From the IMG/VR virus record IMGVR_UViG_3300045049_000339, positions 43,717 through 107,716 of that record: a stretch of 64,000 nucleotides of DNA, one strand, 5' to 3'. The notes under the pieces were generated by a model. That model searched no databases. It was not told the DNA's origin and saw only the letters and a list, made by a program, of their open reading frames with translations. Shown piece by piece: positions 1 to 64,000 of this stretch. The stretch comes from a virus. How positions within the stretch are numbered: position 1 is the stretch's first letter; each line of letters begins with the position of its first letter. A program made the position numbers and the translations under genes.

Positions 1-1
1 G

Positions 2-349
2 AAGCGCACCGAGGAACTGGCCAAGTCCCGCACTCCTCCGCACCTGTTCAGCCCGTACGGACGCCGGTTCCTGCTGGACCCCGGCCACGAGTACACACAG
101 GGCTTCAACGCCCGTATCCAGGGCCACGCCGCCGAATACTTCAAGCGGTGCCTGCTGGACATCGACGCGGCGGGACTGGGCGACGCGATGGTGATGGTCG
201 TCCACGACGAGGTCATTGCCGAGGTGCCGCTGGAACAGGCGGAAGAGGCCAAGAAAATCATCGAGGACTGCATGACCGACAGGCATTCATATAAAGTTCC
301 TATTACTGCTGATGCATCAATTCTCACTGAGCGATGGAAGAAAACGTGA
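2..349 (+). CDS. polA: DNA polymerase, family A, C-terminal fragment (5' truncated by window)
   Basis: Frame 2 reads ...GFNARIQGHAAEYFK...MVMVVHDEVIAEVP...RWKKT*; the N.xIQG.AA and VHDE (motif C) signatures of PolA. Confidence 0.9.
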   Translation, partial: KRTEELAKSRTPPHLFSPYGRRFLLDPGHEYTQGFNARIQGHAAEYFKRCLLDIDAAGLGDAMVMVVHDEVIAEVPLEQAEEAKKIIEDCMTDRHSYKVPITADASILTERWKKT

Positions 350-780
350 GGGACATTAAGGCATACCACCGGAATCACGTAAAGCTGCACAAACAACGTG
401 GCCGAGCTGCCGACCATGTCTGCGTAGAATGTGGCAACCCAGCGCGAGAATGGGCGCAGACTCACGGAACGGATGGGACCGATCCGTGGGGGCACTACAA
501 CCCCATGTGCAAGCCGTGCCACCTGACATACGACAGGCCAGTTAAAGCTGCAAAGATCGCAGAAGTGCATACGGGACGTAGAAACTCTCCAGAGATTCGA
601 TCCCGTATGTCCGAGGCACAAAAGAAGCGCTTTGCAAAAAGTCCTGTTACTGAGGAGACAAAAAAGAAAACCTCCGCAGCTCTCAAGGGCAGAAAGGTGT
701 CAGCTGAGACTCGCGCCAAGTTGTCGGAGATCCAGAAGGCACGGTGGGAGCGCTGGCGTAAGGAAAGAGAGAAGACGTGA
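346..780 (+). CDS. HNH-like zinc-binding homing endonuclease with basic NUMOD3-like C-terminal repeats
   Basis: CVECG...EWA...YNPMCKPCHLTYD, then SPEIRSRMSEAQK / SAETRAKLSEIQK repeats; GTG at 346 overlaps the polA TGA (alternative ATG at 334). Confidence 0.7.
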   Translation: MRDIKAYHRNHVKLHKQRGRAADHVCVECGNPAREWAQTHGTDGTDPWGHYNPMCKPCHLTYDRPVKAAKIAEVHTGRRNSPEIRSRMSEAQKKRFAKSPVTEETKKKTSAALKGRKVSAETRAKLSEIQKARWERWRKEREKT

Positions 781-1229
781 ACGAACTTCCGCACGCTGTC
801 ATGTGGCTGGACCCAGGACTCACCACCGGGTGGGCGCTCCTGGCCGCTGGAATGTTCTCCAGTGGCCAGGAGGACTTCGCACACATGGGAATGCTCCTGG
901 AAGCCCTTGCTGAGCAGCACGGAGAGAAGCTGGCGATCGGCTGGGAGCAGTACATCGTCACGCCGGGTGGTGGCGTCACCGGCACGGCCAACCCACCGAT
1001 CGAAACGATCGGCATGGCCAAGTGGATCGCGCAGTGGCACGAGTGTCAGGTGCTCAAAGAGGTGCCGTCCTCGTTCCGGATCGTCGCCCAGCCGCACATG
1101 CTGAAAAAGCTCGGTTGGTACAAGCCCGGCCAGGATCACGCGAATCAGGCAACCCGTCATCTGATGGCGTGGATGCTTCGCGAGAAGCTGATGCCGATGG
1201 AGTTGTACACCGCACTGTTCGTGGGCTGA
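777..1229 (+). CDS. RuvC/RNase H-fold Holliday junction resolvase-like protein
   Basis: N-terminal WLDPGLTTGWALL, central IGWE, C-terminal DHANQATRH; lies in the replication module. Confidence 0.7.
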   Translation: MNELPHAVMWLDPGLTTGWALLAAGMFSSGQEDFAHMGMLLEALAEQHGEKLAIGWEQYIVTPGGGVTGTANPPIETIGMAKWIAQWHECQVLKEVPSSFRIVAQPHMLKKLGWYKPGQDHANQATRHLMAWMLREKLMPMELYTALFVG

Positions 1230-1259
1230 CTTGTCAGACCCTTGTGGAAGAGTGAACGC

Positions 1260-3011
1260 ATGGCACTCGCGGAACTGAACCAGGACAAGGAACGCATCGA
1301 CGTCCACGCCTCGTACGTGGAGAACGATCTCATCTCGCAGCTCCCCGGCGCACGGTTCGACCGTGTCGCCAAGAGCTGGCACGCGCCCATCTCCTGGGCC
1401 ACATGCATCGTTCTGCGATCACTGTTCGGGGACAACCTTGAGGTCGGCCCGAAGCTCCACGCATGGACGTGGGAGGAGTACCGGAACCGGATCAACCCAG
1501 CCACTTCGATCCGCGACGCGCTGGAGGATTCCGCCGACTTCCCGGAGCTGGACAAGGTGGAGGACGGCGCCCTGCTGCGCCTGTACCCGTACCAGCGCGT
1601 GGACGTCCGCTTCATGTCCATCAACAAGCGCGCCCTGCTGGCGCAGCCGCCGGGACTGGGAAAGTCCGCCGTGACAGTTCGTACACTTCAGGTCATGCAC
1701 GCGATGGGCGAGGCCGTCTTTCCCGCGCTCATCGTGTGCCCCAATTCCCTGAAGTACACGACGTGGGCGAAGGAGTTCGGCCGCTGGGCTCCGGAACTGG
1801 CCGTCACCGTCGTGGACGGTTCCGCCACGAAGAGGCGCAAGCAGCTCGCCGAAGACTCCGATGTCTTCGTGATGAACTGGGAAGCGCTGAAGCTCCATTC
1901 CTTCCTTGAGCAGTACGGCACGACGCCGCTCACGGCCAAGGAGAAGGAAGTCAAGGAGCTGAACGAGATGGGGCTGTGGACGGTCGTGTTCGACGAGGTC
2001 CATCGGATGCGTGACCCGCGTTCCCAGCAGACCCGTGCCGCCTGGGCACTGGCCCATGAAGCCGCCAATGCCTTCGGGTTGACCGGTACGCCGATCGGCA
2101 ACAACATCGGCGACCTGTGGTCGATCATGCACGCCATTGAGCCGAAGTGGTTCCCGCGCCGGACCAAGTTCCTCGACCGGTACGCTGTCACCAAGCTCAA
2201 CTACTTCGGCGGCCACGAGATCCTGGGGATCAATCCGCACACGAAGAAAGAACTCTTCCAGATCACGGACCCGCTGATGCGACGGGTTCCGAAATCAGCA
2301 GCATTGCCTCAACTCCCTCCGAAACTCCCGGTGCAGTACCGGGAGACGCCGATGGCAGCGAAGCAGGCCAAGGCATACAAGGAGATGGAGGAGACGATGG
2401 TGGCCAGGCTGAATGAGATCCTGATCGCCCCCTCGCCGCTGTCCGCGCTCACCCGTCTCTTGCAGTTCGCGTCCGCCTCTGCGGAGATCGACGAGAAGGG
2501 GCAGGTCAAATTGTCAGTCCCTTCTCCTAAGATCGACGACATGGTGGAACTGCTGGAGGAGATGGGGGACGAACCATTGGTTGTCGCCGCCGTTTCACGG
2601 CAGTTGATCGAACTGGCAGCGGAACGACTCGACAAGCTGAAGATTCCGTACGGGCTCATCACCGGAGCACAGGGATCAGCGCTTCGTGCACAAGCTGTCG
2701 ACGACTTCCAGGACGGGAAGACGCGGGTCATGCTGATGACAATCGGCGCTGGCGCCGAGGGCATTACTCTAACTCGCGCTGACACCATGCTTTTTATGCA
2801 AAGGGACTGGTCAGAAATCAAAAATGCCCAGAGCGAAGACAGGGTCCACAGGATCGGGTCTGAGATTCATGGGTGTGTACGTATCATTGATCAGATCGCT
2901 CCCGGTACGGTCGAGAGCCGGAAGATCGAACTTCTCAAGGTGAAGCAGGGGCGCATGGAAGAGCTGGTGCGGGACGGCGAGTCACTGGCGAAGCTGCTGG
3001 GGATGCGATGA
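1260..3011 (+). CDS. SNF2-family DNA helicase
   Basis: LYPYQ, QPPGLGKS (Walker A), LIVCP, FDEVH, LTGTPIGN, GAEGITLT, QSEDRVHRIG motifs. Confidence 0.92.
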   Translation: MALAELNQDKERIDVHASYVENDLISQLPGARFDRVAKSWHAPISWATCIVLRSLFGDNLEVGPKLHAWTWEEYRNRINPATSIRDALEDSADFPELDKVEDGALLRLYPYQRVDVRFMSINKRALLAQPPGLGKSAVTVRTLQVMHAMGEAVFPALIVCPNSLKYTTWAKEFGRWAPELAVTVVDGSATKRRKQLAEDSDVFVMNWEALKLHSFLEQYGTTPLTAKEKEVKELNEMGLWTVVFDEVHRMRDPRSQQTRAAWALAHEAANAFGLTGTPIGNNIGDLWSIMHAIEPKWFPRRTKFLDRYAVTKLNYFGGHEILGINPHTKKELFQITDPLMRRVPKSAALPQLPPKLPVQYRETPMAAKQAKAYKEMEETMVARLNEILIAPSPLSALTRLLQFASASAEIDEKGQVKLSVPSPKIDDMVELLEEMGDEPLVVAAVSRQLIELAAERLDKLKIPYGLITGAQGSALRAQAVDDFQDGKTRVMLMTIGAGAEGITLTRADTMLFMQRDWSEIKNAQSEDRVHRIGSEIHGCVRIIDQIAPGTVESRKIELLKVKQGRMEELVRDGESLAKLLGMR

Positions 3012-3970
3012 GTGATCTCGTGCTGTCGAACTCAACTATCCGCACCTGGAAGTCATGTAAGCGGCAATACTGGTTGAGACACTACCGTGAGCTTGCCGTT
3101 CCGCACCGTCGGCACAACCCGACCTCGGTGGCGGAGCTGGGCACCCGTGTGCACACGATTCTTGAGGCTCTGTACGGGTATGAGATCCCGTTCGAGGTCT
3201 CCATCCCGGTGATCTACGACGCCGCGAAGGAGGAGTACCCGGACTACGCGCTCCAGCTCGAAGCGGAGCAGGAGCTTGTCGAGATCATGGTGAACGGCTG
3301 GCTGGACTGGGCTGCGGAGCAGGGCATCGACAACGCCTTTGACGTGGTCGCGACCGAGAAAACCGTGCAGTATCAGATGGAGATCGGGGGTGGACGAACG
3401 GTCACCCTGATGGGTAAGCTAGACCAGCAGGTGCGGCGGAAGTTCGACGACGCACTGATGTTCCGGGACTGGAAGACGTGCGGCACTTTTTCCAAGGCGG
3501 ACGACCTCATCCGCGACGAACAGTTCCGCTTCTACTCGATGCTCTGGTCGCTCATCGCGCCTGAGGGTGAACGCGTCGGCGGCGGTTTGTATACACAGAT
3601 CCGTCGTTCAAATCAGTCGGCCCGCTCCAAGGGGCCGTACTACCAGCAGATCGCCGTGTCTTACAACAAGGACGACCTCCGGTCCATGTGGTACCGGACC
3701 TGGGAAGTGGCGAATGAGATCGACCGCTTTCACCGCCGCATGGACGCTGGGGAGAGTCACCTCCAGGTGGCCTACCCCAATCCGTCGATGTCCTGTTCCT
3801 GGTCGTGCCCTTTCGTGAATGTCTGCCACATGGCCGATGACGGGTCACGGTTCGAGGACGCACTGTCCAACTTGTTTGAAACTAAAGATCCTTACGCGTA
3901 CTACGGCTCAGAGCAGATCAATTTGGTCAAGGAAGCTGTGGGAACTAAGGACGAGGGTCAAAGTGCCTAA
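3008..3970 (+). CDS. PD-(D/E)XK RecB/Cas4-like exonuclease
   Basis: SNSTIRTWKSCKRQYW, LGTRVH, GKLD...DWKT, and C-terminal CSWSCPFVNVC Fe-S-type cysteines. Confidence 0.85.
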   Translation: MSDLVLSNSTIRTWKSCKRQYWLRHYRELAVPHRRHNPTSVAELGTRVHTILEALYGYEIPFEVSIPVIYDAAKEEYPDYALQLEAEQELVEIMVNGWLDWAAEQGIDNAFDVVATEKTVQYQMEIGGGRTVTLMGKLDQQVRRKFDDALMFRDWKTCGTFSKADDLIRDEQFRFYSMLWSLIAPEGERVGGGLYTQIRRSNQSARSKGPYYQQIAVSYNKDDLRSMWYRTWEVANEIDRFHRRMDAGESHLQVAYPNPSMSCSWSCPFVNVCHMADDGSRFEDALSNLFETKDPYAYYGSEQINLVKEAVGTKDEGQSA

Positions 3971-4433
3971 GTGTGTAGAAGGATGTGTCTGCAAGAAACA
4001 CGTCCAGCGTATTCGTACGAAGCATGCTCTGGACTGCGATTGTTCACGCTGCTACGACACGCGGCACAAGCGCGTTTTCCATCGACGAGGAAGCGCGAAA
4101 GCTCAGATGTGCATTGAGTGTGGTGTCACCGCTCAGGAATGGGCGCACACCCACGGCTCAGATCCGAACCTGCCGGACAACTATCGCCCGATGTGCCGTA
4201 AGTGTCATCGGAAATACGACGGCTGGGGCGAGATGATCAGCAAGGCCAAAACGGCTTACTGGGCAACCATCCCGCCAGAAGAACGAAATAGAGATCCCGA
4301 GACGCGCAGGAAGAACTCGGAAGCGCAGAAGGCCCGCTGGGCTGCAATGTCGCCGGAGCGCCGGAAGTCCGTGATTGAGAATGCGGCGGAAGGACAGAGG
4401 CGACGAAACAGAAGTATGAGGGGAGCGGAATGA
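3963..4433 (+). CDS. HNH-like zinc-binding endonuclease, paralog of 346-780
   Basis: CIECGVTAQEWAHTHG...YRPMCRKCHRKYD aligns by eye with the 346-780 product; GTG start overlaps the upstream gene end. Confidence 0.7.
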   Translation: MPKCVEGCVCKKHVQRIRTKHALDCDCSRCYDTRHKRVFHRRGSAKAQMCIECGVTAQEWAHTHGSDPNLPDNYRPMCRKCHRKYDGWGEMISKAKTAYWATIPPEERNRDPETRRKNSEAQKARWAAMSPERRKSVIENAAEGQRRRNRSMRGAE

Positions 4434-5185
4434 GCACAGAGCACCTTGGCCTATCGGTGATCGTGCACGGACCGGCGAAGAGCGGGAAGTCGTTCCTCGC
4501 CGACACGATGCCCGGCCCGCGTCTGGTTCTGGATGCGGAGATGGGGAGCCGCTTTACCCCCAGTAAGAAAAAAGTCTGGGAACCGGCAAAGGAGGCTCCC
4601 CCGGTCGCGGATGGAACGTGGGACACGTGCATCGTGTACGTCCGTGATTACCGTGCTGTCCTCAAGGCGTACGAGTGGCTTGACAGTGGAAAGCATCCGT
4701 TCAAGTCCGTTGCCTTGGACTCGATTTCGGAAATTCAGCAGAGGGCTGTAGATGCCCTTGCCGGTATTCAGCAGCCCACACAGCAGGACTGGGGAACCCT
4801 GCTGCGCCAGGTTTCGGACCTGGTGCGCCGGTTCCGTGATCTGACTACAAACCCCACTCGTCCGCTGGACGCCGTGGTGTTCATCGCCATGACGCGCCAG
4901 GGCCGTGAGGGCGACGCCACCTGGCGCCCGCATGTGCAGGGATCGCTGGCCACGGTTCTGCCTTATTTCACTGATCTGGTCGGCTACCTGTGTGTGGCGC
5001 CGCAGCCGGACGGCACCTCCGTGCGCCGCCTGTTCACCGGCCCCGTGCCCGGCTTCGAGACGGGTGAGCGCGTCGGCGGACGCCTGGGCGATTTCACGGA
5101 CAACCCGAACATCACCGAAATGCTGGCCCGCGTACGGGGTTGCAGCGTTGAGGAAGTCACCGGAACGAAGGAGAGCGCGAAGTGA
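4430..5185 (+). CDS. AAA_24/Sak4-like ATPase (recombinase-associated)
   Basis: IVHGPAKSGKS Walker A, VLDAEMG, VALDSISE, QQDWG; lies between the exonuclease and SSB-like genes. Confidence 0.8.
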   Translation: MSTEHLGLSVIVHGPAKSGKSFLADTMPGPRLVLDAEMGSRFTPSKKKVWEPAKEAPPVADGTWDTCIVYVRDYRAVLKAYEWLDSGKHPFKSVALDSISEIQQRAVDALAGIQQPTQQDWGTLLRQVSDLVRRFRDLTTNPTRPLDAVVFIAMTRQGREGDATWRPHVQGSLATVLPYFTDLVGYLCVAPQPDGTSVRRLFTGPVPGFETGERVGGRLGDFTDNPNITEMLARVRGCSVEEVTGTKESAK

Positions 5186-5772
5186 CGACCCTGCCCTGGG
5201 ACGAGATGATCAACAACTCCAAGGACGACGGGAAGCAGCGCGTCCCGGACGGCACCTACGAGTGCATCGTGAAGTCCACGGAGGTCGGCCAGACGGCCAA
5301 CGGCTACAAGCGGATCAACACCCGCTTCATCGTGGACGAGGGTCCGTACAAGGGCTCCAGCGTCTTCAACAACTTCATCATCACCCCGGACAAGCCCGGC
5401 GGCATGGACCTGTTCTTCCGCAACATGGGCGCGCTGGGCCTGACCAAGGACGTCCTGGCGGCCAGCAAGCCGTCGCTGGAGGCCCTGGCCGAGATGATGA
5501 AGGACCGACGCGCGGAGCTGACCGTGGGCACGCGCGTGTTCAACGGTAAGGAGTACGACGACGTCAAGCAGATGAAGCCGCTGGGCAACCCCGGAGGCGG
5601 CTTCTCCTTCGGTGGCGACACGATCCTGCCGCCGGTCGCCGTGAACCGACCGTCCACGCCGGTCCCCTCTGCCCTGCCGCCGGTCCCGACCGTCACGGAC
5701 GCCATGCCGACCGTCATGCCGGTGCCCCCGGCGTCGGACGAGAACGGCCTGCCGCCGGAGCCTCCGTTCTGA
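5182..5772 (+). CDS. DUF669-like single-stranded DNA-binding protein
   Basis: VPDGTYECIVKSTE...EGPYKGSSVFNN; Pro-rich tail ending PPF; follows the Sak4-like gene. Confidence 0.7.
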   Translation: MTTLPWDEMINNSKDDGKQRVPDGTYECIVKSTEVGQTANGYKRINTRFIVDEGPYKGSSVFNNFIITPDKPGGMDLFFRNMGALGLTKDVLAASKPSLEALAEMMKDRRAELTVGTRVFNGKEYDDVKQMKPLGNPGGGFSFGGDTILPPVAVNRPSTPVPSALPPVPTVTDAMPTVMPVPPASDENGLPPEPPF

Positions 5773-5832
5773 TAGCTTGATGGAGCTGGCCCGGTTTCGG
5801 CATCGCCGACGGAGTGGCCGGGCCAGCACCCA

Positions 5833-5906
5833 CGGGACGTAGCTCAGCTTGGTAGAGCTTCCGCTTTGGGAGCGGAAGGCCGCACGTTCGAATCGTGTCG
5901 TCCCGA
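5833..5906 (+). tRNA. tRNA-Pro(TGG)
   Basis: Cloverleaf: CGGGACG/CGTCCCG acceptor, anticodon loop TTTGGGA, T loop TTCGAAT; no encoded CCA. Confidence 0.93.
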
Positions 5907-5937
5907 CGGCCGGTACCTGCGGAAACCCTTACTCCGC

Positions 5938-6021
5938 CTGGGTGCGGGAGGCCAACTCCGATGATCCGCGTGGCGGCTCTCTCGGTGCAAGATCCCGCAC
6001 GCTCGTAGTAGGCGAGCCCGG
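5938..6021 (+). ncRNA. Putative structured RNA in tRNA array
   Basis: GTGCGGGA/TCCCGCAC and GCTCG/CGAGC helices enclosed by CTGG/CCGG; no credible ORF. Confidence 0.35.
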
Positions 6022-6028
6022 CATTCTC

Positions 6029-6146
6029 GGACGGAGTGGATGCGTCGGCCGGTTCGAGTCCGGTCATCCCCAGGGATGGGGGTCTGGCTGCGGCCAGCAA
6101 ATAGGGCGACGGCCCGCGCAGAGGGGTTCGACTCCCCTCCCGTCCA
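6029..6146 (+). ncRNA. tRNA-like RNA with two T-loop hairpins
   Basis: GGACGG/CCGTCC+A acceptor-like stem; terminal T arm AGGGG-TTCGACT-CCCCT; internal second arm GGCCGG-TTCGAGT-CCGGTC. Confidence 0.55.
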
Positions 6147-6147
6147 C

Positions 6148-6199
6148 GGTCCCCACGAGTGATACCGGCCGCTGCGTAGGCCGGAGCCTCGTGGGGGCT
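6148..6199 (+). ncRNA. Long hairpin unit in tRNA array
   Basis: GGTCCCCACGAG/CTCGTGGGGGCT plus inner CCGGCC/GGCCGG. Confidence 0.35.
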
Positions 6200-6203
6200 T
6201 CCC

Positions 6204-6286
6204 GCGTCTGTGGTGCAATGGCTGACACGCGCCGCTCAAAACGGCGTCCACGCAGGTGGGTGTGGGTTCGAGTCCCACCAGGCGCA
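6204..6286 (+). tRNA. tRNA-Leu(CAA)
   Basis: GCGTCTG/CAGGCGC acceptor, CGCCG-CTCAAAA-CGGCG anticodon arm, long variable arm, TTCGAGT T loop. Confidence 0.93.
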
Positions 6287-6291
6287 CGGAG

Positions 6292-6320
6292 TTGACACAA
6301 GTCCCCGGCAGGGGTAGTGT
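6292..6320 (+). promoter_or_regulatory. sigma70/HrdB-type promoter
   Basis: TTGACA-N17-TAGTGT upstream of the ORF at 6384. Confidence 0.7.
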
Positions 6321-6383
6321 TCTTCTCGTCAGCCCGCAAGGGCAGCAGGAACAGGAACGCAGTCCCCTAGGAAAGTAGGACCC

Positions 6384-7100
6384 ATGAGCGAGGGTACGAA
6401 CAGCGCCACCGAGACCGTGGCGGACAAGCCGGTCGAGATCGACTACGAGGCGTTCGCCGAGGAGTACAAGAAGCGCTCCAAGGTGCTGGCCGAGGAGCGC
6501 GACGAGGCCAACCGTGCCGCCATGAGCGAGTACAGCAAGGTCCAGAGCGCTGCGGACGAGGAGCGCCGGAAGGCCCGCCAGGAGGCCGACCGGGTCTACA
6601 ACGCCGCCGTCAACGGGGAGGCCGAGAAGCTCAAGGCGGCGGAGGAGGCGATCGACGCCGCCCACAAGGAGAAGCACAAGGCGCTCCTGGCGGAGCTGCT
6701 GGGCGGTGCCGCCTCCCCGGCGTCGATGGTGATGGCCTGGACCGTGTCCAAGGGCCACTACCGCAACTACCGGTACGACTACATCGAGCCGATCGTCGAG
6801 TACCTGCGGGCGACCCCCGAGGCGACCCTGGCCGACCTGGTCAAGTTCGGCCGTGTGACGCGCCGCTGGTGCACGGACTACACCAACTACATCGAGAAGG
6901 CCCTGCGCGACGGCGTCAACATCACGGGCGCCTCCGAGCAGGAGATCGCGGCCTTCCGGGCGATCCGTGCCGCTGAGCTGTCCGAGTCCTACGGGACGCG
7001 GCGCTCCAACATCGTCAAGGGCCTCAAGAACCTGCTGGAGGTGACCGGCGTGGGCACCGCGATGCTGGACGCCTTCCCCAAGGACTTGATCGAGTCCTGA
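6384..7100 (+). CDS. Hypothetical protein with N-terminal coiled coil
   Basis: 238 aa, strong GC3 bias, RBS AGGA, own promoter. Confidence 0.8.
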   Translation: MSEGTNSATETVADKPVEIDYEAFAEEYKKRSKVLAEERDEANRAAMSEYSKVQSAADEERRKARQEADRVYNAAVNGEAEKLKAAEEAIDAAHKEKHKALLAELLGGAASPASMVMAWTVSKGHYRNYRYDYIEPIVEYLRATPEATLADLVKFGRVTRRWCTDYTNYIEKALRDGVNITGASEQEIAAFRAIRAAELSESYGTRRSNIVKGLKNLLEVTGVGTAMLDAFPKDLIES

Positions 7101-7170
7101 CGCAAGACACCGGACCGGCGTCTGGGGGCGCCGGTCCGGCACGCAGTATGATACTGTGGGATCAACACGT

Positions 7171-7244
7171 AGCAGCGTGGAGCAGCTCGGTAGCTCGCTA
7201 GGCTCATAACCTAGAAGTCGCAGGTTCAAATCCTGTCGCTGCCA
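7171..7244 (+). tRNA. tRNA-Met(CAT), initiator-like
   Basis: CTAGG-CTCATAA-CCTAG anticodon arm; A1:C72 mismatch; fMet-type D arm GAGCAGCTCGGTAGCTC. Confidence 0.9.
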
Positions 7245-7246
7245 CT

Positions 7247-7290
7247 AAGGTCCCGTACTTGCCGCCAAAGCGAGACGGGACCTTTGTTTT
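7247..7290 (+). terminator. Rho-independent terminator
   Basis: AAGGTCCCGT/ACGGGACCTT stem followed by TGTTTT. Confidence 0.7.
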
Positions 7291-7294
7291 ACCC

Positions 7295-7323
7295 TTGACA
7301 CACCATGCACTATCCACTAGGCT
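7295..7323 (+). promoter_or_regulatory. sigma70/HrdB-type promoter
   Basis: TTGACA-N17-TAGGCT. Confidence 0.7.
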
Positions 7324-7354
7324 GGCACATAGGAATAAGGAAAGGATTGCTGCC

Positions 7355-7933
7355 ATGAGCGGGGCAGAGATCGTCTCCCTGGGGGAGACCCGTCGTAGAA
7401 AGAACCCCTTCGCGGGACTGGGCCGTCATCGTCGCACGCCCGAAGCGTGGGCGCAGATGGTGCTCGACAACCAGATCCTGGAGGCCCGTGCCAGGCGGGC
7501 CGAGGAGGCGCTGGAGCGCTCCAACAACCGCATCGAGGAGCTGGACACGGTCATCAGCCTCATGCGTGAGGACATGACCTCCCTGCGTGCCGAGGTGAAG
7601 CAGGTGCGCGCCCTCATGGCCGCCGCGCCGGACCAGGAGAAGGTCACCATCCTGCCGCCTCCCTCGGACCCCGAGGAGACGCAGCCGATCTCCCAGGCGG
7701 AGCTGTTCGCCGACAAGGACCCGATGGCCGCGATGCGGCCGAAGATCCGCGTGGGCACCATCAACGGCCCGGCCACCCCCAGTGCCCCGTCCGCCGCGAC
7801 GCAGCTCATCTCCCGGATCACGGCGCCCCCGCCGGACTCGGAGATGGTCAAGCACGTCGCCGTGACGCAGCCGATCCCCCTGTTCGACTCACCGATGGCG
7901 CGCGGCGCGCGGGTGCAGCGCAACACCGCCTGA
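7355..7933 (+). CDS. Hypothetical coiled-coil / Pro-rich protein
   Basis: ATG at 7355 after AAGGA; GC3 bias. Confidence 0.75.
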   Translation: MSGAEIVSLGETRRRKNPFAGLGRHRRTPEAWAQMVLDNQILEARARRAEEALERSNNRIEELDTVISLMREDMTSLRAEVKQVRALMAAAPDQEKVTILPPPSDPEETQPISQAELFADKDPMAAMRPKIRVGTINGPATPSAPSAATQLISRITAPPPDSEMVKHVAVTQPIPLFDSPMARGARVQRNTA

Positions 7934-7966
7934 CCTGCGCAGATGTGATACCATAGAGGAAGGCAG

Positions 7967-8428
7967 GTGCGGAAAATGAACGATCTGATCAACGCCTACT
8001 ACTTCGACTTCCAGGGCACTCTCGTTGACGTGCGCGGAATCCGTCACCTCTTGGAGACCACCCCCAAGCGGTACGACTCGTTCCACTACGCCACGGCAAG
8101 CTGCCCGCCGATCTCGTGGGTGGCGTCCGAGGCCCGCAGGGCGCATGAAGAGGGCTTCGCGGTGCTCCTGGGCACCGGTATGACCGAGCGCTTCCGGCCC
8201 CTGGTGAACTTCTGGCTGGCCAGCCACGAGGTGCATGTGGACGACCTCCAGATGCGCCCCGACGATGACTTCTGCAAGGACTTCATCCTGAAGAACCGCA
8301 TGCTGAGGCGGTGGCAGAACACTCACCGCTTCGTTCACGCGTACGACGACAACCCGGCCGTGATCGAGCACGTCTGGGCAGCAGCGAATATCCCGCACAC
8401 GACCGTGCCGGGATGGGGAGAAGGATAG
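7967..8428 (+). CDS. HAD-family phosphatase resembling the phage PNKP 3'-phosphatase domain
   Basis: YFDFQGTLVDV (motif I variant), LGTG, LQMRPDDD, K, AYDDNP motifs. Confidence 0.75.
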   Translation: MRKMNDLINAYYFDFQGTLVDVRGIRHLLETTPKRYDSFHYATASCPPISWVASEARRAHEEGFAVLLGTGMTERFRPLVNFWLASHEVHVDDLQMRPDDDFCKDFILKNRMLRRWQNTHRFVHAYDDNPAVIEHVWAAANIPHTTVPGWGEG

Positions 8429-8430
8429 AT

Positions 8431-8655
8431 ATGACTGACCTGGGCACCGCCGACCGTGACTATGTCTGCGGACCCGACTGCAAGGCCCTCCGTGCGGTGA
8501 AAACCGCCCCGGTGACGGAGGAGAACGAGGAGAGCAAGGCGCCCTGGTGGGAGATGGCTCTGGTCATCATCCTGGGTACCGTCGTCGTGGCCTTCGCCAC
8601 GGTCGGTGCTCTGGACGTCGGCATTCGTGCGGCGCTCGACTACTGGCACTTCTGA
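8431..8655 (+). CDS. Small membrane protein
   Basis: ATG at 8431 after AAGGA; hydrophobic ALVIILGTVVVAFATVGAL. Confidence 0.65.
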   Translation: MTDLGTADRDYVCGPDCKALRAVKTAPVTEENEESKAPWWEMALVIILGTVVVAFATVGALDVGIRAALDYWHF

Positions 8656-8707
8656 CGAGGTTGTGCTAGTCTAGGAACACGAGGAAAGAGGAAAGGAAGT
8701 CGACGCA

Positions 8708-9010
8708 ATGTCGAAGATCACCAACGGCGACGTTGGCAAAGAGGCTGCCGTGCGGGGTATCAGCCTCGAAGGGCACCGGTTCGAGGGTTACGGCGAAGTC
8801 CAGGGCGTGCGCAGCGACATGTTCGGTGACATCGTCGAGGTCAAGGTCAACGGTCAGGTCCAGCACTTCCGGCAGAACAACGTCGCCAGAGTCCGTGAGG
8901 ACTCCGCCCCGAGCGGCGTGACCGGCGGCCAGCCCGGCGGGTGTGCGGTCATCCCGATGCTGCTGGTTGCTGCCGGTGCGGTCGGCGCCAAGTACGGCGT
9001 CGGTACGTAG
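8708..9010 (+). CDS. Hypothetical protein with hydrophobic C-terminus
   Basis: RBS AAGGA; 100 aa; GC3 bias. Confidence 0.7.
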   Translation: MSKITNGDVGKEAAVRGISLEGHRFEGYGEVQGVRSDMFGDIVEVKVNGQVQHFRQNNVARVREDSAPSGVTGGQPGGCAVIPMLLVAAGAVGAKYGVGT

Positions 9011-9060
9011 CTCAACTTGCTGGGCTACTCCGCTTCGGTGGAGTAGCCTGGCATCTCCGA

Positions 9061-9138
9061 GGCACGGGCGCTGAGACGCAAGGCGGTCTGTAAAATCGCC
9101 GTCGAAAGACTAGCTGGGTTTGATTCCCTGACGTGCCA
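9061..9138 (+). tRNA. tRNA-Tyr(GTA), non-canonical (reduced D arm, TTTGATT T loop)
   Basis: GGCACG/CGTGCC+A acceptor; GCGGT-CTGTAAA-ATCGC anticodon arm; GTC-GAAA-GAC variable arm. Confidence 0.65.
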
Positions 9139-9143
9139 CGAGT

Positions 9144-9216
9144 GGTCAGGTACACAGGCACTACTAAGAGGCGTGTCGCTGTCTGTTTCGGAACGGCATT
9201 GATCGCCTGACCACCA
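9144..9216 (+). ncRNA. tRNA-sized RNA ending in ACCA, lacking a T arm
   Basis: GGTCAGGT/GCCTGACC stem followed by ACCA; 73 nt. Confidence 0.4.
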
Positions 9217-9240
9217 TTGACAACTCCATACCCCTCGACC

Positions 9241-9324
9241 CCCGTTCTCCCACCGTCGTGCAGGAATCGCTCCCCCCACGACGGGACGCAACGGCCGCCG
9301 CACCGGCCGAAGGTAGAGAACGGG
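9241..9324 (+). ncRNA. Three-way-junction structured RNA
   Basis: CCCGTTCTC/GAGAACGGG closing helix; CCGTCGTG/CACGACGG (C-rich loop) and CGGCCG/CGGCCG hairpins. Confidence 0.4.
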
Positions 9325-9327
9325 CAC

Positions 9328-9423
9328 GGTTCCACCCTTGCTCCTGCGCGGTCCTCGCAGCGCGCAGTGACTTGAGGGAGTCTCCAGGTGACCTAGCACC
9401 GGGATGTAGCAAGGGTGGAACCA
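9328..9423 (+). ncRNA. Cloverleaf-topology RNA with 15-bp closing stem
   Basis: GGTTCCACCCTTGCT/AGCAAGGGTGGAACC plus three internal hairpins. Confidence 0.5.
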
Positions 9424-9424
9424 C

Positions 9425-9497
9425 GGATCTGTAGCTCAGTTGGTAGAGCAGCCGACTTTTAATCGGCGGGTCGCCGGTTCAAGCCCGGCCGGGTCCA
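9425..9497 (+). tRNA. tRNA-Lys(TTT)
   Basis: Canonical cloverleaf, GCCGA-CTTTTAA-TCGGC anticodon arm. Confidence 0.93.
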
Positions 9498-9590
9498 CGC
9501 GCCGGTGCCTCTGGCACCAGGAAGAGCGGTTGCCCACCGTGCGCAAAGGGTAGCTCCTTCACCGTCCCCCATGCCGGTGGAGGAGCACAA

Positions 9591-9663
9591 GGGGCCTTAG
9601 CTCAGACGGAAGAGCGTGCGCCTGAAAAGCGCGAGGTCGTTGGTTCGACTCCAACAGGTCCCA
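9591..9663 (+). tRNA. tRNA-Phe(GAA)
   Basis: GGGGCCT/AGGTCCC acceptor; TGCGC-CTGAAAA-GCGCG anticodon arm. Confidence 0.92.
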
Positions 9664-9737
9664 CGGTGTTCCCGGTCGTTCCCAAGGCCGCCGGGAACCC
9701 CTGCCTTCGACGGAACTCCAGGACCGGAGAAGGTGGA

Positions 9738-9811
9738 CGGCGCGTAGCTCAGCCTGGTAGAGCACTGGTCTGATAAACCAGCGGTCGATGGTTCAAATCC
9801 ATCCGCGTCGA
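9738..9811 (+). tRNA. tRNA-Ile(GAT)
   Basis: CGGCGCG/CGCGTCG acceptor; CTGGT-CTGATAA-ACCAG anticodon arm. Confidence 0.9.
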
Positions 9812-9812
9812 C

Positions 9813-9841
9813 TAGACAGACACTCCCAAGTCTGCTACAGT
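9813..9841 (+). promoter_or_regulatory. sigma70-type promoter with extended -10
   Basis: TAGACA-N17-TACAGT with TG upstream of -10; precedes the ORF at 9868. Confidence 0.6.
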
Positions 9842-9867
9842 AAGTAGCAGTTGAGGAAAGAGGAAGC

Positions 9868-10620
9868 ATGAAGCTCCACCAGCTCATTGCGAAGCAGGGC
9901 AAGGTCGCCGCACGCGTGACCAACGCCGCCAGCGTCATCCACAAGGCGTCGCAGAAGCCCGCTCTGTTCACGGGCGTCAGCATCACCTACGAGCCGCTGG
10001 CCACCAACGAGAACGACGTCTCCGCGCAGAAGCCGCCGGAGGGCAACTCCGTCCAGCTCTACGCGACCAAGGAGCTGGGCAAGCTCCGCGAGCTGCTCAC
10101 CGAGTTGTACGACGTCAACGCGACGCGCGACTGGTCGAACATGGTCGCCCGTGGCACCGTCAAGGTCGGTGACAAGGTCATCCTCTCGGACGTGCCGGTC
10201 CCGTTCCTGCTGTTCCTCAAGCTGGAGCTGAACCGCCTCCGCACCGAGTTCTCCGCCATCCCGGTCCTGGACCCCTCCAAGGACTGGAAGGTGGACACGG
10301 AGAACGGCGGCTACAAGACCGAGACCACCTGGCAGCACAGCACCCGGCGCGTCAAGAAGGTGCTGGAGCGCTCCCCGGCCACGGACAAGCACCAGGCCGT
10401 GACGGAGGTCTACGAGGAGGAAGTGCCGGTCGCGAGGAAGGAGACCACCAACTTCTCCGGCGCCCTGAGCCGCGTGGACCGCGATGCCCTGATCCGCCAG
10501 GTCGACCTGCTCTTCGACGCCGTCACCGAGGCGGTCGAGGAGGCCAACACGGTCGAGGTCGTGGACATGTCCGTCGGCAAGCCCATCTTCGACTTCCTTC
10601 TGGCCCCGCTGACCCGCTAG
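9868..10620 (+). CDS. Hypothetical protein (helical with long beta-hairpin), linked to a downstream structured RNA
   Basis: 250 aa; very strong codon bias; RBS GAGG; function not recognisable. Confidence 0.9.
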   Translation: MKLHQLIAKQGKVAARVTNAASVIHKASQKPALFTGVSITYEPLATNENDVSAQKPPEGNSVQLYATKELGKLRELLTELYDVNATRDWSNMVARGTVKVGDKVILSDVPVPFLLFLKLELNRLRTEFSAIPVLDPSKDWKVDTENGGYKTETTWQHSTRRVKKVLERSPATDKHQAVTEVYEEEVPVARKETTNFSGALSRVDRDALIRQVDLLFDAVTEAVEEANTVEVVDMSVGKPIFDFLLAPLTR

Positions 10621-10633
10621 GGTCTCAAGAACT

Positions 10634-10720
10634 GGTGCTCCGGGTGCACGGGTCCTAGTAAGACGGATCGGCCCTTGTTTGTCCAGCGGTGGGGTTCACT
10701 GACCGCCTGGAGCACCTCCA
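10634..10720 (+). ncRNA. Structured RNA with 11-bp terminal stem and TCCA end
   Basis: GGTGCTCCGGG/CCTGGAGCACC followed by TCCA. Confidence 0.45.
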
Positions 10721-10767
10721 CAGACTCCCGGTTGAGCGACCGGGTCTGCACCCGCAGGGTGCGGAAA

Positions 10768-10840
10768 GCTAACAACTGAATATCAACATCAGCCGCCGTC
10801 GCAACGGTGGCATCAAGCTGAAGCTCTCGCTCAAGCTGAA
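10768..10840 (+). repeat. Phased hexamer repeat tract (NNT[C/G]AA) interrupted by an 18-nt hairpin
   Basis: ACTGAA TATCAA CATCAG [CCGCCGTCGCAACGGTGG] CATCAA GCTGAA GCTCTC GCTCAA GCTGAA. Confidence 0.7.
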
Positions 10841-10842
10841 GC

Positions 10843-10989
10843 GTCTCGGCAAGGCGTTGATCGAAGTGCGCTGTCCCATCAGGAGACGTCGGTTCGAATC
10901 CGACTCAGGGGACTACGATCCCTGGTGGTGTAGTGGAAGCATTGCCTGGTTTCTCAAATCAAGGCAGCGCCCACCGTGCAACGTCAGAC
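10843..10989 (+). ncRNA. Rod-shaped RNA capped by a circularly permuted tRNA-like domain
   Basis: T arm 10888-10904, loop-closed acceptor 10905-10925, D arm 10928-10942; nested helices ATCAGG/CCTGGT, GCGCTGTC/GGCAGCGC, GGCGTTG/CAACGTC, GTCT/AGAC. Confidence 0.8.
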
Positions 10990-11000
10990 CGCAGAATGAC

Positions 11001-11074
11001 ATTGGAATAGCGCAGCTTGGCAGCGCGTCAGTCTCTGGTACTGAAGATCGTCGGTTCAAATCCGACTTCCAAAA
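11001..11074 (+). tRNA. tRNA-Gln(CTG)
   Basis: TCAGT-CTCTGGT-ACTGA anticodon arm; TTGGAA/TTCCAA acceptor with 1:72 mismatch. Confidence 0.82.
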
Positions 11075-11118
11075 ACATTCTATGGGTGGTCCCCGGAGGT
11101 TACCGGGGGCCACCTCCC

Positions 11119-11192
11119 GGTTGCGTAGCTCAGATGGATAGAGCGCCCGCCTTCTAAGCGGGAGGTCGCAGGTTCAAGTCCTGCCGCTTCCA
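11119..11192 (+). tRNA. tRNA-Arg(TCT)
   Basis: CCCGC-CTTCTAA-GCGGG anticodon arm; D loop with GGATA (A20); two U:U pairs in acceptor. Confidence 0.88.
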
Positions 11193-11219
11193 CGCAAGAC
11201 ATCCTACTAGGAGAAGATC

Positions 11220-11321
11220 ATGTTGAAGAAGTTCATCGTCGCCCTGCGTACCGTTTGTGGGTACTGTGGCTACAACACCAGCTCCTCGACCTGCCCGAAC
11301 TGCGGCAACCCGGTCGGCTGA
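11220..11321 (+). CDS. 33-aa zinc-ribbon peptide (absent from ORF track)
   Basis: AGGAG RBS; MLKKFIVALRTVCGYCGYNTSSSTCPNCGNPVG; two CxxC. Confidence 0.7.
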   Translation: MLKKFIVALRTVCGYCGYNTSSSTCPNCGNPVG

Positions 11322-11336
11322 TCACAGATGAACACC

Positions 11337-11468
11337 GCTGGTATAGCCTACGCGAAGATCGTTCTGTACAGGGCGGATGGAGGCGGAAACGGAGACGTCG
11401 TCGTCTGGTGTATCAAACACAGCGGGCCGAAAACTCAGTGCGGCTGCCCGTGATAGGCTGAAGCCGGT
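11337..11468 (+). ncRNA. Putative structured RNA preceding a terminator
   Basis: GCTGGT/GCCGGT, TAGCCTA/TAGGCTG and CGCG/CGTG closing helices; no credible ORF. Confidence 0.4.
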
Positions 11469-11488
11469 TCTTACACCGTGCAGGGCAT

Positions 11489-11528
11489 CACGAAGACCCC
11501 GTCAGCATTGCTGACGGGGTTTTTCGTG
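11489..11528 (+). terminator. Rho-independent terminator
   Basis: GACCCCGTCAGC-ATT-GCTGACGGGGT followed by a T run. Confidence 0.85.
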
Positions 11529-11540
11529 CTAGTATTCAGT

Positions 11541-11876
11541 ATGAGTACGAACGAGGAACTTGAGCGGGACGTGGCATGGCTGGAGACCTGGGTCGAGCAG
11601 CACCCGGAGACCCGCGCGGCCAAGCGCATCGAGGCCGTCCTGACCGCCATCAAGGCCGCCACGGACGACGCTCTGCCGGTCGAGGAGGGCGTCCCGGTCA
11701 AGGACACCGCCGCGAAGTACAAGCACCTCGCAGACCTCGTCCAGAGCTGGATTCCGGCCGGGTCCATCTGGGAGAAGCAGCACAACACCGAAGAGCTGGT
11801 TGCCAATTACATCTGGCACCTGTACCACAGTCACACCCTCGGATGCCCGGAGTGTTTTGGTGGACGAACCAACTGA
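11541..11876 (+). CDS. Hypothetical protein (possibly leaderless)
   Basis: ATG at 11541 just after TGC-TAGTAT; GC3 bias; C-terminal H..H...CPEC. Confidence 0.7.
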   Translation: MSTNEELERDVAWLETWVEQHPETRAAKRIEAVLTAIKAATDDALPVEEGVPVKDTAAKYKHLADLVQSWIPAGSIWEKQHNTEELVANYIWHLYHSHTLGCPECFGGRTN

Positions 11877-12258
11877 CGCCTACGCCTTCGATGAGCTGGA
11901 CGCCTACAAGCTCCGCGTCAAACAGCTCAAGGGTTCTCTGTCGCGCTGGCTGCTGCGTTCCATCACCTTCCGCCTGCGGCCGGTCTTCCCGACGGCCACG
12001 CGCGTTCACGTGGTGCTCTACCCGGACAACGTCTACCGCATCTGGGCCGTGAGCGAGGGCAAGCGATGGCTGGCCGTCTGCGAGAAGGACGTCGCGCCGA
12101 CGTGGACGTCCATCAATCTGGACAATGACGTGAACCTGTTGATCCATCTGGGATGGAGCCCCAGGATCAATACCTACACACGCGAAGACGGAATCGAGGT
12201 GCATTCCGTGCAGCTCGAAGCCGCAGCCACCAGGAGAAAGAGGCAGAACAATGGATGA
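11860..12258 (+). CDS. Hypothetical protein
   Basis: GTG at 11860 after GGAG; overlaps neighbours. Confidence 0.6.
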   Translation: MDEPTDAYAFDELDAYKLRVKQLKGSLSRWLLRSITFRLRPVFPTATRVHVVLYPDNVYRIWAVSEGKRWLAVCEKDVAPTWTSINLDNDVNLLIHLGWSPRINTYTREDGIEVHSVQLEAAATRRKRQNNG

Positions 12259-12478
12259 CCTCAAGCCGGTCACCTGGATGAAGTTGAAGCACCGTCAGCT
12301 CAAGACGGTCGGCCGCAACAAGACGAATGGCGGTTCGTCCACCAAGCGCGTGAAGCGTTCCGCCAGCATCAAGCACGAGCAGCCGGTCACCGGCATGGAG
12401 CGTGTGATGGTGCTCGACTTCAAGGACGGCCGCAAGGGCAAGATTTCCTGGCAGGTTCGGGAGAAAAGCGGTAAGTAA
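12251..12478 (+). CDS. Small basic hypothetical protein
   Basis: 75 aa; RBS GAGG; GC3 bias. Confidence 0.65.
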   Translation: MDDLKPVTWMKLKHRQLKTVGRNKTNGGSSTKRVKRSASIKHEQPVTGMERVMVLDFKDGRKGKISWQVREKSGK

Positions 12479-12530
12479 ACGAAGTGCTTGACGCTTCACT
12501 TTTCCGACCCATTACATCTATATTGGGTTC

Positions 12531-13196
12531 GTGAACGATCGACCAGACCCAGGCGGGGTCCGGGCCAACCTGTTCCAGGCAACCCGGACCTCGTGGCGTT
12601 TGTCCGAGCATCTCGAATCCCTTATTACTGAGCGTGTTTCACCTCCCCCCGGCCCCAGCGGTGGTCACCGCAAGCCGGGCTCCAAGGCACCCTGGAATTC
12701 AGCCGCCGCAGAACTCGTCTTCGATCTCCGCTTCCTGGCACGGCAACTCGAAGAAGACCTGCGTGTACGTGTGACTGGCGGCCACATTCAGCGCGGCATT
12801 AGTGACCGCAATACCCAGCTCTCGTTGTGGGCGCTGGCCGACCTCGCCGTCATGGCGGCCGATTCCGACGTGGCCGTCACCCTCGTGCGCCTCGGTGGCT
12901 GGCTGGAGCGTGCACGCCCCGTCGTCGGCGAGACCGAGCCCCTGCGCCGCGTGCCACGCGTGCAGGGCTACGTGGAGCCTCGCTGCCCGTGGTGCGGCTA
13001 CTGCACTCTGCGCTGCAAGCTCAACGCTGGAATCCTCTTCTGTATCAACCCTTCGTGCACCGACCACGAAGGCAGGCGCCCCCTCGGTGTCATCGAGGTG
13101 GACATGGCTCTCCGTGACGTCGTACTCCGCTGGCAGGACGACACCTACGGAATCCCTCAGCACACGATTGAAGCCGTCTATGCGGGGGCAGCATGA
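12531..13196 (+). CDS. Putative transcriptional regulator with C-terminal zinc ribbon
   Basis: CPWCGYCTLRC...CINPSC; coupled to a downstream HTH-like gene. Confidence 0.6.
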   Translation: MNDRPDPGGVRANLFQATRTSWRLSEHLESLITERVSPPPGPSGGHRKPGSKAPWNSAAAELVFDLRFLARQLEEDLRVRVTGGHIQRGISDRNTQLSLWALADLAVMAADSDVAVTLVRLGGWLERARPVVGETEPLRRVPRVQGYVEPRCPWCGYCTLRCKLNAGILFCINPSCTDHEGRRPLGVIEVDMALRDVVLRWQDDTYGIPQHTIEAVYAGAA

Positions 13197-13465
13197 GCCG
13201 TGGATGGACCTCGAAGGAACTGAAAGCCGTCGGTGACGACGACACGCTCTGGACAGCGGCGGAAGCCGCCGTGCTGCTGGGGCCACCGGACCTGAATGTC
13301 GCAGAGGTCCGGCGCCTTGTCAGCCTGTTCGGCATCGACCCGGTCGGCAAGCGCCGCACCGCCGGTCAGGGACAGCCCGGACGGGCCGCCCGCGTGTACC
13401 GCGCCTCTGATTTGATTGAGGCGTACGACAAACTCAGCAAGGGCGTAGGGAAGGGCAACCAGTGA
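13193..13465 (+). CDS. Small HTH/MerR-like DNA-binding protein
   Basis: WTAAEAAVLL...VRRLV...ARVYRASDLIEAY. Confidence 0.6.
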   Translation: MSRGWTSKELKAVGDDDTLWTAAEAAVLLGPPDLNVAEVRRLVSLFGIDPVGKRRTAGQGQPGRAARVYRASDLIEAYDKLSKGVGKGNQ

Positions 13466-13815
13466 AACCGACCATTGGCCGGGTCGTGCACTACCGCAGT
13501 CACGGCAGTGCGGACGGCACGTACAAGCCGGAGTGCCGCGCGGCCATCATCACGGCCGTCAAGGGCCACCACGAAGAGCACGACCGCCGCATCTGGGTCG
13601 TCGACCTCACCGTGTTCAACCCCGAGGGGTTCTTCCTCAAGGACAACGCGCGCCAGGACGAGGGGCACGAGACGCCGGGAGATCCGGACTGCGAGTACGA
13701 CGGGCGCCACGACGAGCAGCCGTTCCGGTACTGCGCCTGCGGCTGGCGTGAGGCCGCCATGCACGGAGGGACTTGGCACTGGGTTGAACGCGAACCCGAA
13801 ACCGGAGACGAGTAG
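13462..13815 (+). CDS. Phage hypothetical protein
   Basis: MKPTIGRVVHY...CRAAIITAV...VDLTVFNPEG...GTWHW; translationally coupled. Confidence 0.75.
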   Translation: MKPTIGRVVHYRSHGSADGTYKPECRAAIITAVKGHHEEHDRRIWVVDLTVFNPEGFFLKDNARQDEGHETPGDPDCEYDGRHDEQPFRYCACGWREAAMHGGTWHWVEREPETGDE

Positions 13816-14267
13816 TGCTAACCCTAGTCCTTTCAGACTGGAGTAGTCGCCCTTGTAGTACGGCTCCAAGTGCCACACCAAGGCGGCCTCGCGGGCGCGT
13901 CAAGATCAAAGGCAAGGAGATGACCGCAGCACGTGCAGCCTGGGTCAGCAAGATTGGACCTGTGCCGCCAGGGCTGTGTGTATGTCATCGGTGCGACAAT
14001 CCGTCGTGTTGGGAGATCACGCATCTCTTCCTTGGTACAAATGCGGAGAACCTCGCCGATATGGCGCAAAAAGGCCGTAGTACCTGGGGCGTGAAAAACA
14101 ACACCACAAAACTCACGCCACGGCAGGTCAACGAGATCCGCGCTGCGCTGCGTAGTGGGGTCGCTCAGCGAGACCTTGCCACTGTTTACGGTGTTTGCAA
14201 GTCGACCATCGGCTACATCGGTCGCGGTGAGACGTGGCAGAAGCTACCCGAGGATGAGGAGCCATGA
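13815..14267 (+). CDS. HNH endonuclease with C-terminal HTH
   Basis: VCHRCDNPSCWEITHLFLGTNAENLADMAQKGR; KLTPRQVNEIR...QRDLATVYGV. Confidence 0.85.
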   Translation: MLTLVLSDWSSRPCSTAPSATPRRPRGRVKIKGKEMTAARAAWVSKIGPVPPGLCVCHRCDNPSCWEITHLFLGTNAENLADMAQKGRSTWGVKNNTTKLTPRQVNEIRAALRSGVAQRDLATVYGVCKSTIGYIGRGETWQKLPEDEEP

Positions 14268-14485
14268 GTTCCAAGGCCGCCCCGCACGACCTCGCCGACC
14301 GGCCGTTCCTCGGAACGCCCCGTGTACCGCCGTTCGTCATGCTGTGTCACGTCTCGGCCAGCACGTGCGGCCGGTACTGGCTGGCCAACACGGTCGAACA
14401 GTACAACGTGTACCTTGCGGAGAGGGACGCTCACCACGTCCTCTGCTCCGTTGCACGCAAGCCCGATCTGATCCTGCCTTCCTAG
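14264..14485 (+). CDS. Hypothetical protein
   Basis: GAGGAG RBS; 73 aa. Confidence 0.6.
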   Translation: MSSKAAPHDLADRPFLGTPRVPPFVMLCHVSASTCGRYWLANTVEQYNVYLAERDAHHVLCSVARKPDLILPS

Positions 14486-14493
14486 GGGAGACC

Positions 14494-14916
14494 ATGAGCA
14501 TTGCCAAGGCCATATCCGCTTTCCTGCACCGAGCCAAGGACGACGCGGCAGCCACCGAGGCTGAGCTGAAGAACGTCCTGAAGGCGATCGAGCCCGAGGT
14601 CACCGCGCTCAAGAACGCCGTGGTCGACGAGATCAAGGATGAGCTGCCCGCCGTCGTCAAGGACGTCGAGGACGCCGTCAAGGGTGTCATCGCCTCGCAC
14701 AGCCCGGCCTTCACCGAGGCGTTGACCACCCTGCACGCCCGGTTCGACGCCCTCGACGCCAAGCTCGCCGACCTCAAGGCGGCCAACGCCGCCGCGACCG
14801 CTGCGGCGACTCCTCCGTACGCGGCCAAGCGTGCGGCGAAGAAGACGACGGCTGCCCCGGCGGCCACGAACGCGCAGGTCAGCACGGATGCTCCGGCCAC
14901 GGAGAAGTCCTCGTAG
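14494..14916 (+). CDS. Ala/Lys-rich helical hypothetical protein
   Basis: ATG at 14494 after GGGGAG; GC3 bias. Confidence 0.75.
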   Translation: MSIAKAISAFLHRAKDDAAATEAELKNVLKAIEPEVTALKNAVVDEIKDELPAVVKDVEDAVKGVIASHSPAFTEALTTLHARFDALDAKLADLKAANAAATAAATPPYAAKRAAKKTTAAPAATNAQVSTDAPATEKSS

Positions 14917-14923
14917 TAATTGC

Positions 14924-14952
14924 TTGCGCACCGCCGTCGGTGCGCGTAGTGT
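14924..14952 (+). promoter_or_regulatory. Promoter of Y RNA array / TROVE operon
   Basis: TTGCGC-N17-TAGTGT immediately before unit 1. Confidence 0.55.
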
Positions 14953-14954
14953 TC

Positions 14955-15116
14955 TGGGTGTCGGAGGAACCGGGGTAAGGAACACGGTTACTTCATTTGA
15001 CTGGATATCAAAAGGTTGTGGGTTCGAGTCCCACCGGCTCCACTTGTGGGGCTGTAGCTCAATCGGTAGAGAAAACGTGCCCGAGTTCACTTTGATATCG
15101 GTTCCCTCGACACCCA
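14955..15116 (+). ncRNA. YrlA-like Y RNA unit 1 with permuted tRNA domain (anticodon-like loop CT-GGA-TA)
   Basis: Outer stem TGGGTGTCGG..GGAACCG/CGGTTCC..TCGACACCCA; GGGTA, CGGTTACTTC and GATAT motifs; arm order anticodon, T, closed acceptor, D. Confidence 0.85.
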
Positions 15117-15123
15117 CAGACTT

Positions 15124-15279
15124 CCTGTCAGGGGTACAGGCAACGGCTACTTCGCTTCGAAATGCGGGTATCTGTGCAAACAGAGTGCGGGTTCGAATCC
15201 CGTCCGGCTCTTCGCTGAGTCGGTAGACGAATTGGCAAAGTCACCTACGTATCCGATGCCGACTTAGACATCTGACAGG
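15124..15279 (+). ncRNA. YrlA-like Y RNA unit 2 with permuted class II tRNA domain (CGA loop, long variable arm)
   Basis: CCTGTCAG/CTGACAGG outer stem; TCTGT-GCAA-ACAGA variable arm; GCGGG-TTCGAAT-CCCGT; CCGGCTC/GAGTCGG; GAC-GAATTGGCAAA-GTC. Confidence 0.85.
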
Positions 15280-15291
15280 GCTAACTTCATA

Positions 15292-15433
15292 TCTGTCCGG
15301 GGTACAGGCTGCGGTTACTTCACCTGTTAAGTGAGAGGTCGCAGGTTCGAATCCTGTCGTGGGGTGATAAGCCCCATGTAGCTCAGTTTGGGAGAGCGCT
15401 AACGTTCCCGCTGCCGCTTCGATATCGGACAGA
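15292..15433 (+). ncRNA. YrlA-like Y RNA unit 3 with permuted tRNA-Asn-like domain (CT-GTT-AA)
   Basis: TCTGTCCG/CGGACAGA outer stem; TTCAC-CTGTTAA-GTGAG; AGGTC; GCAGG-TTCGAAT-CCTGT; CGTGGGG/CCCCATG; GCTC-AGTTTGGGA-GAGC. Confidence 0.88.
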
Positions 15434-15448
15434 ACACACAAACTTCAT

Positions 15449-15589
15449 AGCTGCCTGGGGTAAAGACAACGGTTACTTCCATGCGGAGGAGGTAGCGCAG
15501 GTTCGAATCCTGCCGGGGGCCTACGGGCTCCTGTCGTCTAGCGGCCCAGGACGCCTACGTTTCCGTTATCGCTTTGATATCAGGCAGCT
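15449..15589 (+). ncRNA. YrlA-like Y RNA unit 4 with permuted tRNA-Glu-like body
   Basis: AGCTGCCTG/CAGGCAGCT outer stem; acceptor CGGGGGC-cTACGg-GCTCCTG; D arm TCGTCTAGCGGCCCAGGAC typical of tRNA-Glu. Confidence 0.85.
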
Positions 15590-15590
15590 T

Positions 15591-15684
15591 GCAGAACCCA
15601 TCACCGGGGTACTGCTCACGGTTACTTCACCCTTCAAAGATGAAAAAACACCGTGAGCGCTCTGAAATCGGTGGTGGGTTCTGC
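15591..15684 (+). ncRNA. Short Y RNA unit 5 lacking the tRNA domain
   Basis: 16-bp outer stem GCAGAACCCATCACCG/CGGTGGTGGGTTCTGC; same GGGTA, CGGTTACTTC and GAAAT frame; GCTCACGG/CCGTGAGC. Confidence 0.8.
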
Positions 15685-15727
15685 TTAATGGCAAGCCCAG
15701 TGCCATCAGGAAAAGGAGGAACAGACG

Positions 15728-17410
15728 ATGGCCAAGTTTAACCAGAAGACCCGTACCTGGGAGAACCAGGGAGGTTCGGCCTTTCCCGCCGCAGGAACGA
15801 AGCGGCAGACCACCACGACCACGAACCACACCGGCCGTGCCGTGTGGAACCTGGACGACAAGACCAACCTGTTCTTCCGCGCCACGTCCGCCTTCGCCGG
15901 TCAGGACACGTACTACGAGAAAGGCGCCAAGCGCGACGCCGAGGCCATCGCCTTGGTCCGAAAGCTCGCTATCGGCGACTGGGACTGGACGGCGAAGTTC
16001 CTCGTCTGGCTGCGCGCCGAGGGCAACATGCGCACCGCGCCGGTCATGCTGGCTGTCGAGGCAGTTCGTGCACGCCTGGAGAAGAAGCTGCACCCGGCTG
16101 CCGGTGAGATGTCTCACCGTGCGCTCATCGCGGCTGTTCTCCAGCGCGCGGATGAGCCGGGCGAGATGCTCGCCTACTACGAGAACGTCGTCGGCCGCAC
16201 CATGCCGAAGGCGATCAAGCGTGGTATCGGTGACGCGGCCAAGCGCATGTACAACGAGCGCAACTTCCTGCGGTACGACAGTTCGTCCAAGGCCATCCGT
16301 TTCGGCGGCGTCGCCGAGATGGCTCAGATGCCGAAGACGCACGGCTGGCAGTCCGACCTGATCACCTACGCCATTGGTGAGCAGCACCACCGTGAGCAGG
16401 ACATCCCTGACACGTTGGCGGCACTTCGTGCACGCAATGAGCTGAACAAGATGGACGCCAGCGACCGTCACGTTTTCGCGAAGAGCGCACTGGGCGGCCA
16501 CATCATCAACCGCACCAAGCTGGACCTGGCCATGGCCGGGCAGTGGGAGTGGTTCATGAGTTGGCTCGGTGATGCGAAGGGTGCCAAGGCCATCACGACG
16601 AAGGAGAAGTGGACGTTCGCCGCCCAGCGCATGGGCATCATGGCGGTCGTCCGCAACCTCCGGAACTTCGACGAGGCCGGTCTCAAGACGGGCGACAGCA
16701 TCGTCACCGAGATCAGTGGTCGGCTCACGAACGAGGAGCAGATCGCGAAGTCCCGCATGTTCCCGTTCCGGTTCTTCACGGCGCACTTGCAGCTCAAGTC
16801 CGTCACGTGGGCGGCCGGTCTGGAGGTGGCGCTTCAGCACTCGCTCCAGAACCTTCCGGAGCTGCCGGGCCGGACGCTGATCCTCGTCGACACCTCGGGG
16901 TCGATGCAGCAGAAGCTCTCGGCCAAGTCCGAGATGTCCTACGCCCAGGCCGCCGCACTGTTCGGCTGTGCCCTGAAGATCAAGAACCCGGACGGGGTCA
17001 ACCTGTGGGGGTTCGCCGACGGGCAGTTCGAGGCGCAGGCCACCACGGGTCACAGCGTTCTGCGCTGTGCCGAGGAGTTCTGCCGCCAGAACGGCCTGGT
17101 CGGTCACGGAACGCAGATGGAGGCGGCCGTCCGTGCCACGTACGCGGGGCACGACCGAGTCATCATCATCTCCGACATGCAGGCGTTCCCGACCGGCGGT
17201 TACAGCCGGTACGGGTACAGCTACATGACCGGTGACGTCGCTGGGGCTGTTCCGGCGCACATCCCGGTATACGGTTTCAACCTGGCCAGCGGCTCCACCA
17301 CACCGCTGGGCAAGGGCAACCGGCACAGCCTTGGTGGCCTCTCGGATGTGACGTTCAAGCTGATCCCTCAGCTTGAGAAGGTCGGCCGGGGTTCGTGGCC
17401 CTGGGAGTAA
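15728..17410 (+). CDS. rsr: TROVE-domain Ro60/Rsr RNA-binding protein with C-terminal vWA domain
   Basis: WLRAEGNMRTAP, LQRADEPGEMLAYY, PKAIKRG, MAVVRNLRNF, SRMFPFRF, ILVDTSGSM (MIDAS), IIISDMQ; AAGGAGG RBS. Confidence 0.95.
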   Translation: MAKFNQKTRTWENQGGSAFPAAGTKRQTTTTTNHTGRAVWNLDDKTNLFFRATSAFAGQDTYYEKGAKRDAEAIALVRKLAIGDWDWTAKFLVWLRAEGNMRTAPVMLAVEAVRARLEKKLHPAAGEMSHRALIAAVLQRADEPGEMLAYYENVVGRTMPKAIKRGIGDAAKRMYNERNFLRYDSSSKAIRFGGVAEMAQMPKTHGWQSDLITYAIGEQHHREQDIPDTLAALRARNELNKMDASDRHVFAKSALGGHIINRTKLDLAMAGQWEWFMSWLGDAKGAKAITTKEKWTFAAQRMGIMAVVRNLRNFDEAGLKTGDSIVTEISGRLTNEEQIAKSRMFPFRFFTAHLQLKSVTWAAGLEVALQHSLQNLPELPGRTLILVDTSGSMQQKLSAKSEMSYAQAAALFGCALKIKNPDGVNLWGFADGQFEAQATTGHSVLRCAEEFCRQNGLVGHGTQMEAAVRATYAGHDRVIIISDMQAFPTGGYSRYGYSYMTGDVAGAVPAHIPVYGFNLASGSTTPLGKGNRHSLGGLSDVTFKLIPQLEKVGRGSWPWE

Positions 17411-17424
17411 TCCCAGAAACACGA

Positions 17425-17460
17425 AAAGAGCCCCCGCCTCGAAAGAGGCGGGGGCTCTTT
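17425..17460. terminator. Bidirectional terminator between convergent arms
   Basis: AAAGAGCCCCCGCCTC-GAAA-GAGGCGGGGGCTCTTT. Confidence 0.9.
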
Positions 17461-17469
17461 GTGCACGAA

Positions 17470-18327
17470 TTACTTGGCTGCGTCCAGCGCGTGACCCATG
17501 GCCTGGAGAATGGCTGGGACCAGGACCGGAGTGAGCTGCGCGGCGATGGCGGCCACCTGCGCGTCGGTCAGCTTCGGCGCGGCGACGGCGCCGACGGCCA
17601 CCTTGATGGCGTCCACCTCCGTCTTCAGCGCCGCCAGCGCGGCAGCGCTCGCCTTGGCGTCGTTGGCGATGTTCTGGACGGTCTGGTGCACGTCCGGCGA
17701 GTCGCCCGGACCCTTGTAGGCCCAGACATCAAGTGGAGTAGGCAAGTCAGTTCCTCCAGAAGAGTTGGAATTCGGGTACTGACCGAAGTCAGCCGTCTCG
17801 GAGTAGTCGACGTCGGCGTTGCCTCCGAAGAGGGTGTTCGCCTCCTGGTGAATGGTGGCGTGGGAATCCCACACGCCGCCGCTCCATGCGACGGTCTGCC
17901 ACAGGTACTTGTACCCGGCGGCAGCGGCTCCGGCAATGACGTGCAGGCCGCCATACACGCCGACGTGGCCCTGTCCGAGGACGTTGGCGGCGCCAGCGAA
18001 ATACTGCTCCACGCTGGCCCAGTCGGTGTCGGTGTCGACAGCGAAATGGATGACAGCGGTGGCGGGAAGACCGACTGCGGCGCGCTGTTCGCTGGCCGTA
18101 CGGGCGTCCGCCTGACCGGCCGCGTAACCGGCCAGGGCGCGTGTCGTGGTGGTCTCCCACACGCCGACGATGGCGAGCCCGGCGGCGATGTACTCCGCGA
18201 CGAGAGCGTGCGTCAGGTTCTTGCTGGGGTCCTCGGAGTAGTACCCGGCCGCCCAGTGCGCACCGGCCGCCTTGGCTTCAGCGGCCGTGGGCTTGGTCCA
18301 GGCGAAGTCAATTCCCATCACCGGCAT
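17470..18327 (-). CDS. Endolysin, DUF1906/GH25-like TIM-barrel glycoside hydrolase
   Basis: GIDFAW, KNLT, VGVWE, IHFAVDTD, VGVYGG, WQTVAWSGG, DVD motifs; C-terminal helical domain. Confidence 0.85.
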   Translation of the reverse strand: MPVMGIDFAWTKPTAAEAKAAGAHWAAGYYSEDPSKNLTHALVAEYIAAGLAIVGVWETTTTRALAGYAAGQADARTASEQRAAVGLPATAVIHFAVDTDTDWASVEQYFAGAANVLGQGHVGVYGGLHVIAGAAAAGYKYLWQTVAWSGGVWDSHATIHQEANTLFGGNADVDYSETADFGQYPNSNSSGGTDLPTPLDVWAYKGPGDSPDVHQTVQNIANDAKASAAALAALKTEVDAIKVAVGAVAAPKLTDAQVAAIAAQLTPVLVPAILQAMGHALDAAK

Positions 18328-18493
18328 TCGGCTCCCCTTTCACGATGTCCAGTATCGCAGCGTGGTGTTTCTCGTGGAGGCGTTTGATGTGGCGGTGATA
18401 CCACCAGCCGAACAGACCGGCAACCGGTGCCCACAGCAGATCGGCCAGGATGTTCGGCCAAACCTGCGACCATGTATTCGACAGCCAGCTCAT
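18308..18493 (-). CDS. Small membrane protein, holin candidate
   Basis: One hydrophobic segment with basic/His tail; directly upstream of the endolysin. Confidence 0.55.
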   Translation of the reverse strand: MSWLSNTWSQVWPNILADLLWAPVAGLFGWWYHRHIKRLHEKHHAAILDIVKGEPNAGDGN

Positions 18494-18949
18494 TCAGGTA
18501 CCTGCGTCAGAGATGAGCTTTCGGACGTACTTCGACGCCTCGAAATCAGAGGCGGAGGCGACATGCACACCACCTGGACCTCGATGATGGGCGACGCAGA
18601 GTACCATGAGATTAGCTGGGCTCTCGACCCAGGCTCCCACTTTATCCTGGCTGGAGATGCCAGGGTAGTCCACTTCGAGCCATGCAAGGTCGACGCCGTT
18701 CTGAAGGCTGAACTCGACGTGGGCGTGGTGAAGCTCCAGGGGTTTGTCAAGGGAGCACTCAGAGAAATCGCCACGGTGCTTCCCAATGGCGCACTGCCAC
18801 TTCTCTGGGTCCTTCTTCCACTCGCGGTGCAAATGGGAAAAATCAGCGTAGTGCGGATCGTCTTCGCGTGCTGGGTGTGGTGGGTAGTGCACGTCGTAGT
18901 GACTCGTGTGCGCCTGAACGTGAGCTGCAACAATCTTGTCGTCTGTCAT
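18494..18949 (-). CDS. His/Cys-rich HNH-like protein in lysis cassette
   Basis: LELHHAHVEF...NLMVLCVAHHRGPGGVH. Confidence 0.65.
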   Translation of the reverse strand: MTDDKIVAAHVQAHTSHYDVHYPPHPAREDDPHYADFSHLHREWKKDPEKWQCAIGKHRGDFSECSLDKPLELHHAHVEFSLQNGVDLAWLEVDYPGISSQDKVGAWVESPANLMVLCVAHHRGPGGVHVASASDFEASKYVRKLISDAGT

Positions 18950-18956
18950 TTCTCCC

Positions 18957-19271
18957 CTATTTTCCGACGTGAACCGGGTCCAGCCATGCCAAGAGTGTGA
19001 TAACGATTACGATGATGGAGAGAATGGTCGGCCAAACGAACCGCTTCCATTCCTTGTTGTCGTTCTCGGCTTCTTTTTGTGTGGTGATATGTGCTTCGAT
19101 AACCGTGATTCGGTTGCTCTCTGCTTCCACGCGCCGGATCAGCTCGGTGACCTCAGTTCGGTCAGCTTTGGCGTCCAGCTTCCCTTCGAGTCGTCCAAGT
19201 GATCCACGGATGTCGCTCAGCAACTCCTTAACGCTGTAGGTGATCGAGGCCATGTCATCGCTGTCTGGCAT
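18957..19271 (-). CDS. Coiled-coil protein with C-terminal TM helix (lysis accessory/holin-like)
   Basis: ATG at 19271 after GGAG; LEGKLDAKADR; FVWPTILSIIVIVITLLAWL. Confidence 0.7.
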   Translation of the reverse strand: MPDSDDMASITYSVKELLSDIRGSLGRLEGKLDAKADRTEVTELIRRVEAESNRITVIEAHITTQKEAENDNKEWKRFVWPTILSIIVIVITLLAWLDPVHVGK

Positions 19272-19421
19272 ATATGCTCCCAAGGGCTTGAAGACGGCGA
19301 CCGGCACGTGCCCGTCACTTTTGATCGTACCAATTGAAGCATCATTCATGATCATCAGACCTTGCACTCATGAAAGCCCTGCACCGGGCTTTCCGGTGCA
19401 GGGTCATTCTTGCAGCCCGAG

Positions 19422-21749
19422 CTAGTTCAACTGCGTAACCCCGACCGGTGGCCAGGACGTGCCGGTCTGGTAATTGATCTGAGCGATGCTGGTCAATGCC
19501 TCCACATTCTCCGGCGCCATGATCATGTAGCAGTCGGAAATGTAGATCAGATTGGTAGGGCCAGGAGATCCACCCTCGGTGGGCACGAGAGAGGCATAAG
19601 CGGCCGTGGCTGGCGGCGTAACCCAGTTGCTGACCTGAGTCCAGGTATTAGCCACGAGAGTGATGGTGTTGGACGTCGTGGAGATGTACGCGCCCGAACT
19701 GTCCGCCCAGTTCACCGACAGGGAGAAGCTGGACGTACCGGTTGGAGAGTAGAACCAGCCCGTAGCCAGGTACCACGCCTCACTACCGTATGTGGTCTGC
19801 TGCGCTGGAAACTGCTCCGAGGACACATATGCCTGTGTGAAGCCGCCTGTGGGCGTCAGCAGGCCGGAGAACGCGAAGCCGCCGTGCGTCTGGGCGCTGG
19901 ACTGCGTGATCGTCCCGTTGGTGGCCGTCCATGGGCTCACACCCGAAGTGAACGTCGGATTCTTGTTCAGCGCGTTGTTCGGCTGCATCGTCACTTCGAT
20001 GATGCCGGTCTGAATGCCGTTGTTGCCGTACGCCAGCGTCGACCACTTCTGGTAAACAGTGCTCTGCACACCACCCAGAAGGTCTTCAACAGTGTGAATG
20101 ATCGGGTTGGTCAGCGTCGTGTCGTACACGGTCAAGGGGACCGAGACACCGCTGAAAAACGTCGACCACGTATTCTGATGGCGCAGGGAGTTCTTCGCGT
20201 CCGGATAGACGCCGAAGTTCAGACCGATTCCGACGTAATCGGAGTTGCTGGCGTTCTGCGTTTCCTGAATGACCACCCAGTACGTCGCGCCATTGGTGAG
20301 GCCCGTCATGTACAGCGGCACCGAGACGATGGGAACGGCCTGGAAGAAGTTCTGGGCCACTGTGTTGTTGGTGTTGTAGCCCATCAGGTACCAGACGCCG
20401 TTGCCGTCCGTGAAGGCGGACATGGCGACAGTTCCAGGGGCATCGTTCTTGAATACATTCCAGCTCGGCGCCGGACCATTGTCCGTGGAGACGGTCAGCA
20501 CCGAGATGTAGGAGCCGAGTCCACCACCCGTGACCGTACCGGCGTAAGTGACCAGGGCATTGTCCATGATGCCCGTGCACCAGGATGCAACGGCGCTGCC
20601 GATGGCCTGGAACAGATTCGGACCCTGCTGCCAGTTCTCCAGCGAACCATCGGAGTTGATCTGGGCGTAGTACGTCTCCGCACGAGCTGTGTTGCTGGTG
20701 TCGACACCACCGGCCACGATCAGCCAGCCGTTGATCGCGGCGACGAACGGCAGGCTGAGAGCGCGAGGAAGCGACGGACCGGACTTCCACGCACTGATCT
20801 GGTTGTTGGAGACGGTGGCAAAGTAGACATTGGCGGTGCCGGACGCGATGGTGTTGGACGTGTTGCCGCCGACGTAGTAGACCGTCTCGCCCCAGGAGGC
20901 CGACGCCGCATTCGTCGTAGCCGTCGGAAGAGCCGCCTGGGATGACCAGGCACCGATGGTACCGGTCGAGGAGTCCCAGGAGGCCGACCAGACATTCTTG
21001 ATGGTCGCGTTGGCCGGAGAGGTGGTCGTGCCGCCCATGAAGACCACGGTGTCCGGCGTGGTGATGCACGTGGCCTGATAAGTGGCCTGGGGGAGCGCTG
21101 GCTGCGAGATGGGCGCCGCGACGGTCCCGGCGCCCTGGTACTGCGCTGTGAAGCACAGCGCGGAGGCGACGTTGGCCGTGGTGTCGTAGCCACCCAGCAG
21201 AAGGGAGAAATTGCCGCTGGTGCACGTTGCGAAGTACGACGGCGAACCGTTGATCGACGCGGCCGGGGAAAGCCACGGAACGGTCGGCGAGAAATTCGTC
21301 GCGAAGAACGTGTTGTTGTACGGCATTTGCCAGACGGTGTTGGCGTTCTCAAGCCCGAGCTGCGCGCCGGTAGCCGTCAAGACACTGGCCGGAACCTTCA
21401 CTTGGCACAGCGGAGACGAGGTATTGGGGACGCCTCCACTGTCCGAACACAGCGACACGAGGACGTCGGCGCCGTTCCCGAACGTCTTCAGCGGAAGAGT
21501 GACGCGGCCGATAGTCGTCCCGGACATGGTGAACGACTGCGCGAAATCCGAGATGTTCAGCGCCGGAGCACCCGTGGCGTGGGTGAAGTAGCCCTGATCA
21601 CCGTTGGTGGGGCGGACGACAGGATTACCGTATCCGAGCTGCGCGAAGGCATGCGTGCTCAGGAACTGGTTGTGATGCGCCGAGGCATCAGTGGCGTTCA
21701 GATTGTTCTGCGCACCGCTGATCGGCGCCTGCCATGCCGGAGTCGTCAT
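19422..21749 (-). CDS. Minor tail / receptor-binding protein with Kelch-like propeller and CBM4/9-like domain
   Basis: Repeated hydrophobic-GG...W...LP blades; LNKNPTFTSGVSPWTATNG..QTHGGFAFSGLLTP. Confidence 0.75.
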   Translation of the reverse strand: MTTPAWQAPISGAQNNLNATDASAHHNQFLSTHAFAQLGYGNPVVRPTNGDQGYFTHATGAPALNISDFAQSFTMSGTTIGRVTLPLKTFGNGADVLVSLCSDSGGVPNTSSPLCQVKVPASVLTATGAQLGLENANTVWQMPYNNTFFATNFSPTVPWLSPAASINGSPSYFATCTSGNFSLLLGGYDTTANVASALCFTAQYQGAGTVAAPISQPALPQATYQATCITTPDTVVFMGGTTTSPANATIKNVWSASWDSSTGTIGAWSSQAALPTATTNAASASWGETVYYVGGNTSNTIASGTANVYFATVSNNQISAWKSGPSLPRALSLPFVAAINGWLIVAGGVDTSNTARAETYYAQINSDGSLENWQQGPNLFQAIGSAVASWCTGIMDNALVTYAGTVTGGGLGSYISVLTVSTDNGPAPSWNVFKNDAPGTVAMSAFTDGNGVWYLMGYNTNNTVAQNFFQAVPIVSVPLYMTGLTNGATYWVVIQETQNASNSDYVGIGLNFGVYPDAKNSLRHQNTWSTFFSGVSVPLTVYDTTLTNPIIHTVEDLLGGVQSTVYQKWSTLAYGNNGIQTGIIEVTMQPNNALNKNPTFTSGVSPWTATNGTITQSSAQTHGGFAFSGLLTPTGGFTQAYVSSEQFPAQQTTYGSEAWYLATGWFYSPTGTSSFSLSVNWADSSGAYISTTSNTITLVANTWTQVSNWVTPPATAAYASLVPTEGGSPGPTNLIYISDCYMIMAPENVEALTSIAQINYQTGTSWPPVGVTQLN

Positions 21750-21761
21750 CCGATCCCCCTA

Positions 21762-22244
21762 TCAGGCGTGAACGTACATGACCGACATGAAGCTCCGGTT
21801 GGACACGAGGCTCAATGCACCGCCAGAGTTCTGCCAGGTATTCGCCTCAACATAGTCTCCCACACTGGCCTGGTATAGGACATTGGACAGGCTGACGTTC
21901 AGGAAGTTGTTGGAGTACGACTGGTTGAAGAACTGGGCACCGTTCAGAATCGACCCGTTGACCTGCAAGGCCAGTGCACGCACACCCAGACCGGCCGAGT
22001 TCGAGTACGTCAGGTTGGCATTGAGCGAATACAGGCCAGCCACCTGAAAGGTATACCGGCTCGGGTTGGTGACAGACGAATGACCGTTCCAGTTGTCATT
22101 AGTGGTCGAGTCCCAGGTCACCACATTGGAGAATGAGCTGCCGTTTGGAATCGACTGAGCGGAGTTCTGCCACAGCATGGCAGTCGGCTTGTTGTCCTGG
22201 AATGCCGCTTTCGCCAAGTTCAGGATCTCGATACTGGACGCCAT
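21762..22244 (-). CDS. Minor tail protein, C1q/TNF-like jelly roll
   Basis: WQNSAQSIPN, VTWD, RYTFQVAGLY, GDYVE..WQNSGGAL. Confidence 0.7.
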   Translation of the reverse strand: MASSIEILNLAKAAFQDNKPTAMLWQNSAQSIPNGSSFSNVVTWDSTTNDNWNGHSSVTNPSRYTFQVAGLYSLNANLTYSNSAGLGVRALALQVNGSILNGAQFFNQSYSNNFLNVSLSNVLYQASVGDYVEANTWQNSGGALSLVSNRSFMSVMYVHA

Positions 22245-22991
22245 TTAATTCACCGTCTGTAGGAGGCCATTAACATAGCTGAACGTGCGGTACCCCTGCT
22301 GGTAGCCACCGTTCTGCGAGGTCGTGTACTGGGCGATGTTGCTGATCTCAGGACCAGGGTTCGCGTAGTAGAGCAGCTCCCAGCGTGCTCCGTTGTCCTC
22401 CCAGGTTGTCTCGAAGTTGCCGGTGATGGTGCCGTCGAAAACTTGGAAGATGGAGCCGTACGCCTGCGCCGTCCACGTTGTTCCATTGGTCGAGGTGGAC
22501 GTGCCGGACGCCTGGTTCGACTTGTTCCACGTGTACTGGAAAGAGGCATTTCCGGCAGGCTGGGTGACCAACCAGTACGTGGTCGATGTGGAAAGGCCGG
22601 TCAGCGGCATCGGAAACATCATCAGCGCCGGTCCGGGGTTCACGTACTCGGCCGTCGCCTGCACCGTGAGAAGCGCGGCGCCAGTCGGTGCACCGGCCGA
22701 ATTCGCGTAGATCCCGATCGTCATGGCGCCGAGGTTGGCCCCCAGCGCCGTGTTCGCCGACAAACCCAGCACAACCCGGCCGATGGTCGTCGCGCTGCCC
22801 GTACTGAAGGACTGCGCGACCCACGTGCCGTTGCTGGCCGTGCCACCGGAACCGGCCGTCGTCTGGCTGGCGATCTGGCTACCGGCATAGATGAACTGCG
22901 TCTTGTGGATTCCGAGGTGCGAGTTCGGCTGCTGGGCGAGCGGGGGCTGCCCGGAGGTAGCCCCCAGCCACGTGTTCGTCGTAACGGCCAT
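22245..22991 (-). CDS. Minor tail protein (paralog of 24465-25220)
   Basis: Start MAVTTNTW overlaps the upstream TAA; WVAQSF, GIYANSAGAPTG, EDNGAR. Confidence 0.75.
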   Translation of the reverse strand: MAVTTNTWLGATSGQPPLAQQPNSHLGIHKTQFIYAGSQIASQTTAGSGGTASNGTWVAQSFSTGSATTIGRVVLGLSANTALGANLGAMTIGIYANSAGAPTGAALLTVQATAEYVNPGPALMMFPMPLTGLSTSTTYWLVTQPAGNASFQYTWNKSNQASGTSTSTNGTTWTAQAYGSIFQVFDGTITGNFETTWEDNGARWELLYYANPGPEISNIAQYTTSQNGGYQQGYRTFSYVNGLLQTVN

Positions 22992-24463
22992 TACTTCACC
23001 CGGGTCAGGCGCAGGTAGCTGCCCGCCGACAGCGTCGTGGTGCCCGCCGACACGCCGAGCGTCAGCGTCAGCGAACCGGCCGTTGTCGAGGTGACGAGGA
23101 GGCCCTTGAAGAACGCCATCCTGGTGCCCGCGTTCGACGCGTAGCTGTTGTTCGTCGCGCCGATCGTCGAGCTGTAGTCGAGCGACGCGCCGGTGTCGTT
23201 CCACTGCATCGTGGCGCCGGTCGGGCCGGTCCACGACGGTGTGGTGCTGCCGGTGGTGTTGGAGAAGATCAGGGCCGCTTCCATCACGTAGGTGGCGCTC
23301 GCCGCTACCGTGAGGGTGACCGGAGTCGCCGTCTGCGTGGCGGAGGTGAAAGTGGGGTTGGTGGCGAGTTGAAAAAAGCCGTCCACGAGCGAGCGCACAT
23401 TGCCTGAGGTGTCGCGCAGTTTCAGCGGATGGGCCGTGCTCGACTCGGAGTAGACCGTGCTGCCTGCGGTCGGGCTGGTCGTCGGCACCGTCGTGGCGTC
23501 GGCTAGCTGGAACTCTCCCGCACCGTTGTCGCCGAGCGGCGTGGTCGAGCCCACCAGCAGGTTCGTGGAGACGCCGAAGTTCCCGCCGACCAGGTATGCC
23601 TTGTTGAGGTCCGTCGTGCCGCTGTTCGGCCATGCGTTGAAGAAGATTGGGCCGATCGCGCCGTTGTCCTGGATGTTCGCGGTGACGCCGCCCTGCAACG
23701 TGCCACCGAACAGCGACGGCGCGATGACACCGGAACTGATCTTCAAGTTGATGTTGTTCGTGTCGCAATACGGGTTGAACAGCATCGTGCCGTGCGCGGC
23801 GGTGTCCAGCCAGATTCCATTGCCAGCAGCCGACTCCACATCGGAGCGGATGATCGTGGTGGAGTGACTGTTCGCGATGTAGATGCCGGAGCTGTTGACG
23901 TCGTCGCCCTGCGGGATGCACCGGGTGTTGTCGATGGTGTTCGCGTGCGCACTAGCCAAGATGGTGATGCCCGTGGACGACGCGCCGCCGTAGCCGATTC
24001 GGGAGTCACGAACCACGTTGTAGTGGCACGTCGAGGCGTTGAACTTGACGCCCACCAGTGGGTTGACCCCGGATGCGCCGCCACCGTCCACCAGAACGCG
24101 CTCGATGACGCTCGTGTTGCAGCCGGACCAGTCCAAAGCCGTGCCGAGGTGGGAGGCGTTCGTCTGGGAGATGCGGATGTCCCGCAGGAAACACCGGATG
24201 TTCCCGGTCGGCGCGATCGCGGTGGCGACCACGTTGCCGTCGTACTGGATCTGCGACCCCCAGCCGGTACCCATGATGACCGTGCCGTTGATCGACGGAG
24301 CCAAAGTGGATGTGATCTTGTACTGTCCAGGCGGGAACAGAATCGCCTGCCCGTTCGTGGCCACCGCCGCCAGCGCGGAGTTGATCGCAGACGTGTCGTC
24401 GTTGCTCCCGTTGCCCAGCGCCCCGTAGTCCTGCGGCGTCACATAGCCAGCCAGGTACGCCAC
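22991..24463 (-). CDS. Tailspike with pectate-lyase-3-type beta-helix
   Basis: TPQDYGALGNGSNDDTSAINSAL...ILFPPGQYKITSTL. Confidence 0.85.
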   Translation of the reverse strand: MAYLAGYVTPQDYGALGNGSNDDTSAINSALAAVATNGQAILFPPGQYKITSTLAPSINGTVIMGTGWGSQIQYDGNVVATAIAPTGNIRCFLRDIRISQTNASHLGTALDWSGCNTSVIERVLVDGGGASGVNPLVGVKFNASTCHYNVVRDSRIGYGGASSTGITILASAHANTIDNTRCIPQGDDVNSSGIYIANSHSTTIIRSDVESAAGNGIWLDTAAHGTMLFNPYCDTNNINLKISSGVIAPSLFGGTLQGGVTANIQDNGAIGPIFFNAWPNSGTTDLNKAYLVGGNFGVSTNLLVGSTTPLGDNGAGEFQLADATTVPTTSPTAGSTVYSESSTAHPLKLRDTSGNVRSLVDGFFQLATNPTFTSATQTATPVTLTVAASATYVMEAALIFSNTTGSTTPSWTGPTGATMQWNDTGASLDYSSTIGATNNSYASNAGTRMAFFKGLLVTSTTAGSLTLTLGVSAGTTTLSAGSYLRLTRVK

Positions 24464-24464
24464 G

Positions 24465-25220
24465 TCAGCTCACCCCTGTCAGGATTCCGTTCGTGTACGA
24501 CAAAGTACCCGAGGACTGAATGTATCCGCCACCAGGTGCGGTGACGAACTCGCTGACCGTGCTGACCTCACCCAGCGAGTTGTACGTGAGCTGAATGAAC
24601 CGCGCGCCGTTGTCCTCGAAAATCGTGGAGACGTTCCCCGACGACGTCTGGTCCAGCACCTGGTACATCATCCCGAAGTTCTGGAAGGTCCACACAGTGC
24701 CGTCCGGAGACGTCGACACACCACTGGTCTGGTTGGACTGCTGCCACGTGTAGTAGTGCGAGGACGAACCGACCAGATTGGTGACAATGTGGTACTGCGT
24801 CGAGGCGGACAAACCGGTGGCTGGAAGCGGAATTGAGACCCAGAACGGCGCCGAGTAAACGTAGTTGTTGCTGATCGTCGTCGAGGCCAGCGCAGTGCCC
24901 GTGGGGAAGCCGCTGCCGTCCGCATACAGGCCCACCGTCAGAACCGGGATCAGGTTCAGCGTCGGGGAACCGCCTACGGCGGAAAGCTGCAAGTTCACAC
25001 TGCCGATGGCCGTCTGTGCTGCGCCGGTTACGATCGTCTGCGACACCCAGTTGTTCTGGGTGCCCTGGTAGACACCGGAACCGGTCGCCTGCTGCGTGAC
25101 GATCTTGCCGCCGGAATACAGGAACGTGCAGTTGTGCGACCCGATGAGCTGGTTGGCGAAACCGGAGTTCGCCGGAGTACCAGCCGCGAAAGACTGATAC
25201 GTGGGAGTGTTCGAGGCCAC
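24465..25220 (-). CDS. Minor tail protein
   Basis: Ser/Thr/Gly-rich; WVSQT, GLYADGSGFPTG, EDNGAR. Confidence 0.75.
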   Translation of the reverse strand: MASNTPTYQSFAAGTPANSGFANQLIGSHNCTFLYSGGKIVTQQATGSGVYQGTQNNWVSQTIVTGAAQTAIGSVNLQLSAVGGSPTLNLIPVLTVGLYADGSGFPTGTALASTTISNNYVYSAPFWVSIPLPATGLSASTQYHIVTNLVGSSSHYYTWQQSNQTSGVSTSPDGTVWTFQNFGMMYQVLDQTSSGNVSTIFEDNGARFIQLTYNSLGEVSTVSEFVTAPGGGYIQSSGTLSYTNGILTGVS

Positions 25221-25224
25221 CGGC

Positions 25225-25812
25225 TCACATCCCGGCGATAGCGAAAGACGTCTGGAGGATCAGCGTGTTCGTCGTCGGAACGGTGATGGTCGCTCCGAAG
25301 ACGAAGTGATCCAGCAGCGACCCGGAATTCGTCGAGGAAGAGGCGTTGCAGAACACCCCGGCCTCGGTGATCGACCACGTCACCGAGGGAGCCGGGAAGT
25401 AGAACAGCCAGGTGGCCTGAGCACTGATCGTCGCCGTGGCCGGAGAGGACGCACCGGCTCCCACGGTCTCTCTGGACAGCTCAGAGAAGAGCTGCGTGTC
25501 CGTGCTGGCTGTCGTGCCCGTACCGGTCCCCACGGCGCCGTAGAGCGGCGTCAAGTACGTCGGGGTGGTCACACCGAGGTTGGCCGCCTGGTCCTGGATT
25601 CCGGACCAGGAGATCGCACCGACCAGAACCGACAGACCAGCCGTGCACATGGTGTTGTCACCGGAGAGCTGGTCATTGATGACGTTGTCTGGCGGATTCA
25701 GCATCAGTGCGGTGTTGTGGCGGTGCGCCTGGAACCACTCGGTGTCGACCGTGGTGAGTGTGAGGTGGCCGTTGAAGGAGAAACTGCCCTGATGGGCAAG
25801 GATGCTAGCCAT
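25225..25812 (-). CDS. Minor tail / baseplate-associated protein
   Basis: ATG at 25812 after GGGAG; GAVGTGT...DTQLFSELSR...ITEAGVF. Confidence 0.75.
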   Translation of the reverse strand: MASILAHQGSFSFNGHLTLTTVDTEWFQAHRHNTALMLNPPDNVINDQLSGDNTMCTAGLSVLVGAISWSGIQDQAANLGVTTPTYLTPLYGAVGTGTGTTASTDTQLFSELSRETVGAGASSPATATISAQATWLFYFPAPSVTWSITEAGVFCNASSSTNSGSLLDHFVFGATITVPTTNTLILQTSFAIAGM

Positions 25813-26329
25813 GTTGACGCTCCCTGTCACAGGCACGGCAGTATCGACTCGTGCGACCAGTCCTCTGGTTTGTGTAGATCCTAGTGTTCTCGGCGTCGTA
25901 CTCATGCCCTTTGGGGCAGCAAGTCTTCTTGCTGTTTCTGGGGGTGATGTACGGCAATGCCCGTCTAACATTCTCACGATGCGAAACGGGATCAAGATGG
26001 TATGGGTTAACGCACTTTGCATTTCTACAAAGATGATCTAGTTCAAGCCCCATCGGAACCGGCCCGATGTGGTGCTCGTAGGAAAATCTATGCGCTGCAA
26101 CGAGTCCATCGGACGGACCAGAAAAGAACTTTCCATACCCCTTGCCGTCGCAGGAGGCAGACCATATCCAGCAGTCACCAACTTGCTGGACTTTCTCGAA
26201 GAATCTCTCAAGCTGGGACTTCCCCAATTTCTTGGGGATTGCCGCCCGGCGTTGAGCCTGGTAATGCTTGTCGCAGAGACCCTTGCGAATGCGCTCGGTG
26301 ACTTCCCGGCACTGCTGACAGACTGGCAT
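25805..26329 (-). CDS. HNH homing endonuclease
   Basis: ERFFEKV..CWIW...GYG...AHRFSYE...ELDHLCRNAKCVNPYHL...KTCCPKGHEY; lower GC. Confidence 0.9.
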   Translation of the reverse strand: MPVCQQCREVTERIRKGLCDKHYQAQRRAAIPKKLGKSQLERFFEKVQQVGDCWIWSASCDGKGYGKFFSGPSDGLVAAHRFSYEHHIGPVPMGLELDHLCRNAKCVNPYHLDPVSHRENVRRALPYITPRNSKKTCCPKGHEYDAENTRIYTNQRTGRTSRYCRACDRERQHG

Positions 26330-26343
26330 GGCCAGAGCATAAG

Positions 26344-26566
26344 CTAAGACCACGCTACAGTCGACCACGTCACCTGATCCCATCCCTGGTTCGTGGTCAC
26401 AGTACCAGTGACGGATGCCTCTGACATGGTGCTGGTCTCGTCCACTTCGCCGATGACACCGGTACCGGTGATGGTCGTATCGCCCTGCGTCGCCTGCTGG
26501 AGACCGCCGTTGAGCGTCCCCAAAATGTCGACAAAGGTGCTAATACGCCCGGAAAACTCCGGGCAT
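26344..26566 (-). pseudogene. Small tail-region gene with one extra base near its start (frameshifted or sequencing error)
   Basis: GAGGAGG RBS and ATG at 26566 lie 1 nt out of frame with SGRISTFVDILGTLNGGLQQ...WDQVTWSTVAWS*; span is 74 codons plus 1 nt. Confidence 0.55.
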
Positions 26567-26587
26567 CAAATCACCTCCTCTACGGCG

Positions 26588-28000
26588 TCAGACTCTGATC
26601 GCCGTGATCTGCGCCTGGCGATAACCGCCCTGGCTCACGAAGTTCACGCTGTTCCCGATGACGATGAAGGTATCCGTCAAGCCCCAGGAGTAGTTGTTCT
26701 GGGAGTTCGGGACCAGCGTCGTGGAAATCGTGCACGTCTCACCGGCACGCACCCACCCGAGGAAATCCTCCGAGGTGTTGAACGTGATGCGCTCGGCGGC
26801 GAAGGCGTACTCCTGCCGCTCACGCATCGCCCTTGACAGCGCCATGGGCGTCGTGATCAGCGACGTGTCGTTGATGTACTCCTCGTAGATGCCACGGTTC
26901 GGGCCGTTGTAGGTGTGCTGGGACGGGGTGTCGTTGGCCTGCGCGATAATCGGGATTTGGTAGTTGTACCAAATCTGAATACGCGTGCCGGAAGCCGGAG
27001 CGGTGCTGTTGCCGAGGTACCAACCGCCGAAGGAGTTCTGAGTGACGATCCAGCCGCTCGGAGTCGTCCCGGTGCTACCGGCCTGGATAACGGTCACCGG
27101 CTTGATCACGCCGTTGACCTTCAAGACCGGGTTGCCGGTCACCGTATACCGCAGACCCCAGGTGGTGGTGTTGCCGTCACCGAGCCAGGAACCGGTCGGA
27201 TTCCCCGTCGGATTGGTCGAGGTGCCGCTGAAGGAGATGGTCTGGTTGGCGCCCTGCACGAGGATCTTGTTGCGGATCGACGTGCCGTCCCATTCGTAAC
27301 CGAACTGGCCGTCCAGCAGGATGTGCCCCTGTGTGGTGTTGCCGCCGGACGTGGGCGTCGTGGTGAACGTGACGCCGGAAGCGATGGCCGTAGTGGCGTC
27401 ATAGAAGTGGAAATTGCGGTTCTCGTCGACATACCAGCCGTACGGGGTGACCTGGCTGGCGAGCTGGGAGAGCTTGCGCCATGCCTCGGAGAGCGTCGTG
27501 TAATTCAGGACGAAGCTGGAGAGCGTGGGACCGGGCGCGACGAAGCCGCCGTCCGCGATCCGCTTGGCCGTGATGCCGCAGTTCGCCTGCTGCGTCAGCT
27601 TGACGATGATCTGGTCCACGGTGAGGCCATAGAACTGCCCGGCCACGACCACGTTGTCAGCGTAGAACGTGTAGTCCGTGCACGACAGGTTCCACTCGTT
27701 GCGGTTCGGACCGGTGACAGCCAGGGTCGGATCGTTGACAACTCCGGCGAACAAGGTAACAGCCGCGATGTTGTCGTAGAGCTTCACCTGACTGAGCACA
27801 GGGATGTAGAAGTTCGGGTGCGTCTGTCCTTGCCAGTCGTCCACCAGGGGTATCGTCGCAGTATCCCCCTGGCGGCCGAAATTCTGGCGGATGGACATCT
27901 GCCCGCTTGCACCAGCCCACGCCATGTTGTTGGTGTAGTTGGTCGCCGTCCCGTTGGGCGGTGTGATGGTGAGGGTCAGATTCGGAGTGGAAATCGGCAC
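26588..28000 (-). CDS. Tail tip / baseplate hub protein
   Basis: First gene after tape measure; YGWYVDENRNFHF, IRNKILVQG. Confidence 0.75.
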   Translation of the reverse strand: MPISTPNLTLTITPPNGTATNYTNNMAWAGASGQMSIRQNFGRQGDTATIPLVDDWQGQTHPNFYIPVLSQVKLYDNIAAVTLFAGVVNDPTLAVTGPNRNEWNLSCTDYTFYADNVVVAGQFYGLTVDQIIVKLTQQANCGITAKRIADGGFVAPGPTLSSFVLNYTTLSEAWRKLSQLASQVTPYGWYVDENRNFHFYDATTAIASGVTFTTTPTSGGNTTQGHILLDGQFGYEWDGTSIRNKILVQGANQTISFSGTSTNPTGNPTGSWLGDGNTTTWGLRYTVTGNPVLKVNGVIKPVTVIQAGSTGTTPSGWIVTQNSFGGWYLGNSTAPASGTRIQIWYNYQIPIIAQANDTPSQHTYNGPNRGIYEEYINDTSLITTPMALSRAMRERQEYAFAAERITFNTSEDFLGWVRAGETCTISTTLVPNSQNNYSWGLTDTFIVIGNSVNFVSQGGYRQAQITAIRV

Positions 28001-28009
28001 CTGAACCCC

Positions 28010-31000
28010 TTAGAACTTGGACCGGTATCCGCCGGACGGCAGAACGACGGTAGCGAGGCGCTTTTCAACCTTCTGGATCAGCGCCTCCACGTCACGGTCG
28101 TTCATGATCTTGGCTTCGCGCAGATCGAAGTGAATGCTGACGGACGGAGCGCCGCCACCAGCGCCCATCACACCACCGGCCACGGTGAATCCGCCACCGA
28201 GGGTCATGCTGGTGTTAAGCGTGGACTTCGCCTGTGCCGTGAGACCGGCAGAAAGCGCCGCGACGGCACTCTTGGCCACGTGGGCGTGGTCGTTGACGCC
28301 TTTAGCGATGCCGTGCGGAATCCATTTGCCGATCTCTTCGGCGAACAGCTTCGATGGCGAACCGATGCCGAGGAAAGACTTGGCCGCATTCAGGGCGTCA
28401 TTGGCGAGGCCCTTGATCTTGTCCATCAGCCAGCTTGCCGCACTGGAAATACCGTTGATAATGCCAGTGACAATGTCCTGGCCGACCTGAAGGAATCCCT
28501 TCACGAATCCGACCAGCCAGTGCCACCCGTCGATGAGCGGCTGAATGATCCAGTGCTTGATCAGGGACCAGGCTGCCTTGACCGTGATCAAGATGCCCTT
28601 CCAGGTGGAATCCAAAATCCACGAGATAAAGTGGACAATTGGCTGTATTTGCTGCCAGACCCACTTCATTGGCTGAATGATAAATTCTTTGATCAAATTC
28701 CAGGCAGCCTGGGCAGTCATCTTTATGCCATTCCAGGTCTGCTGGAAAAACCACTTGATTCCATTCCACACCGCTTTTGCCACGGAGACAATTTGCGAGT
28801 GGAAATGATTCCAAATAGCCATCAGAACCGCGATCGGCGTCGCGAAAATGACCAGCAGAAGTGGCCACCATTTCTTGAAGAATCCGGTGATTCCGTCCCA
28901 GACCTCGGATGTCACCTTTGCGATGTCATTCCAGATCGAAGACAGGAATCCCCAGACCGCTTTCGCTGCGGCAACCACTGCATTCCATGCGGCCTGGAGT
29001 CCGTGCCAGGCAGCCTCCGCCGCCTTGACGACCCACTTGAAAGCAGCGACTACTGCGGAAATGGCAACCCTGACGGCCGTTTCAACACCCTTCATAACCG
29101 CCATCACCACTTCGCGGAAAGTCTTGAAGTGGGTCCAGCAGTAAATCAGGATGAGGATGATCGCAGAAATGATGGCGACGACCGGATTCGCTTCGAGGAG
29201 CATCATGACGCCCTCGAAGATTTCAATGGCCATCGTGACCGCCTTGACCGCGCCGATAACGGCGAGGAGGGCGGCAGCCACCTTGAACGCCGTGGCGACC
29301 AGGGTCTGGTGCTGCTGCACCCACTTCATGATCGGGCCGACAACCTGATTGATCGCCTTCGCGATACTCACAACCGCCGGAAGCAGCGCCGTGCCGATGG
29401 CGATGCCGGTGTTCGTGATGGACGCCTTGAGGGCGTTCATCTGGTATCCGGCCGTCTTCTGCACGTCGGCGAAGCCCTTGACGCGTCCGTGCGCGTCGGC
29501 TGAAGCCGCGCCGATATTCGCAATCGCCTTGGCGGTTTCCGCAGAGTTCTTGCCGGTGGTCTCCAGCATCACGTTCAAACCGGCGGCCGTGCCGATGGTC
29601 GCCTTGAGCGCCCCGGCGTACGTCTGACCGATCTTCGGAGCACCAGCGGCGGCCTGCTTGGCGAGCCAGTCTAGCGTGCCACCAAGGCCACGGGAGGAAA
29701 GGCTGTTGGTGACATCCTGGGTGCTGATTCCCAGGGCTTTCCACTCCTTCTCCATGGCCTTCGAGGGGCCTTCGAGGGAGCGGATCGCCATGGCCAGGTT
29801 CTGCGACGCACGCTGTGCCGTGACGCCGTGCGAGGTCATTTCAGCGAGCACACCGGCCACGTCGTTGAACTTGATGCCGACGGCAGAAGCAATCGGCAGC
29901 ACGTTCGCCATGGAGGCGGACATCGTCTGGAAGTTCGCCTTGCCGGAGGACACCGCCGCGACAAGCTGGGAGGTGACATTCGCGGCGTCGGAACCGGACT
30001 TGTGGTAGTCCTTCAGAATGTCGGTGACGGCATTGGCCACCGTGCCGAAATCCGAGCCTTCGAGCTGCGCGCCCTCTGTGGACGCCCGAAGGACGTCCAT
30101 GCCGCCATGCGCGGCGTCGAATCCAGCAGCCTCCACCGTGTACATCGACTTGGCGAGATCATTCGCCGACGTACCAGTCTGCTGTGCCACCTGCATGATT
30201 CCGGAGCGCACCTGACCGAGGGCGCTCTGTGACTCACCGGCTGTCGTTACCAGACGCTGGGTGAGCGTCTGGAAGTTCATGGCCGACTTGATCGACTCGT
30301 AGCCGATTCCGGCGACTACGGCAGCGCCCATGAAGGCCGCGTTCTTGGCCTTCGCCATACTTGCGGCATTGCGCTCATTCGAGACAGCGGCCTTGTCGCT
30401 GGCGCCGCCTTCTTTCAGAGCTGCCGCTGCGGCAAGCTCTTCTTTGGCCGCCACATCACCAGCGGCAGCGGCCGTGCGCAGTTGCACCTCTGCGAGACGC
30501 GCCTGCGCAGCCTCCGCCTCGCGGGAGGCCGCTGCGACATTCCGCTCGGCCTTGGAGAGGCGCTCAGCGGCTGCCGAGGCGTCCGCCTGGGTGACGAGGC
30601 CGGACTGATCCTTCTGTGCGGCGGCAAGCTCTTTCGCCGTGATGGAGGCTTCCCGCTGTGCGATGGACAATTTCTCCATCGCGCTGGCAAGAAGATCGCC
30701 CTGGATCTTCTCCTGTTTGAAGGTGGTGACGACTTCCTTCGCGCGCCCCAGCTCATTTGCCGCCGCTGTGGCACGCTCCTGTGCGGCTGTCACTCGATCG
30801 GCGGCAGCCGCCAGTTCGTCCTCGGTGGCGATGGCCTCACGGGCTCCGAGAAGCTGTTGCTCAGCGGCAGCCTGCTCTCGGGTGGCTGCCGCCAACTTCT
30901 CCTGCGCCGTAGAGGCACGCGCAGCCGCCAGATCCAAGGCGTCGGCGCCGGACGCGCTCTGGAGCATGCTGGAGTCCATGGTGGCTCCAGCACTCTCCGC

Positions 31001-31129
31001 TGCCCTCGCGGCCATCTCGGCAGCGTCGGCCGTAGCGCCGAAGCTCTCCGAGATGCGCCCCAGAACGCTTGAAACAAGGTCGACGCCCTTGATGGTCGCG
31101 AGAATCGAAATAGCCTCAGTGAGAGCCAC
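28010..31129 (-). CDS. Tape measure protein
   Basis: 1039 aa, Ala-rich; TP901-like core (AKSMYTVEAAG, AVSSGKANF); Trp-periodic repeats; FLGIGSPSKLF. Confidence 0.93.
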   Translation of the reverse strand: MALTEAISILATIKGVDLVSSVLGRISESFGATADAAEMAARAAESAGATMDSSMLQSASGADALDLAAARASTAQEKLAAATREQAAAEQQLLGAREAIATEDELAAAADRVTAAQERATAAANELGRAKEVVTTFKQEKIQGDLLASAMEKLSIAQREASITAKELAAAQKDQSGLVTQADASAAAERLSKAERNVAAASREAEAAQARLAEVQLRTAAAAGDVAAKEELAAAAALKEGGASDKAAVSNERNAASMAKAKNAAFMGAAVVAGIGYESIKSAMNFQTLTQRLVTTAGESQSALGQVRSGIMQVAQQTGTSANDLAKSMYTVEAAGFDAAHGGMDVLRASTEGAQLEGSDFGTVANAVTDILKDYHKSGSDAANVTSQLVAAVSSGKANFQTMSASMANVLPIASAVGIKFNDVAGVLAEMTSHGVTAQRASQNLAMAIRSLEGPSKAMEKEWKALGISTQDVTNSLSSRGLGGTLDWLAKQAAAGAPKIGQTYAGALKATIGTAAGLNVMLETTGKNSAETAKAIANIGAASADAHGRVKGFADVQKTAGYQMNALKASITNTGIAIGTALLPAVVSIAKAINQVVGPIMKWVQQHQTLVATAFKVAAALLAVIGAVKAVTMAIEIFEGVMMLLEANPVVAIISAIILILIYCWTHFKTFREVVMAVMKGVETAVRVAISAVVAAFKWVVKAAEAAWHGLQAAWNAVVAAAKAVWGFLSSIWNDIAKVTSEVWDGITGFFKKWWPLLLVIFATPIAVLMAIWNHFHSQIVSVAKAVWNGIKWFFQQTWNGIKMTAQAAWNLIKEFIIQPMKWVWQQIQPIVHFISWILDSTWKGILITVKAAWSLIKHWIIQPLIDGWHWLVGFVKGFLQVGQDIVTGIINGISSAASWLMDKIKGLANDALNAAKSFLGIGSPSKLFAEEIGKWIPHGIAKGVNDHAHVAKSAVAALSAGLTAQAKSTLNTSMTLGGGFTVAGGVMGAGGGAPSVSIHFDLREAKIMNDRDVEALIQKVEKRLATVVLPSGGYRSKF

Positions 31130-31331
31130 TCTGACGCCTCCGATGCTCTTCCTCGCGCCGAATCATCTGCATATAGAAGATGATTTCTTCGGCTTCACGC
31201 CAAGGCAGTTGCCGGAACTCCTCAAGGGACATTCCGATTTGGTCTTTAAGCTCACGCCTCAAGAGGAACGTCGAGAAGCTCGGCGGACCCGCCGTCCCCA
31301 TCCGAATCGCCGCTGACGTCTTCAACAGGAA
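31116..31331 (-). CDS. Tail assembly chaperone frameshift extension (gpT-like)
   Basis: Overlapping +1 frame FLLKTSAAIR...IGMSLEEFRQLPWREAEEIIFY between chaperone and tape measure. Confidence 0.6.
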   Translation of the reverse strand, partial: FLLKTSAAIRMGTAGPPSFSTFLLRRELKDQIGMSLEEFRQLPWREAEEIIFYMQMIRREEEHRRRQSGSH

Positions 31332-31686
31332 ACTGACGCTGCTCCTGCGGCGACAGATCCTGGTTCTGGCCGTCCACGACGTCCCAGAGCTGGTCGAAAA
31401 TGCCAACCGGAAGCATCTGCACGTGCTTCAGATCGACCGGCCACACCACGCCGTTGTCGTCGTCGAGGTTCCACGCCTTGATGGACGCCAGCAGCATCTG
31501 CTGACGGTAGCGCGCAACGTCCGGAGTCGGGGTGGCCACGCCCTTGACCATGACGACCTTGGAAAGGCAGCGCTCCGCCTCTTCCTTGGCGCCCTGGGAG
31601 ACGTAGTCGTGCAGATCGACCCAGTAGTTGCGCGCCTCGTCGATGACGATCCGGCGCGAACCCTCGTAGACAGAAAGGAATCCCAT
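31252..31686 (-). CDS. Tail assembly chaperone (gpG-like)
   Basis: Lies between major tail and tape measure genes; SIKAWNLDDDNG..WPV. Confidence 0.8.
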   Translation of the reverse strand: MGFLSVYEGSRRIVIDEARNYWVDLHDYVSQGAKEEAERCLSKVVMVKGVATPTPDVARYRQQMLLASIKAWNLDDDNGVVWPVDLKHVQMLPVGIFDQLWDVVDGQNQDLSPQEQRQFPVEDVSGDSDGDGGSAELLDVPLEA

Positions 31687-31695
31687 GTTCTCCCC

Positions 31696-32229
31696 TTAAT
31701 TTTTCTCGTGCTTCCGCTGGTAGTGTTCACGGACGCGCTTCCGGGAACACTCCTTGCAGATGCGTGCCCCGGTCTTCTGCCTCCAGACGTTCTCCTCAGA
31801 GAGAAGATGCCCATGGATGCAGTGGGTTTTGTCTGCGTAGGCTCTGCGCATGTTTTCGAGATGGGTCACGGCTTCCAGGTGGTCTGGACGCACGCAACTA
31901 CGATTCTTGCAGAGATGGTCAATCTCCAGGCCATCTTCGATAGGGCCATTGATCAGCTCATAAGAGAACCTATGGGCTATGACGTGGGTTTTTCCCAGCC
32001 GGAACAGCCCGTAGCCGTTTCTATCGGCATGACCTTCGTAGATCCAGCACTGGTCAGTCTTCCGGACCTTGGGCCAGAATCGCAGCGCTGGATCTACGTT
32101 GTGGAGCCGGAGTGGAACATCAGCCCGAACATCACCAGTCTGGAACCAGCGCATGTAATGCGCCAAGCACCAGCCCTTGGATCGCACTGGACGGTTGCAC
32201 GTCTCCACGGAGCACTCAACTTGTGTCAC
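31696..32229 (-). CDS. HNH homing endonuclease
   Basis: RFWPKV..CWIY...AHRFSYE...IDHLCKNRSCVRPDHLEAVT...KTHCIHGH. Confidence 0.9.
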   Translation of the reverse strand: MTQVECSVETCNRPVRSKGWCLAHYMRWFQTGDVRADVPLRLHNVDPALRFWPKVRKTDQCWIYEGHADRNGYGLFRLGKTHVIAHRFSYELINGPIEDGLEIDHLCKNRSCVRPDHLEAVTHLENMRRAYADKTHCIHGHLLSEENVWRQKTGARICKECSRKRVREHYQRKHEKN

Positions 32230-32261
32230 GAAGGAATGATAACACGAGTTAAGTGTACGAA

Positions 32262-33710
32262 CTAATATGGCAAATAGACACTGTTCGAGACGGTCGCCTG
32301 AATCGTGTACTGTGCACCTCCGGAGAGGGAACGGCTCGCCTCAAAGGACATACTGGACATAATTGGGTCCGACATCTTCACGTCGTTCGCATACTTGCTG
32401 AGAGCAATCTGCGGGCAGACGAAGTTGATGGTGCTCGAAAGAGACGGGTGCTGGAGCTGGAACCCGAGCGCACCCAGCGTCTGGTTGGCCATGCGGTTGA
32501 AGTCACCGTACGTGGCGTCGTCCAGGCTGTCCCAGACCACGTCCACGGAGCCGTTCACGTGCAGCGTGACTGGCGTCAGGAACGACGGACCGTGCTGTCC
32601 GGAATACGTGTACGTCTCTTTCACGCCGTTCTCGATGACCAGGTTGACGTTGCTGGTCTCCGCGCGCAGCGAGCCGTAGAAGTTCAGCGACGCTTCGGTG
32701 AACACGAACGGCAGCTCGTTGGTCACCGAGATAGCCGTCGGAGAATCCAGGACGGTCACCGACCGGCCCATCAGGTCAGCCGTCATCTCAGCGGCGGTAT
32801 TGCCGACCGGCATCTTCAGGTCGAACTTGTTCACGCGGCAACCGGCGAACTGGAGCGACTGAAAATTACCGAGGTTCTTCTCCACCGTCAGCGAGGGAAT
32901 GGTGCTGGCGCCCTCGACGAAGGTGTGCGTGAACGGTCCAGCGGTGGCCACCAGCGAGATGTTCACACCGGACGCGTGCGCGTACGTAAGACCAACGTCC
33001 AGCGTCAGAGTGTTGGTGGAAATGTTGGTGATCTTCCGGCACTCCGCAGTGGTCGTACCGGAAACCGAGTTCACGTCGATCTGGACGATGTTTCCGACAG
33101 CCAAACCGGCGGCCGAAGTCGCGGTGATGGTCGTGGCACCGACGATCGTGGACCCCGAGGAGATCGTGGTCGGCGCATAGGTGGAAATCGCCACGCCAGA
33201 CGCGTGAGCGAAGGCGAAGGCGTCCGCCACCGTGACAACCGAACCGGCCACGTTGGTGATCTTACGGACCTCCTGGAAGGAGCCCGTGTCGATGGTGAGC
33301 TGCTGGTTGGTGGCGAAACCAGTCGCAGACGTCACCGTGACCGTCGTAGCACCAGCGCTGACAGAGCCGTTAACGGTCGTAGAGGTCAAACTGGCGAAGG
33401 TGCCAGTGACGCCGTAGCCGACCGTCGCGTCCGCGCCGACCGAAGCCGCGACCAGCGCCATGGCGTTGGATGGGAAGATCGGACCGGCAATGGCGCCGTT
33501 GTACTTCGCCTCGCCCTGAAGGTTGAACACATGCAGGTCACGCAGACCCATCATGAGTTCGGGCGAGAACCAACCAGGCTCCTCCTCCATGGTGTTGGAC
33601 ATCATGGGAAGGAACGTGGATGGAGTAACCGGGGTGCCGAAGGTGGCCTCTTTGGCAAGGCCGGTTGCGGAAAGACTACCGAGCTTCTCAGTAATCGTTG
33701 GGAAAGCCAC
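32262..33710 (-). CDS. Major tail (tube) protein with internal duplicated beta domain
   Basis: GLAKEATFGT, PSLTVEK, FAGCRVNKF; two internal repeats (GATTVTVTSA..E.RKITN..AHASGV). Confidence 0.85.
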   Translation of the reverse strand: MAFPTITEKLGSLSATGLAKEATFGTPVTPSTFLPMMSNTMEEEPGWFSPELMMGLRDLHVFNLQGEAKYNGAIAGPIFPSNAMALVAASVGADATVGYGVTGTFASLTSTTVNGSVSAGATTVTVTSATGFATNQQLTIDTGSFQEVRKITNVAGSVVTVADAFAFAHASGVAISTYAPTTISSGSTIVGATTITATSAAGLAVGNIVQIDVNSVSGTTTAECRKITNISTNTLTLDVGLTYAHASGVNISLVATAGPFTHTFVEGASTIPSLTVEKNLGNFQSLQFAGCRVNKFDLKMPVGNTAAEMTADLMGRSVTVLDSPTAISVTNELPFVFTEASLNFYGSLRAETSNVNLVIENGVKETYTYSGQHGPSFLTPVTLHVNGSVDVVWDSLDDATYGDFNRMANQTLGALGFQLQHPSLSSTINFVCPQIALSKYANDVKMSDPIMSSMSFEASRSLSGGAQYTIQATVSNSVYLPY

Positions 33711-33719
33711 GGTCCCTCC

Positions 33720-33995
33720 TTACAGGGTCTCGGTGGTCTCAGCCGGGGTGGCCTCGACGGCTTCTGGGAGCGGCTCAGGCTCAGGAAGCGGCTCCGGAAG
33801 CGGTTCCGGGGCCGCTTTCTTCTTTGCGAGCTTCACGGTCTCCTCCTGCGGCTCGAAGACCTCCTCGAAGTCATCTCGCCGCAGAAAGGAATCAGCCAGC
33901 TCATCAGGGACCGTAAACTCCGCACCCGGCTCCACTTCGCCGACACCGGCAGTGGTAAAGGTGACGGTGACCGACCCCGTGTAGCGCAGTTTCAC
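33720..33995 (-). CDS. Small acidic virion-associated protein
   Basis: AGGAGG RBS; VEPGAEFTVPD; PEPL repeats. Confidence 0.7.
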   Translation of the reverse strand: MKLRYTGSVTVTFTTAGVGEVEPGAEFTVPDELADSFLRRDDFEEVFEPQEETVKLAKKKAAPEPLPEPLPEPEPLPEAVEATPAETTETL

Positions 33996-34003
33996 GGGTC
34001 CTC

Positions 34004-34498
34004 CTATGCCTGCTCGGGCTTGATGCGTTCCTGCACGAGAACTTCGAGGGAACGGCCAACCTCGCCTTTAACTGCCTCGACGGCTCGCTTGGGAAAATTG
34101 TTCGCCGTGGTGCCTGGGTGATCCACCCAGCTCCGATAGGTGTCCTTGCCGTCACGATTCCAGTGCAGCAACGGGAAATTGTCGCCAGACAGCGGAATGC
34201 GGTGCCGACGCGTTCCGCCGATCACGAACTTGGCGTACTCCGCATCCGAGATGAACGTCATCTCGATACCGGAGCCGATGCTGCCGCCGATGGAATCCAG
34301 CTTGATTGAATCACGCAGATGACCAGGCTGCTGGCCACGGGAGAGCTTCTCATCGTTGTACTTGTAGATGGGGGCTTCCCGCTTCAATGCGTCGAGGACG
34401 ATCGGAGCCACACGACTGCGCCACGTCGCAGCCATCGGCTTGAAAGCCCACTTGGAGAAGGAAACACGGCCGCCCTTGACAGTGATTTCAACGCTCAC
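34004..34498 (-). CDS. HK97 gp10-like neck / tail-completion protein
   Basis: EAP...GHLRDSI...YAKFVIGGTRRH...VDHPGT..NNF. Confidence 0.75.
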   Translation of the reverse strand: MSVEITVKGGRVSFSKWAFKPMAATWRSRVAPIVLDALKREAPIYKYNDEKLSRGQQPGHLRDSIKLDSIGGSIGSGIEMTFISDAEYAKFVIGGTRRHRIPLSGDNFPLLHWNRDGKDTYRSWVDHPGTTANNFPKRAVEAVKGEVGRSLEVLVQERIKPEQA

Positions 34499-34974
34499 GC
34501 CTGCACCGCCTCATACAATTCCATGCCAATACGGCACGAGTAGTAGAGCATTCGAAGGGTGGCTGGAGTGCGCTCTGGCGGGTATTCGAACTCCATGCGC
34601 TCACCGACGTCCAGCAACTGGCTCTGCTGACCGGTCAGCGGATCGGTGATGAACAAAGGCGTCGTAGTCGTCCAGAGCTTGTTGAACACCGCGTCCACGA
34701 TGGACGGGAACTCCTGGTCCAGCGTCGGCGAATCGGGATTCGTCTCGTAGACCAGGTAGATGTCGACCATCCATGCCAGGTGCTTGAAACCGGCGCCGCG
34801 AGGCATCGTCTGCCGGTCGACGCGGCACCGGCCACCCCAGATATACGCCTTGGGAACGTCCAGATCCTCGATCGTCGGCGGCGTGACGTACGCCTCCAGC
34901 GTCTGCGCCATTCCGGGGATGGCGAGGCCGTTCAACTGACCCTTCACATACTCCTGCACCGAGAGGAGTGGCAA
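34495..34974 (-). CDS. Putative tail terminator
   Basis: 159 aa; lies in head-tail joining cluster. Confidence 0.6.
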   Translation of the reverse strand: MPLLSVQEYVKGQLNGLAIPGMAQTLEAYVTPPTIEDLDVPKAYIWGGRCRVDRQTMPRGAGFKHLAWMVDIYLVYETNPDSPTLDQEFPSIVDAVFNKLWTTTTPLFITDPLTGQQSQLLDVGERMEFEYPPERTPATLRMLYYSCRIGMELYEAVQA

Positions 34975-34983
34975 TTCGTCCTC

Positions 34984-35148
34984 CTACCAGGTGTGGGGAG
35001 CGTTCACCGTGTGCGTGTGCCCACGGTGACCTTCGCGGCGGTCCTTGACGGCCTTCTTCCGCTTTTTGCGCGCCTCTCTGGCCTTGTGGCGGGCGTGCTT
35101 GCGGCGGTGATGGGCCTCGTGGCCGTGATGCTTCGCCTTTCTGGCCAT
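34984..35148 (-). CDS. 54-aa His/Lys/Arg-rich protein
   Basis: AAGGGG RBS; MARKAKHHGHEAHHRRKHARHKAREARKKRKK...; fills the gap between two virion genes. Confidence 0.65.
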   Translation of the reverse strand: MARKAKHHGHEAHHRRKHARHKAREARKKRKKAVKDRREGHRGHTHTVNAPHTW

Positions 35149-35156
35149 CACACCCC

Positions 35157-36107
35157 TTATATGACGCGGCGATACGGCTCCATGATGGTTTCCCACTGCA
35201 AATGCAGGTCGGAAACGCCGTGACCACCGGCCGTCTGCGAGCCGGTGATGTTCTGAATGGAAACCGAGGTGATGCCGGACTCCAGTGCCTGCGCCATGGA
35301 AGCCAGGACCGTCGCCCAGATCACGTCGGCGGGCAGCGAGGAAATGACCACCGAGGCCGGAGTGGAACCGGAGTGCGGGAAGGTCAGCGGAGAGGACAAA
35401 GTGAGCGTCCCAGGCCCGGCAGGAGCCGTTCCGCCGCTGTTGGGCAAGGTCAGAGGCGTATTCGCCGTGACCGAGGTGATGTGGACCGCCTCGGACTGAG
35501 ATCCGTCGTAGATGTACGCGCTGGCTCCGGCGAATCCGGTCACGTCGTCCACCGTGATGGTGGTCGCGCCGGACGTCGCGTTCGCCGTGATACCGGCGTG
35601 CGGCCAGCCGTTCAAATACGTCGCGGAGAAACGGAATCCGTTGCGGCCGTTCCACCATCCGCCGTATCCGGGCGCGATAATGATGGACTGGCCACCGGAA
35701 CCGGCGCTTCCGCCGGGAACATAAGAGTTGTACAGGCCGATAACCGGGTTCTCGATGTCGTAGTACCCGGCCGGAACCTGCGTCCATTGGCGAGGAAAGC
35801 CGTTGTAAGACGTCTGAATTGCGAGGATCTCGGTGACAGGCCACCGGCTGAGAATCCATCGGACATTGCCGGTGGCCTGTTCCAAATTGATGCGGTAGTC
35901 ACCAGGACCGGACCGCTGCTCGGTGTCAACCGTCGACCGCATGGCCTGGTTGACGAATCCGTCGATCAGCGTCGTCGCGCGCCAGCAGATGTTGTTCTGC
36001 TCAGCGAGCTGCTGCTCCGTGGTGGCCTTCGGCCACGGAATGATCGACCAGGAAACGCCCGTAGGCGCCGAAGTCAGCATGGATGGGGTGATGTACGGCG
36101 TGGCCAA
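35157..36107 (-). CDS. Head-tail adaptor protein
   Basis: MATPYIT, ATTLIDGFVNQ, LSRWPV, TYLNGW, LPADVIWAT, C-terminal MEPYRRVI. Confidence 0.75.
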   Translation of the reverse strand: MATPYITPSMLTSAPTGVSWSIIPWPKATTEQQLAEQNNICWRATTLIDGFVNQAMRSTVDTEQRSGPGDYRINLEQATGNVRWILSRWPVTEILAIQTSYNGFPRQWTQVPAGYYDIENPVIGLYNSYVPGGSAGSGGQSIIIAPGYGGWWNGRNGFRFSATYLNGWPHAGITANATSGATTITVDDVTGFAGASAYIYDGSQSEAVHITSVTANTPLTLPNSGGTAPAGPGTLTLSSPLTFPHSGSTPASVVISSLPADVIWATVLASMAQALESGITSVSIQNITGSQTAGGHGVSDLHLQWETIMEPYRRVI

Positions 36108-36122
36108 GCTGTCTCACCTCCA

Positions 36123-36299
36123 CTATTTCGGCGCCTTGATCCCGAACTGACGTGCGCACTTGGCACATAGGTGCTGTGAACGTTCCAAGTCTTCCACTTT
36201 GTGCTTATCACAGAAGAGCGACCCGCAATTTGCGCAGGCGCCGACCGGGATACTGCGTTTATTCGCATTACAGAAACGACAGTTACGGTTGTTCCGTAT
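36123..36299 (-). CDS. Small B-box/AN1-like zinc-finger ORF lacking a canonical start (absent from ORF track)
   Basis: IRNNRNCRFC...CANCGSLFCDKH...LCAKCARQFGIKAPK*; fills the intergenic gap. Confidence 0.55.
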   Translation of the reverse strand: MRNNRNCRFCNANKRSIPVGACANCGSLFCDKHKVEDLERSQHLCAKCARQFGIKAPK

Positions 36300-36329
36300 A
36301 TATTCTCCCGGCCAGCGCCTCCTCCGCGC

Positions 36330-36947
36330 TTAGCCCAGCTTCTCTTTCAGGACCGTGATCTGGTCCTCGCGTGAACGGGTGATGGGGGCGCCGACCTGCT
36401 TCGCGACCTCACGAAGCTCAGTCAGGTTCATGTTGTCGAGGTCTTCCACCTTCGGCAGGGGGGCGTCCTCGACCGGCGCCTCTGGCGTCTCGGGAGCAGC
36501 CTCCGGCTCCGGAGAGGCTGCGGGGAGCTGCGGGGCCGGAGCGGGCTCCGGCGTGGCCACGATGTCCGCCTGCGGGGCGCCGATGGGCGCAGCGGGGGCG
36601 ATCTGGCCGGTGGTCATGTACTGCATGAACTGACCGAGGACAGCGGGAAGGTCACCGAGCTTGGCAAGCTGGCCGAGAGCGTCAGCCACAGACTGGGCCT
36701 GCTCGACGGCGCCGCGCTTCTCGACGTCCTTGCGGGCGTTCTCCTCGTCCATGGTCTCTGGAATGGTGGTCACCTGGGACGACCACAGCTTGTCCGACCG
36801 CAGGTGGTCCTCGCAGGGAGCGCAGGTGAGCGCCCAGACCTTGGCGGGGGCTCCGGCGACGACGGGTCGAGCGTGGCTCTCGCCACACCCTCCGTGGTCA
36901 CGGGAAACGGCGACGTAGCAAAGGTCGCTACGTGCATAAATCGTCAT
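36330..36947 (-). CDS. Protein with N-terminal Cys/His motif and C-terminal Rho_N/SAP-like domain
   Basis: ATG at 36947 after AAGGAG; HGGCGESH..CAPCEDH; LDNMNLTELREVAKQVG...SREDQI. Confidence 0.75.
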   Translation of the reverse strand: MTIYARSDLCYVAVSRDHGGCGESHARPVVAGAPAKVWALTCAPCEDHLRSDKLWSSQVTTIPETMDEENARKDVEKRGAVEQAQSVADALGQLAKLGDLPAVLGQFMQYMTTGQIAPAAPIGAPQADIVATPEPAPAPQLPAASPEPEAAPETPEAPVEDAPLPKVEDLDNMNLTELREVAKQVGAPITRSREDQITVLKEKLG

Positions 36948-36957
36948 GGATTTCTCC

Positions 36958-37239
36958 TTACTCGGGAACGGTGTTTCCCCCGCACTTCGGGCAGGTGTGA
37001 TTCCACCTGTTCCAAAGACGGTTGCACGGCTCGCAGCGCATGCCAACCTTGGTTCCGAAGGACTGGCGTCCCACATTTCCGACCAGGTTGGCATCGCCGC
37101 CGTACTGGCTTCCCTTGAGGGCCTCAGCATGCCTGTCCGACACTGTCACCGACCCACCGGGCCGGTTCGCGGTGTACTTCGTGCCGTCCTTGCAGTCGAA
37201 ACCGGAACAGCCCGGTGGTAGATTCACCTTGACCGACAT
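36958..37239 (-). CDS. Small zinc-finger protein
   Basis: CEPC..W..W..CPKCGG; GGGGAG RBS. Confidence 0.7.
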   Translation of the reverse strand: MSVKVNLPPGCSGFDCKDGTKYTANRPGGSVTVSDRHAEALKGSQYGGDANLVGNVGRQSFGTKVGMRCEPCNRLWNRWNHTCPKCGGNTVPE

Positions 37240-37257
37240 GTTCTCCCCTTGGAAAAG

Positions 37258-37533
37258 CTAGTTGTTGGTGGAGATCAGAACGCTGACATTCACACCTGCG
37301 GTGTGCGCCAGACCGTAGATTTCCTGCCCTGTAGAACCGGCGAACGTCGAAAAGGTTACGGACTTTCCGGCGTCCAGCTCGAATCCGTGGGCGGCCGTGA
37401 CACCGGAGCCGCCCAGCGTCACGTAATTGGTGGCGTCGTTGTTCTGGATCGTGACCTGACACGGCCCGCTGGGGACCGCCACCACGGGAGTCACCGTGGA
37501 ACTGGAAACGGCGACCTGGGCCATGTTGATCAT
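37258..37533 (-). CDS. Small beta-sandwich virion (head decoration-like) protein
   Basis: VTIQN...VTLGGSGVTAAHGFEL.AG.S; similar to 38090-38413. Confidence 0.65.
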   Translation of the reverse strand: MINMAQVAVSSSTVTPVVAVPSGPCQVTIQNNDATNYVTLGGSGVTAAHGFELDAGKSVTFSTFAGSTGQEIYGLAHTAGVNVSVLISTNN

Positions 37534-38021
37534 TAGGAAGCAACCACCTGGTAGCTGATCAGGTAGGTGTGCGCAGTGGTCAGCGCACCGGCCACAATGC
37601 TGAAACCGGTCGCGGAGAACGCACCAGCACCCACGTCGACAGTCAGAATCGGCGAACCGGTGGTGTCCACGGCCGAAACGACCACGGAGACCGGGGCAGC
37701 CGCCAGAGCGGTGCCGAAGGTCACGGTCGCGACCGGACCGGCGGCCGGAGTGCCAGCCGTGGTCAGCACGAAGGAGCCACCGAGGTCATGGCCCTTCTGG
37801 GAGCCGACCGTGGAGCCGGTGCCAGCGCCAGCCGCCACGGCAGCCAGCGTCGGAGCCGTACCGGTTCCGTTGAGGGACTGGGTGGTCACACCAGCAGTGC
37901 TGCTGACCGTCAGGGAGGAGCCGGAACGGAAGGTCCAGTTACCGTCAGCCCACACATTGCGAAGGTCAAGGTCGGTACCAGCCGGAGGCAGGGTACCGAA
38001 GTCAGAGCCGCCAACGGGCAT
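37533..38021 (-). CDS. Ala/Thr/Gly-rich virion (head fibre/decoration-like) protein
   Basis: AGGAG RBS; lies downstream of the capsid gene. Confidence 0.65.
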   Translation of the reverse strand: MPVGGSDFGTLPPAGTDLDLRNVWADGNWTFRSGSSLTVSSTAGVTTQSLNGTGTAPTLAAVAAGAGTGSTVGSQKGHDLGGSFVLTTAGTPAAGPVATVTFGTALAAAPVSVVVSAVDTTGSPILTVDVGAGAFSATGFSIVAGALTTAHTYLISYQVVAS

Positions 38022-38089
38022 CTTCTACTCCTAGGGAAAGGGATGCCCGGCGCAGGAGGGGAGAGCCTGCGCCGGGCGGCTTTTGGGGA

Positions 38090-38413
38090 TTAGTCGGTGG
38101 CGTCGACCGTCGCGAGGCCGGAAACCACGAGAGTGGTACCGCTGGCCGTAATCGCGTAGATGTTCGCGGCGGCGGTGTTCTTCGGGTACGACCAGTTGTG
38201 GAAGGTCACCTGCGCACCGGCCGGGAGGCGAAGCCCGGTCGAGGAAGTGACGCCAGACTGGCCGAGGAAGCAATCCACCGAGCCGGTGTTGATGACCGTC
38301 ACATTGGTGACGGACGCACCGGTAGCGACCCACGAAGCGTTGGAGTTGAACACCTGCACGGCGGAAGTGGTCACCGAGGTGTTGGTCTGGGTTGCGGACG
38401 CGTAAAGGCCCAC
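38090..38413 (-). CDS. Small beta-sandwich virion protein
   Basis: GTG at 38413 after GGAGG; VINTG..CFLGQSGVTSSTGLRLPAG. Confidence 0.65.
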   Translation of the reverse strand: MGLYASATQTNTSVTTSAVQVFNSNASWVATGASVTNVTVINTGSVDCFLGQSGVTSSTGLRLPAGAQVTFHNWSYPKNTAAANIYAITASGTTLVVSGLATVDATD

Positions 38414-38427
38414 GAGAACCTCCAAGT

Positions 38428-38470
38428 GAACGGCCCCGCCTTTCCGGGGGATGGAAAGGCGGGGCCGAAA
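38428..38470 (-). terminator. Stem-loop after major capsid gene
   Basis: CGGCCCCGCCTTTCC/GGAAAGGCGGGGCCG, 15-bp stem. Confidence 0.65.
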
Positions 38471-38474
38471 CCTA

Positions 38475-40292
38475 TTAGCTGAACGGCGTGGTGTCCGAGA
38501 CCTGGAGGCCCTGGAGAATACCGCTGTACTGCGGAGCGTGGGAAACCAGCGCGCCGTACATGAAGATGGAGTAGCGGAAGGTCGCGTCGATGACCGGCCA
38601 GGCGATGGACACGTAGTCCTGCACCATGGTCATCTCCCACGCGTTGGCGATGTTCGTCCACGTCTGCGGGAGCTGGTAAGTCATCAGCATCGCGGTGCCC
38701 TGGGTGAGCCACGGGTGCACGACCAGCTTCAGAACCGAGCGGGTGATCGGGTTCTGGAACTCGGAAACCGCCGCGCCGACACGCACGCCGGAAACATCCG
38801 GCTGGTCGAGGAACAGACGGTAGTTCGTGGCCGCACCCTGGCTGATGACGTCGTTGGAGAGGCGCATGATGTCGCCACCCTCACCGACGATCTCAGCCGG
38901 GTCGGCGCGGAACGCGCCAGGGTTGTTACCCGCACCGACAGCACCGTCCCACAGGGCCTGGAGGGCCGTGTACAGAACGTTGTAGCTCAGGTGGGTGCCA
39001 ACGGCAGAGTTGATGTAACCACCCTGCCAGTTGCTCGGGTACACCTCACCGGCGGACTTGCCGGTCAGGGTCGGGATGATGCCCTCCATGCGGGTACCCG
39101 AGCCGGTGCCGGTGTCAGACGCCGGAGGCGTGGACGCGGCCGGGAGGGTGGTGCCCTGAAGGGTGTACTTCACGCCACCGACGCCGGAAGCAACCAGGTA
39201 GTAGCTGGTGCCGTCGTAGGCGTAGATGTTCCAGCTCTGGCCACCAGCAGGCATCGCCGGGAAGGTGACGTCCACGACCTGGCCAGCCGCCACCGTGAAG
39301 CTGGTGGACGCAGCCGAAGCGGCGGTGGTGCCGTAGTAGTTGCTCGCAACGACCTTGACGGCGGTGATGGTGGTGTTGAACGCGGTCTCGTTCGAACCGG
39401 CGGTGCGAACGGTCGCGGTCGGAGTACCCGGAGTCGCCAGCGGCACCGAAGTGGCCGACAGCATCGCGTACTCCTCGCCCAGCATCATCTCCTGGAGGAG
39501 AATCAGGTTGGCGAGAGCCGAAATGTCCTCAAAGCCCTGGCCAGCGAACTGAGCGAGCCACGAGAGCGACTCAGTCAGACCGAAGAACTTGTACGGAACA
39601 TTGAGCTGAGTCTCGGTCTGAGAACCGGTGCCCGGCAGGTTGAGCGGCCACGAAGTAGACGCCAGCGAACCAGCGGACTGGACCAGCTCCGGAATCGAGA
39701 TGTCAACGACACCCTGGCCACCCGTCTGGGTGCCGGAGATACCGGTGAACACGCGCTCGATGCGGCTGGTGCCCTGACCGGCCGGACGCGGCAACTTGTT
39801 GCGGAAAACCGTGTACATCGGGTAGATGAGACGGCTCGGCGCAAGCAGGTCGAACGGGACCAGGCCGGAAACGGTGCCGATACCGAGGTTACCGGCGGTG
39901 AAGCTACGGGTCAGGTCCGGGTTGCCGATCGCGGTGACGATCTGCTGGAGCGACTCGTTCACGCTCGGGGCGGTCAGCGCGGTGCGCAGGTTGCCGAACT
40001 GACCGAGGAAGGACGGGCTCATGCCCTTCACGACCTCGGACTTGTTCGAGTACCCACGGTGCGTCTCGGTGCGCAGCGACATGGTCGCGTTGTGCGCCTT
40101 GGTGATGATCTCACCAGGGTCCGAGAGGGCCGCGTTGCCGTTACCGACATAACCGGCACCCTTGACCATGTACGACATGCGGCTCTTGAGCATGTCGCCG
40201 GTACGGGAGTAGCGAGGGGCCTCTGCCGCCGCCTCGCCGAACGCCGACCCATTGGCGGGGGCCGGAGCGTCCACGCTGAGAATGTCAGCCAT
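38475..40292 (-). CDS. Major capsid protein with inserted Ig/FN3-like domain
   Basis: Follows protease/scaffold; strongest codon bias; LVPFDL, FRNKLPR, EEYAML, MEGI, VHPWLTQG; followed by a stem-loop. Confidence 0.8.
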   Translation of the reverse strand: MADILSVDAPAPANGSAFGEAAAEAPRYSRTGDMLKSRMSYMVKGAGYVGNGNAALSDPGEIITKAHNATMSLRTETHRGYSNKSEVVKGMSPSFLGQFGNLRTALTAPSVNESLQQIVTAIGNPDLTRSFTAGNLGIGTVSGLVPFDLLAPSRLIYPMYTVFRNKLPRPAGQGTSRIERVFTGISGTQTGGQGVVDISIPELVQSAGSLASTSWPLNLPGTGSQTETQLNVPYKFFGLTESLSWLAQFAGQGFEDISALANLILLQEMMLGEEYAMLSATSVPLATPGTPTATVRTAGSNETAFNTTITAVKVVASNYYGTTAASAASTSFTVAAGQVVDVTFPAMPAGGQSWNIYAYDGTSYYLVASGVGGVKYTLQGTTLPAASTPPASDTGTGSGTRMEGIIPTLTGKSAGEVYPSNWQGGYINSAVGTHLSYNVLYTALQALWDGAVGAGNNPGAFRADPAEIVGEGGDIMRLSNDVISQGAATNYRLFLDQPDVSGVRVGAAVSEFQNPITRSVLKLVVHPWLTQGTAMLMTYQLPQTWTNIANAWEMTMVQDYVSIAWPVIDATFRYSIFMYGALVSHAPQYSGILQGLQVSDTTPFS

Positions 40293-40325
40293 GGATCTTC
40301 CTTTCAGCGGGAAATTTGACGGGAA

Positions 40326-43300
40326 TTACGGGCGAATACCCGTCATCTGGTACAGGCGGTTCCAGGCAGCTTCCCGCTGCGCAGGGTCCGGGTTGTTGCG
40401 GGCCTCCTGCTGGAGAGCCTGCATAAGGGCCATCTGAGTACGCTCCGCGTTCTCAGCGACGGACGTGGCTGCCACCGGCACACCACTGGCCGACTTGTTG
40501 GCCATGCTCTTCTGCATCGCGAGGCCCTTGAAAGGCGCCTCACGAGGGTCTGGAATGTCAGCGAGCGCGTTGAGGCGCTTCTGCTGCTTCTTCAAAATCT
40601 TCTGCTGATCGGCGATCTGCTCCAGAAGCGGGGCGGTCGCCTCCGCGACGATGCTCTTCAGAACCTCCGGGTCGAAAGCAGGCGCAGGAGCCACCGGCTC
40701 CGCCTCCTTCGCCGGGTCCACGAGGACACCGTCGAGGCCAGCGGCCTCCGCAGCCTTCTGAGCCTTCGCAATCAGCTTCTGGGCCTTCGAGACAAGCTTG
40801 CTCGGCTCCTCCACGACGGCCCCCTCCGACTTACCGACGGGCAGCGGCACCGGACGCTCACCAACCGGCGCCTCGCCACCACGGCCAGGGCCGGACTGCG
40901 GGCACAGGTCCGGGAACGTCTGCGCGATGTGGTCGTGCATCGCAGCCATGGCCGACTTAGCCGCCTCACGCTCGGCGTTGCGGTAGTACGTACGCCCCAT
41001 GCCCGGAGGCAGCGGCGCAGGCTCGATGACCTGGTTCTTGTTGGACGGAGACTGCTCGGCGTGGCCGTCCTTGAGGTGCGCACGGTTGAAGTCGTCCGCG
41101 CACATGTGTCCCGTCGGGACGTGACCGTCGATCGAACCCAGCGGCGCCGGAGAATACTCCGCGTGACCGCTCTCGATTCGCGTGCGACGGAAGTGCGTCG
41201 GGTTCAGCTCCATCGGCGTCGGGAAAGACCCCGGACCAGGGTGCGCGTCACGGAAGTTCTTGTACGCCTCAGCGCGGATCTCCGCGATGACCTCCGGGTC
41301 GGCACTCTTGAGGGTGACAGCGTGCTGCCACAGGCGCGTCATCTCCTGCGCCTTCTCAACCGGGTCCGAAGCGGCGGAATCGAACGCCTTCTCCTGCCAC
41401 TCGCCGACGCTCAGCATCGAAATGGCGTCGGTGGGGTAGCACTTGGCCACGTCCGCCGGGTCAAAGGCGCTGCACAGGTGATCGTGCAGCGTCGCGAGGT
41501 CGCTCGGAGCGCCCGCAGCGACGTGACGCTGAGCAGCCTTCATCGCGGCACGGTCAGGGTCGGTCGGAAGGTCCGCATCGTGCTCGAAAGCCTCGATAGC
41601 GGCGCCGTCCGGCTCCCGGTGCGCCGGAACCGGAGAAATGTTGGAAGCGGCCGGACCGACAACACCCTCACCGGGAGTCGGCTTGCCCTTCTTCTTTTTC
41701 TTCGTGATGACGGCCGACTTGGCGGCCTTCACCTTGGAATCGGCCATCGGCAGGTACCCCGGATTCTTGTCTCCGCAATTCGGGCAGAATTTCTCACCCT
41801 TGTCGAGGTCGTGGTCGCACCCGAGGCAGCGGAAATCGTGATTCTTGTTGACCGCAGGGGCACCAGCGAGGGAATTGCCGCACTCCGGGCAGAAGTTGTG
41901 CACGTCGTGCACCATCGCCCCGCAGCCCTGGCAGTGCACACGGTCCTTCTTCACCAGAAGGGCGCCGCTGAATGCCTTGTCGGCCTTCGGCAGCTTCGCG
42001 TGGCACTTGTCGCAGCGCCGCAGCTTGGAGTCCGCGTGGAAAGCGGCACCGCACTTCGGGCAGTCCTTGGAAGCCTTGACGGTGTCCGGCTCCCCATCGC
42101 CCTTCTTCGCCTTCTTCTTCTTCTTACGGCGCGCAATGACCTTGTCATCGTGCTCCGTGTGCGGAGGCTGGTGCTCCGGACCGAAAGACTCGTGCGCACC
42201 GGGGAAAGGCTTCTTACCCTTCGTGGCGTCCGGCTTCGCCTCGTCCTCTTTGGCGTCGTCCTTCGCGCCGAAAGGCTTCGCGGCACCGTCAAAAGCGGGC
42301 TTCTTACCCTTCTTGCCCTTCTTGCCCTTCTCCAGCTCACCCTCGTCGGACTTGTTGGAGTCCATCTCCTTCTTCCAGGACTCCGGAAGCTCGGCCACGA
42401 AGGAAGGACCCTTACGACGGGCGATGCGGATGATGTTCCGCTTCAGCTCGTCGGTCGAGTAATTGCCCGGACCGGCACGGCCGATCGAAGAGGCGGCGTC
42501 CGAGACGTCGCCAGGCGTCACAATCGGGAACGAACGGTCACGACCGGCGAAGTCAGAGGCCGGAATCTTGTCCCGGTCGACGCCGCCGCCGACGTCCGGG
42601 TCCATCTTCCGCTTCTCGACCAGCTCACCGGCTGCGACGCGCTCCTCCGCCACGGCGCGGTGCGCCAGCAACTTGGCGAGGTCGGCAGGGGAGAAAGACA
42701 CAGAGACATCCTTGGGAAGTTCGAGGGCGATGGTCTCCCCAGGCATCGCCTTGTTCAAAACGCTGTCGACCGTGGACTGGAGCTTGTTGATCACAGCCGG
42801 GAGAGTCTCCTCGGTCGCGTCCTTCAGCTCCTTGATGACGTCCTCTGGGCCGAACAGTTCGTCTACGTACTCAGCCGCTCCGTCCGAGGCAGACTTCACA
42901 AGCTGAATACCGCAGTTCTTGTTGGCCGGACGGTCGACCAGCGAAATCTCGCACAGCTCGCCGTCGACAATACGGCCACCACGCGCGACGGAGTCACGCA
43001 TGATCTTCGGCCGGGCGATACCGACCGAGTAGGCGCGCAGAACGCCCTTCTCGACCAGCGTCTTGGCGATCGGCTCCACCACGAGGGATTTCACCCACGT
43101 GGAGCCGTCCTTCTCGGTGTACGCCTCGACGCCGACACCGGCCGGGTCGCGCTGGCTGTTGTGCTGCACACGAACGTTAGCGCCCGTGGAAAGCCAGTCC
43201 TGGACGGCCTTCTGCATCCACTTCGAGTCGACGATCTGCTCGTCGGAGTCCACGGAATCGTCGGACGCCTTCCCGAGGACGTACAGGTCCCCGTTGGCGT

Positions 43301-43382
43301 CCTTCTCGAACTTGACGATGCCGAAGGAGGCATAGGCCAGTTCATCCGACTTTGCAACTGGCTCTGTAAGGGTTGTAGCCAT
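40326..43382 (-). CDS. Prohead protease/scaffold fusion with zinc ribbons
   Basis: GKASDDSVDSDEQIV, NVRVQH, KGVLRAYSVG, EISLVDRPAN (HK97-type protease); six CxxC; coiled-coil tail. Confidence 0.85.
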   Translation of the reverse strand: MATTLTEPVAKSDELAYASFGIVKFEKDANGDLYVLGKASDDSVDSDEQIVDSKWMQKAVQDWLSTGANVRVQHNSQRDPAGVGVEAYTEKDGSTWVKSLVVEPIAKTLVEKGVLRAYSVGIARPKIMRDSVARGGRIVDGELCEISLVDRPANKNCGIQLVKSASDGAAEYVDELFGPEDVIKELKDATEETLPAVINKLQSTVDSVLNKAMPGETIALELPKDVSVSFSPADLAKLLAHRAVAEERVAAGELVEKRKMDPDVGGGVDRDKIPASDFAGRDRSFPIVTPGDVSDAASSIGRAGPGNYSTDELKRNIIRIARRKGPSFVAELPESWKKEMDSNKSDEGELEKGKKGKKGKKPAFDGAAKPFGAKDDAKEDEAKPDATKGKKPFPGAHESFGPEHQPPHTEHDDKVIARRKKKKKAKKGDGEPDTVKASKDCPKCGAAFHADSKLRRCDKCHAKLPKADKAFSGALLVKKDRVHCQGCGAMVHDVHNFCPECGNSLAGAPAVNKNHDFRCLGCDHDLDKGEKFCPNCGDKNPGYLPMADSKVKAAKSAVITKKKKKGKPTPGEGVVGPAASNISPVPAHREPDGAAIEAFEHDADLPTDPDRAAMKAAQRHVAAGAPSDLATLHDHLCSAFDPADVAKCYPTDAISMLSVGEWQEKAFDSAASDPVEKAQEMTRLWQHAVTLKSADPEVIAEIRAEAYKNFRDAHPGPGSFPTPMELNPTHFRRTRIESGHAEYSPAPLGSIDGHVPTGHMCADDFNRAHLKDGHAEQSPSNKNQVIEPAPLPPGMGRTYYRNAEREAAKSAMAAMHDHIAQTFPDLCPQSGPGRGGEAPVGERPVPLPVGKSEGAVVEEPSKLVSKAQKLIAKAQKAAEAAGLDGVLVDPAKEAEPVAPAPAFDPEVLKSIVAEATAPLLEQIADQQKILKKQQKRLNALADIPDPREAPFKGLAMQKSMANKSASGVPVAATSVAENAERTQMALMQALQQEARNNPDPAQREAAWNRLYQMTGIRP

Positions 43383-43431
43383 CAGTCTCCCTTGGTCTGG
43401 CCACAGAGCCAGAGTTCTGCGGAATCCTTTA

Positions 43432-43653
43432 CTAGTCGTCGTCTCCCGGACCGACAGCGGTCAGCCGCCAGTTCGGAATCTCCCCTGTTTTCAACTTAGT
43501 ACGCCATTTTCCGTCCTGATCCGTCCACACATATCCGTGATCGGTCAAAACGGCGTCGTACTTGATGAAAACGCGCTCACCAAGCTCTTCCAGCTTGTTG
43601 AGCGCGTCCGCGATATCCGCGAGGAGAACAGCAGCGACCTCCGAAGTGGTCAC
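43432..43653 (-). CDS. Hypothetical protein
   Basis: 73 aa; translationally coupled to portal. Confidence 0.6.
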   Translation of the reverse strand: MTTSEVAAVLLADIADALNKLEELGERVFIKYDAVLTDHGYVWTDQDGKWRTKLKTGEIPNWRLTAVGPGDDD

Positions 43654-46600
43654 GCCTTACCCCTTTCCTGTGCTGCGTGTGTGGCGGTCGCCATACCGGT
43701 CGCCGCCTCATGCCGGTTTTGGCAATACCCGCGTGCTTGCTCAGCCGACATGTGTTCCGAGGCAACCGCCACACACGCGTCGAAATCACCGGGCTCGCCC
43801 CAGGCGATCTGGCCGCCCGCACCCTCTTCGAACCATCGCCGAAGAGCCTCCGGATTGCCCTTGGAGCGCTTCGCGACGTCCTGGAACCCTTCCTTCGGGT
43901 ACCACTCGTCACACACGTCCTCGGAGCGCACCTTGCCCTTCACCAGCGTGCACGTCCCACCCGCGCGGAACATAGAGCACGTTCCACAGGACTGCGAAGG
44001 GTCCTCGGAATGGCGGTAATCCACCTCGTCCTTGGGCACCTTGTGGCCCTTGTTGGCCGCGTCGTTGCCCTGGTGAATCTGAGAGGAGTGCGTTTCCATC
44101 CAGGGGCCGTCGTGATAATGCACACGGCCGATGTGCATCCGGATCGGCATTCCCAGGTGCTTGTAGGCAAGCGCCCGGTGGTGCCCGTCGACCAGAACAG
44201 CCCGGTCATGGCCCGGCTCCACAATGGCAACCGAAGGCTTGGGCAGGTCGCCGGACTTGATCTTGTCGGCGAAGTGCTTCACCTTGGCCTGCTGGTGATG
44301 CGACGCCCAGGAATCCTCGTCGTCGAAATCGACCAGGGCCTCCGGGACGGTCACAGGACCGGTCCACCGTGCGTGCTTGATCCACGCGATGGACTCAGGA
44401 GGGAAATTCTCCGCCATCTGGTCATAAACGACATCTGCGGACTCCACAGGGTGCGTCGGGAGATGCATTTCTCCCTTGGCGACCTGCTGGCCCTCCACAT
44501 TGTGCGGGAACTCGGTGAAACCGCCACCACCGGCTGGGTCCTGCCAGAATTCCCGGTCACCCGGCTTGATCTCGGTCCAGACGACCTCGCCGTTGTCCAT
44601 CACCCGGCGACGGCGCTGGGCGATGTCGATCGCGGTGTCCACGTCCACACCCTTGGCCATGTGCTCGGCGATGCTGGCCAGGGAGTCGTTGTCGATGTGC
44701 CTGGCCTCCCAGGAGGAGATCAGACGCCCTTTCTTGACGTGCCTTGCCAAAGCCTCGTACTCCGAGGCGATGGCGCGCTCCTCGGGAGACGATTCGGCCT
44801 TTTTCACCGGCTTTTTGCGGGCGTTGGCCTCAGCGTTCGCATGAGCGATCGTTCCAGCCCCATTGGAGCTGGAATCGGGCTTGGAAGCCGGTTTTTTCGC
44901 CGCAGGGGCCGTTTTCTTGGCCGGAGCCGAGGAATTTGCGGCCGGAGCGGTCTTTTTGGTCGCCGAGGAGGCCGTGGAGGACCCGGAAGACGGTTTTCCA
45001 GCCGTAGAAGCCGCTGGAGCCGTCTTTTTGGCTGACGGAGCTGTCTTTTTGGCCGGTGCAGCCGCCGTGGAAGCCCCAGCGGCCGGTTTTCCGGCCGGAG
45101 CAGGCCCAGAAGGCTTCTTTGCGGGCAAACCGCCGCCGGAGCCGGAGGCTCCGGACGCCACACCGCCGTCTGGAGCCGCAGAAGGCGCCACAGGAGGCGG
45201 TGGCATCTTGTCGGAGATGCCCGCAGCCCCCGCAGCACCCTGTGGAAGCGCCTGGAACACCGGACCGGAGAAGTTCTGCGTCCGCTGCGCCTCGACGGCC
45301 TCCTGAAGCGGGAACCAGCCCTGCGGAGTCGCCCAGCCGGGGTCCGAGGTCTCAGGAAGACCCCACGGCTGCAACTTCAGCTCACCGCGCGCCTCGTCGA
45401 TGGAACGAAGACCCGCACCGACCTGCGAGACCAGCAGCTTGGTGAGAACCTCCTCGTCCTTCTCCTCCTGCGTGCCCTCGAACACGAACCGCATATCGTC
45501 CTGGCCGCAGATGACCTGGAGAATGTAGTCCATGATGTCGGCGATGAAGGTGAGCGTCGGCTTGGTCGCCTTGCGCTCCTGCACGTCCTGCGCCATCTTC
45601 GCCATCTGTCGGGCGGCGCCCGGAGAGGTCGAGGTGGACACCTTCGGAGCGATACCCAGCTCCATCGGCTGCACGTCGAACGCCATGCAGACCTGATTCA
45701 TGACGATTTCGTCGAACTGGTCCGCCAGGTGCGCCTCGCGCTGCGGCATGACCTTGGAATCGGCCGGAAGAACGATGATCTTGTGCTTCCAGGCCGGGTC
45801 ACCGGCAATCGCATTGAGCGCGTCCTGCAATTCTCGGATCTGGTTCGGCGTCATGTTGGAATTGACGCCACCCGGAGAGATGTACACCGACGGAACGGTG
45901 CCCTCGCGGAAGTAATCGAGCTGGAAACCCTGCTTCTGAAGGCCAGCCATGACCGGAATCAGGGCACGCTCAACCGGCGGGAAACCGTACGGCGTCCAGC
46001 GGCGAGGCACCATCGGCAGGTACAGAAGCTGATTCGCGTGCCAGGAGTTGACCTCCGAGCCCTTGAGCGCACCTACCTCGATGTCGTACTGCGACAGCAG
46101 CGTCATGTAGTCGCTGCGAGGCACTCCGTACAGGTACTGCTGGTATGCCGGGGCCGGAGGACGGGGCCTCGCGCCGTGCATGTCGAGCAGAGGACGGATT
46201 GTCGGCCCGTTGATGAGCGAAATCGAGTCCAGATTCGAGCCCAGGAGGCCCTTTTTGCTGGACTTGTCCCACTTGGAGCGGAAAAGCAGCGACAAAGCGT
46301 CGAAAACGAACACTTCCTCAAGGAACGCGTCGATGAACGTGTCCCAGGAGAAGTAATCCGGGTCCGGACCACGCAAAAAGAAGCGCATGGCCTCCGCACG
46401 GCGCTCCGCGAAGTCCTTCATCTGGCTCCGGGAGCCACGCATCGACTTCGCAGCGTCATGCGTGGGCATAATGTCCCAGTCAATGCCGCGAATCTCGTTC
46501 TTGCGGAGCTGGATACACGCACGTGCCACCGAATACAGGTCGGCGAGGGTCCGCAACGTGTTGAAATCCGCCAGTTTCAGACCCTCGGAGCCGGGCTGGC

Positions 46601-46931
46601 CGGTCGGAAGGTTCCAGCCGACCTCGTACTCGTACAGACGAGGGTCCGGGAAGTCGCTTCCCTGCTCCGGAGCGTCCACCGGGACCGGCAGAATCGGGCT
46701 GAACGGCCCGAAAGCGCCGTCGAGGAAGTCCTTCGGCGGCCGGGGAAGATAGGAACGGTACGCGTTCGTCCACGTACCGTCGTTTCCGCCCGTGTCGAGC
46801 TGCCGCGCCATCGGGGAAACCGACCCGAGATACCCGGTGCCGTAGCCCTCGCCGGTCGCGGCGGCAATTGAGGGGGACTGCTGCTGCCGGATGGCCTTGG
46901 CGCTCGAAATGATGGAACCGCGTCCCGGCAT
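43650..46931 (-). CDS. Portal protein with long multi-domain C-terminal extension
   Basis: VARACIQLRKNEI, INGPTIRP, YGFPPVE, YFREGTVP, VCMAFDVQPMELGI, GLRSIDEARGEL. Confidence 0.9.
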   Translation of the reverse strand: MPGRGSIISSAKAIRQQQSPSIAAATGEGYGTGYLGSVSPMARQLDTGGNDGTWTNAYRSYLPRPPKDFLDGAFGPFSPILPVPVDAPEQGSDFPDPRLYEYEVGWNLPTGQPGSEGLKLADFNTLRTLADLYSVARACIQLRKNEIRGIDWDIMPTHDAAKSMRGSRSQMKDFAERRAEAMRFFLRGPDPDYFSWDTFIDAFLEEVFVFDALSLLFRSKWDKSSKKGLLGSNLDSISLINGPTIRPLLDMHGARPRPPAPAYQQYLYGVPRSDYMTLLSQYDIEVGALKGSEVNSWHANQLLYLPMVPRRWTPYGFPPVERALIPVMAGLQKQGFQLDYFREGTVPSVYISPGGVNSNMTPNQIRELQDALNAIAGDPAWKHKIIVLPADSKVMPQREAHLADQFDEIVMNQVCMAFDVQPMELGIAPKVSTSTSPGAARQMAKMAQDVQERKATKPTLTFIADIMDYILQVICGQDDMRFVFEGTQEEKDEEVLTKLLVSQVGAGLRSIDEARGELKLQPWGLPETSDPGWATPQGWFPLQEAVEAQRTQNFSGPVFQALPQGAAGAAGISDKMPPPPVAPSAAPDGGVASGASGSGGGLPAKKPSGPAPAGKPAAGASTAAAPAKKTAPSAKKTAPAASTAGKPSSGSSTASSATKKTAPAANSSAPAKKTAPAAKKPASKPDSSSNGAGTIAHANAEANARKKPVKKAESSPEERAIASEYEALARHVKKGRLISSWEARHIDNDSLASIAEHMAKGVDVDTAIDIAQRRRRVMDNGEVVWTEIKPGDREFWQDPAGGGGFTEFPHNVEGQQVAKGEMHLPTHPVESADVVYDQMAENFPPESIAWIKHARWTGPVTVPEALVDFDDEDSWASHHQQAKVKHFADKIKSGDLPKPSVAIVEPGHDRAVLVDGHHRALAYKHLGMPIRMHIGRVHYHDGPWMETHSSQIHQGNDAANKGHKVPKDEVDYRHSEDPSQSCGTCSMFRAGGTCTLVKGKVRSEDVCDEWYPKEGFQDVAKRSKGNPEALRRWFEEGAGGQIAWGEPGDFDACVAVASEHMSAEQARGYCQNRHEAATGMATATHAAQERGKA

Positions 46932-46944
46932 GGGCTACCCCCTC

Positions 46945-49062
46945 CTACGCAGTCTCGTACCAGCCCCAGACCGAGGAAACTCGGGCTGGAGTGAGAGTGA
47001 CCTTCGAATACTGACCCGTGAGACTGATGGTGGAAACTCCATTGATCAGCTCGGTGCCGTTCGCCGTGATGTGCAGCGTGTTCGCCGAAGAATCCAGACG
47101 CAGCACCGTGATGACGTTCGGCGTCCATGCTGCCGAGATCAAGTTGATCGTCGTGCTCTGGGCCGACGCGTCCACCAAAATGGTCCGGTCGATCACCAAA
47201 ACCGAGTAGGACGCTGTGCCGGATACCACCCTGGCCGGGCTGCCCTGCTGGCCATTGACGATGTTGAGGCCGGTCGGCGCTGTGACGTTCACCGAGGACG
47301 GCGTGTACAGACCGGTGAGCACCACCGTGCCCAGCGCCGCATTCAGCGCCACACCGTTGTTGCGGTCCGTGAAGGTGGGACCGGCAATTTCGGTGTCGAT
47401 GTTGGTGAAGATCCACGGTCCGATACCGGATGAACCGGCGCCGACGATATTCATCACGTTCGTGCACGCCTCGATGGAAGCCTGCTGAATCGTGATGGCG
47501 TGAGTTGCTCCGACCGAGCTGAAATAGCTGCCGACAGGGCACAGCCCCGACCAACAATACAACACACAAAGCCTGTCGCAAACAAAATGCTCTGTGGCAA
47601 AAATTCCGAACGTGTATCCGCCGTGGCACGACACGTTCTGAGCCCTGTTGTTGTCATTGTTGCCGGACGCTGGCATCAGCAGCCCGATCACCAGACCTGC
47701 CGCGAAGTTGCTTGGCGTCTGGTAGTCATTGGCGGCAACCGAACCGGTCGTTCCGTACGCGAAGTTCTCTAGATTCGCCTCCGCCACGCCCGAAAAGTCG
47801 GCGGCCGTGTAGCCGATACCGTCGCGCGTGTGCGTGGTGAGGATGCTCAGATTCCGGAGCGTGATCAGTTTGTTATCAAAAACCGATCCCGACGTGCCGT
47901 ACCCATTGGTCTGGGTCGGACCACCGATGACCGATGGATTGCCGTTCGCGTTGATGTTCGTCGTCTGCGCCGAAGGGGAGGCGAACGCGCCGAAGCTCAC
48001 CAGCGTGGAGCCGTTGAGCTGCGGGTTGTTCTGCTGCCAGTGCTGCAATCCCGCGCCGTTGCCGACGCCCTCGATGGTCAGGCAGACCTTGTTCGCCGAC
48101 GTAGCAACCGGAGCCCCGAGCGTGATCTGAGCGTTACCGAGAGTCGGGGAACCCGTTTTGAGTGCGCCGCCGATTCCGTAGAACAGCCCCGAGCCGATCG
48201 GAACCGACACCACGGCGCTCCCATGGGCCGTCGCATACGTGAGCGCCGCGTTCACGGCCGCCTGAATGGCCGCCGTGTCATCGGTCGCCCACATCACCAG
48301 CGCACCGCTCACGGCCCCGCCAGAGGCGTTCGCGAGGGTGAGCGTGACCTGGGTGGCGGACTGGTACGAGGCAATGGTCGTCACCAGCGTCTGCACGCCG
48401 GTCGCGCCAGCGCCCTTCACCATGATGACCTTGCCGACGTCCGTGGAAACGAACTTGCCCGAAGCGGACGTGAGGACGGCGGACGCCGAAGACATCGCAC
48501 CGTCAAGTACGAACTGACCGTCGCCCTTGGCGCCGTAGGACGCGCTGGTGACATCGAAGGTATAGGCGTTCGTCCCGGCGTGGGAATCCACGTACGCCTT
48601 CGTCGCCGCGTCCGTGGAATTGACCGGCGTCGGAACGATCACTTCCGCGTTGAAGGTGTTGGTTCCCGTCCACGTGTTGTTCGTGGACAGACCGCCATAC
48701 GCGATAACGGTCGGCGCCACCTCGTACTGCGCCAGAGACGCCAGATTCACCGTGCCGGTACCGGTCGGCTGAATGTAGTACGTCACATACGTCGTGTACG
48801 GCTTGTTCTGGTCCAGCAGAATCTGCTCGGTCACCGCGTACGACCAATTCGTAGGCGTCACACCAGCCGTGTCGGTCGGAATCAGGTGCACCGTGAACAC
48901 ACCGTTCACGATCTGCGCCACAATCGGGATCTGCGGCAGAATCACCGCACCCGAGGCGTCCACCAGCTCCGCGTTCGGCGTGAAAGTGATCTGGCCCCGC
49001 GCACCGTTACCGGACGCGTCGAAGAAAGAACCGGTGAGCGTGCAGGTAGCAGGAAACGCCAT
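46945..49062 (-). CDS. Second beta-helix spike/fibre-like protein
   Basis: PTPVNSTDAATKAYVD, FDVTSASYGAKGDG, TDDTAAIQAAVNAA. Confidence 0.75.
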   Translation of the reverse strand: MAFPATCTLTGSFFDASGNGARGQITFTPNAELVDASGAVILPQIPIVAQIVNGVFTVHLIPTDTAGVTPTNWSYAVTEQILLDQNKPYTTYVTYYIQPTGTGTVNLASLAQYEVAPTVIAYGGLSTNNTWTGTNTFNAEVIVPTPVNSTDAATKAYVDSHAGTNAYTFDVTSASYGAKGDGQFVLDGAMSSASAVLTSASGKFVSTDVGKVIMVKGAGATGVQTLVTTIASYQSATQVTLTLANASGGAVSGALVMWATDDTAAIQAAVNAALTYATAHGSAVVSVPIGSGLFYGIGGALKTGSPTLGNAQITLGAPVATSANKVCLTIEGVGNGAGLQHWQQNNPQLNGSTLVSFGAFASPSAQTTNINANGNPSVIGGPTQTNGYGTSGSVFDNKLITLRNLSILTTHTRDGIGYTAADFSGVAEANLENFAYGTTGSVAANDYQTPSNFAAGLVIGLLMPASGNNDNNRAQNVSCHGGYTFGIFATEHFVCDRLCVLYCWSGLCPVGSYFSSVGATHAITIQQASIEACTNVMNIVGAGSSGIGPWIFTNIDTEIAGPTFTDRNNGVALNAALGTVVLTGLYTPSSVNVTAPTGLNIVNGQQGSPARVVSGTASYSVLVIDRTILVDASAQSTTINLISAAWTPNVITVLRLDSSANTLHITANGTELINGVSTISLTGQYSKVTLTPARVSSVWGWYETA

Positions 49063-49139
49063 TCGACCGGCCCTCCTTCGGGAAAAGGAGAGGCGCCCCG
49101 GAAACCGGAGCGCCTCCCCACTTGCTCAGCTATGCGGCA

Positions 49140-51566
49140 TTACGCGATGTCGACCTGGGTGTTGCGCTGACGGTTGCGGTTGAAGTTCCGCGCCCGCGCG
49201 TCGGCCTCGTCCGAGACGAAGTCCGCCAGGTTGATCCGGACGTTCTGCGAGACGCGCTGGTCCACGTCGTCATCGTCGAAACGACGGCGGCGAGGACGCT
49301 CGCACGGGTCGCAGCAGTCTTTCTTGCACGCCTCAAGCACGTCGATCTTCGTCTTGAGCTGCGTCTCGGTCGCCAGCGCCCGGTTGTAGCGACGCTCGGC
49401 GCCCTCCTCGTCAAGGTGACGGATCAGGTCGCGGGTACGAGTCTCGTCGTCACGGGTGCGACGCTCGAAACCGCGCATCTCGTCGAGGTTGCGGTCCGCC
49501 AGCGCACGCATGAGGTCGTGGGTACGGTCCTCACGGTCACGCAGGTAGAGCCGGGTCTCCAGCTCCAGCTTCTCGGCACGCTCACGGGTCTTCTCACCCT
49601 GGTGGCGGACATCGTCCGCGATGTGGATGAGCTTCTCCGAGGCGCGACGGTCGTGGTCCGCGAGGGACTCCGACAGCTCTTCCAGGTTGTGCGTGACCTG
49701 GCGCTCGATCTGGTGGCCCAGACGACGCTCGGCCGCGTCACGGTCATGCACAGACCGGCGCTCGAACTGGTCGAGGTTGTGCGTCTGGCGGCGCTCGGAG
49801 TCGTCGCCGTTCTTGGTGAGACGACGCTCCGCGCTGTCCAGGTTCTTCGTCTGGCGAAGCTCGGACTGGTAGATGTCCCGCTCGATGTTGCGCTGCGCCA
49901 TGTCGACGACGTCACGCTGGCGGCGCTCGAACTCACGGGTGTAGTTGCCCAGGCGGCGCTCGGCGTCACCGAGCTGCTCCTGCGTCTCCTCGGTGCCGTG
50001 GCGGACGACGCCCTCGATACGGCGCTCCGAGGCGTTGACGTGGTCGGTGACCCGGCGCTCGGAGTTGCCGACAGCCTCACCGAGGTCGCCGAACGCCTCC
50101 GCGTTCTCCTCCGCGTTGTGGGCGAGACGGTTCTCGATCCGGCGCTCGGAGTTGGTCAGGTGGTCCGACAGGCGCTCACGACCGGCGGCACCCTCACGGC
50201 GAGAGGCGTCGATGTCACGCTCGATCCGGCGCTCCGCGTCGGACAGGTGACGGTTGGTGGCGCCGAACGCCTCCGCCATCTCCTCGTTGGTGTGCGCGAA
50301 GCCCTTGGCGGTGTCACGACGGCCGCCGTCGATGTTGCCGTCAAGGTAGCGGGTGTCGGCGGCGAGCTGGCCGTTCAGGCGCCACGCGTTATTGTCCTGG
50401 CCGGTGTGCAGCCAGCGCGCGTTGTCGTTGACGGAGTCGCCGACCTCGTCGATCTCCCGGTCCAGCCAGCGGGCGTTGCCCTCCGCCTGGGTGGACAGGT
50501 AGCGCGTGTTGGCGTCCTGGCCCGTGTGCAGCCAGCGCCCCGTCGCCTCGACCTGGTCCTCAACGGCGTCCACGTCGCGGCGGATCTCACGGGCCTCGCC
50601 GCGCGTGGTCTCGCGACCCTCGTGGCCCTCCTCGCGGATGTGCCGGTGCAGGTCGCGCTGACCGCGCTCCAGCCAGCGGGCGTTGGAGTTGACCTCCGCG
50701 TCGGTACGGCGCTGGCCGTCACCGAGCCACCGGGCGCTGCCGTTGACAGCCTCGCCAACCTCGTCCACCTCACGGTCGAGGTGACGGCCGACCGCGTTGA
50801 TCTGGGAGTCGAGGTGACGGACACCGCCGGTGACCTCACCCTCGACGTCGTCGACCTCACGGGACAGCCAGTGGCCGGTCTCACGCACGTTGTGGTCGGT
50901 GTGACGCTGACCGTCCGACAGGTGGCGGCCGTTGGCGTTGACGGCCTCCTCCACGTCATCCACCTCGCGCGCGACCCACCACGCGCTCTGGTTGACGTTC
51001 GCGTCGGTCGCCTGCTGGCCACGGGACAGGAACATCGCATCCTGGTCCATCTGGCGGCCCAGCGCGAAGCCGGTGTCCGAGACGTTCTTGTCGATGGCGC
51101 GCTGCCCGGCCATCAGACGCTCATCGCCGTTGACAACGATGTTGTCCGTGTGGCGCTGGCCGTTGTGCAGGTACTCGACACCGTTCGAGATGCGGTTGTC
51201 AGTGACGCGCTGGCCCTCGGCGAGCTTGAGGTGCTCACCAGAAAGGGCCATGCCGACGGCGCCCACCTCGGCATCGGTGATGCGCTGACCGGCGATCACA
51301 CGCTCGCCCGTGTCACCGACGTGCTTGTTGACAACGTCCTGGCCCATCAGCAGGTGCTGACCGGTCACGCCGATGTTGTGGTTGATCCCGGACTGGCCGT
51401 TCAGAACAGCGTCGGTACCCGAGGTGACGAGGCCATCGGTGATGCGCTGGCCGTTGATGACGCGCTGGCCGGTCGCGCCGATGTTGTGGTTGATGTTGCC
51501 CTGACCCGCGAGAATCGCCGCGTCAAGATCATTGTCATCGCACGGCCATGGAGCGGGGGTCGACAT
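49140..51566 (-). CDS. Large repetitive coiled-coil protein of unknown function
   Basis: ATG at 51566 after AAGGAG (frame stays open to about 51938); recurrent GQR / RWL / AERR motifs. Confidence 0.85.
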   Translation of the reverse strand: MSTPAPWPCDDNDLDAAILAGQGNINHNIGATGQRVINGQRITDGLVTSGTDAVLNGQSGINHNIGVTGQHLLMGQDVVNKHVGDTGERVIAGQRITDAEVGAVGMALSGEHLKLAEGQRVTDNRISNGVEYLHNGQRHTDNIVVNGDERLMAGQRAIDKNVSDTGFALGRQMDQDAMFLSRGQQATDANVNQSAWWVAREVDDVEEAVNANGRHLSDGQRHTDHNVRETGHWLSREVDDVEGEVTGGVRHLDSQINAVGRHLDREVDEVGEAVNGSARWLGDGQRRTDAEVNSNARWLERGQRDLHRHIREEGHEGRETTRGEAREIRRDVDAVEDQVEATGRWLHTGQDANTRYLSTQAEGNARWLDREIDEVGDSVNDNARWLHTGQDNNAWRLNGQLAADTRYLDGNIDGGRRDTAKGFAHTNEEMAEAFGATNRHLSDAERRIERDIDASRREGAAGRERLSDHLTNSERRIENRLAHNAEENAEAFGDLGEAVGNSERRVTDHVNASERRIEGVVRHGTEETQEQLGDAERRLGNYTREFERRQRDVVDMAQRNIERDIYQSELRQTKNLDSAERRLTKNGDDSERRQTHNLDQFERRSVHDRDAAERRLGHQIERQVTHNLEELSESLADHDRRASEKLIHIADDVRHQGEKTRERAEKLELETRLYLRDREDRTHDLMRALADRNLDEMRGFERRTRDDETRTRDLIRHLDEEGAERRYNRALATETQLKTKIDVLEACKKDCCDPCERPRRRRFDDDDVDQRVSQNVRINLADFVSDEADARARNFNRNRQRNTQVDIA

Positions 51567-51953
51567 AGACTCCTTCTGCGGCGCATCCACGCCGCTCTTC
51601 GTCGGGGGATGAACAGGAACAGAAGAAGGTACGGTGGCCGGGCCGAAGTTGTCGACCGTCACCGTGTAATTGCCGTCGGCGGTGAACGTACCGCTGAACT
51701 CAGAGGAAGGATCGGAAGTGTCAGAGCCGTCCGCGCCCGACGCGTTGTTCGCCGATGCGACAGCACCCTTCACAGCCTCGTTCGCGGCGTGCGCGACAAC
51801 GGGCTTGGGAAAGTCTTCCGGGAAAGCCTCTTCTGGCGAGAGAAACTCGATACAGCCGTCCTGACCGGTCGGATGCCGAAGTGGTTCGAACACGATCATA
51901 ACCGATCGCGGGCGAACCGTACACGAACAACCGGTCAAAGACGGGTAATGAAT

Positions 51954-52241
51954 TCAAGTCGCGGGCGTGTCGTCCTCGCCGTCATCCCACACGTCCGAGG
52001 GGAACACAACGTTCTCCTCCCATTCACCGTTGGAGAAGAACTCCACGGCAAGAACCGTCTGACCGTCGTGGTGCCATTCGATGCGCTTGACCCGAGGGCA
52101 CGGCTGCATCTGCGCCGGAAGATTCGTCACGCGCGTGTGAATGCCGCCGCAGTACCAGCACGCGGTGACACCCTCCATGCGCCCCTCGAAGATGAGCCGG
52201 GCTTCGGCTCTCTCCGCCGGGGACAGATCCTCCGGGCTCAT
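51954..52241 (-). CDS. Small Cys/His protein
   Basis: CWYCGGIH...CPRVKRIE. Confidence 0.65.
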   Translation of the reverse strand: MSPEDLSPAERAEARLIFEGRMEGVTACWYCGGIHTRVTNLPAQMQPCPRVKRIEWHHDGQTVLAVEFFSNGEWEENVVFPSDVWDDGEDDTPAT

Positions 52242-52546
52242 CGCTGCGCCGCCTTGTCCTTGGTGAGCTGACGCAGACGATGGTACTTCTCATCGGTGGT
52301 GTGGCCGTCCCACTCCACTTCATTGGAGGCGGCACGGGGCACATGCGGGAACAGTCCCATGTCGCCGTGGGAGAGATGCCAGGCCATCTGACCGGTCGGC
52401 GTGTCGATGTAGATCAACCGCCAGCCCGGCTTGCTCGGATCGTCGTCGAACAGAATGTGGGACGGGTACAGCGCCGCGAGGTGGGCGACCAAATGCGCCC
52501 GCTCCCGGTACACCGCGTCCAGCCCATGACGGTCTGCCTCGCTCAT
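52238..52546 (-). CDS. Phage protein with WDGHT motif
   Basis: YRERAHLVA..PTGQMAWH...WDGHTTDEKYHRL; ATG at 52546 coupled to the upstream stop. Confidence 0.75.
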   Translation of the reverse strand: MSEADRHGLDAVYRERAHLVAHLAALYPSHILFDDDPSKPGWRLIYIDTPTGQMAWHLSHGDMGLFPHVPRAASNEVEWDGHTTDEKYHRLRQLTKDKAAQR

Positions 52547-52737
52547 GCCGTGGCCGTCCGGATGATCAGAGGGTTCAGGCTGAATGGCACCATCATCAGA
52601 CCCTGCGGAGGAGAAGAGGCGTCGATGAACACCACGTAGTCCTCCGTCGTGGTGAACTGCTCCGCCTGCACCGTGATGACCGGGGGAAGGTTCGTGACGA
52701 AACCCTCTGGAAAAACCTGGACCTGGTACGTGTTCAT
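52543..52737 (-). CDS. Hypothetical protein
   Basis: GGGGAG RBS; 64 aa. Confidence 0.6.
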   Translation of the reverse strand: MNTYQVQVFPEGFVTNLPPVITVQAEQFTTTEDYVVFIDASSPPQGLMMVPFSLNPLIIRTATA

Positions 52738-52751
52738 TCCGAGTCTCCCCT

Positions 52752-52787
52752 TGAATGCGCTGAATGCGCTGAATGCGCCGAATGTGT
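52752..52787. repeat. 9-bp tandem repeat TGAATGCGC x3 plus one degenerate copy
   Basis: Seen directly between terL and the next gene. Confidence 0.8.
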
Positions 52788-52808
52788 TCGGAACAGTTAG
52801 TTCGCGCG

Positions 52809-54395
52809 CTACTCGTCAAAAGTAACGGGATGGCGGCAGAACGGGCAGTTCGATCTCGGATTGCCGTCCGGGGTTGCTGACATGAAACCGCCGCCGCATT
52901 TCTTGCACTGCATCGTTCCGTACGCGTCGTGCCACGTGCCGCTCGCGGCGTAGAGCGCCATGATGACCGCGTCGGCACGGTCCGTGGAACGCCCGATCCT
53001 TTTCCGGATGTCATCCTTGGACTCGATCTTCAGCTTGCCACCACTGAGGAGTTCAGCGGCGCGCGGGGTGGTCAGATCCGCCAGCAACTGGTCGTCCGGG
53101 GGCAGGGCGATCGTCGACCCGGCCGAAGGGTCCAGCAGCTCCCGGACCCGGTACCAGCTCTCCGCGCGTAGATTGGTGAACCCCATCTCGCCGGTCTTGT
53201 CCCGCTTGCGAGAGGTGTTCGCGGCATTGAACGCCTGCGCCTTGAAGCCCATCTCCCGGAGACGGTCCAGCACGCCCGCGCCGATGCCGATGACGTCCAC
53301 GACCGCCGTACGGTCCGGCTCCGATTCGAGGATTCCGGCGACACGGCCGGTCGTGGCCATCGTGTCGGCAATCGCGAACGTCCGGATCTCTTTGACCACG
53401 TCGCCGTCGCGAATGGCCAGCGCCGTCTTGTCCGTCCCCGAACGGGCGACGTCCACGCCGACCGTCTTGGGGCCAGGCTGCTCGGGCTCACCCGCCTCAT
53501 GCCAGGCGTGCCAGCGCTCCACGGCCGCCTCCACCCAGGAGAGCGGCACGACCGAGTCCTCCTCGCCCGCGTAGAACTCACCGAGCACACGGTTCTGGTA
53601 GAGGGCACTCTGCTCGCCCCACTGCACCCGGCGCTGCTCCGCCCATTCCGGGGAGATACGCCCGGCGGAAATAGCGTCGTCGAGGGTGACATGTTTGACA
53701 GCCCAGTCGTCCAGTCCAGGCTTTCGAGACTGAATGTCGTAAAAGCGTCCCTGCGGAGGACCGGGCGTCGACATGGCGACCGCATAACAGTTACCGGTGC
53801 CGGAGAAAGCACCCTCGCACGCGTCGAACGTCGAGGCGTCGATGGCCTTGGACTCGTCGTAGATGAACAGCAGCTCGTCCGCGTGGGCACCCTCGATCAG
53901 CGCCGGATTACTGGCAGCCGCCGCGAAGGCATTGCCGTGATTGAGGCGAAGGGCGAGATTGAGCATCTCCGCGTTCTGGAACGGCTCGTCGCGGATGTTC
54001 TCCCACTTGAGCCGGTTCGCCCATTTCTTGATCTCCGGCCACAGATAGTTGATGAGCTGCCGCCACGCACCCGCCGTCGTCACACACTTCCAGTCCACCC
54101 CGGCAGCGTCACGGGTGATGGCGAACCACAGGACCGTGATAGCCGCTGTCGTGGACTTGCCAAGTCCGTGGGGCCCGCGCGCACAGACCCGCTTGTGCTC
54201 TACCAGCAGCCGGAGAATGTCCTCCTGGTAATGGGTGAGACCACCCTCTTTGCCCCAGTCGATGCATTCGCGCGCGAACCCCACCGGATCGTCGAAATAC
54301 TTCTCGACACCCTGGTTGAGAGCCGCCGCGCGCTGCTGGAGGGTTTTGAGGTACTGAAGCCGCTCCAGCTTCAGCTCTTCGAGGGTGTCAGCCAC
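52809..54395 (-). CDS. terL: Terminase large subunit
   Basis: RGPHGLGKS Walker A, IYDES Walker B, MSTP, RVLGEF, GVDVAR.G.D, SKDDIRKRIGRSTDRADA. Confidence 0.95.
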   Translation of the reverse strand: MADTLEELKLERLQYLKTLQQRAAALNQGVEKYFDDPVGFARECIDWGKEGGLTHYQEDILRLLVEHKRVCARGPHGLGKSTTAAITVLWFAITRDAAGVDWKCVTTAGAWRQLINYLWPEIKKWANRLKWENIRDEPFQNAEMLNLALRLNHGNAFAAAASNPALIEGAHADELLFIYDESKAIDASTFDACEGAFSGTGNCYAVAMSTPGPPQGRFYDIQSRKPGLDDWAVKHVTLDDAISAGRISPEWAEQRRVQWGEQSALYQNRVLGEFYAGEEDSVVPLSWVEAAVERWHAWHEAGEPEQPGPKTVGVDVARSGTDKTALAIRDGDVVKEIRTFAIADTMATTGRVAGILESEPDRTAVVDVIGIGAGVLDRLREMGFKAQAFNAANTSRKRDKTGEMGFTNLRAESWYRVRELLDPSAGSTIALPPDDQLLADLTTPRAAELLSGGKLKIESKDDIRKRIGRSTDRADAVIMALYAASGTWHDAYGTMQCKKCGGGFMSATPDGNPRSNCPFCRHPVTFDE

Positions 54396-54419
54396 GGACG
54401 CTCCCCTCGTCTTCGTCGA

Positions 54420-54995
54420 CTACTCGGCTTTCTTACCGGGCGGTAGGGCTGGCGCCGAAGGAGACATGGGCGAGGGGAGCTCGGCCTGGAGGAGCTGCTG
54501 TTCGAGCTTTGAAATCTCCTGCTCGATCCGGTCGATGGAGATGACCTCAAGCTTCGCGGGCGCGTACAGGCCCAGCATCTTCGCGCGCTTGTCCTTGATC
54601 TTGTCGATCCGGTCGATCGTTTCGAGGACGAACCGGTTGTCAGGGAGCGGGTTGCCGTTCTCATCACGGACGACACGCCCCTGGGAGACCACGACGTGCT
54701 CTTCGTCGAGGATGCGCCACAGCCGGTATTCGAGCTGGTCGAGGGACTCCAGCTCGATGATCTTCATCTCGTCGACCGTGAACCGGTACATCGAGGAGAG
54801 GTGGGCGCGGATCGCGGTGAAGACACGGTTCGTGTCGGGAGTGCCGTCGTCGGTGTACCAGCCGAACTTCTCGGCGATGTCCTCTGCTGGCCAGCCGACC
54901 GCCTTCAGGCGGGCGGCTTCGGCACGCACGCCTGCGCCTTTGAGGATTTTGCGAGGGTCCTGCGGCGAGAGGAGAGAGTCGTCGTCGAAACGCAT
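54420..54995 (-). CDS. terS: Terminase small subunit
   Basis: Directly upstream of terL; HTH (GWPAEDIAEKFGW), LESLDQL, RAKMLGLYAPAK. Confidence 0.8.
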   Translation of the reverse strand: MRFDDDSLLSPQDPRKILKGAGVRAEAARLKAVGWPAEDIAEKFGWYTDDGTPDTNRVFTAIRAHLSSMYRFTVDEMKIIELESLDQLEYRLWRILDEEHVVVSQGRVVRDENGNPLPDNRFVLETIDRIDKIKDKRAKMLGLYAPAKLEVISIDRIEQEISKLEQQLLQAELPSPMSPSAPALPPGKKAE

Positions 54996-55182
54996 TCGAT
55001 CTCCCTTCGGATACAGCTATCCCGTCCGATCAATTAGAACGGCGAAAGTTGCAGGTGTCAAGGGTATGGATGTGCGAAGATTCAAACGGCTTTTGGGGGA
55101 GGCGAAAATTCAAAACACAATTTTTGACCTGCCGAGGCGCGTCGATGGGCCTCATATAGTTGCTGGCTGCAACTGTTCACCT

Positions 55183-55212
55183 GCCTAACGGTTGACCTGT
55201 CAACCGTTAGGC
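55183..55212. repeat. 14-bp perfect inverted repeat with 2-nt spacer
   Basis: GCCTAACGGTTGAC-CT-GTCAACCGTTAGGC. Confidence 0.85.
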
Positions 55213-55263
55213 TGTCTAACTGTCACTCCTCTCCGTGGCACGAGTGGCACGTGCCCATGATCG

Positions 55264-55908
55264 TTAGCGGTTGGCCGGGCGGGGGGCGGCCGTCACGGTG
55301 TGGGCGGCCGTGTGGTGAGGGGCGGCCGTGTGGGTGGTGGTGACACTGGCCGGTGTGGCAGGCAGCATGCCCGTAGCCTCACCCACCATGCCCAACACAC
55401 CCAGGAACACGAACGCACCCAGCACCATGGCCAGGGCTACGCACAGGTAGTGTCCGGCGGGGCGCTGTGTGATGGTGGCCATACGCACCGGGCGCTGTGT
55501 GGTGGGGCGCTGGGGGCGTGCCATGCGGGCACGGTGCACGGTGGGGGTGCCGTAGGCCGGGCCGATGGTGGCCGGGCGCATGTGCCACGGGTTGGCCGGG
55601 GTGGCCTGGGGGGCGTTCGTGGGGGCGGAAAATGTGGGGGCGAAAAAAACGGGGGTAGGGGCGGGGGTACGGGGGGTGCTCTGGGGGGCGAACCCCCGGG
55701 GGGTCCACTGCATACCGGTCATGGCCCGCTCGTGCGCTGCAATGGCCCGGCGCAGATCCGAGGGCGTCCGCATGGTGCGCTTGGGTGCGCGGGCGGGGCG
55801 GGGGGTGCGGGCGCCGTTGGGGCGGGGGGTGGAGGTGATGCGGGCGCCGACGGAGAACGGGCCGACGTGGGTACCGACGTAGGGGGTGAACCGGAGCGCC
55901 ATGATCAT
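55264..55908 (-). CDS. Pro/Arg-rich membrane protein
   Basis: GAGG RBS; single TM segment VALAMVLGAFVFLGVLGMV. Confidence 0.6.
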   Translation of the reverse strand: MIMALRFTPYVGTHVGPFSVGARITSTPRPNGARTPRPARAPKRTMRTPSDLRRAIAAHERAMTGMQWTPRGFAPQSTPRTPAPTPVFFAPTFSAPTNAPQATPANPWHMRPATIGPAYGTPTVHRARMARPQRPTTQRPVRMATITQRPAGHYLCVALAMVLGAFVFLGVLGMVGEATGMLPATPASVTTTHTAAPHHTAAHTVTAAPRPANR

Positions 55909-56025
55909 TTCCTCTCGTTGATTTCCTGTTGTGATGTCAGTATGCCCTAGGGCGGGGGGAGTTCAAACCAGGTAAGGGGAAGTTCTTACCTTTGGCCGGA
56001 CGCCCCCCGCCCACCGGGCGCTCCG

Positions 56026-57405
56026 TCAGAGCAGGACGCCCGGCGCCACCAGAGCGTCACCCGACTTGATCCACTCCCAACGCTTGCCACTCGCCGGACG
56101 CACCCCGTTGGACTTGGCCCAGAACTCCACGGACCGCCGGGCGTGCGGCCCGTTCACCACCCGCACCGTAAGGCCCAGAGAGGCCACGGACGCCACCAGG
56201 AACCGGCCCTCACGCTCCACGCTCACGACCGGCGGAAGCTCTGCCGTGACGCCGCCCAAACCGGGGATGGTCACGCGGCCGTCCGCGCGCCGGTTCTGGG
56301 GCGCGATCATGTGAGCGTCGTACGCGGCCGTCTGAGCGGCCGTCAGGATCACCGGGGCGTCCGGTGCCAGCAGCGGCGCGGCGGCCTCCACACCGCCGTT
56401 CTGCACCGCCTCCACGTACGCGGAGAACATGGCCTCTTCGTCCGGCACGCGGGCATCCAACTCCGCGCGCACGGACTCCAGTTCGCGGCACTCCGCACAC
56501 GTGGCGTCCGTCGGGTCGACGCTCACGCGGAGAATGCCGCACGGCGCCTTGACGGCGTATCCGCACTCCGTGACGGCCGACCAGGTGAAACCGATCACGT
56601 GGGTAGCGGCGGCGCGCTGCGCCCGGCGGGTGATCGAATCGGCGCCGCCCTGTTCGTCCGTGATCATGTCATAGGTGGAATCGAGGACGGCGAACCAGCG
56701 CGCGGAGAGGGGGCGGAACGTCTCCTCTCGGGCCGTGTCGTTGGCGTTGATCACGGCGGAGGAGTAGGCGGCCGGATCGACATCCTGACGCATGGTCAGC
56801 TTGCCCGTGTCCCCCGTGACGAAGTAACGGTCCGTGTGCGCCATGCTGGCCGCACAGGCACGGAGCGACGCCGTCAGCATCTCATCCAGGCGCCCCCGGT
56901 TCGTCTCCAGAACGGCCCTCTCGGCGTCCGTCAGAGCGAGCATGTTGTAAGGCGCGTCGGCCGTCTCCTCCGCCGTCTCCTCCGGCGCGGCCGTAGCGGC
57001 AAGCGTGTGCACGTCCGGGCCACCCGCGTCCGGGGTGAAAACGATCACGTCCGCGTCCGGGCCCTCATAGGTGCCGACCACAACGCCCGTACCGCGCGGA
57101 GTGGTGACACGGGTACCGGCAGCGTGCATGACGTCGTCCTGCGTCTCCGCTGCGCGGGTGGCGTATTCCAGACGTGCGCGATCCTCTGCGCGCTTAACGG
57201 CCGCACGGTCGCACGGGGTGCAGACGCGGGCGTCGGCCGGAACGTCGCCGTTCGCCACGTAGCGGAACGTGGAGGAGAAACGGCCGCACAGCGTCTCGTC
57301 GTTGCGGGCGGACAGGTGGACGGTCTTAGACTTGCCGAACGCCGCATAGGAGAACGGGCCGTAGGGGTTCTCCGTAGTTCCGGCCGTCAAGATGATCTCC
57401 GACAT
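56026..57405 (-). CDS. Hypothetical multi-domain protein with zinc-binding motifs
   Basis: ATG at 57405 within repeated leader; VH...TLCG...CTPC; PCG...ATCAEC. Confidence 0.7.
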   Translation of the reverse strand: MSEIILTAGTTENPYGPFSYAAFGKSKTVHLSARNDETLCGRFSSTFRYVANGDVPADARVCTPCDRAAVKRAEDRARLEYATRAAETQDDVMHAAGTRVTTPRGTGVVVGTYEGPDADVIVFTPDAGGPDVHTLAATAAPEETAEETADAPYNMLALTDAERAVLETNRGRLDEMLTASLRACAASMAHTDRYFVTGDTGKLTMRQDVDPAAYSSAVINANDTAREETFRPLSARWFAVLDSTYDMITDEQGGADSITRRAQRAAATHVIGFTWSAVTECGYAVKAPCGILRVSVDPTDATCAECRELESVRAELDARVPDEEAMFSAYVEAVQNGGVEAAAPLLAPDAPVILTAAQTAAYDAHMIAPQNRRADGRVTIPGLGGVTAELPPVVSVEREGRFLVASVASLGLTVRVVNGPHARRSVEFWAKSNGVRPASGKRWEWIKSGDALVAPGVLL

Positions 57406-57426
57406 GATCCCTGCTTTCCTCGTTCC
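57403..57426 (-). promoter_or_regulatory. 24-bp start-associated leader repeat, copy 1
   Basis: Identical to 58235-58258 (GGAACGAGGAAAGCAGGGATCATG on the minus strand). Confidence 0.85.
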
Positions 57427-57649
57427 TGAACTTACACACGGATAGTACCACGGCCGGGGGGTGGCCAAACGCACCACCCCCCGCGAGTTTCTGACTAGCT
57501 GTCGGTCCGGCGCCAGACTCGGCACGCCCGACAGAACCAGCCCCACACATCACACGCGGGCGTACACGTGTGCTTACCGCGCTTTTGGCCATGGGGCGGA
57601 CGGGTCGCCGTGCGGTACCCGTCCGCGCTCCCACACCCCGCACAGCGGC

Positions 57650-58237
57650 TCATGCGGGCCACTCGTCGCGCTGGGTGGCGCCCAGGGCCGTCGGACGGTC
57701 GGCCGACGGGTCAAGCGGGGTGAACTCGACACCCGCCAACCAACCGGCCGCCTTGACCCACTCCGCCCCGTTCACCCATGCGGCCGTTGCGTAGGCCCAA
57801 GCGAACCCGTAACCGGTCATGGCGTCGTAATGCTGCGGGCCACGGGTGACGGTCCAGCGCCCCCAACCGTCACGCGGCAACGTGGGGGTGTGCTCGGCCG
57901 TCTCGACCGGGGCGGCCGTCTCCTGCTCCATCTCGGCGACCATGGCAAGCGCTTCGGCGTGGTCAGCCTCACGCTGCTCTGCCTGCCACGTAGTCACGAC
58001 GCGCCGGATTGCTTCCCAGTGCGTCTCGCCGTCCCGAACCGTGTCCGTGATCAGCGTGGAACACCCGATGTGCACCCAGAGTTCCCCCGTCGCGACCATG
58101 TGGGACGCGGAGATGTGGTGCATGTAGCCGTCCGCCTTCGGCACCCACCACTCACCGCGCTTAGTGGTCGGGTCGGTCGGCGTGAGCTGAACCGGACGGG
58201 TGACATCGGCCCCGGGGGTGTTGGTGTGCATCTTCAT
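57650..58237 (-). CDS. Hypothetical protein
   Basis: ATG at 58237 within the repeated leader. Confidence 0.65.
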   Translation of the reverse strand: MKMHTNTPGADVTRPVQLTPTDPTTKRGEWWVPKADGYMHHISASHMVATGELWVHIGCSTLITDTVRDGETHWEAIRRVVTTWQAEQREADHAEALAMVAEMEQETAAPVETAEHTPTLPRDGWGRWTVTRGPQHYDAMTGYGFAWAYATAAWVNGAEWVKAAGWLAGVEFTPLDPSADRPTALGATQRDEWPA

Positions 58238-58258
58238 GATCCCTGCTTTCCTCGTTCC
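58235..58258 (-). promoter_or_regulatory. 24-bp start-associated leader repeat, copy 2
   Basis: Identical to 57403-57426. Confidence 0.85.
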
Positions 58259-58386
58259 GAACCAACGGCAGGAACCTACCACAGTGTTTGAGAGTTCAAA
58301 CGCCAAATCTCTAAAACTAACCACCGTTAGTTTTTGAGCCTCGCGCGATCTTCGGAGACTGTTCGCAGACAGACGAACACTCCCAA

Positions 58387-58443
58387 GTGACGGACGGCCG
58401 CGCCAACGTGACGGATGATCACGCGGACGTGACGGATGATCAC
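58387..58443. repeat. Iteron-like GTGACGGA x3 at 21-bp period
   Basis: Copies start at 58387, 58408 and 58429. Confidence 0.75.
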
Positions 58444-58638
58444 ACGACCCTACCGGCCGGTAAGGAAGGAAGTTGATCAGTAACGGACCTTAACCAGAAT
58501 CGTCACTCTCTGCGCATGTTACTTCACAGTATGTGGTGATCTTGAATAAAGGGCCCTCTGACGGCCGTTCACAACCCCCCAGGCCCAGCCACCCCAGGAC
58601 AACTCTGTTCGGCCCGTACAGACGATTTTCACTCTCCG

Positions 58639-58677
58639 TAGGGTCTAGACCTCTCCACCTCACAGGTCTAAACCACT
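58639..58677. promoter_or_regulatory. Two DasR/GntR-type operator-like palindromes
   Basis: TAGGGTCTAGACCTCT and ACAGGTCTAAACCACT versus dre consensus A(G/C)TGGTCTAGACCA(G/C)T. Confidence 0.6.
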
Positions 58678-58893
58678 TGAAACAGCAGGTCAGCGCCCCA
58701 AGGTTTCTGACGCCTCATCAGCACATCACGCACCGTCACATCATCACATGCGCACGCACGTAGGGGATTCCGTTATCAATCCGTTACCCGTGTCAGACTT
58801 GACGCGCACCCCCCGCCTTTAGGAGTCTGATCACGCACCAACCGCCGGACCAACGGCCCGGCGGATCAAGGAACCAGGAAAGAGGACTAGACC

Positions 58894-59262
58894 ATGGCAG
58901 AGCGCTACACCCGTAAGGACGTCGAAGAGGTATTCGCCACGTTCGTTGACGTGGCCACCCGTGCCGGTTTCGACACGGAGGGGTGGCACGTCGTGATCGG
59001 TTCCAAGATCAACGGCAACTCCTTCCGGCACTACACGCACAAGTGGCGGGGGGTCATAGGCACGGGTTCCTGTGACACGGAGTTCCGCTCGTTCCTGGGA
59101 TGGACGTGCCGAGAGGCGTATGACGTCCTGTCCACCCGCATCGACACGTTGCGCGCCACACTGGACATGCAGCGGGAGCAACCCACCTACAGCCTCGCCG
59201 ACGTGTGCAACGGCACCGGTTGGGCGGACGGGGTCAAGTTCCGCACGGTCGGGGGCGAGTGA
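58894..59262 (+). CDS. Hypothetical protein
   Basis: AGAGGACTAGACCATG leader; 122 aa. Confidence 0.7.
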   Translation: MAERYTRKDVEEVFATFVDVATRAGFDTEGWHVVIGSKINGNSFRHYTHKWRGVIGTGSCDTEFRSFLGWTCREAYDVLSTRIDTLRATLDMQREQPTYSLADVCNGTGWADGVKFRTVGGE

Positions 59263-59516
59263 TGGCGCGCACCACTCAGAACCTGGGCAAGGAGCACTAC
59301 GCGGCCGTTGCTGCCGCTCTCCAGGCCGAACTGGACCACGCGGAGCGCGTCTACCGGGACCACGACGGGGAGGCGTACCGGGCGCACCGCTACGCCGTCC
59401 AGTGCATGGCGCAGCGTCTCGCCGACATCTACACGGCCGCGTCGTCTCCGTCGCGTCTCCCGTTTGATCGGGCGCGGTTCATGGCCGCATGTGGCCTGCC
59501 GTTCGGCGGTGCGTGA
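59262..59516 (+). CDS. Hypothetical protein
   Basis: TGATG coupling; KEHYAAVAAAL...FDRARFMAACGL. Confidence 0.7.
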   Translation: MARTTQNLGKEHYAAVAAALQAELDHAERVYRDHDGEAYRAHRYAVQCMAQRLADIYTAASSPSRLPFDRARFMAACGLPFGGA

Positions 59517-59692
59517 TGCCCGAGACGGAACACTGTCGCCACTGTGTCGAGTGGTGCCACACGGACCACACGATTCCGGCCGAACAGTGCGGGATCTGTT
59601 GGGCGTGCTGCCCGCACTGCGCCCATGGGTGCGACGCGGACCACTCGTCTCCCGATGACTACTGCGGCCACTGTGATGACGGTTGCTGCTGA
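59516..59692 (+). CDS. 58-aa metallothionein-like Cys/His-rich protein
   Basis: TGATG coupling; 13 Cys and 8 His. Confidence 0.6.
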   Translation: MPETEHCRHCVEWCHTDHTIPAEQCGICWACCPHCAHGCDADHSSPDDYCGHCDDGCC

Positions 59693-59782
59693 CCAGTAGT
59701 CAGCTTCCGGCCCGGAGTGTGACCGGGCCGGTTGCTGATCACTTGTCAGGTGATCTTTCGCCACTCATGAGAGGACTAGACC

Positions 59783-60172
59783 ATGTCCGACCGTAACGGT
59801 TGGCTCATTTGGGTGTGCGTGTGCTGCACGCACTCCCACGCCAACGGGGAGTGCTGCCCGGACGACACGCACGGGGGTGACTCCGTGGCGCCGTGGTCGG
59901 CCGTCGACTTCACCACCCACGACGTGACCATGGGTATCGGCGCGGAGGACCACGATTCGGACTGCATCGTGTACGTCCTGCACGACCTCTCCGAGCGCTT
60001 CCCGGACATGGAGTGGCCGAATGTCCCGGGGGATTACGAGTGCGAGTGCTCCCGGAACACATTCAGCCGCTCCCAGTGCGACGGGTGCGGATCGTGGCTG
60101 CACGGGGAGCGGGAGGGATTCTACCTCTGGGAGCGCGAGACGGCCGACACGACCACAAAGACGGAGAGCTGA
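59783..60172 (+). CDS. Acidic Cys-rich hypothetical protein
   Basis: Same 16-bp leader as 58894; CVCC...FSRSQCDGCGSWLHGER. Confidence 0.7.
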   Translation: MSDRNGWLIWVCVCCTHSHANGECCPDDTHGGDSVAPWSAVDFTTHDVTMGIGAEDHDSDCIVYVLHDLSERFPDMEWPNVPGDYECECSRNTFSRSQCDGCGSWLHGEREGFYLWERETADTTTKTES

Positions 60173-60174
60173 CC

Positions 60175-60375
60175 ATGCCCAAGATCATCGCGGCCACACT
60201 CGCCGCACTCATCCTGTCCGCCGGTACCGCCGTCGGTATGCACGCGTACGACGTGCGCGACGCGGACCACAGTGCGGTTACGAATTACAACGATGGTTTC
60301 ATTACGGGTGCGTGCGCCGCGTCCCCGACCGTCGCACAGGCCACGTACGGATTTACCTGCGACGAGTGGAACTGA
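60175..60375 (+). CDS. Small secreted/membrane protein
   Basis: MPKIIAATLAALILSAGTAVG signal-like N-terminus; GGAG RBS. Confidence 0.6.
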   Translation: MPKIIAATLAALILSAGTAVGMHAYDVRDADHSAVTNYNDGFITGACAASPTVAQATYGFTCDEWN

Positions 60376-60387
60376 GAGGAACACAGT

Positions 60388-61056
60388 ATGCGTACCAACG
60401 ATCTTGACGCCCGCATGGAAATGGATCACGTCGTGTTGATCAGCCCCGGCGGACACATCTCCGACGGTCCGGCCGACGTGTACGCCCCGGAACTGTTCAG
60501 CAGCGACGCGGACGACGATGAGTACCGCTCACAGGCCGAAGCTGCGGGGTGGACGCTCGAAAGCGGCTGGACAGGTCAGCACGGGTACTCCGGCGTGATC
60601 ATGCACGCGTCTGAGTTCATCGGCGGCCGTCTCGCGGAACACGTGCTCTGCACCCCGGGGCTGTGGGTGGTGACGGCGGCCACGTGCGACCCAGAGTGCG
60701 AGTGCGACGGGACCGACGAGTGTCCGGAGCACGAGGACGACGCGGAAGCGCACCACGACGCAGAGGACCACGAAGCAGAGGAGACGGAAGACGCGGGCTG
60801 GGTGCTCGCCTACCGGACGCACGTGCTCCCGTCGGGCGTCCGGGACTGCCCGTGCTGCTCAGACACGCACACGGCCTCCCAGTGGCTCTGTGAGCCGTGC
60901 CAGGGTGCGGGGTGCACCCAGACACACGACGCGTCCGGAGACGTCGGCTACTGGGAGTGTGAGCGCCCCAACGCGAACGACTACGACCCGTACGCCAACG
61001 GGTGTCAGCTCTGCCGACGGGTCGGCCACGATCCGGCGGAACCCTGCCTTCCCTGA
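60388..61056 (+). CDS. Acidic Cys-rich hypothetical protein
   Basis: GAGGA RBS; GWTGQHGYSGVIMHASEFIGG; several CxxC. Confidence 0.7.
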   Translation: MRTNDLDARMEMDHVVLISPGGHISDGPADVYAPELFSSDADDDEYRSQAEAAGWTLESGWTGQHGYSGVIMHASEFIGGRLAEHVLCTPGLWVVTAATCDPECECDGTDECPEHEDDAEAHHDAEDHEAEETEDAGWVLAYRTHVLPSGVRDCPCCSDTHTASQWLCEPCQGAGCTQTHDASGDVGYWECERPNANDYDPYANGCQLCRRVGHDPAEPCLP

Positions 61057-61137
61057 CGAATCGTCAGAGTCATGCACGCCCGTCGGGGGCGGACGTGCGT
61101 GGCTCTGTCCATTCGCCTACTAACTAAGGAATAGGAA

Positions 61138-62508
61138 ATGGATGCCGAAGAGATCAACCAGGGCGCTCACGTTCTGGACATGACGGAACGATGGATGTCT
61201 AAGTTTGTGCACTTCCCGTCCGCCACTCAGAGCACCATTGCGACCCTTTGGATTGCGGGCGTGCACATGACCGGCGCCGCAACTCCGGATTCGCCCCCGC
61301 AATTGGTGCACCGGGCGTACGCGCGTCTCGGGTTCGTCTCCGACGAACCGGGTAGCGGAAAGACAACCGCCATGGAAAGGGCACTCGCCCTGTGCCCCCG
61401 TGGCGAGTTGATCATTCAGCCGTCGCTGGCCGGAATCATGGACGCTATCGAGGAAAGGCAGACGGTTGGCCTTGACGAAGCAGACAAGTATTTCGGGAAA
61501 AAGGGCGGCGCACAGCCCCAAGTGATCGGGTTTATCAATGCCGGTTACCGTCAGGGGGGCGGTACCGTCCGATTCAAGGGGCGGAAAGTCGACTCATTCG
61601 CCCCCATGCTTTACTCTGGCCTTTTGGAGGCTCTGGGGGTGAATCCGGCACTGTACCCGTTGCGCACTCGTTCTATGCTCCTGGAAATGCATCCGGCGCC
61701 CTACGGCGTCGACGTCACGGAGTATGACGACGAACGCCACGACTACCCCCAGGATGAATTGCGGGACGCTCTCGCGTCCTGGGGCAAGCTGGTGGCGCCG
61801 CGTGTGCCACGGGTGCCCGTGCCGGACGTGGAGGGGGTGCGGAACCGGCGCGCGCAACTGTGGCGCCCCCTGTTCCGCGTCGCCATTCTGGCCGGGGGTG
61901 ACTGGCCGGAAAAGGCATTCGCCGCGTGCCGTGATCTGGAATCCGGCATTTCCGCACAGGCGCCCGCCCTCACGCCGTCTCAGAGGATCATGGCGGATAT
62001 CCGCAACGTGGCGGGGGGCGTGCGTATCTCCACCACGGAACTAATTCGCCGTCTCCACGCAATCGAGGGGGCGCCGTATCGGTACGTGTTCCCGGACCCT
62101 ACGGGTACGGGTGAAGCGCGGGAGTTGGCGGAAATGCTCGCCCCTCACGGATTGGCGCCGGATGTCTTCCGGTTCGTCATTCCGGAGTTGGGCACCATGC
62201 AAAAGCGCGGCTATGACCTGTCGCTGCATTCCGGCTGCACCATCTGTCCGCCGGAGATGCAGGAAAGCCGTTCGCAGACGGACGGAAACGCTCTGTGGAC
62301 GGATGACATCTATGACGTGACGGACGACGCGGACGACGTGACGGACGTGTGGGACGTCGTGACGGACGCGGTTGGCCGTGTGGTGAACCTGCGACCGGTT
62401 GACCCCCACGTGATCGTTCCTCCGGCGCCGGTCGCTCCGGCCGTCCGGCACCCCCAAGGTGCAGCCGTTCCACTGTTCTCTGACGGACAGTCAGACATGT
62501 TGTTCTGA
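61138..62508 (+). CDS. DUF3631-like P-loop ATPase (plasmid/AICE replication-protein-like)
   Basis: LWIAGVH, EPGSGKTT, LDEAD, INAGY, LRTRS, RRAQLWRPL, AGGDWPE, ISTTELI. Confidence 0.75.
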   Translation: MDAEEINQGAHVLDMTERWMSKFVHFPSATQSTIATLWIAGVHMTGAATPDSPPQLVHRAYARLGFVSDEPGSGKTTAMERALALCPRGELIIQPSLAGIMDAIEERQTVGLDEADKYFGKKGGAQPQVIGFINAGYRQGGGTVRFKGRKVDSFAPMLYSGLLEALGVNPALYPLRTRSMLLEMHPAPYGVDVTEYDDERHDYPQDELRDALASWGKLVAPRVPRVPVPDVEGVRNRRAQLWRPLFRVAILAGGDWPEKAFAACRDLESGISAQAPALTPSQRIMADIRNVAGGVRISTTELIRRLHAIEGAPYRYVFPDPTGTGEARELAEMLAPHGLAPDVFRFVIPELGTMQKRGYDLSLHSGCTICPPEMQESRSQTDGNALWTDDIYDVTDDADDVTDVWDVVTDAVGRVVNLRPVDPHVIVPPAPVAPAVRHPQGAAVPLFSDGQSDMLF

Positions 62509-62521
62509 CGGTTCGTCACCA

Positions 62522-62551
62522 AGAGGTCTAGGCCATTAGGTCTAGACCTCT
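62522..62551. promoter_or_regulatory. Two overlapping DasR/GntR-type operator-like palindromes
   Basis: AGAGGTCTAGGCCATT and TTAGGTCTAGACCTCT; the outer ends also form an 11-bp inverted repeat. Confidence 0.55.
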
Positions 62552-62690
62552 TTGGCGTTCCCTGGCACCGGTCCGGCCGCCGGTCGGCACGGGACCTACC
62601 CGGATGGATAGGCCGCATACGAAGGACCGACACAATGGCGCCCAGGACGGCCGCACCCCCCACCTCTAGGCAGTCAGTCCACCCCTACCC

Positions 62691-63707
62691 TCACAGGCGC
62701 CCAGAGGGCCGTTTCTGGCCGCCCTGGGCGGCACTCTGCCGTTTGGCTTCCCGCCGTTCCCGGTTGCGCCGTGCCTCGCACTCTCCGCAGGCAGACGCCC
62801 GGCCGTCCGGCCGCGACCGGTTGCGGCCGTAGCAGGAAAGCGCTAGTGACCGATTGCACTGGGTGCATGTCTTGACGTCGGCCAGTTCCTCGGCTACGGC
62901 GTCCGGCGCCCCCGTCAGTCGGTCGGCCGGTGCATCCAGAGCAGGCGCGTCCGGTTCGCTCTTACCTGACTCATACGTCGCCATGTCGACTTTCGGCGCT
63001 GGGTCGGCCGACGGAACCGGTTGTGCGTCACTCGTCGGCACACGAATCATCTCCGGACTGTCCGCCGTGTCCGGACAGTCAGTGGCAAGGCCACCCTTGT
63101 CCGTGACAGCCGTGACAGGTGCCACCGTGTCACCGGACAGTGGGACAGTGTCCCTCGTGTCCGTGGCATCCGTGACAGTGTCCCTCGTGTCCGTGGCAGG
63201 AGTGACAGCACCACCGGCCGGGGTGGCAAGGGTGTCCTTGCCACTGGGGTGAGTGGCAGTTGGTACACGATTCGTACCACTCTTTGTACCAAGATCATTT
63301 CGTACACGATCTGTACCAGGGCTTGTACCAAGATCATCTGGCTCGACCATGATCACGACGGACTCCGCGCCATGAACAAGGTCACTCAAAAATTTTTTTT
63401 CGTGCGTACAAAAATTTTCTGTCAAAAATTTTTTTACATAGTCCGGGGAGACCCCGTCCACGTTGACCTCGACAGAAATTTTTTTCCCGGAGCGCTCTGC
63501 CTGCGCGGCATCCACCAGCGCCTCGCCCACGAGCCGGTCCGCGTGCTTGTAGACCTTGTCGGTGAACAGCGTGGCCGCGTACTCGTCCACCACGCGCATC
63601 ACGTTCCTGACACTCGTGGTTCCTGGGTATCGCACCAGCCGCAGCAGCGCCGTCTCGACGAGCTTCCGGGTGACCGTCACCGACGGCCGTTTGATCAGCT
63701 CCGGCAT
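62691..63707 (-). CDS. Hypothetical protein with C-terminal zinc finger; internal DNA repeats
   Basis: MPELIKRP...; KTCTQC...PDGRASACGEC. Confidence 0.55.
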   Translation of the reverse strand: MPELIKRPSVTVTRKLVETALLRLVRYPGTTSVRNVMRVVDEYAATLFTDKVYKHADRLVGEALVDAAQAERSGKKISVEVNVDGVSPDYVKKFLTENFCTHEKKFLSDLVHGAESVVIMVEPDDLGTSPGTDRVRNDLGTKSGTNRVPTATHPSGKDTLATPAGGAVTPATDTRDTVTDATDTRDTVPLSGDTVAPVTAVTDKGGLATDCPDTADSPEMIRVPTSDAQPVPSADPAPKVDMATYESGKSEPDAPALDAPADRLTGAPDAVAEELADVKTCTQCNRSLALSCYGRNRSRPDGRASACGECEARRNRERREAKRQSAAQGGQKRPSGRL

Positions 63708-63900
63708 GGGTGACACGGTACACGACCAACCATGATCATCTCCCCCGTGCCCCCACGAGGCTGGGGGAGGGCTCCGAGGCAACGGCCACCACTGCCCCAC
63801 AGCATCTGTGCGCCGTCACCGGTCTCCACGCCCGAGGGTTCCGCCGTGGACTTCGGCCAGCGGTCCGTCCACAGCTTCGTCCACAGCCTGTGGGGACTCT
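63100..63900. other. Candidate replication origin
   Basis: 25-bp and 36-bp direct repeats, CAAAAATTTT tracts, and DnaA-box-like CCGTCCACA / TCGTCCACA. Confidence 0.5.
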
Positions 63901-64000
63901 CCCTGGCCTGGGAAAATCTTGTTGACCATCCTTCGCATAAAACAGGTCACCACCCCTGGCATATACGTACCCCCCCCCCCGCCAAAGGAGGGTGACCATG

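What the first reader, a model, noticed from the sequence alone, without database searches (positions are those of the whole stretch)
10773..10860. The hexamer tract also reads as a start-less frame encoding an amphipathic beta-hairpin
Seen: after TAA (10770-10772) the frame reads QLNINISRRRNGGIKLKLSLKLKRLGKAL, almost all in preferred codons (CTG, ATC, AAC, CGC, AAG, CTC). There is no ATG/GTG or RBS, and the 18-nt hairpin insertion preserves both the 6-nt phase and the frame. A start-less message next to a tRNA mimic recalls tmRNA logic. Alternatively the periodicity is purely a protein-binding signal and the peptide is coincidental.
Basis: partly seen in the sequence, partly recalled or inferred. 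Interest (0 to 1): 0.75.

Follow-up and report, generated by a model that had tools for sequence, protein, structure and literature searches.

The report
Six-base repeats in tRNA-mimic RNA
The "hidden peptide" is a by-product of a conserved six-base RNA repeat (A-R-N-Y-U-N) inside an undescribed phage non-coding RNA that always follows a gene of unknown function (DUF7873) and carries a back-to-front tRNA look-alike; it is not a protein-tagging message.

Summary
The sequence facts hold. The frame reads QLNINISRRRNGGIKLKLSLKLKRLGKAL, has no ATG or GTG, and the six-base phasing is far above chance (0 of 5000 shuffles). The open frame itself is not unusual, and it runs on to 11141 through tRNA-Gln.

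The tract belongs to a conserved non-coding RNA that follows DUF7873 genes. Of 129 distinct loci, 120 have phased hexamers plus a T arm downstream. A model built from 32 relatives, window excluded, hits 10811-10957 at 65.9 bits.

The repeat is A-R-N-Y-U-N, so one frame must give (K/R/N/S)(L/F).

- All 85 relatives carry a 1- or 2-nt spacer that breaks the frame.
- The first in-frame stop lies 6 to 212 codons downstream.
- "Arg" is AGR in 17 of 17 cases, against 5 of 207 in the adjacent genes.
- A start codon with a Shine-Dalgarno (SD) site occurs in 2 of 85.

The "S-L" core UCGCUC(AA) is complementary to the P1 loop UUGAGCGA, and this pairing covaries across relatives.

Most likely the tract is a recognition surface for a protein, perhaps DUF7873; no binding was shown. 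The closest known relative is the YrlA type of Y RNA. This scan had already found the same RNA in at least 38 other genomes.

The parts
9868..10620 (+). DUF7873 gene (250 aa), the constant upstream partner of the RNA
   Evidence: Pfam PF25283, E 1.5e-67. 164 homologs. AF2 model with pLDDT 92.9 and no clear fold match.
10727..10744 (+). Hairpin P1 (CCCGG / CCGGG). Its 8-nt loop UUGAGCGA (10732-10739) is complementary to the tract core.
   Evidence: Sequence. Relatives conserve the 'AAGAyUCCCCG-UUGAGCG-CGGGG' layout. Loop-core complementarity and covariation.
10746..10764 (+). Hairpin P2 (8 bp, GCA loop)
   Evidence: Sequence and fold. A GC-rich second hairpin sits at the same place in relatives.
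10765..10790 (+). Hexamer tract 1, degenerate in this window (AAGCUA, CAACUG, AAUAUC, AACAUC); relatives have four A-R-N-Y-U-N units
   Evidence: Mean P(unpaired) is 0.78.
10792..10811 (+). Simple hairpin (GCCGCCG-UCGCAA-CGGUGGC) where most relatives carry a first permuted tRNA-like module
   Evidence: Comparison with L010, L011, L015 and others (module), with L003, L017, L081 and L282 (hairpin), and with L271 (7-nt spacer).
10815..10826 (+). Hexamer tract 2, left part: AAGCUG AAGCUC, the two best conserved hexamers of the family
   Evidence: Position 1 is A in 71 of 72 cases, position 5 is T in 70 of 72, position 4 is Y in 71 of 72. The CM R1 match starts at 10811.
10827..10834 (+).
   Evidence: Within-locus versus cross-locus duplex test, p<0.0003. 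GAGCR/YGCUC covariation, Fisher p=0.0028. Compensated unusual cores in L029, L033, L087 and L134.
10833..10844 (+). Hexamer tract 2, right part: AAGCUG AAGCGU. It follows the core with a 0-nt spacer only in this window.
   Evidence: The spacer is 1 nt in 65 relatives and 2 nt in 20.
10859..10866 (+). Conserved box GAUCGAAG (AUCGA core), reminiscent of the YrlA 5' motif GNCGAAN0-1G
   Evidence: Invariant columns in A2 and A5. The motif is described in PMC4201824.
10869..10969 (+). Closing stem S (10869-10875 with 10963-10969). It encloses the T arm (10888-10904), the loop-closed acceptor stem (10905-10925), the D arm (10928-10942) and hexamer-like tract 3 (10943-10962). Together these form the permuted, anticodon-less tRNA-like module.
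   Evidence: RNAalifold and pair counts: 93.9% of cells paired against 59.7% in shuffles and about 40% when slid; 20 of 22 pairs have compensatory changes. R1 hit of 65.9 bits.
   Evidence: ARAGORN and Rfam. Relatives.
11085..11114 (+). 12-bp terminal hairpin with loop AGGUUA, the counterpart of the family's 3' hairpin (loops GGAUAU or GGGUAA)
   Evidence: Sequence. Relatives.

Best explanation
The stretch 10773-10860 is not a message. It is the central, largely single-stranded part of a non-coding RNA of roughly 300-400 nt (about 10721-11114) that is transcribed behind the DUF7873 gene. The RNA belongs to a widespread, apparently undescribed family.

Shown here:
- The tract is built from phased A-R-N-Y-U-N hexamers. 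Positions 1 and 5 are nearly invariant, and positions 3 and 6 are free.
- The hexamers are interrupted by a 6-nt core, UCGCUC. The core base-pairs with a GAGCG element upstream, which in this window is the whole loop of hairpin P1 (UUGAGCGA : UCGCUCAA).
- This helix closes a domain in which tract 1 and the left part of tract 2 face each other around a variable cap. The cap is a tRNA-like module in most relatives, a plain hairpin here, and 7 nt in L271.
- A covarying stem follows downstream and carries a circularly permuted, anticodon-less tRNA mimic of the YrlA type.
The 'amphipathic beta-strand' is therefore an automatic by-product of the repeat.

Inferred, not shown: the phased hexamers are repeated contact points for a multi-subunit or multi-site protein. 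DUF7873, the only constant neighbour, is the obvious candidate. The tRNA-like head would recruit a tRNA-recognising partner, by analogy with Ro60/Y RNA particles.
For: Family membership:
- 120 of 129 distinct DUF7873 loci (phages with GC 25-70%, and metagenomes) have phased hexamer arrays plus a T arm within about 800 nt downstream. The same holds in Streptomyces and other bacterial chromosomes.
- CM R1, built from 32 relatives without the window, hits 10811-10957 over its full length at 65.9 bits, E 1e-21.
- Stems T, acceptor, D and S covary: 93.9% of cells paired against 59.7% in shuffles.

Hexamers are an RNA-level signal:
- There are 320 phased perfect hexamers in the downstream regions, against 23 in shuffles and 24 in the genes.
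- In high-GC relatives the 'Arg' positions are AGR in 17 of 17 cases, while the adjacent genes use AGR for 5 of 207 Arg codons (P about 3e-28). TTA is 2 of 20 against 0 of 363.
- Codon 1 is Asn or Ser in 41 of 170 cases.

No reading frame:
- The spacer after the core is 1 nt (65 loci) or 2 nt (20 loci), and 0 only in this window.
- The first in-frame stop lies 6 to 212 codons downstream.
- The distance from tract 1 to tract 2 is spread evenly over mod 3.
- L271, which is 30 of 32 identical to the window's tract, has three arrays in three different frames.
- An in-frame ATG or GTG with an SD site occurs in 2 of 85 loci.

Core pairing:
- Within-locus complementarity beats cross-locus complementarity (p<0.0003 for the core, 0.34 for the left hexamers).
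- GAGCR/YGCUC pairs are 17 G-C, 9 A-U, 4 G-U and 3 A-C (Fisher p 0.0028).

No tmRNA was found by ARAGORN or Rfam.
Against: - There are no expression data for this phage, so the transcript ends and even transcription of the tract are inferred from relatives and gene order.
- Protein binding to the hexamers was not shown for DUF7873 or any other protein.
- The free positions (3 and 6) coincide with codon wobble positions, and position 3 of the second hexamer is a purine in 33 of 36 relatives. That is also what Lys/Arg conservation would give.
- 17 of 36 relatives do have a stop within 10 codons, so a very short translated tag in some members cannot be formally excluded.
- The tracts are partly self-complementary. 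Within-locus tract 1 / tract 2 duplexes are slightly better than cross-locus ones (-6.4 against -5.4 kcal/mol, p 0.011). Part of the signal may therefore be RNA-RNA pairing and not protein contact.
- An 8-nt hairpin loop cannot easily pair along its whole length, so the exact geometry of the P1-core contact is uncertain.
Confidence: 0.8

Rival explanations
1. tmRNA-like start-less message: a ribosome is loaded onto the tract with the help of the adjacent tRNA mimic and adds a (K/R)(L/F)-rich tag.
For: The frame is open and start-less. In one frame relatives also read [KRNS][LF][KR][LF][SL][LQ], and 17 of 36 have a stop within 10 codons. Many relatives have NCCA just after the acceptor 3' strand of a tRNA-like module, as in permuted two-piece tmRNA genes (my knowledge).
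Against: - The acceptor stem is closed by a 7-nt loop (ACUACGA) with no CCA in this window.
- Pair 3:70 is C-G, not G:U.
- There is no stop for 122 codons, and the frame crosses tRNA-Gln.
- The frame is broken by 1-2 nt in all 85 relatives, and stop positions are scattered from 6 to 212 codons.
- AGR, TTA and CTA are used where the genes never use them.
- In this window the tract lies upstream of the only tRNA-like module, not behind its 5' acceptor strand.
- ARAGORN and Rfam find no tmRNA.
Confidence: 0.02
2. The hexamer tracts are the two strands of one regularly mismatched RNA stem that carries the first tRNA-like module or hairpin, so the periodicity reflects RNA-RNA pairing and not protein contacts. 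This was proposed by earlier follow-ups of this scan on other genomes.
For: The reverse complement of A-R-N-Y-U-N is again A-R-N-Y-U-N-like, so two arrays can pair at 4-5 of 6 positions. Within-locus tract 1 / tract 2 duplexes are slightly more stable than cross-locus ones (p 0.011). The GAGCR:YGCUC helix places the two tracts opposite each other. The cap between them is freely exchangeable: module, hairpin or 7 nt.
Against: - No fixed-register covariation was found in 30 non-redundant loci. The best antidiagonal has only 54% pairable cells, against 94% in the real stems.
- The strands are unequal, four hexamers against two.
- In this window the tracts pair no better than shuffles (-3.6 against -3.2 +/- 1.5 kcal/mol).
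- Tract 1 has P(unpaired) 0.78.
- The invariant positions (A1, U5) are not needed for a helix as such.
Confidence: 0.15
3. An ordinary small ORF started at a non-canonical codon: CTG at 10776, behind the purine patch GGAAAG at 10763-10768.
For: An in-frame CTG lies 7 nt behind a weak SD-like patch. 17 of 29 codons are the top synonyms.
Against: The patch is the 3' strand of hairpin P2. The ORF would have to run 122 codons through two tRNA genes. Neither the start nor the frame is conserved.
Confidence: 0.02

Closest known systems
YrlA-type bacterial and phage Y RNAs bound by Ro60/Rsr (Rfam RF02553; Chen et al. 2014, PMC4201824)
   Same: - A circularly permuted tRNA mimic in the order T arm, loop-closed acceptor stem, D arm, with a long closing stem in place of the anticodon arm.
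- A CGA-containing box on the 5' side of that stem.
- The YrlA model aligns over its full length to the second module of relative L011 (32.7 bits, E 2.8e-5).
- Encoded beside a protein gene, and found in phages next to tRNA genes.
   Different: - The score is below Rfam's gathering score (69). The window itself has no YrlA hit at E<=10.
- The constant neighbour is DUF7873, not Ro60. TROVE occurs in 1 of 10 near-complete related phage genomes.
- This phage has a separate Ro60 gene with its own Y-RNA-like units. Those match only the tRNA-like part of my model, not the hexamer/core part.
- The phased A-R-N-Y-U-N arrays, the YGCUC core helix and (in most relatives) a second tRNA-like module have no counterpart in YrlA.
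tmRNA (SsrA), including two-piece tmRNAs from permuted genes
   Same: A tRNA-like domain lies next to a start-less open stretch. The gene order T arm, acceptor 3' strand, (N)CCA, linker, acceptor 5' strand seen in many relatives resembles permuted tmRNA genes (my knowledge).
   Different: - No free CCA end is encoded here.
- There is no G3:U70.
- A full D arm is present.
- There is no conserved resume codon, frame or stop.
- Conservation is at nucleotide level.
- ARAGORN and Rfam do not detect it.
TRAP-binding (G/U)AG repeats of the Bacillus trp leader (my knowledge; not tested here)
   Same: Short conserved nucleotides recur at a fixed spacing of 5-6 nt along an unstructured RNA. In TRAP each repeat is bound by one subunit of an oligomer. 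This is the working model that I infer for the hexamers.
   Different: The motif differs (A..YU. against GAG/UAG). There is no TRAP homolog, binding and oligomer state of DUF7873 are unknown, and the context is a stable ncRNA with tRNA mimics, not an attenuator.

Membership tests
tmRNA | tRNA-like domain whose acceptor stem is formed by free 5' and 3' ends, with a chargeable CCA end | tested here: not met
   Acceptor strands 10905-10911 and 10919-10925 are joined by the 7-nt loop ACUACGA, and no CCA is encoded. Processing of the loop in vivo could not be tested.
tmRNA | G3:U70 alanine identity pair | tested here: not met
   Pair 3:70 is C10921-G10909 (sequence; alignment).
tmRNA | Tag reading frame with a conserved frame and a terminating stop | tested here: not met
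   The window has no stop until 11141. In relatives the stop lies 6 to 212 codons away, and 85 of 85 have a frame-breaking 1- or 2-nt spacer.
tmRNA | Recognised by ARAGORN or the Rfam tmRNA models | tested here: not met
   No tmRNA was found in the window or in 60 related loci.
YrlA-type Y RNA (RF02553) | Permuted tRNA-like domain (T arm, closed acceptor, D arm) on a closing stem | tested here: met
   Covarying helices. All four helices form in the window.
YrlA-type Y RNA (RF02553) | Reaches the Rfam gathering score | tested here: not met
   The window has no hit at E<=10. Relative L011 scores 32.7 bits against a gathering score of 69. 20 related loci give no hit at the gathering threshold.
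YrlA-type Y RNA (RF02553) | Encoded next to, and bound by, Ro60/Rsr | tested here: not met
   Adjacency: the neighbour is DUF7873. The TROVE gene lies 4.7 kb downstream with its own RNA units. TROVE occurs in 1 of 10 related complete phage genomes. Binding is not testable with these tools.
YrlA-type Y RNA (RF02553) | 5' motif GNCGAAN0-1G (PMC4201824) | tested here: inconclusive
   The window has GAUCGAAG at 10859-10866. The family-wide invariant is only AUC(G/A)A.
DUF7873-associated tRNA-mimic RNA (unnamed; defined by this scan) | Lies directly downstream of a DUF7873 gene on the same strand | tested here: met
   (120 of 129 loci).
DUF7873-associated tRNA-mimic RNA (unnamed; defined by this scan) | Two A-R-N-Y-U-N hexamers, YGCUC core, further hexamer(s), AUCGA box, permuted tRNA module | tested here: met
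   CM R1 (window not in the seed) gives 65.9 bits, E 1e-21, model positions 1-184.
DUF7873-associated tRNA-mimic RNA (unnamed; defined by this scan) | Core paired with an upstream GAGCR element | tested here: met
   The window has UUGAGCGA (10732-10739) against UCGCUCAA (10827-10834). Family statistics.
Protein-coding small ORF | Start codon with ribosome-binding site, conserved frame, gene-like synonymous codon use | tested here: not met

The most novel reading that the evidence does not exclude
The phased A-R-N-Y-U-N arrays, held in a loop closed by the GAGCR:YGCUC helix, are a measuring rail that binds a fixed number of DUF7873 protomers (four plus two plus one or two) beside one or two anticodon-less tRNA heads. 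This would be a Ro60-independent ribonucleoprotein class, shared by many phages, Streptomyces and several other phyla, that hands tRNA-recognising enzymes or damaged RNAs to a partner.
Probability: 0.35. Interest if true: 0.75.

Novelty: new variant of a known kind. Interest (0 to 1): 0.45.

Why it matters
It removes a tempting but wrong idea, a second trans-translation-like system in phages, and explains why it looked right: an A-R-N-Y-U-N repeat must translate as an alternating basic/hydrophobic peptide.

It also sharpens the anatomy of a widespread RNA that is not in Rfam 15 and that I found in no paper of the searched library:
- a defined hexamer consensus;
- a core that is a pairing strand with covariation support;
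- a cap position that can be a tRNA mimic, a hairpin or a few bases.

These give direct handles for experiments: which bases to mutate, and which compensatory pairs to test. The experiments would address what DUF7873 and its RNA do in phages and in Streptomyces chromosomes.

Tried and rejected
The closest relatives (P0002-P0007, 54-78% identical proteins) could therefore not be fetched, and the synonymous/indel test could only be done on relatives of about 35-43% protein identity.
- blastn of the gap against the phage collection found no match.
- The first viral scan with the single protein found nothing. The metagenome scan with the seven closest proteins found nothing.
- The 15-mer scan of viral contigs gave mostly chance hits. 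Only L243 and L271 are family members.
- No RNA holder is listed among public runs. The contigs that were laid gave no usable cover of the tract from relatives.
- Complex prediction with four copies of DUF7873 gave no verdict.
- Foldseek against PDB, VIA-align wide and the ESM Atlas gave no convincing fold or family for DUF7873. The best hit was 3kdq at Z 8.9 with rmsd 7.9. PHROGs gave none.
- A fixed-register helix between tract 1 and tract 2 showed no covariation.
- Extension of the GAGCR:YGCUC helix by one pair showed no signal (11 observed against 11.3 expected).
- The pairing partner of the right-hand hexamers was heterogeneous and was not resolved.
- The weak Rfam hits (mir-33, mir-150, Plastid-ycf2, sX9) are chance or tRNA-derived.
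- Literature searches for DUF7873 and for permuted-tRNA or hexamer phage RNAs found nothing relevant. A 2026 preprint on three tRNA-mimic families concerns other motifs.

Full report
**What is there.** The finding lies in the 380-nt gap between a 250-aa gene (9868-10620) and tRNA-Gln (11001) of a 107.7-kb IMG/VR phage record. The frame does not stop at 10860. It runs for 122 codons to 11141, through tRNA-Gln and into tRNA-Arg. Stop-free stretches of 29 codons occurred in every shuffle of the region. Only 17 of 29 codons are the top synonym in this phage's genes. What is far above chance is the six-base register: a score of 38 against 25.1 +/- 2.0, reached by 0 of 5000 shuffles.

**Context.** The upstream gene is a DUF7873 protein (PF25283, E 1.5e-67). 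I collected DUF7873 loci from viral contigs, metagenomes and species genomes.
- In 120 of 129 distinct loci, the 700-800 nt behind the gene hold phased hexamer arrays and a T-arm motif. ARAGORN does not call these tRNAs, and Rfam does not recognise them at its gathering scores.
- The common layout is: one or two 5' hairpins; four hexamers; a circularly permuted tRNA-like module (T arm, acceptor closed by a loop, D arm); two hexamers; a 6-nt core; one or more further hexamers; an AUCGA box; a closing stem around a second permuted module; and a terminal hairpin.
- In the window, as in L003, L017, L081 and some Streptomyces loci, the first module is replaced by a plain hairpin (10792-10811). In L271 it is replaced by 7 nt.
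- The stems of the second module and its closing stem covary strongly. 93.9% of cells are paired, against 59.7% in shuffles and about 40% when partners are slid. 20 of 22 pairs have compensatory changes.
- A covariance model built from 32 relatives without the window hits 10811-10957 over its whole length (65.9 bits, E 1e-21).

The tract is therefore a bona fide part of this RNA family.

**Coding or RNA signal.** The repeat consensus is A-R-N-Y-U-N. In the two best conserved hexamers, position 1 is A in 71 of 72 cases, position 5 is T in 70 of 72, and position 4 is Y in 71 of 72. Phased perfect hexamers number 320 in the downstream regions, against 23 in shuffles and 24 in the genes. That explains the 'amphipathic' look.

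Four tests separate peptide selection from nucleotide selection.
1. *Frame.* The spacer between the core and the next hexamer is 1 nt in 65 relatives and 2 nt in 20. It is 0 only in the window. The distance from tract 1 to tract 2 is spread evenly over the three residues mod 3. L271, whose tract is 30 of 32 identical to the window's, has three arrays in three frames.
2. *Stops.* The first in-frame stop lies 6 to 212 codons downstream, with no preferred place.
3. *Synonyms.* In 17 high-GC loci the 'Arg' positions are AGA or AGG in 17 of 17 cases, although the adjacent genes use these for 5 of 207 Arg codons (P about 3e-28). TTA and CTA appear where the genes have 0 of 363 TTA. A quarter of the 'Lys/Arg' positions are Asn or Ser.
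4. *Starts.* An in-frame ATG or GTG with an SD-like element occurs in 2 of 85 loci.

**tmRNA features.** The features that define tmRNA are also absent. The acceptor stem is closed by ACUACGA without CCA. Pair 3:70 is C-G. ARAGORN and Rfam find no tmRNA.

**The core is a pairing strand.** The 6-nt element that interrupts the hexamers (UCGCUC, the 'S-L' of the peptide) is complementary to a GAGCR element upstream of tract 1.
- Across 64 non-redundant loci, within-locus duplexes between the 5' region and the core window beat cross-locus ones (0 of 5000 and 0 of 3000 permutations reach the observed value). The left hexamers show nothing (p 0.34).
- In 33 loci with a single GAGCR, the variable pair is G-C in 17, A-U in 9, G-U in 4 and A-C in 3 (Fisher p 0.0028).
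- Unusual cores are compensated: GUAGCG/CGCUAC in L029, UAGGGC/GCCCUA in L033, CUUGGA/UCCAAG in L087, and UAGAAGU/ACUUCUA in L134.
- In the window the whole P1 loop UUGAGCGA (10732-10739) is the perfect complement of UCGCUCAA (10827-10834). This also accounts for the window's odd 0-nt spacer.

**What the hexamers do.** This step is inferred. Two readings exist, both already proposed by earlier follow-ups of this scan on other genomes: a docking rail for a protein, or the two strands of a mismatch-studded stem.
- The GAGCR:YGCUC helix does place tract 1 opposite the left part of tract 2. Within-locus tract duplexes are slightly better than cross-locus ones (p 0.011).
- Against the stem reading: there is no fixed-register covariation (best antidiagonal 54% pairable). 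The strands are unequal, four hexamers against two. In the window the tracts pair no better than shuffles.
- I therefore favour repeated protein contacts in an open internal loop. DUF7873 is the candidate because it is the only constant neighbour. A weak extra hint is that 27 of 221 loci also carry phased hexamers just upstream of the DUF7873 start codon (55 hexamers against 7.7 +/- 4.2 in shuffles).
- DUF7873 folds confidently (pLDDT 92.9) but matches no known fold.

**Comparison with known systems.** The closest known family is the YrlA type of Y RNA. Rfam's model aligns over its full length to the second module of relative L011 at 32.7 bits, below the gathering score of 69. It does not hit the window. 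Ro60 is not the partner here. TROVE is present in 1 of 10 near-complete related phage genomes. This phage's own Ro60 gene (15728-17410) has separate Y-RNA-like units that match only the tRNA-like part of my model. I found the DUF7873 RNA neither in Rfam 15 nor in the searched literature.

The same gene-plus-RNA pair was already reported by this scan in at least 38 other genomes. My analysis agrees with those notes and adds the coding test, the hexamer consensus and the core helix.

**Verdict.** The peptide reading is refuted. The tract is a conserved, non-coding recognition and structure element of an undescribed YrlA-like RNA.

Noticed in passing
window 10623-10717: A contig of a close relative in a freshwater-sediment run joins 10622 directly to 10718, with CCC between. 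The 87-nt stem-bounded element right after the DUF7873 stop is therefore an insertion that is absent from that relative. The family RNA proper starts at about 10721 (ACAGACUCCCGG...).
   Followed up: partly
window 15018-15072, 15187-15248, 15341-15407, 15497-15562: Four units upstream of the TROVE/Ro60 gene (15728-17410) match only the permuted tRNA part (model positions 82-163) of my model, at 26-32 bits. They are Y-RNA-like units without hexamers or core. ARAGORN's 'tRNA-SeC' at 14966-15043 overlaps the first unit and is probably a miscall.
   Followed up: partly
90 nt upstream of DUF7873 start codons in related loci (e.g. L003, L082, L087, L097): 27 of 221 loci carry two or more phased A-R-N-Y-T-N hexamers at or near the gene's ribosome-binding site (55 hexamers against 7.7 +/- 4.2 in shuffles). 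This hints at autoregulation by a hexamer-binding factor. It is not seen in this window.
   Followed up: partly
window 11085-11114, and the 3' ends of related loci: A long GC-rich hairpin with a conserved loop (GGAUAU, GGGUAA, or AGGUUA here) ends the RNA unit. In the window, L003, L081 and L271, a tRNA gene is inserted between the second module and this hairpin. In the window no U-run follows, and tRNA-Arg starts 5 nt later.
   Followed up: no
L282-L360 (Streptomyces and other bacterial chromosomes): DUF7873 plus the RNA occurs in hundreds of species genomes: at least 586 matches, mostly Streptomyces, also Kitasatospora, Frankia, Acidobacteriota and Planctomycetota. Within Streptomyces the first tRNA-like module is present (L298, L303) or replaced by a hairpin (L282, L283). 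A/T-rich hexamers such as AAUCUC AGACUC are kept.
   Followed up: partly
window 7967-8428 and 13815-14267: A HAD/PNKP-type phosphatase-like ORF (26.7 bits, just under Pfam's cut-off) and an HNH endonuclease ORF lie in the same tRNA-rich region.
   Followed up: no
window 13011-13160: A weak match to model R1 (9.1 bits, E 0.044, model positions 18-184); probably chance.
   Followed up: no

What the first reader, a model, noticed from the sequence alone, without database searches (positions are those of the whole stretch)
14955..17410. Five tandem Y-RNA-like units feeding a phage Ro60 gene: constant frame, variable cargo
Seen: each unit has a unit-specific perfect outer stem, then GGGTA, an inner stem ending CGG, [T/C]TACTTC, the cargo, an inner 3' strand starting CCG, and GA[T/C/A]AT. 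Stem sequences differ between units but pairing is retained, giving built-in covariation. Established: Ro60/Rsr binds Y RNAs, and YrlA RNAs carry a permuted tRNA-like module and lie near rsr, including in some mycobacteriophages. Unusual here: a five-member cassette array in one operon, implying one protein loaded with interchangeable RNA modules.
Basis: partly seen in the sequence, partly recalled or inferred. Interest (0 to 1): 0.85.

Follow-up and report, generated by a model that had tools for sequence, protein, structure and literature searches.

The report
Phage Ro60 operon with five Y RNAs
An uncultured actinobacterial phage transcribes five small Y RNAs, four of them carrying a rearranged tRNA look-alike, ahead of its Ro60 gene; this is a real but ordinary example, because related phages and actinomycetes usually carry 2-6 such RNAs at the same spot.

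Summary
Five head-to-tail units lie at 14955-15684 (+). All share the frame: outer stem / GGGTA / inner stem ending CGG / YTACTTC / cargo / CCG... / GAYAT / outer stem. They sit directly upstream of a 560-aa TROVE+vWA (Ro60) gene at 15728-17410, which ends in a strong terminator.

Four units carry a permuted tRNA-like module (T arm, closed 7-bp acceptor hairpin, D arm), which is the YrlA architecture. The fifth is a minimal unit.

A covariance model built from the units finds more than 230 relatives beside Ro genes in about 60 IMG/VR phage contigs, 9 cultured actinophages and about 75 actinomycete genomes. Covariation is strong: 93% of cells are paired and 33 of 36 pairs show compensatory changes.

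The claim that the array is unusual fails. Arrays of 3-6 units (up to 8-9) are the norm, and four cultured Streptomyces phages also have five.

Extras: the hairpin before the T arm has a full anticodon-arm signature (5 bp, 7-nt loop, U33, R37, A38). The frame motif is locus-specific, which fits a shared partner, Ro. Rfam's YrlA model misses this subfamily.

This scan has already noted Ro-linked RNA arrays in many other phage genomes.

Verdict: a new member of a known kind, of moderate to low interest.

The parts
14926..14952 (+). Hairpin GCGCACCG-CCGT-CGGTGCGC (14926-14945) after the stop of the upstream ORF, followed by a candidate -10 box TAGTGT (14947-14952).
   Evidence: Read. TAGTGT is conserved at the same position before unit 1 of relative L106, where TTGTAG-N18-TAGTGT forms a plausible promoter. 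The consensus sigma-70 scan found nothing, so the promoter is an inference.
14955..15116 (+). Unit 1: long Y RNA. It has an 18-bp outer stem (extendable to 14952-15119), the frame, an anticodon-like arm TTTGA/CTGGATA/TCAAA (14996-15012), variable loop AGGTT, a T arm, a 7-bp closed acceptor hairpin and a D arm.
   Evidence: fold z = -3.65; R1 118.7 bits, R2 97.5 bits. Its 5' half is miscalled as a tRNA: Rfam tRNA 31.2 bits and ARAGORN 'tRNA-SeC'.
15123..15280 (+). Unit 2: long Y RNA. It has a 9-bp outer stem, CTACTTC, a 5-bp arm with an 8-nt loop, an extra 5-bp GCAA hairpin (class II-like variable arm), a T arm, a 7-bp acceptor hairpin, a D arm and the 3' box GACAT.
   Evidence: (124.1 bits).
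15292..15433 (+). Unit 3: long Y RNA. It has an 8-bp outer stem, anticodon-like arm TTCAC/CTGTTAA/GTGAG, variable loop AGGTC, a T arm, a 7-bp acceptor hairpin and a D arm.
   Evidence: (138.3 bits). After in-silico de-permutation ARAGORN reads it as tRNA-Asn(gtt). It gives the best Rfam YrlA hit, 35.2 bits against a gathering score of 69.
15449..15589 (+). Unit 4: long Y RNA. It has a 9-bp outer stem, arm CTTCC/ATGCGGA/GGAGG, a T arm, a 7-bp acceptor hairpin and a D arm.
   Evidence: 131.1 bits. After de-permutation ARAGORN reads it as tRNA-Arg(gcg).
15591..15684 (+). Unit 5: minimal Y RNA. It has a 16-bp outer stem, a full frame (GGGTA ... GAAAT), a perfect 8-bp inner stem and a 29-nt A/U-rich loop with a weak hairpin (loop CTTCAAA). 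It has no T, acceptor or D arm.
   Evidence: fold z = -4.53; 44 bits; 40.5 bits.
15120..15124 (+). Spacer motif ACTTC before unit 2. The same motif, as AACTTCA, recurs before unit 3 (15283-15289) and unit 4 (15441-15447).
   Evidence: Read. The same motif sits at the orthologous spacers of L106. (C)ACAACTTCA occurs in about a third of 76 inter-unit spacers across the family. It is a candidate processing signal; this is an inference.
15713..15719 (+). Ribosome-binding site AAGGAGG, 8 nt before the ATG of the Ro gene.
   Evidence: Read.
15728..17410 (+). Ro60/Rsr-like gene (560 aa) with TROVE and vWA domains. The MIDAS-type motif D-T-S-G-S lies at residues 388-392.
17425..17460 (.). Bidirectional intrinsic terminator (16-bp G+C-rich stem) that closes the operon and the convergent gene 17470-18327.

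Best explanation
The region is one operon of an actinobacterial phage. A promoter just upstream of unit 1 drives five Y RNAs and then the phage Ro60 (TROVE+vWA) gene, and transcription ends at the terminator at 17425-17460.

The primary transcript is cut in the short spacers into five separate RNAs. Each RNA closes on itself through its own terminal stem. Each presents the same conserved internal loop (GGGUA on the 5' strand, GAYAU on the 3' strand, clamped by the outer and inner helices). This loop is the docking site for the phage Ro ring.

The distal end is the effector module. In units 1-4 it is a circularly permuted tRNA look-alike with T arm, closed 7-bp acceptor hairpin, D arm and an anticodon-like arm, which is the YrlA architecture. 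In unit 5 it is only an A/U-rich loop.

The Ro-bound RNAs would tether or gate Ro and expose tRNA-shaped surfaces to tRNA-handling enzymes such as RNase P, the CCA-adding enzyme, modification enzymes, PNPase and end-healing or ligating enzymes. The likely role is RNA or tRNA quality control and repair during infection.

Shown here: the sequence architecture, the covariation, the linkage to Ro and the family membership. Inferred: transcription as one unit, processing, Ro binding at the frame, and the physiological role.
For: - Frame: five exact matches against 0.11 expected, and none elsewhere in the genome.
- Structure: 93.1% of cells are paired over 107 family members against 63.1% in shuffles. 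33 of 36 pairs show compensatory changes. The covariation score is 0.70, against 0.18 shuffled and below 0.1 slid.
- Linkage: R1 and R2 hits lie on the Ro strand, mostly within 1 kb upstream of Ro, in IMG/VR phage contigs, cultured Streptomyces/Gordonia/Arthrobacter phages and actinomycete chromosomes.
- Frame as shared docking site: identity of the motif columns is 0.83 within a locus against 0.625 between loci, whereas the outer stems show no within-locus excess (0.42 against 0.41). The window (GGGGUA) and its closest relative L106 (GGUGUA) share a variant of the family consensus GGUGCG, together with a matching change in the 3' box.
- YrlA features: T arm, acceptor hairpin and D arm in permuted order, plus the conserved YUAY (UUAC/CUAC). 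The Levitt 15-48 pair covaries among the four long units (A15/U48 in U1 and U2; G15/C48 in U3 and U4). There are sub-threshold Rfam YrlA hits to four units, the best with E = 9e-6.
- Ro protein.
- Operon: no + strand terminator lies between the array and Ro, and a strong terminator follows Ro.
- Precedent: Y RNAs encoded beside and co-regulated with rsr; M. smegmatis YrlA with a 7-bp acceptor stem is cut by RNase P and receives CCA (PMC4201824); phage phiLo Ro60 binds two upstream Y-like RNAs and PNPase (PMC12135203).
Against: - There are no expression, processing or binding data for this phage.
- The published GNCGAA(N0-1)G Ro-site motif is absent from the array.
- All units score below Rfam's YrlA gathering threshold.
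- No consensus promoter was detected.
- The genome has no RtcB or PF09414-type RNA ligase, so a repair role would need host enzymes.
Confidence: 0.85

Rival explanations
1. Anti-defence decoys or sensors. This reading does not exclude Ro binding. Each unit would display a different tRNA body and anticodon-like loop, so that host tRNA-cleaving defence nucleases are soaked up or inhibited. Alternatively, the damage would be sensed and routed by Ro to decay or repair.
For: - The hairpin before the T arm has an anticodon-arm signature across the family. 49 of 95 phage-set units and 49 of 99 bacterial-set units have a perfect 5-bp stem with a 7-nt loop, against about 6-7 in shuffles. U is at loop position 2 in 60/67 and 62/76 units, and A at position 7 in 60/67 and 61/76. 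The middle triplets are diverse.
- After de-permutation, 83 of 107 units are read as tRNAs.
- Units within one array carry different triplets.
- A PNKP-type end-healing phosphatase gene lies at 7967-8425. An RNA ligase gene sits between the array and Ro in phage Kela.
- Hughes et al. 2020 (PMC7790460) raised YrlA as a possible competitive inhibitor of an anticodon nuclease.
Against: - The evidence is purely comparative.
- The same arrays occur in bacterial chromosomes, so the feature is not phage-specific.
- Several loops are degenerate: 8 nt in U2 and U at position 37 in U1.
- The lack of overlap with the phage's 8 tRNA anticodons is expected by chance.
- Salmonella YrlA was not cleaved by the SOS-induced nuclease (PMC7790460).
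Confidence: 0.2
2. Permuted or split tRNA genes. RNase P opens the acceptor hairpin and CCA is added. This yields two-piece tRNAs held together by the Y stem, which are aminoacylated and used in translation.
For: - All four long units have exactly 7-bp acceptor hairpins. This is the feature that lets RNase P cut M. smegmatis YrlA, with CCA added in vivo (PMC4201824).
- All four tRNA arms are present.
- Permuted tRNA genes exist in algae and archaea (discussed in bioRxiv 10.1101/312249).
Against: - An extra, long, conserved helix would remain attached between the D and anticodon arms.
- Anticodon loops are irregular in U1 and U2, and in about a third of the family.
- The frame is conserved like a protein-binding site and travels with Ro, not with translation genes.
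- No bacterial splicing machinery is known for such a junction.
Confidence: 0.05
3. A structured 5' leader that only regulates Ro expression in cis, for example by autoregulatory Ro binding, and never releases stable RNAs.
For: - The array and Ro appear co-transcribed.
- The last unit ends 43 nt before the ATG.
Against: - In phage Atuin the units lie downstream of Ro.
- In Kela another gene separates the array from Ro.
- Homologous RNAs in M. smegmatis and Salmonella are stable, Ro-bound species (PMC4201824).
- tRNA-like modules are not needed for a leader.
Confidence: 0.04
4. Decayed tandem tRNA genes or a chance repeat with no function.
For: tRNA finders call parts of the units as tRNAs. Real tRNA genes cluster nearby at 5.8-11.2 kb.
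Against: - The frame is exact in five copies.
- Compensatory changes occur in every helix across more than 100 relatives.
- Position next to Ro is conserved in more than 140 loci.
Confidence: 0.01

Closest known systems
YrlA/YrlB Y RNAs with Rsr (bacterial Ro60): Salmonella, Mycobacterium smegmatis, mycobacteriophages (Chen et al. 2014, PMC4201824; Wang et al. 2018, bioRxiv 10.1101/312249; Rfam RF02553)
   Same: - Encoded on the Ro strand within 1 kb of the gene.
- A long stem formed by the 5' and 3' ends carries a conserved loop.
- The distal module has T arm, closed acceptor hairpin and D arm in permuted order.
- The YUAY motif, Levitt-pair covariation and tRNA elbow residues are present.
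- The acceptor stem is 7 bp, as in M. smegmatis YrlA.
- A shorter companion RNA is present.
   Different: - All units fall below Rfam's gathering score (35 bits or less against 69). So do the bacterial relatives tested.
- The 5' motif is GGGGUA (family consensus GGUGCG[C/A]AG) rather than GNCGAA(N0-1)G.
- The hairpin described as a variable arm looks like a full anticodon arm followed by a normal 4-5-nt variable loop.
- Unit 5 lacks the T arm reported for YrlB.
- There are five copies rather than the one or two studied experimentally.
Thermus phage phiLo Ro60 with Yrl1/Yrl2 (PMC12135203)
   Same: A phage Ro60 with Y-like RNAs directly upstream of the gene. The protein is the best PDB sequence match (9KOP, E = 2.5e-22).
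   Different: phiLo has two RNAs defined by a CGAA motif, with no tRNA-like module described. Here there are five, four of them with tRNA-like modules, and no CGAA.
Deinococcus radiodurans Yrn1/Yrn2 and the RYPER complex (Ro-Y RNA-PNPase)
   Same: Several small RNAs are encoded upstream of rsr on the same strand. The design is modular, with a Ro-binding stem and an effector module.
   Different: Yrn1 has a different arm order and a metazoan-like Ro site. PNPase tethering is untested here.
Ro-linked multi-RNA arrays noted earlier in this scan in crAss-like, freshwater and mycobacteriophages (e1-5790182, e1-5645188, e1-5795500)
   Same: Tandem small RNAs with one shared 'handle' and varied tRNA-like pieces lie beside a Ro60-like gene.
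   Different: Those arrays accompany very divergent Ro-like/DUF2828 proteins and other handles. This one is a canonical TROVE+vWA Ro with YrlA-type units. The notes are unchecked AI notes.

Membership tests
YrlA-type Y RNA (as defined by Chen et al. 2014) | Encoded within 4 kb of a Ro60/TROVE gene, on the same strand. | tested here: met
   The units lie at 14955-15684 (+) and Ro at 15728-17410 (+).
YrlA-type Y RNA (as defined by Chen et al. 2014) | Permuted tRNA-like module: T stem-loop, then a closed 'acceptor' hairpin, then a D stem-loop, with conserved elbow residues. | tested here: met
   U1-U4 have GGTTCGA(A/G)T T loops, 7-bp hairpins and TA + GCTC..GAGC-type D arms. U5 lacks the module.
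YrlA-type Y RNA (as defined by Chen et al. 2014) | Conserved YUAY before the variable region, and a covarying Levitt 15-48 pair. | tested here: met
   UUAC or CUAC is present in all five units. A15/U48 occurs in U1 and U2, and G15/C48 in U3 and U4.
YrlA-type Y RNA (as defined by Chen et al. 2014) | 5' motif GNCGAA(N0-1)G, the proposed Rsr contact. | tested here: not met
   No G.CGAA occurs in the array. The position is occupied by GGGGUA[C/A][A/G]G. The family consensus GGUGCG[C/A]AG shares only the CG(A/C)AG core.
Rfam RF02553 (YrlA) | Score at or above the gathering threshold of 69 bits. | tested here: not met
   The units score 35.2, 28.1, 20.4 and 16.7 bits. No YrlA hit reaches the gathering score in 12 related loci, bacterial ones included.
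Y RNA (general) | Bound and stabilised by Ro60. | not testable with these tools
   Only indirect support: strict co-location with Ro and locus-specific conservation of the frame.
Ro60/Rsr protein | TROVE (HEAT-repeat ring) domain followed by a vWA domain with a MIDAS motif. | tested here: met
   Pfam TROVE scores 42.6 bits (cut-off 23) but covers residues 300-353 only. VWA_2 scores 20.2 bits, below its cut-off. PHROG 850 matches residues 17-550 at 8e-43. PDB 9KOP, 1YVP and 9NEN match by sequence. D388-T-S-G-S392 is invariant in alignment A3. The ring fold was not modelled.
Genuine tRNA gene | Collinear acceptor-D-anticodon-T-acceptor order with an open 3' end. | tested here: not met
   The order is permuted and the acceptor is closed by a loop. 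ARAGORN of 107 units in native order against 83 of 107 after de-permutation.

The most novel reading that the evidence does not exclude
The 'variable arm' of actinobacterial and actinophage YrlA RNAs would in fact be a maintained anticodon arm. Each Ro-docked unit would then be a complete tRNA look-alike with its own anticodon-like loop. Phage arrays of such units would serve as a panel of decoys or sensors against tRNA-cleaving host defences. [quoted passage not shown]
Probability: 0.15. Interest if true: 0.8.

Novelty: new member of a known kind. Interest (0 to 1): 0.35.

Why it matters
The locus adds a clean, well-delimited phage example to the Ro60/Y RNA system. Its practical value lies in three points.

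1. Rfam's YrlA model does not detect this large actinobacterial and actinophage subfamily. Phage annotation pipelines therefore leave the units unannotated or call their 5' halves tRNA genes.

2. Multi-unit arrays are the rule. Any functional model of bacterial and phage Ro must explain several different tRNA-shaped partners for one protein.

3. The frame varies by locus while the stems vary freely. This marks the likely Ro contact surface for mutagenesis.

The anticodon-arm signature, if functional, would link Ro/Y RNA particles to conflicts over tRNA cleavage.

Tried and rejected
- Megablast of the locus against cultured phages gave no match.
- An exact-pattern scan of IMG/VR with the 5' frame returned about 100 single, apparently chance hits. 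Only one (L062, the same contig as L106) lay beside a Ro gene, so the pattern is too lineage-specific for surveys.
- The Rfam gathering search found only tRNAs.
- The sigma-70 scan found no promoter.
- RtcB and RNA-ligase (PF09414) searches of the phage genome were negative.
- The supplementary tables of Chen 2014, which list copies per genome, and the Sim/Wolin and Boccitto/Wolin reviews are not held. The largest published array size could therefore not be checked.
- L109 has a frameshifted Ro homologue with no units upstream of it; it was left out of the protein alignment and the unit counts.
- I tried to read the 5' bulge and the 3' box as a simple helix. They do not pair canonically, so the loop geometry is left open.
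- The absence of overlap between unit 'anticodons' and the phage's eight tRNAs was considered as evidence for complementarity. I rejected it because that result is likely by chance.
Full report
**Source.** The window is part of a 107.7-kb IMG/VR virus record. CheckV rates it 99% complete, its G+C is 63.3%, and the window spans C1:43717-107716. It has no near match among cultured phages.

**Observation.** Region 14955-15684 (+) holds five head-to-tail units.
- The frame pattern GGGTA-N7-CGG-YTACTTC matches exactly five times, against 0.11 expected, and nowhere else in the genome.
- A script placed the 3' boxes and terminal stems. U1 is 14955-15116, with an 18-21-bp stem and 1-2 mismatches. U2 is 15123-15280 (9 bp). 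U3 is 15292-15433 (8 bp). U4 is 15449-15589 (9 bp). U5 is 15591-15684 (16 bp).
- Each unit reads: outer stem, GGGTA, two bases, an 8-bp inner stem ending CGG, T/C-TACTTC, cargo, CCG-led inner 3' strand, about five bases, GA(T/C/A)AT, outer 3' strand.
U1's outer stem and the inner stems of U1-U4 each carry a mismatch.

**The gene.** ORF 15728-17410 encodes a 560-aa protein.
- It matches Pfam TROVE, with a weak VWA_2 match, and PHROG 850 over residues 17-550.
- It is 33-39% identical to 'Ro-like RNA binding protein' of Streptomyces, Gordonia and Arthrobacter phages.
- By sequence it matches Thermus phage Ro60 (9KOP) and Xenopus and human Ro60.
- The MIDAS-type D-T-S-G-S motif is conserved.
- A ribosome-binding site precedes the ATG. 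No + strand terminator separates the array from the gene, and a 16-bp terminator follows it.
- A -10-like TAGTGT sits just before unit 1, here and in the closest relative. The promoter is inferred, not shown.

**What the units are.**
- Units 1-4 contain a T arm (GGTTCGA-type loop), then a closed 7-bp hairpin, then TA and a D arm. This is the permuted tRNA-like module that defines YrlA RNAs (PMC4201824; bioRxiv 10.1101/312249).
- The conserved YUAY is present as UUAC or CUAC.
- The Levitt 15-48 pair covaries among the four units.
- Rfam's YrlA model hits four units, but only at 17-35 bits against a gathering score of 69.
- Unit 5 keeps the whole frame but carries only a 29-nt A/U-rich loop.

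**Family and covariation.**
- A relative with 61% identical Ro (L106) has four units: three long and one short, with GTGTA in place of GGGTA.
- RNAalifold on seven long units gave 36 pairs, 23 of them with compensatory changes.
- Model R1, built from these units, found 107 units in 60 loci. On that alignment 93.1% of cells pair, against 63.1% in shuffles and 35-46% when the partners are slid. 33 of 36 pairs show double changes. The covariation score is 0.70, against 0.18 in shuffles.
- The alignment is model-fitted, which favours the structure, but the margin is large.

**Is a five-unit array unusual? No.**
- Model R2 found full-length units beside Ro in nearly all related loci. Counts are 8 in L152; 6 in L142, L161/L172, L135 and L123; and 5 in L132, L146, L151, L177 and L138.
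- Cultured Streptomyces phage GiJojo has 5 (L110 1793-2411). BRock, pSt2308 and Alone3 each have 4 R2 hits; by TACTTC count these three and GiJojo have 5 each.
- Eighty actinomycete genome loci encode Ro proteins 38-45% identical to the query (Nonomuraea, Streptosporangium, Planomonospora, Kitasatospora, Streptomyces). The 74 of them searched with R2 carry 2-5 units directly upstream.
- A simple proxy counts TACTTC in the 1.7 kb upstream. It gives a median of 3 in both viral (n = 58) and bacterial (n = 75) sets. Ten viral loci, 5 bacterial loci and 4 of 9 cultured phages have 5 or more, while the opposite strand scores about 0.
- The window is therefore in the upper fifth of an ordinary distribution.
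- The literature already reports several Y RNAs per Ro: 355 YrlA candidates in 276 genomes, four small RNAs upstream of Deinococcus rsr, and two in phage phiLo (PMC4201824, PMC12135203).
- Earlier notes of this scan report Ro-linked arrays of 3-11 RNAs in many other phages.

**The frame as docking site (inference).**
- The family consensus of the 5' bulge is GGUGCG[C/A]AG, and of the 3' box YUUGAUCUC.
- All five window units have GGGGUA with GAYAUC, and L106 has GGUGUA. Other loci have their own variants. In L135, for example, all four units read GGUGCC with CAAYCUC.
- Motif columns are 83% identical within a locus and 62.5% between loci. Outer stems show no such excess, at 42% against 41%.
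- This pattern fits one locus-specific partner reading every unit, most simply the adjacent Ro.
- The published GNCGAA(N0-1)G motif is not present.

**The cargo.** Other first-stage notes on this stretch suggested anticodon arms, and I tested this.
- The segment between TAC and the T stem is mostly 21-23 nt.
- In 49 of 95 phage-set units and 49 of 99 bacterial-set units it forms a perfect 5-bp stem with a 7-nt loop, against about 6-7 in shuffles.
- U is at loop position 2 in 60/67 (phage set) and 62/76 (bacterial set) units, and A at position 7 in 60/67 and 61/76. Position 6 is a purine in 59/67 and 63/76, and position 1 a pyrimidine in 53/67 and 64/76. The middle triplets are diverse.
- A 4-5-nt tail such as AGGUC follows the arm.
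- The acceptor loop can be cut and the Y stem excised in silico. ARAGORN then reads 83 of 107 units as tRNAs, against 19 in native order. Window U3 becomes Asn(gtt) and U4 becomes Arg(gcg).
- U2 has an 8-nt loop plus an extra GCAA hairpin, like a class II tRNA. U1 has U at position 37.
- Published work calls this hairpin a long variable loop and derives YrlA from dimeric tRNA transcripts (bioRxiv 10.1101/312249). That model would predict a leftover anticodon arm.
- Whether the signature is maintained for function is open.

**Mechanism.** The most likely mechanism is an operon transcript processed into five Ro-bound Y RNAs.
- A spacer motif, (C)ACAACUUCA, recurs in about a third of family spacers and before units 2-4 here. 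It is a candidate processing signal.
- The function is probably RNA or tRNA surveillance or repair during infection.
- Supporting context is a PNKP-type phosphatase gene at 7967-8425 among the phage tRNA genes, and an RNA ligase gene beside Ro in phage Kela.
- The phage itself has no RtcB or PF09414 ligase.
- A decoy role against anticodon nucleases is a live, non-exclusive alternative, raised for YrlA in PMC7790460.

**Verdict.** The feature is real and the family assignment is correct. The claim of exceptional array size is not upheld. It is a new member of a known kind, with three useful side results: Rfam's model misses the subfamily, the frame is locus-specific, and the hairpin carries an anticodon-arm signature.

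Noticed in passing
window 10888-10942 (+), downstream of ORF 9868-10617: A second, frame-less permuted tRNA-like element: T arm GTCGG/TTCGAAT/CCGAC, a closed hairpin, then a D-arm-like stretch. It lies about 270 nt after a DUF7873 gene (Pfam 1.5e-67). It matches R2 only over model positions 50-105, at 25 bits.
   Followed up: partly
window 7967-8425 (+): A 153-aa ORF among the phage tRNA genes matches the PNKP phosphatase domain (Pfam 6.7e-6, just below the cut-off) and PHROG 415 'polynucleotide kinase' (1.3e-23). It is a candidate RNA end-healing enzyme.
   Followed up: partly
window 14966-15043: ARAGORN's 'tRNA-SeC(tca)' and the Rfam tRNA hit (31.2 bits) are artefacts. They read the 5' half of Y RNA unit 1 as a tRNA.
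   Followed up: yes
L110 2269-2343 (GiJojo), L115 2274-2347 (Alone3), L116 2096-2167 (VanLee): Features annotated tRNA-Arg(cct), tRNA-Ser(gct) and tRNA-Arg(tct) in GenBank records lie inside full-length Y RNA units (R2 75-116 bits). They are probably misannotated. The other units of these arrays are unannotated.
   Followed up: partly
L117 4282-4714 (Arthrobacter phage Atuin): Here three tandem units lie downstream of the Ro gene, in a gap between annotated tRNA genes, rather than upstream.
   Followed up: no
L118 1215-1537 and CDS 1618-2370 (Streptomyces phage Kela): An annotated RNA ligase gene sits between two Y RNA units and the Ro gene. This links the system to RNA repair in that phage.
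   Followed up: no
L152 1084-2798: Genuine tRNA genes (Rfam 47-64 bits at 1084, 1242, 1712 and 2078) are interleaved with Y RNA units (1160, 1319, 1918, 2151 and following). This fits an origin of the units from tRNA gene clusters.
   Followed up: no
L109 2626-4801: The Ro homologue of this contig is split between two reading frames (frameshift or sequencing error). R2 finds no unit upstream of it.
   Followed up: no
inter-unit spacers, e.g. window 15283-15289 and 15441-15447; L107 2653-2668; L127 2673-2689; L203 2632-2649: A conserved single-stranded spacer motif, (C)ACAACTTCA, with a modal spacer length of 16-17 nt, recurs between units in phage and bacterial arrays. Its function is unknown, possibly a processing site. 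ACTTC also forms part of the invariant TACTTC inside each unit.
   Followed up: partly

What the first reader, a model, noticed from the sequence alone, without database searches (positions are those of the whole stretch)
14992..15560. Each Y RNA cargo is a near-complete permuted tRNA from a different parent, anticodon-like arm included
Seen: arm order anticodon, variable, T, capped acceptor, D. Unit 1 has loop CT-GGA-TA. Unit 2 has a CGA loop with long variable arm and Ser/Leu-type D arm. Unit 3 has a canonical CT-GTT-AA (Asn). Unit 4 has a tRNA-Glu-type body, loop AT-GCG-GA, and its acceptor is capped by a cUACGg tetraloop. None of these triplets duplicates the 9 normal tRNAs. Inference: repeated independent capture of tRNAs into the frame, producing non-chargeable mimics that could decoy different anticodon nucleases, synthetases or modification enzymes, or be opened at the cap to give split tRNAs.
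Basis: partly seen in the sequence, partly recalled or inferred. Interest (0 to 1): 0.8.

Follow-up and report, generated by a model that had tools for sequence, protein, structure and literature searches.

The report
Phage Y RNAs with tRNA-shaped modules
Five tandem Y RNAs of the known YrlA type sit in front of a phage Ro60 gene; four carry a rearranged tRNA look-alike that also has an anticodon-like hairpin, but that hairpin belongs mostly to the shared scaffold, not to four separately captured tRNAs.

Summary
At 14955-15684, five tandem units share one Ro60-binding frame and lie directly upstream of a TROVE/Ro60 gene (15728-17410). Units 1-4 each contain, in order, a 5-bp hairpin, a variable region, a T arm, a loop-capped acceptor stem of at least 7 bp, and a D arm. 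The hairpin loop is 7 nt in units 1, 3 and 4 and 8 nt in unit 2. This is the published YrlA class of bacterial and phage Y RNAs (Chen 2014), so the permuted tRNA-like core is already known. The new point is that the hairpin published as the "V" stem-loop has the geometry and loop signature of an anticodon arm. In 43 loops from Ro60-linked units, U33 is 93%, R37 91% and A38 93%, with tRNA-like 36-37 coupling and a covarying stem. The body types also differ: unit 4 is clearly tRNA-Glu-derived and unit 2 is class II with a Leu-like D loop. "Each arm from a different parent" is only partly supported. The outer three base pairs of the hairpin are constant, cargo-less units also have the hairpin, the loops differ from those of the closest relative, and Glu-type cargos never carry a Glu anticodon. 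The function as a Ro60-tethered tRNA mimic, adaptor or decoy is inferred. The scan had noted this same stretch in overlapping windows of the same genome.

The parts
14955..15116 (+). Y RNA unit 1: 18-bp terminal stem, GGGGTA box, 8-bp upper stem, TTAC, cargo, ACGT box
   Evidence: stem read directly (17 of 18 pairs)
14996..15073 (+). Unit 1 cargo: hairpin 14996-15012 (loop CUGGAUA), V 15013-17, T arm 15018-34, acceptor 3' strand 15035-41, cap 15042-47, acceptor 5' strand 15048-54, D arm 15057-72
   Evidence: generic class I body, best real tRNA 0.84, ortholog in L005 0.87
15123..15280 (+). Y RNA unit 2
   Evidence: the MFE fold gives the whole permuted cloverleaf inside the frame
15151..15243 (+). 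Unit 2 cargo: hairpin 15151-68 (8-nt loop), long variable arm 15169-85, T arm 15186-203, capped acceptor 15204-23, 3-bp D stem with Leu-like loop 15226-42
15292..15433 (+). Y RNA unit 3
   Evidence: best Rfam YrlA hit in the window (35.2 bits, E 8e-6)
15319..15398 (+). Unit 3 cargo: hairpin 15319-35 (loop CUGUUAA), V 15336-40, T arm 15341-57, capped acceptor 15358-78, D arm 15381-97
   Evidence: 77% identical over 92 nt to the Y RNA next to Ro60 in Xanthomonas phages
15449..15589 (+). Y RNA unit 4
15476..15553 (+). Unit 4 cargo: hairpin 15476-92 (loop AUGCGGA), 4-nt V 15493-96, T arm 15497-513, acceptor 15514-33 closed by c(UACG)g, Glu-type D arm 15536-52
15591..15684 (+). Y RNA unit 5, YrlB-like: frame plus one imperfect hairpin (15626-15644, loop CUUCAAA), no T, acceptor or D arm
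15728..17410 (+). Ro60/TROVE protein gene, 560 aa
   Evidence: Pfam TROVE E 6e-11; PHROG 850 E 8e-43; 35-39% identity to annotated Ro-like proteins of Streptomyces and Gordonia phages
17425..17460 (.). 16-bp G+C-rich hairpin with T runs on both strands, the likely end of the Y RNA-Ro60 transcription unit

Best explanation
This is an operon of five YrlA/YrlB-type Y RNAs followed by the phage's Ro60 gene. Each RNA has a Ro60-binding frame: a terminal stem, a GGGGTA box in the place of the published CGAA motif, an 8-bp covarying upper stem, and TTAC (the published YUAY). Directly after TTAC comes a hairpin shaped like an anticodon arm. In units 1-4 this is followed by a variable region, a T arm, a loop-closed acceptor stem and a D arm, so the module can fold as a complete L-shaped tRNA mimic with the frame leaving between positions 26 and 27. 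Shown: the anatomy, covariation of all four helices, the tRNA-like loop signature, the Ro60 linkage, and the tRNA-Glu origin of the unit 4 body. Inferred: the frame and hairpin are an old shared scaffold whose loop drifts within anticodon-loop rules, while the V/T/acceptor/D part has been replaced or gene-converted from tRNA genes of different isotypes. Inferred mechanism: Ro60 binds the frame, and the tRNA-shaped module engages host proteins that recognise tRNA. RNase P is expected to cut at the cap because all four acceptor stems have at least 7 bp, as in M. smegmatis YrlA. The modules thereby tether Ro60 (with an exonuclease such as PNPase) to tRNA-handling proteins, or compete with tRNAs for them, including nucleases or modification enzymes directed at the anticodon loop.
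For: Frame and arms. Covariation: (hairpin helix 90% paired in 29 units, with 8 and 12 double changes at the two loop-proximal pairs; slid controls 35-60% paired). Loop signature and 36-37 coupling match real tRNAs (UAA 20, GGA 11 of 43). Rfam YrlA hits with E 8e-6 to 1e-3. Ro60. In 39 of 55 viral loci retrieved by the unit pattern a Ro60 gene is present; all 45 units there are on its strand, 41 are upstream, and the median distance is 439 nt. Same unit type in Streptomyces chromosomes. Unit 4 as tRNA-Glu. A relative (L007 unit b) matches tRNA-Gln including its exact loop and V loop. The Levitt pair covaries among the four cargos (A15-U48 in units 1 and 2, G15-C48 in units 3 and 4; read). [quoted passage not shown] A polynucleotide kinase/phosphatase-like gene lies in the same tRNA-rich module.
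Against: No expression, processing or binding data exist for this phage. All Rfam YrlA scores are below the gathering score (35 against 69 bits). The published CGAA box is replaced by GTAA/GTAC here. Sequence alone cannot say whether the hairpin stacks under the D stem, in the anticodon position, or projects like a class II variable arm while the frame helix takes the anticodon-stem position, as in the Salmonella structure. Unit 2 has an 8-nt loop and unit 1 has U at position 37, so two of the four loops are not canonical. The function is entirely inferred.
Confidence: 0.72

Rival explanations
1. One reading: each cargo, anticodon arm included, is an independently captured whole tRNA, and the four triplets were chosen to complement the phage tRNA set and to decoy isotype-specific enzymes.
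For: Unit 4 is Glu-like on both sides of the cap and is closer to a Streptomyces tRNA-Glu (0.84) than to any other cargo (0.78). L007 unit b carries the exact tRNA-Gln loop. The cargos resemble real tRNAs more than each other. The frame ends do not covary with the cargo acceptor, so the frame and the cargo evolve separately.
Against: The outer hairpin pairs are constant across units and taxa. Cargo-less units keep the hairpin. None of six Glu-type cargos has a Glu anticodon. The loops differ between the window and its closest relative, L005. There is no avoidance of same-contig tRNA anticodons. Body and triplet isotypes agree in 3 of 43 units, with 2 expected by chance, although that classifier is weak.
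Confidence: 0.2
2. The hairpin is only the variable-arm equivalent of the published YrlA model. The frame helix is the anticodon-stem equivalent, and the loop has no anticodon-like role.
For: Published model and Salmonella crystal structure (PMC4201824; 10.1101/312249). Some relatives (a GiJojo unit, an L020 unit) have a closing stem next to V and D and no such hairpin. The TTAC runs straight into the hairpin, which would allow stacking on the frame helix.
Against: The hairpin has a 5-bp stem and a 7-nt loop and is followed by a 4-5-nt class I variable loop. Class II variable arms instead have short loops and sit 1-2 nt before the T stem. The loop shows U33, R37, A38 and tRNA-like 36-37 coupling. 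Unit 2 has this hairpin and also a separate long variable arm. Five to six unpaired nucleotides lie between the D stem and the frame helix.
Confidence: 0.25
3. The tRNA-like modules are mainly processing signals: RNase P and 3' trimming cut the polycistronic transcript to release the Y RNAs and the Ro60 mRNA.
For: Acceptor stems of at least 7 bp. M. smegmatis YrlA and YrlB are processed from one precursor and cut by RNase P (PMC4201824). A conserved spacer motif lies between units.
Against: RNase P would cut inside each unit at the cap, not between units. This does not explain the conserved hairpin loop signature or the D/T tertiary-pair conservation. It is compatible with the main reading.
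Confidence: 0.12
4. These are decayed tandem (dimeric) tRNA genes with no function of their own.
For: Unit 1 scores as a tRNA in unpermuted register (31.2 bits). Its T arm, cap and D arm stretch matches a tRNA-Trp/tRNA-Phe junction of a Streptomyces phage at 87%. The VanLee unit repeats its acceptor strands in the frame. Streptomyces has Glu-Glu and Asn-Asn tandems. A dimeric-tRNA origin model is published (10.1101/312249).
Against: All helices show compensatory changes. The Ro60 linkage is strict. The frame is conserved across phyla. Across 70 units the frame ends are no more similar to their own acceptor than to others (4.41 against 4.36, and 4.79 against 4.64).
Confidence: 0.03

Closest known systems
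YrlA Y RNAs (Rfam RF02553; S. Typhimurium YrlA, PDB 6CU1; M. smegmatis YrlA)
   Same: They are encoded next to Ro60 on its strand. They share the Ro60-binding stem, YUAY, a T arm, a loop-closed acceptor stem, a D arm with U8/A14/G18G19 and a covarying Levitt pair. Unit size matches M. smegmatis YrlA (about 147 nt; 82 + 65 after RNase P cleavage), and the acceptor is 7 bp.
   Different: Salmonella YrlA has no anticodon loop. Here a 5-bp/7-nt anticodon-like hairpin follows YUAY (published only as a 'V' stem-loop). The CGAA box is replaced by GTAA/GTAC. Four cargo-bearing units with different tRNA body types stand in tandem. Rfam scores are below the gathering score.
YrlB / cargo-less Y RNAs
   Same: Unit 5 has the frame without a T, acceptor or D arm, and lies between the YrlA-type units and Ro60, as in M. 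smegmatis.
   Different: It keeps the TTAC-linked hairpin.
D. radiodurans Yrn1
   Same: Chen 2014 modelled a possible anticodon arm with a 5-bp stem.
   Different: That loop has 6 nt, the arm order differs, and the D arm is poor.
Circularly permuted tRNA genes (red alga Cyanidioschyzon; from my own knowledge)
   Same: The 3' part of the tRNA is encoded before the 5' part.
   Different: Those are processed through a circular intermediate into ordinary chargeable tRNAs. Here the acceptor is capped, the break lies at 26/27 and is occupied by a protein-binding frame, and no such processing signals are seen.
tmRNA and viral 3' tRNA-like structures
   Same: They are tRNA mimics built around a T/D elbow.
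   Different: Those have a free CCA end and are aminoacylated. The Rfam permuted-tmRNA hit here is 24 bits against a cut-off of 47.

Membership tests
YrlA-type Y RNA | Encoded within 4 kb of a Ro60/TROVE gene, on the same strand | tested here: met
   Units end 44 nt before the Ro60 start. In relatives, 45 of 45 units are on the Ro60 strand.
YrlA-type Y RNA | 5'/3' terminal stem with the GNCGAAN0-1G box | tested here: inconclusive
   Terminal stems of 10-18 bp are present. The box reads GGGGTA(A/C) here, while relatives have GGTGCGAAG-like boxes at the same place.
YrlA-type Y RNA | Conserved YUAY before the variable region | tested here: met
   TTAC or CTAC is present in all five units.
YrlA-type Y RNA | T arm, loop-closed acceptor-like stem and D arm in that order, with tRNA tertiary-pair nucleotides | tested here: met
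   The Levitt pair covaries among the four cargos.
YrlA-type Y RNA | Score at or above the Rfam RF02553 gathering score (69 bits) | tested here: not met
   35.2, 28.1, 20.4 and 16.7 bits. Actinobacterial and phage relatives also score only 34-47 bits, so the model appears too narrow for this branch.
YrlA-type Y RNA | Bound by Ro60; carries pseudouridine 55 and dihydrouridine; cut by RNase P | not testable with these tools
   Needs pull-down and modification mapping.
tRNA (RF00005) | Contiguous cloverleaf with free 5' and 3' acceptor ends | tested here: not met
   The order is permuted and the acceptor is capped. The 31.2-bit hit at 14972-15042 uses frame sequence as a poor acceptor and D arm with mismatched pairs.
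tRNA (RF00005) | Anticodon arm: 5-bp stem, 7-nt loop, U33, R37 | tested here: met
   Fully met in units 3 and 4. Unit 1 has U37 and unit 2 has an 8-nt loop. Family-wide signature.
Permuted tRNA genes that mature into functional tRNAs | Processing signals that rejoin the halves and free the acceptor end | tested here: not met
   No such motifs were seen. The junction is occupied by the conserved Ro60 frame.

The most novel reading that the evidence does not exclude
The hairpin is a working anticodon-arm mimic. After RNase P opens the cap and CCA is added, each unit becomes a Ro60-tethered two-piece tRNA. Its loop is kept within the rules for t6A37-type (U36-A37) or m1G37-type (G36-G37) loops, with CUGUUAA recurring across phyla. 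The loop titrates or senses host nucleases or modification enzymes directed at the anticodon loop, which would make the array a phage counter-defence against tRNA-targeting immunity.
Probability: 0.15. Interest if true: 0.8.

Novelty: new variant of a known kind. Interest (0 to 1): 0.55.

Why it matters
YrlA RNAs are described as tRNA mimics that lack an anticodon loop, and their effector is unknown. A large phage and actinobacterial branch of the family carries a hairpin that obeys anticodon-loop rules, and the bodies come in several tRNA flavours within one array. This widens the candidate partners to enzymes that read the anticodon loop. It also makes the published competitive-inhibitor idea directly testable with cultivable relatives. 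On the practical side, these units produce false tRNA calls in phage annotation.

Tried and rejected
1. Nearest-neighbour isotype assignment of cargo bodies against 55 Streptomyces tRNAs. The positive control on real phage tRNAs was right in only 28% of cases (18% in high-GC loci), so the 3 of 43 concordance has little weight.
2. ARAGORN on de-permuted constructs as proof of the anticodon arm. It is too permissive: 62 of 71 real constructs against 44 of 71 shuffled ones were called.
3. The model that each unit is a fresh tRNA dimer. It predicts that the frame ends resemble the unit's own acceptor strands. No signal was found across 70 units; VanLee is an exception.
4. Avoidance of the phage's own anticodons. 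It is true in the window but equals chance across relatives.
5. A pseudoknot between the CUGUUAA loop and the 3' linker. It is possible in unit 3 but not conserved in relatives (read).
6. A conserved closing stem between TTAC and the ACGT box. Only 2 bp (AC/GU) are constant.
7. RNAalifold on a MAFFT alignment of whole units missed the hairpin because of misalignment. A gap-free sub-alignment was used instead.
8. The supplements of Chen 2014 and the 2020 Annual Review were not held.
9. tRNAscan-SE isotype models and 3D RNA modelling were not available.

Full report
**What is there**

The window is part of a 107.7-kb IMG/VR virus record with 63% G+C. A 560-aa TROVE/Ro60 protein is encoded at 15728-17410. 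Support is Pfam TROVE at E 6e-11, PHROG 850 at E 8e-43, and 35-39% identity to annotated Ro-like proteins of Streptomyces, Gordonia and Arthrobacter phages.

Directly upstream, at 14955-15684, are five tandem units with one common frame:
- a terminal stem of 10-18 bp;
- a GGGGTA box;
- an 8-bp upper stem that covaries among the five copies around a constant CGG/CCG;
- TTAC on the 5' side and an ACGT box on the 3' side.

A strong hairpin with T runs follows the Ro60 stop codon.

**Check of the observation**

In units 1-4 the sequence between TTAC and ACGT reads hairpin, variable region, T arm, acceptor 3' strand, cap loop, acceptor 5' strand, two linker bases, D arm.

- The unit 4 acceptor is closed by c(UACG)g.
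- ARAGORN calls all four de-permuted cargos as tRNAs. This is weak evidence, because it still of 71 related constructs when the hairpin region is shuffled.
- An explicit test is stronger. In 71 related units, a perfect 5-bp stem with a 7-nt loop lying 3-6 nt before the T arm is present in 45%, against 3.9% of shuffles. It occurs almost only at spacings of 4 or 5 nt, the length of a class I variable loop.
- Three of the four window units pass this test.
- The genome has eight true tRNAs. The ninth call (SeC, 14966-15043) is unit 1 read in the unpermuted register.

**Relatives**

The Ro60 protein led to four IMG/VR loci, several GenBank phages and nine Streptomyces or Embleya chromosomes. All have the same kind of units upstream of Ro60.

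A pattern scan for TTACTTC followed by a T loop returned more than 120 stretches in viral contigs. Of 55 loci with a parsed unit, 39 hold a Ro60 gene in the fetched stretch. All 45 units in those loci lie on its strand, 41 are upstream, and the median distance is 439 nt.

RNAalifold on 28 units recovers the T arm, the capped acceptor and the D arm, with compensatory changes at 13 of 17 pairs.

On a gap-free alignment of all 29 units with the standard spacing, chosen without regard to pairing:
- the hairpin helix is 90% paired;
- its three outer pairs (U-G, U-A, C-G) are nearly constant;
- its two loop-proximal pairs show 8 and 12 double changes;
- slid controls give 35-60% pairing.

**Known family**

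This is the YrlA class of Y RNAs described by Chen et al. 2014 (PMC4201824). That class was described in more than 250 bacteria and phages. It has a tRNA-like domain made of T, "AS" and D arms, a conserved YUAY, and in many members a fourth "V" stem-loop upstream of T.

- M. smegmatis YrlA (about 147 nt, with a 7-bp acceptor) is cut by RNase P at the cap in vivo, and its 5' half receives CCA.
- The Salmonella crystal structure paper states that YrlA lacks the anticodon loop, and it cites a dimeric-tRNA origin model (10.1101/312249).
- Rfam YrlA matches the window units at E 8e-6 to 1.8, but with 17-35 bits against a gathering score of 69. Actinobacterial and phage relatives reach only 34-47 bits.

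So the permuted tRNA-like core is not new.

**What is new about the hairpin**

The hairpin that the literature calls V behaves like an anticodon arm.
- It has a 5-bp stem and a 7-nt loop, followed by a 4-5-nt variable loop.
- In 43 loops the composition is C32 72%, U33 93%, purine 37 91% and A38 93%.
- Positions 36-37 are coupled as in real tRNAs: UAA 20 times, GGA 11 times, and no cross combinations.
- Unit 2 has this hairpin and also a separate long variable arm, so the hairpin cannot be the variable arm there.
- CUGUUAA, the tRNA-Asn loop, recurs in 10 of 43 units on seven different stems and with unrelated acceptor stems. The sources are Xanthomonas phages, actinophages, a Streptomyces chromosome and an AT-rich contig.

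**Different parents?**

- The four cargos are 58-69% identical to each other and 73-85% identical to their best real tRNA.
- Unit 4 is clearly tRNA-Glu-derived. The 8-9 linker with the D arm, and the stem 3' strand with the 4-nt V loop and the start of the T stem, are motifs found only in the two tRNA-Glu species among 91 reference tRNAs. Its acceptor differs from the Glu acceptor by two transitions that create G-U pairs. It is closer to Streptomyces tRNA-Glu (0.84) than to any other cargo (0.78).
- Unit 2 is class II with a Leu-like D loop.
- Units 1 and 3 have generic class I bodies that no isotype claims.
- A relative, L007 unit b, matches tRNA-Gln in its D arm and V loop and has the exact loop UUCUGGU.

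Body replacement from tRNA genes is therefore real.

**Evidence against capture of whole arms**

- The outer hairpin pairs are the same whatever the body.
- Cargo-less units, including unit 5 and many YrlB-like units in relatives, keep a TTAC-linked hairpin, often with a CUG-initial 7-nt loop.
- Six Glu-type cargos from different contigs carry six loops, none of them a Glu anticodon.
- The closest relative (Ro60 61% identical) has a different loop in every unit. The unit 1 ortholog keeps the same stem but has loop AUGAUAA.
- Same-contig tRNA anticodons are not avoided: 4 of 12 are duplicated, with 4.4 expected.
- The frame ends do not track the cargo's acceptor, which argues against each unit being a fresh tRNA dimer.

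The most economical reading is an old scaffold made of the frame and an anticodon-like hairpin. Its loop drifts within anticodon-loop rules, and its V/T/acceptor/D part is replaceable.

**Mechanism**

Shown here are the anatomy, the covariation and the Ro60 linkage. The rest is inferred from published work:
- Ro60 binds the frame.
- Acceptor stems of at least 7 bp predict RNase P cleavage at the caps.
- Hughes et al. proposed that the YrlA tRNA-like domain competitively inhibits an anticodon nuclease (PMC7790460).
- A Thermus phage Ro60 with its Y-like RNAs binds host PNPase in vitro (PMC12135203).

The array lies in an 11-kb module with eight tRNA genes and a polynucleotide kinase/phosphatase-like gene, which fits a role in tRNA damage or repair conflicts. 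Sequence cannot decide whether the hairpin sits in the anticodon position in three dimensions or projects like a class II variable arm.

**Verdict**

- The locus is a new variant of a known kind.
- Interest is moderate.

Noticed in passing
window 14966-15043: ARAGORN calls a tRNA-SeC(tca), and the Rfam tRNA model scores 31.2 bits (cut-off 29). This is unit 1 read in unpermuted register, so it is a false tRNA.
   Followed up: yes
L011:1269-1343 (Streptomyces phage GiJojo gene 29) and L015:1096-1167 (Gordonia phage VanLee gene 125): GenBank tRNA-Arg(cct) and tRNA-Arg(tct) annotations coincide with the 5' part of Y RNA units just upstream of Ro60. They are likely mis-annotations of the same kind.
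   Followed up: partly
window 10880-10945: Another T arm, capped acceptor (cap ACUACGA) and Gln-like D arm in permuted order. It lies outside any Y frame, downstream of a DUF7873 gene (9868-10620) and just before tRNA-Gln. No Rfam family matches it.
   Followed up: partly
window 7967-8428: A 153-aa protein matches polynucleotide kinase/phosphatase families (PHROG 415, E 1e-23; Pfam HAD_PNKP just below its cut-off) inside the tRNA cluster.
   Followed up: partly
window 15281-15291 and 15434-15448; L005, L006: Spacers between units share an ACAACTTCATA-like motif, also present in relatives. It may be a processing site.
   Followed up: no
L015:1090-1240 (VanLee): The frame's 5' and 3' ends repeat the unit's own acceptor strands (6 of 7 and 7 of 7), as a tRNA-dimer origin would predict. 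This is not seen in general.
   Followed up: partly
L014:3579-3742 (Streptomyces phage BRock): A manA RNA motif hit (49.7 bits, cut-off 55.2) lies between two tRNA-Lys genes downstream of Ro60.
   Followed up: no
G001 loci L071, L027: The Streptomyces chromosome has tandem Glu-Gln-Glu-Glu-Gln and Asn-Asn tRNA arrays. These are the same isotypes that recur as Y RNA cargo types.
   Followed up: no
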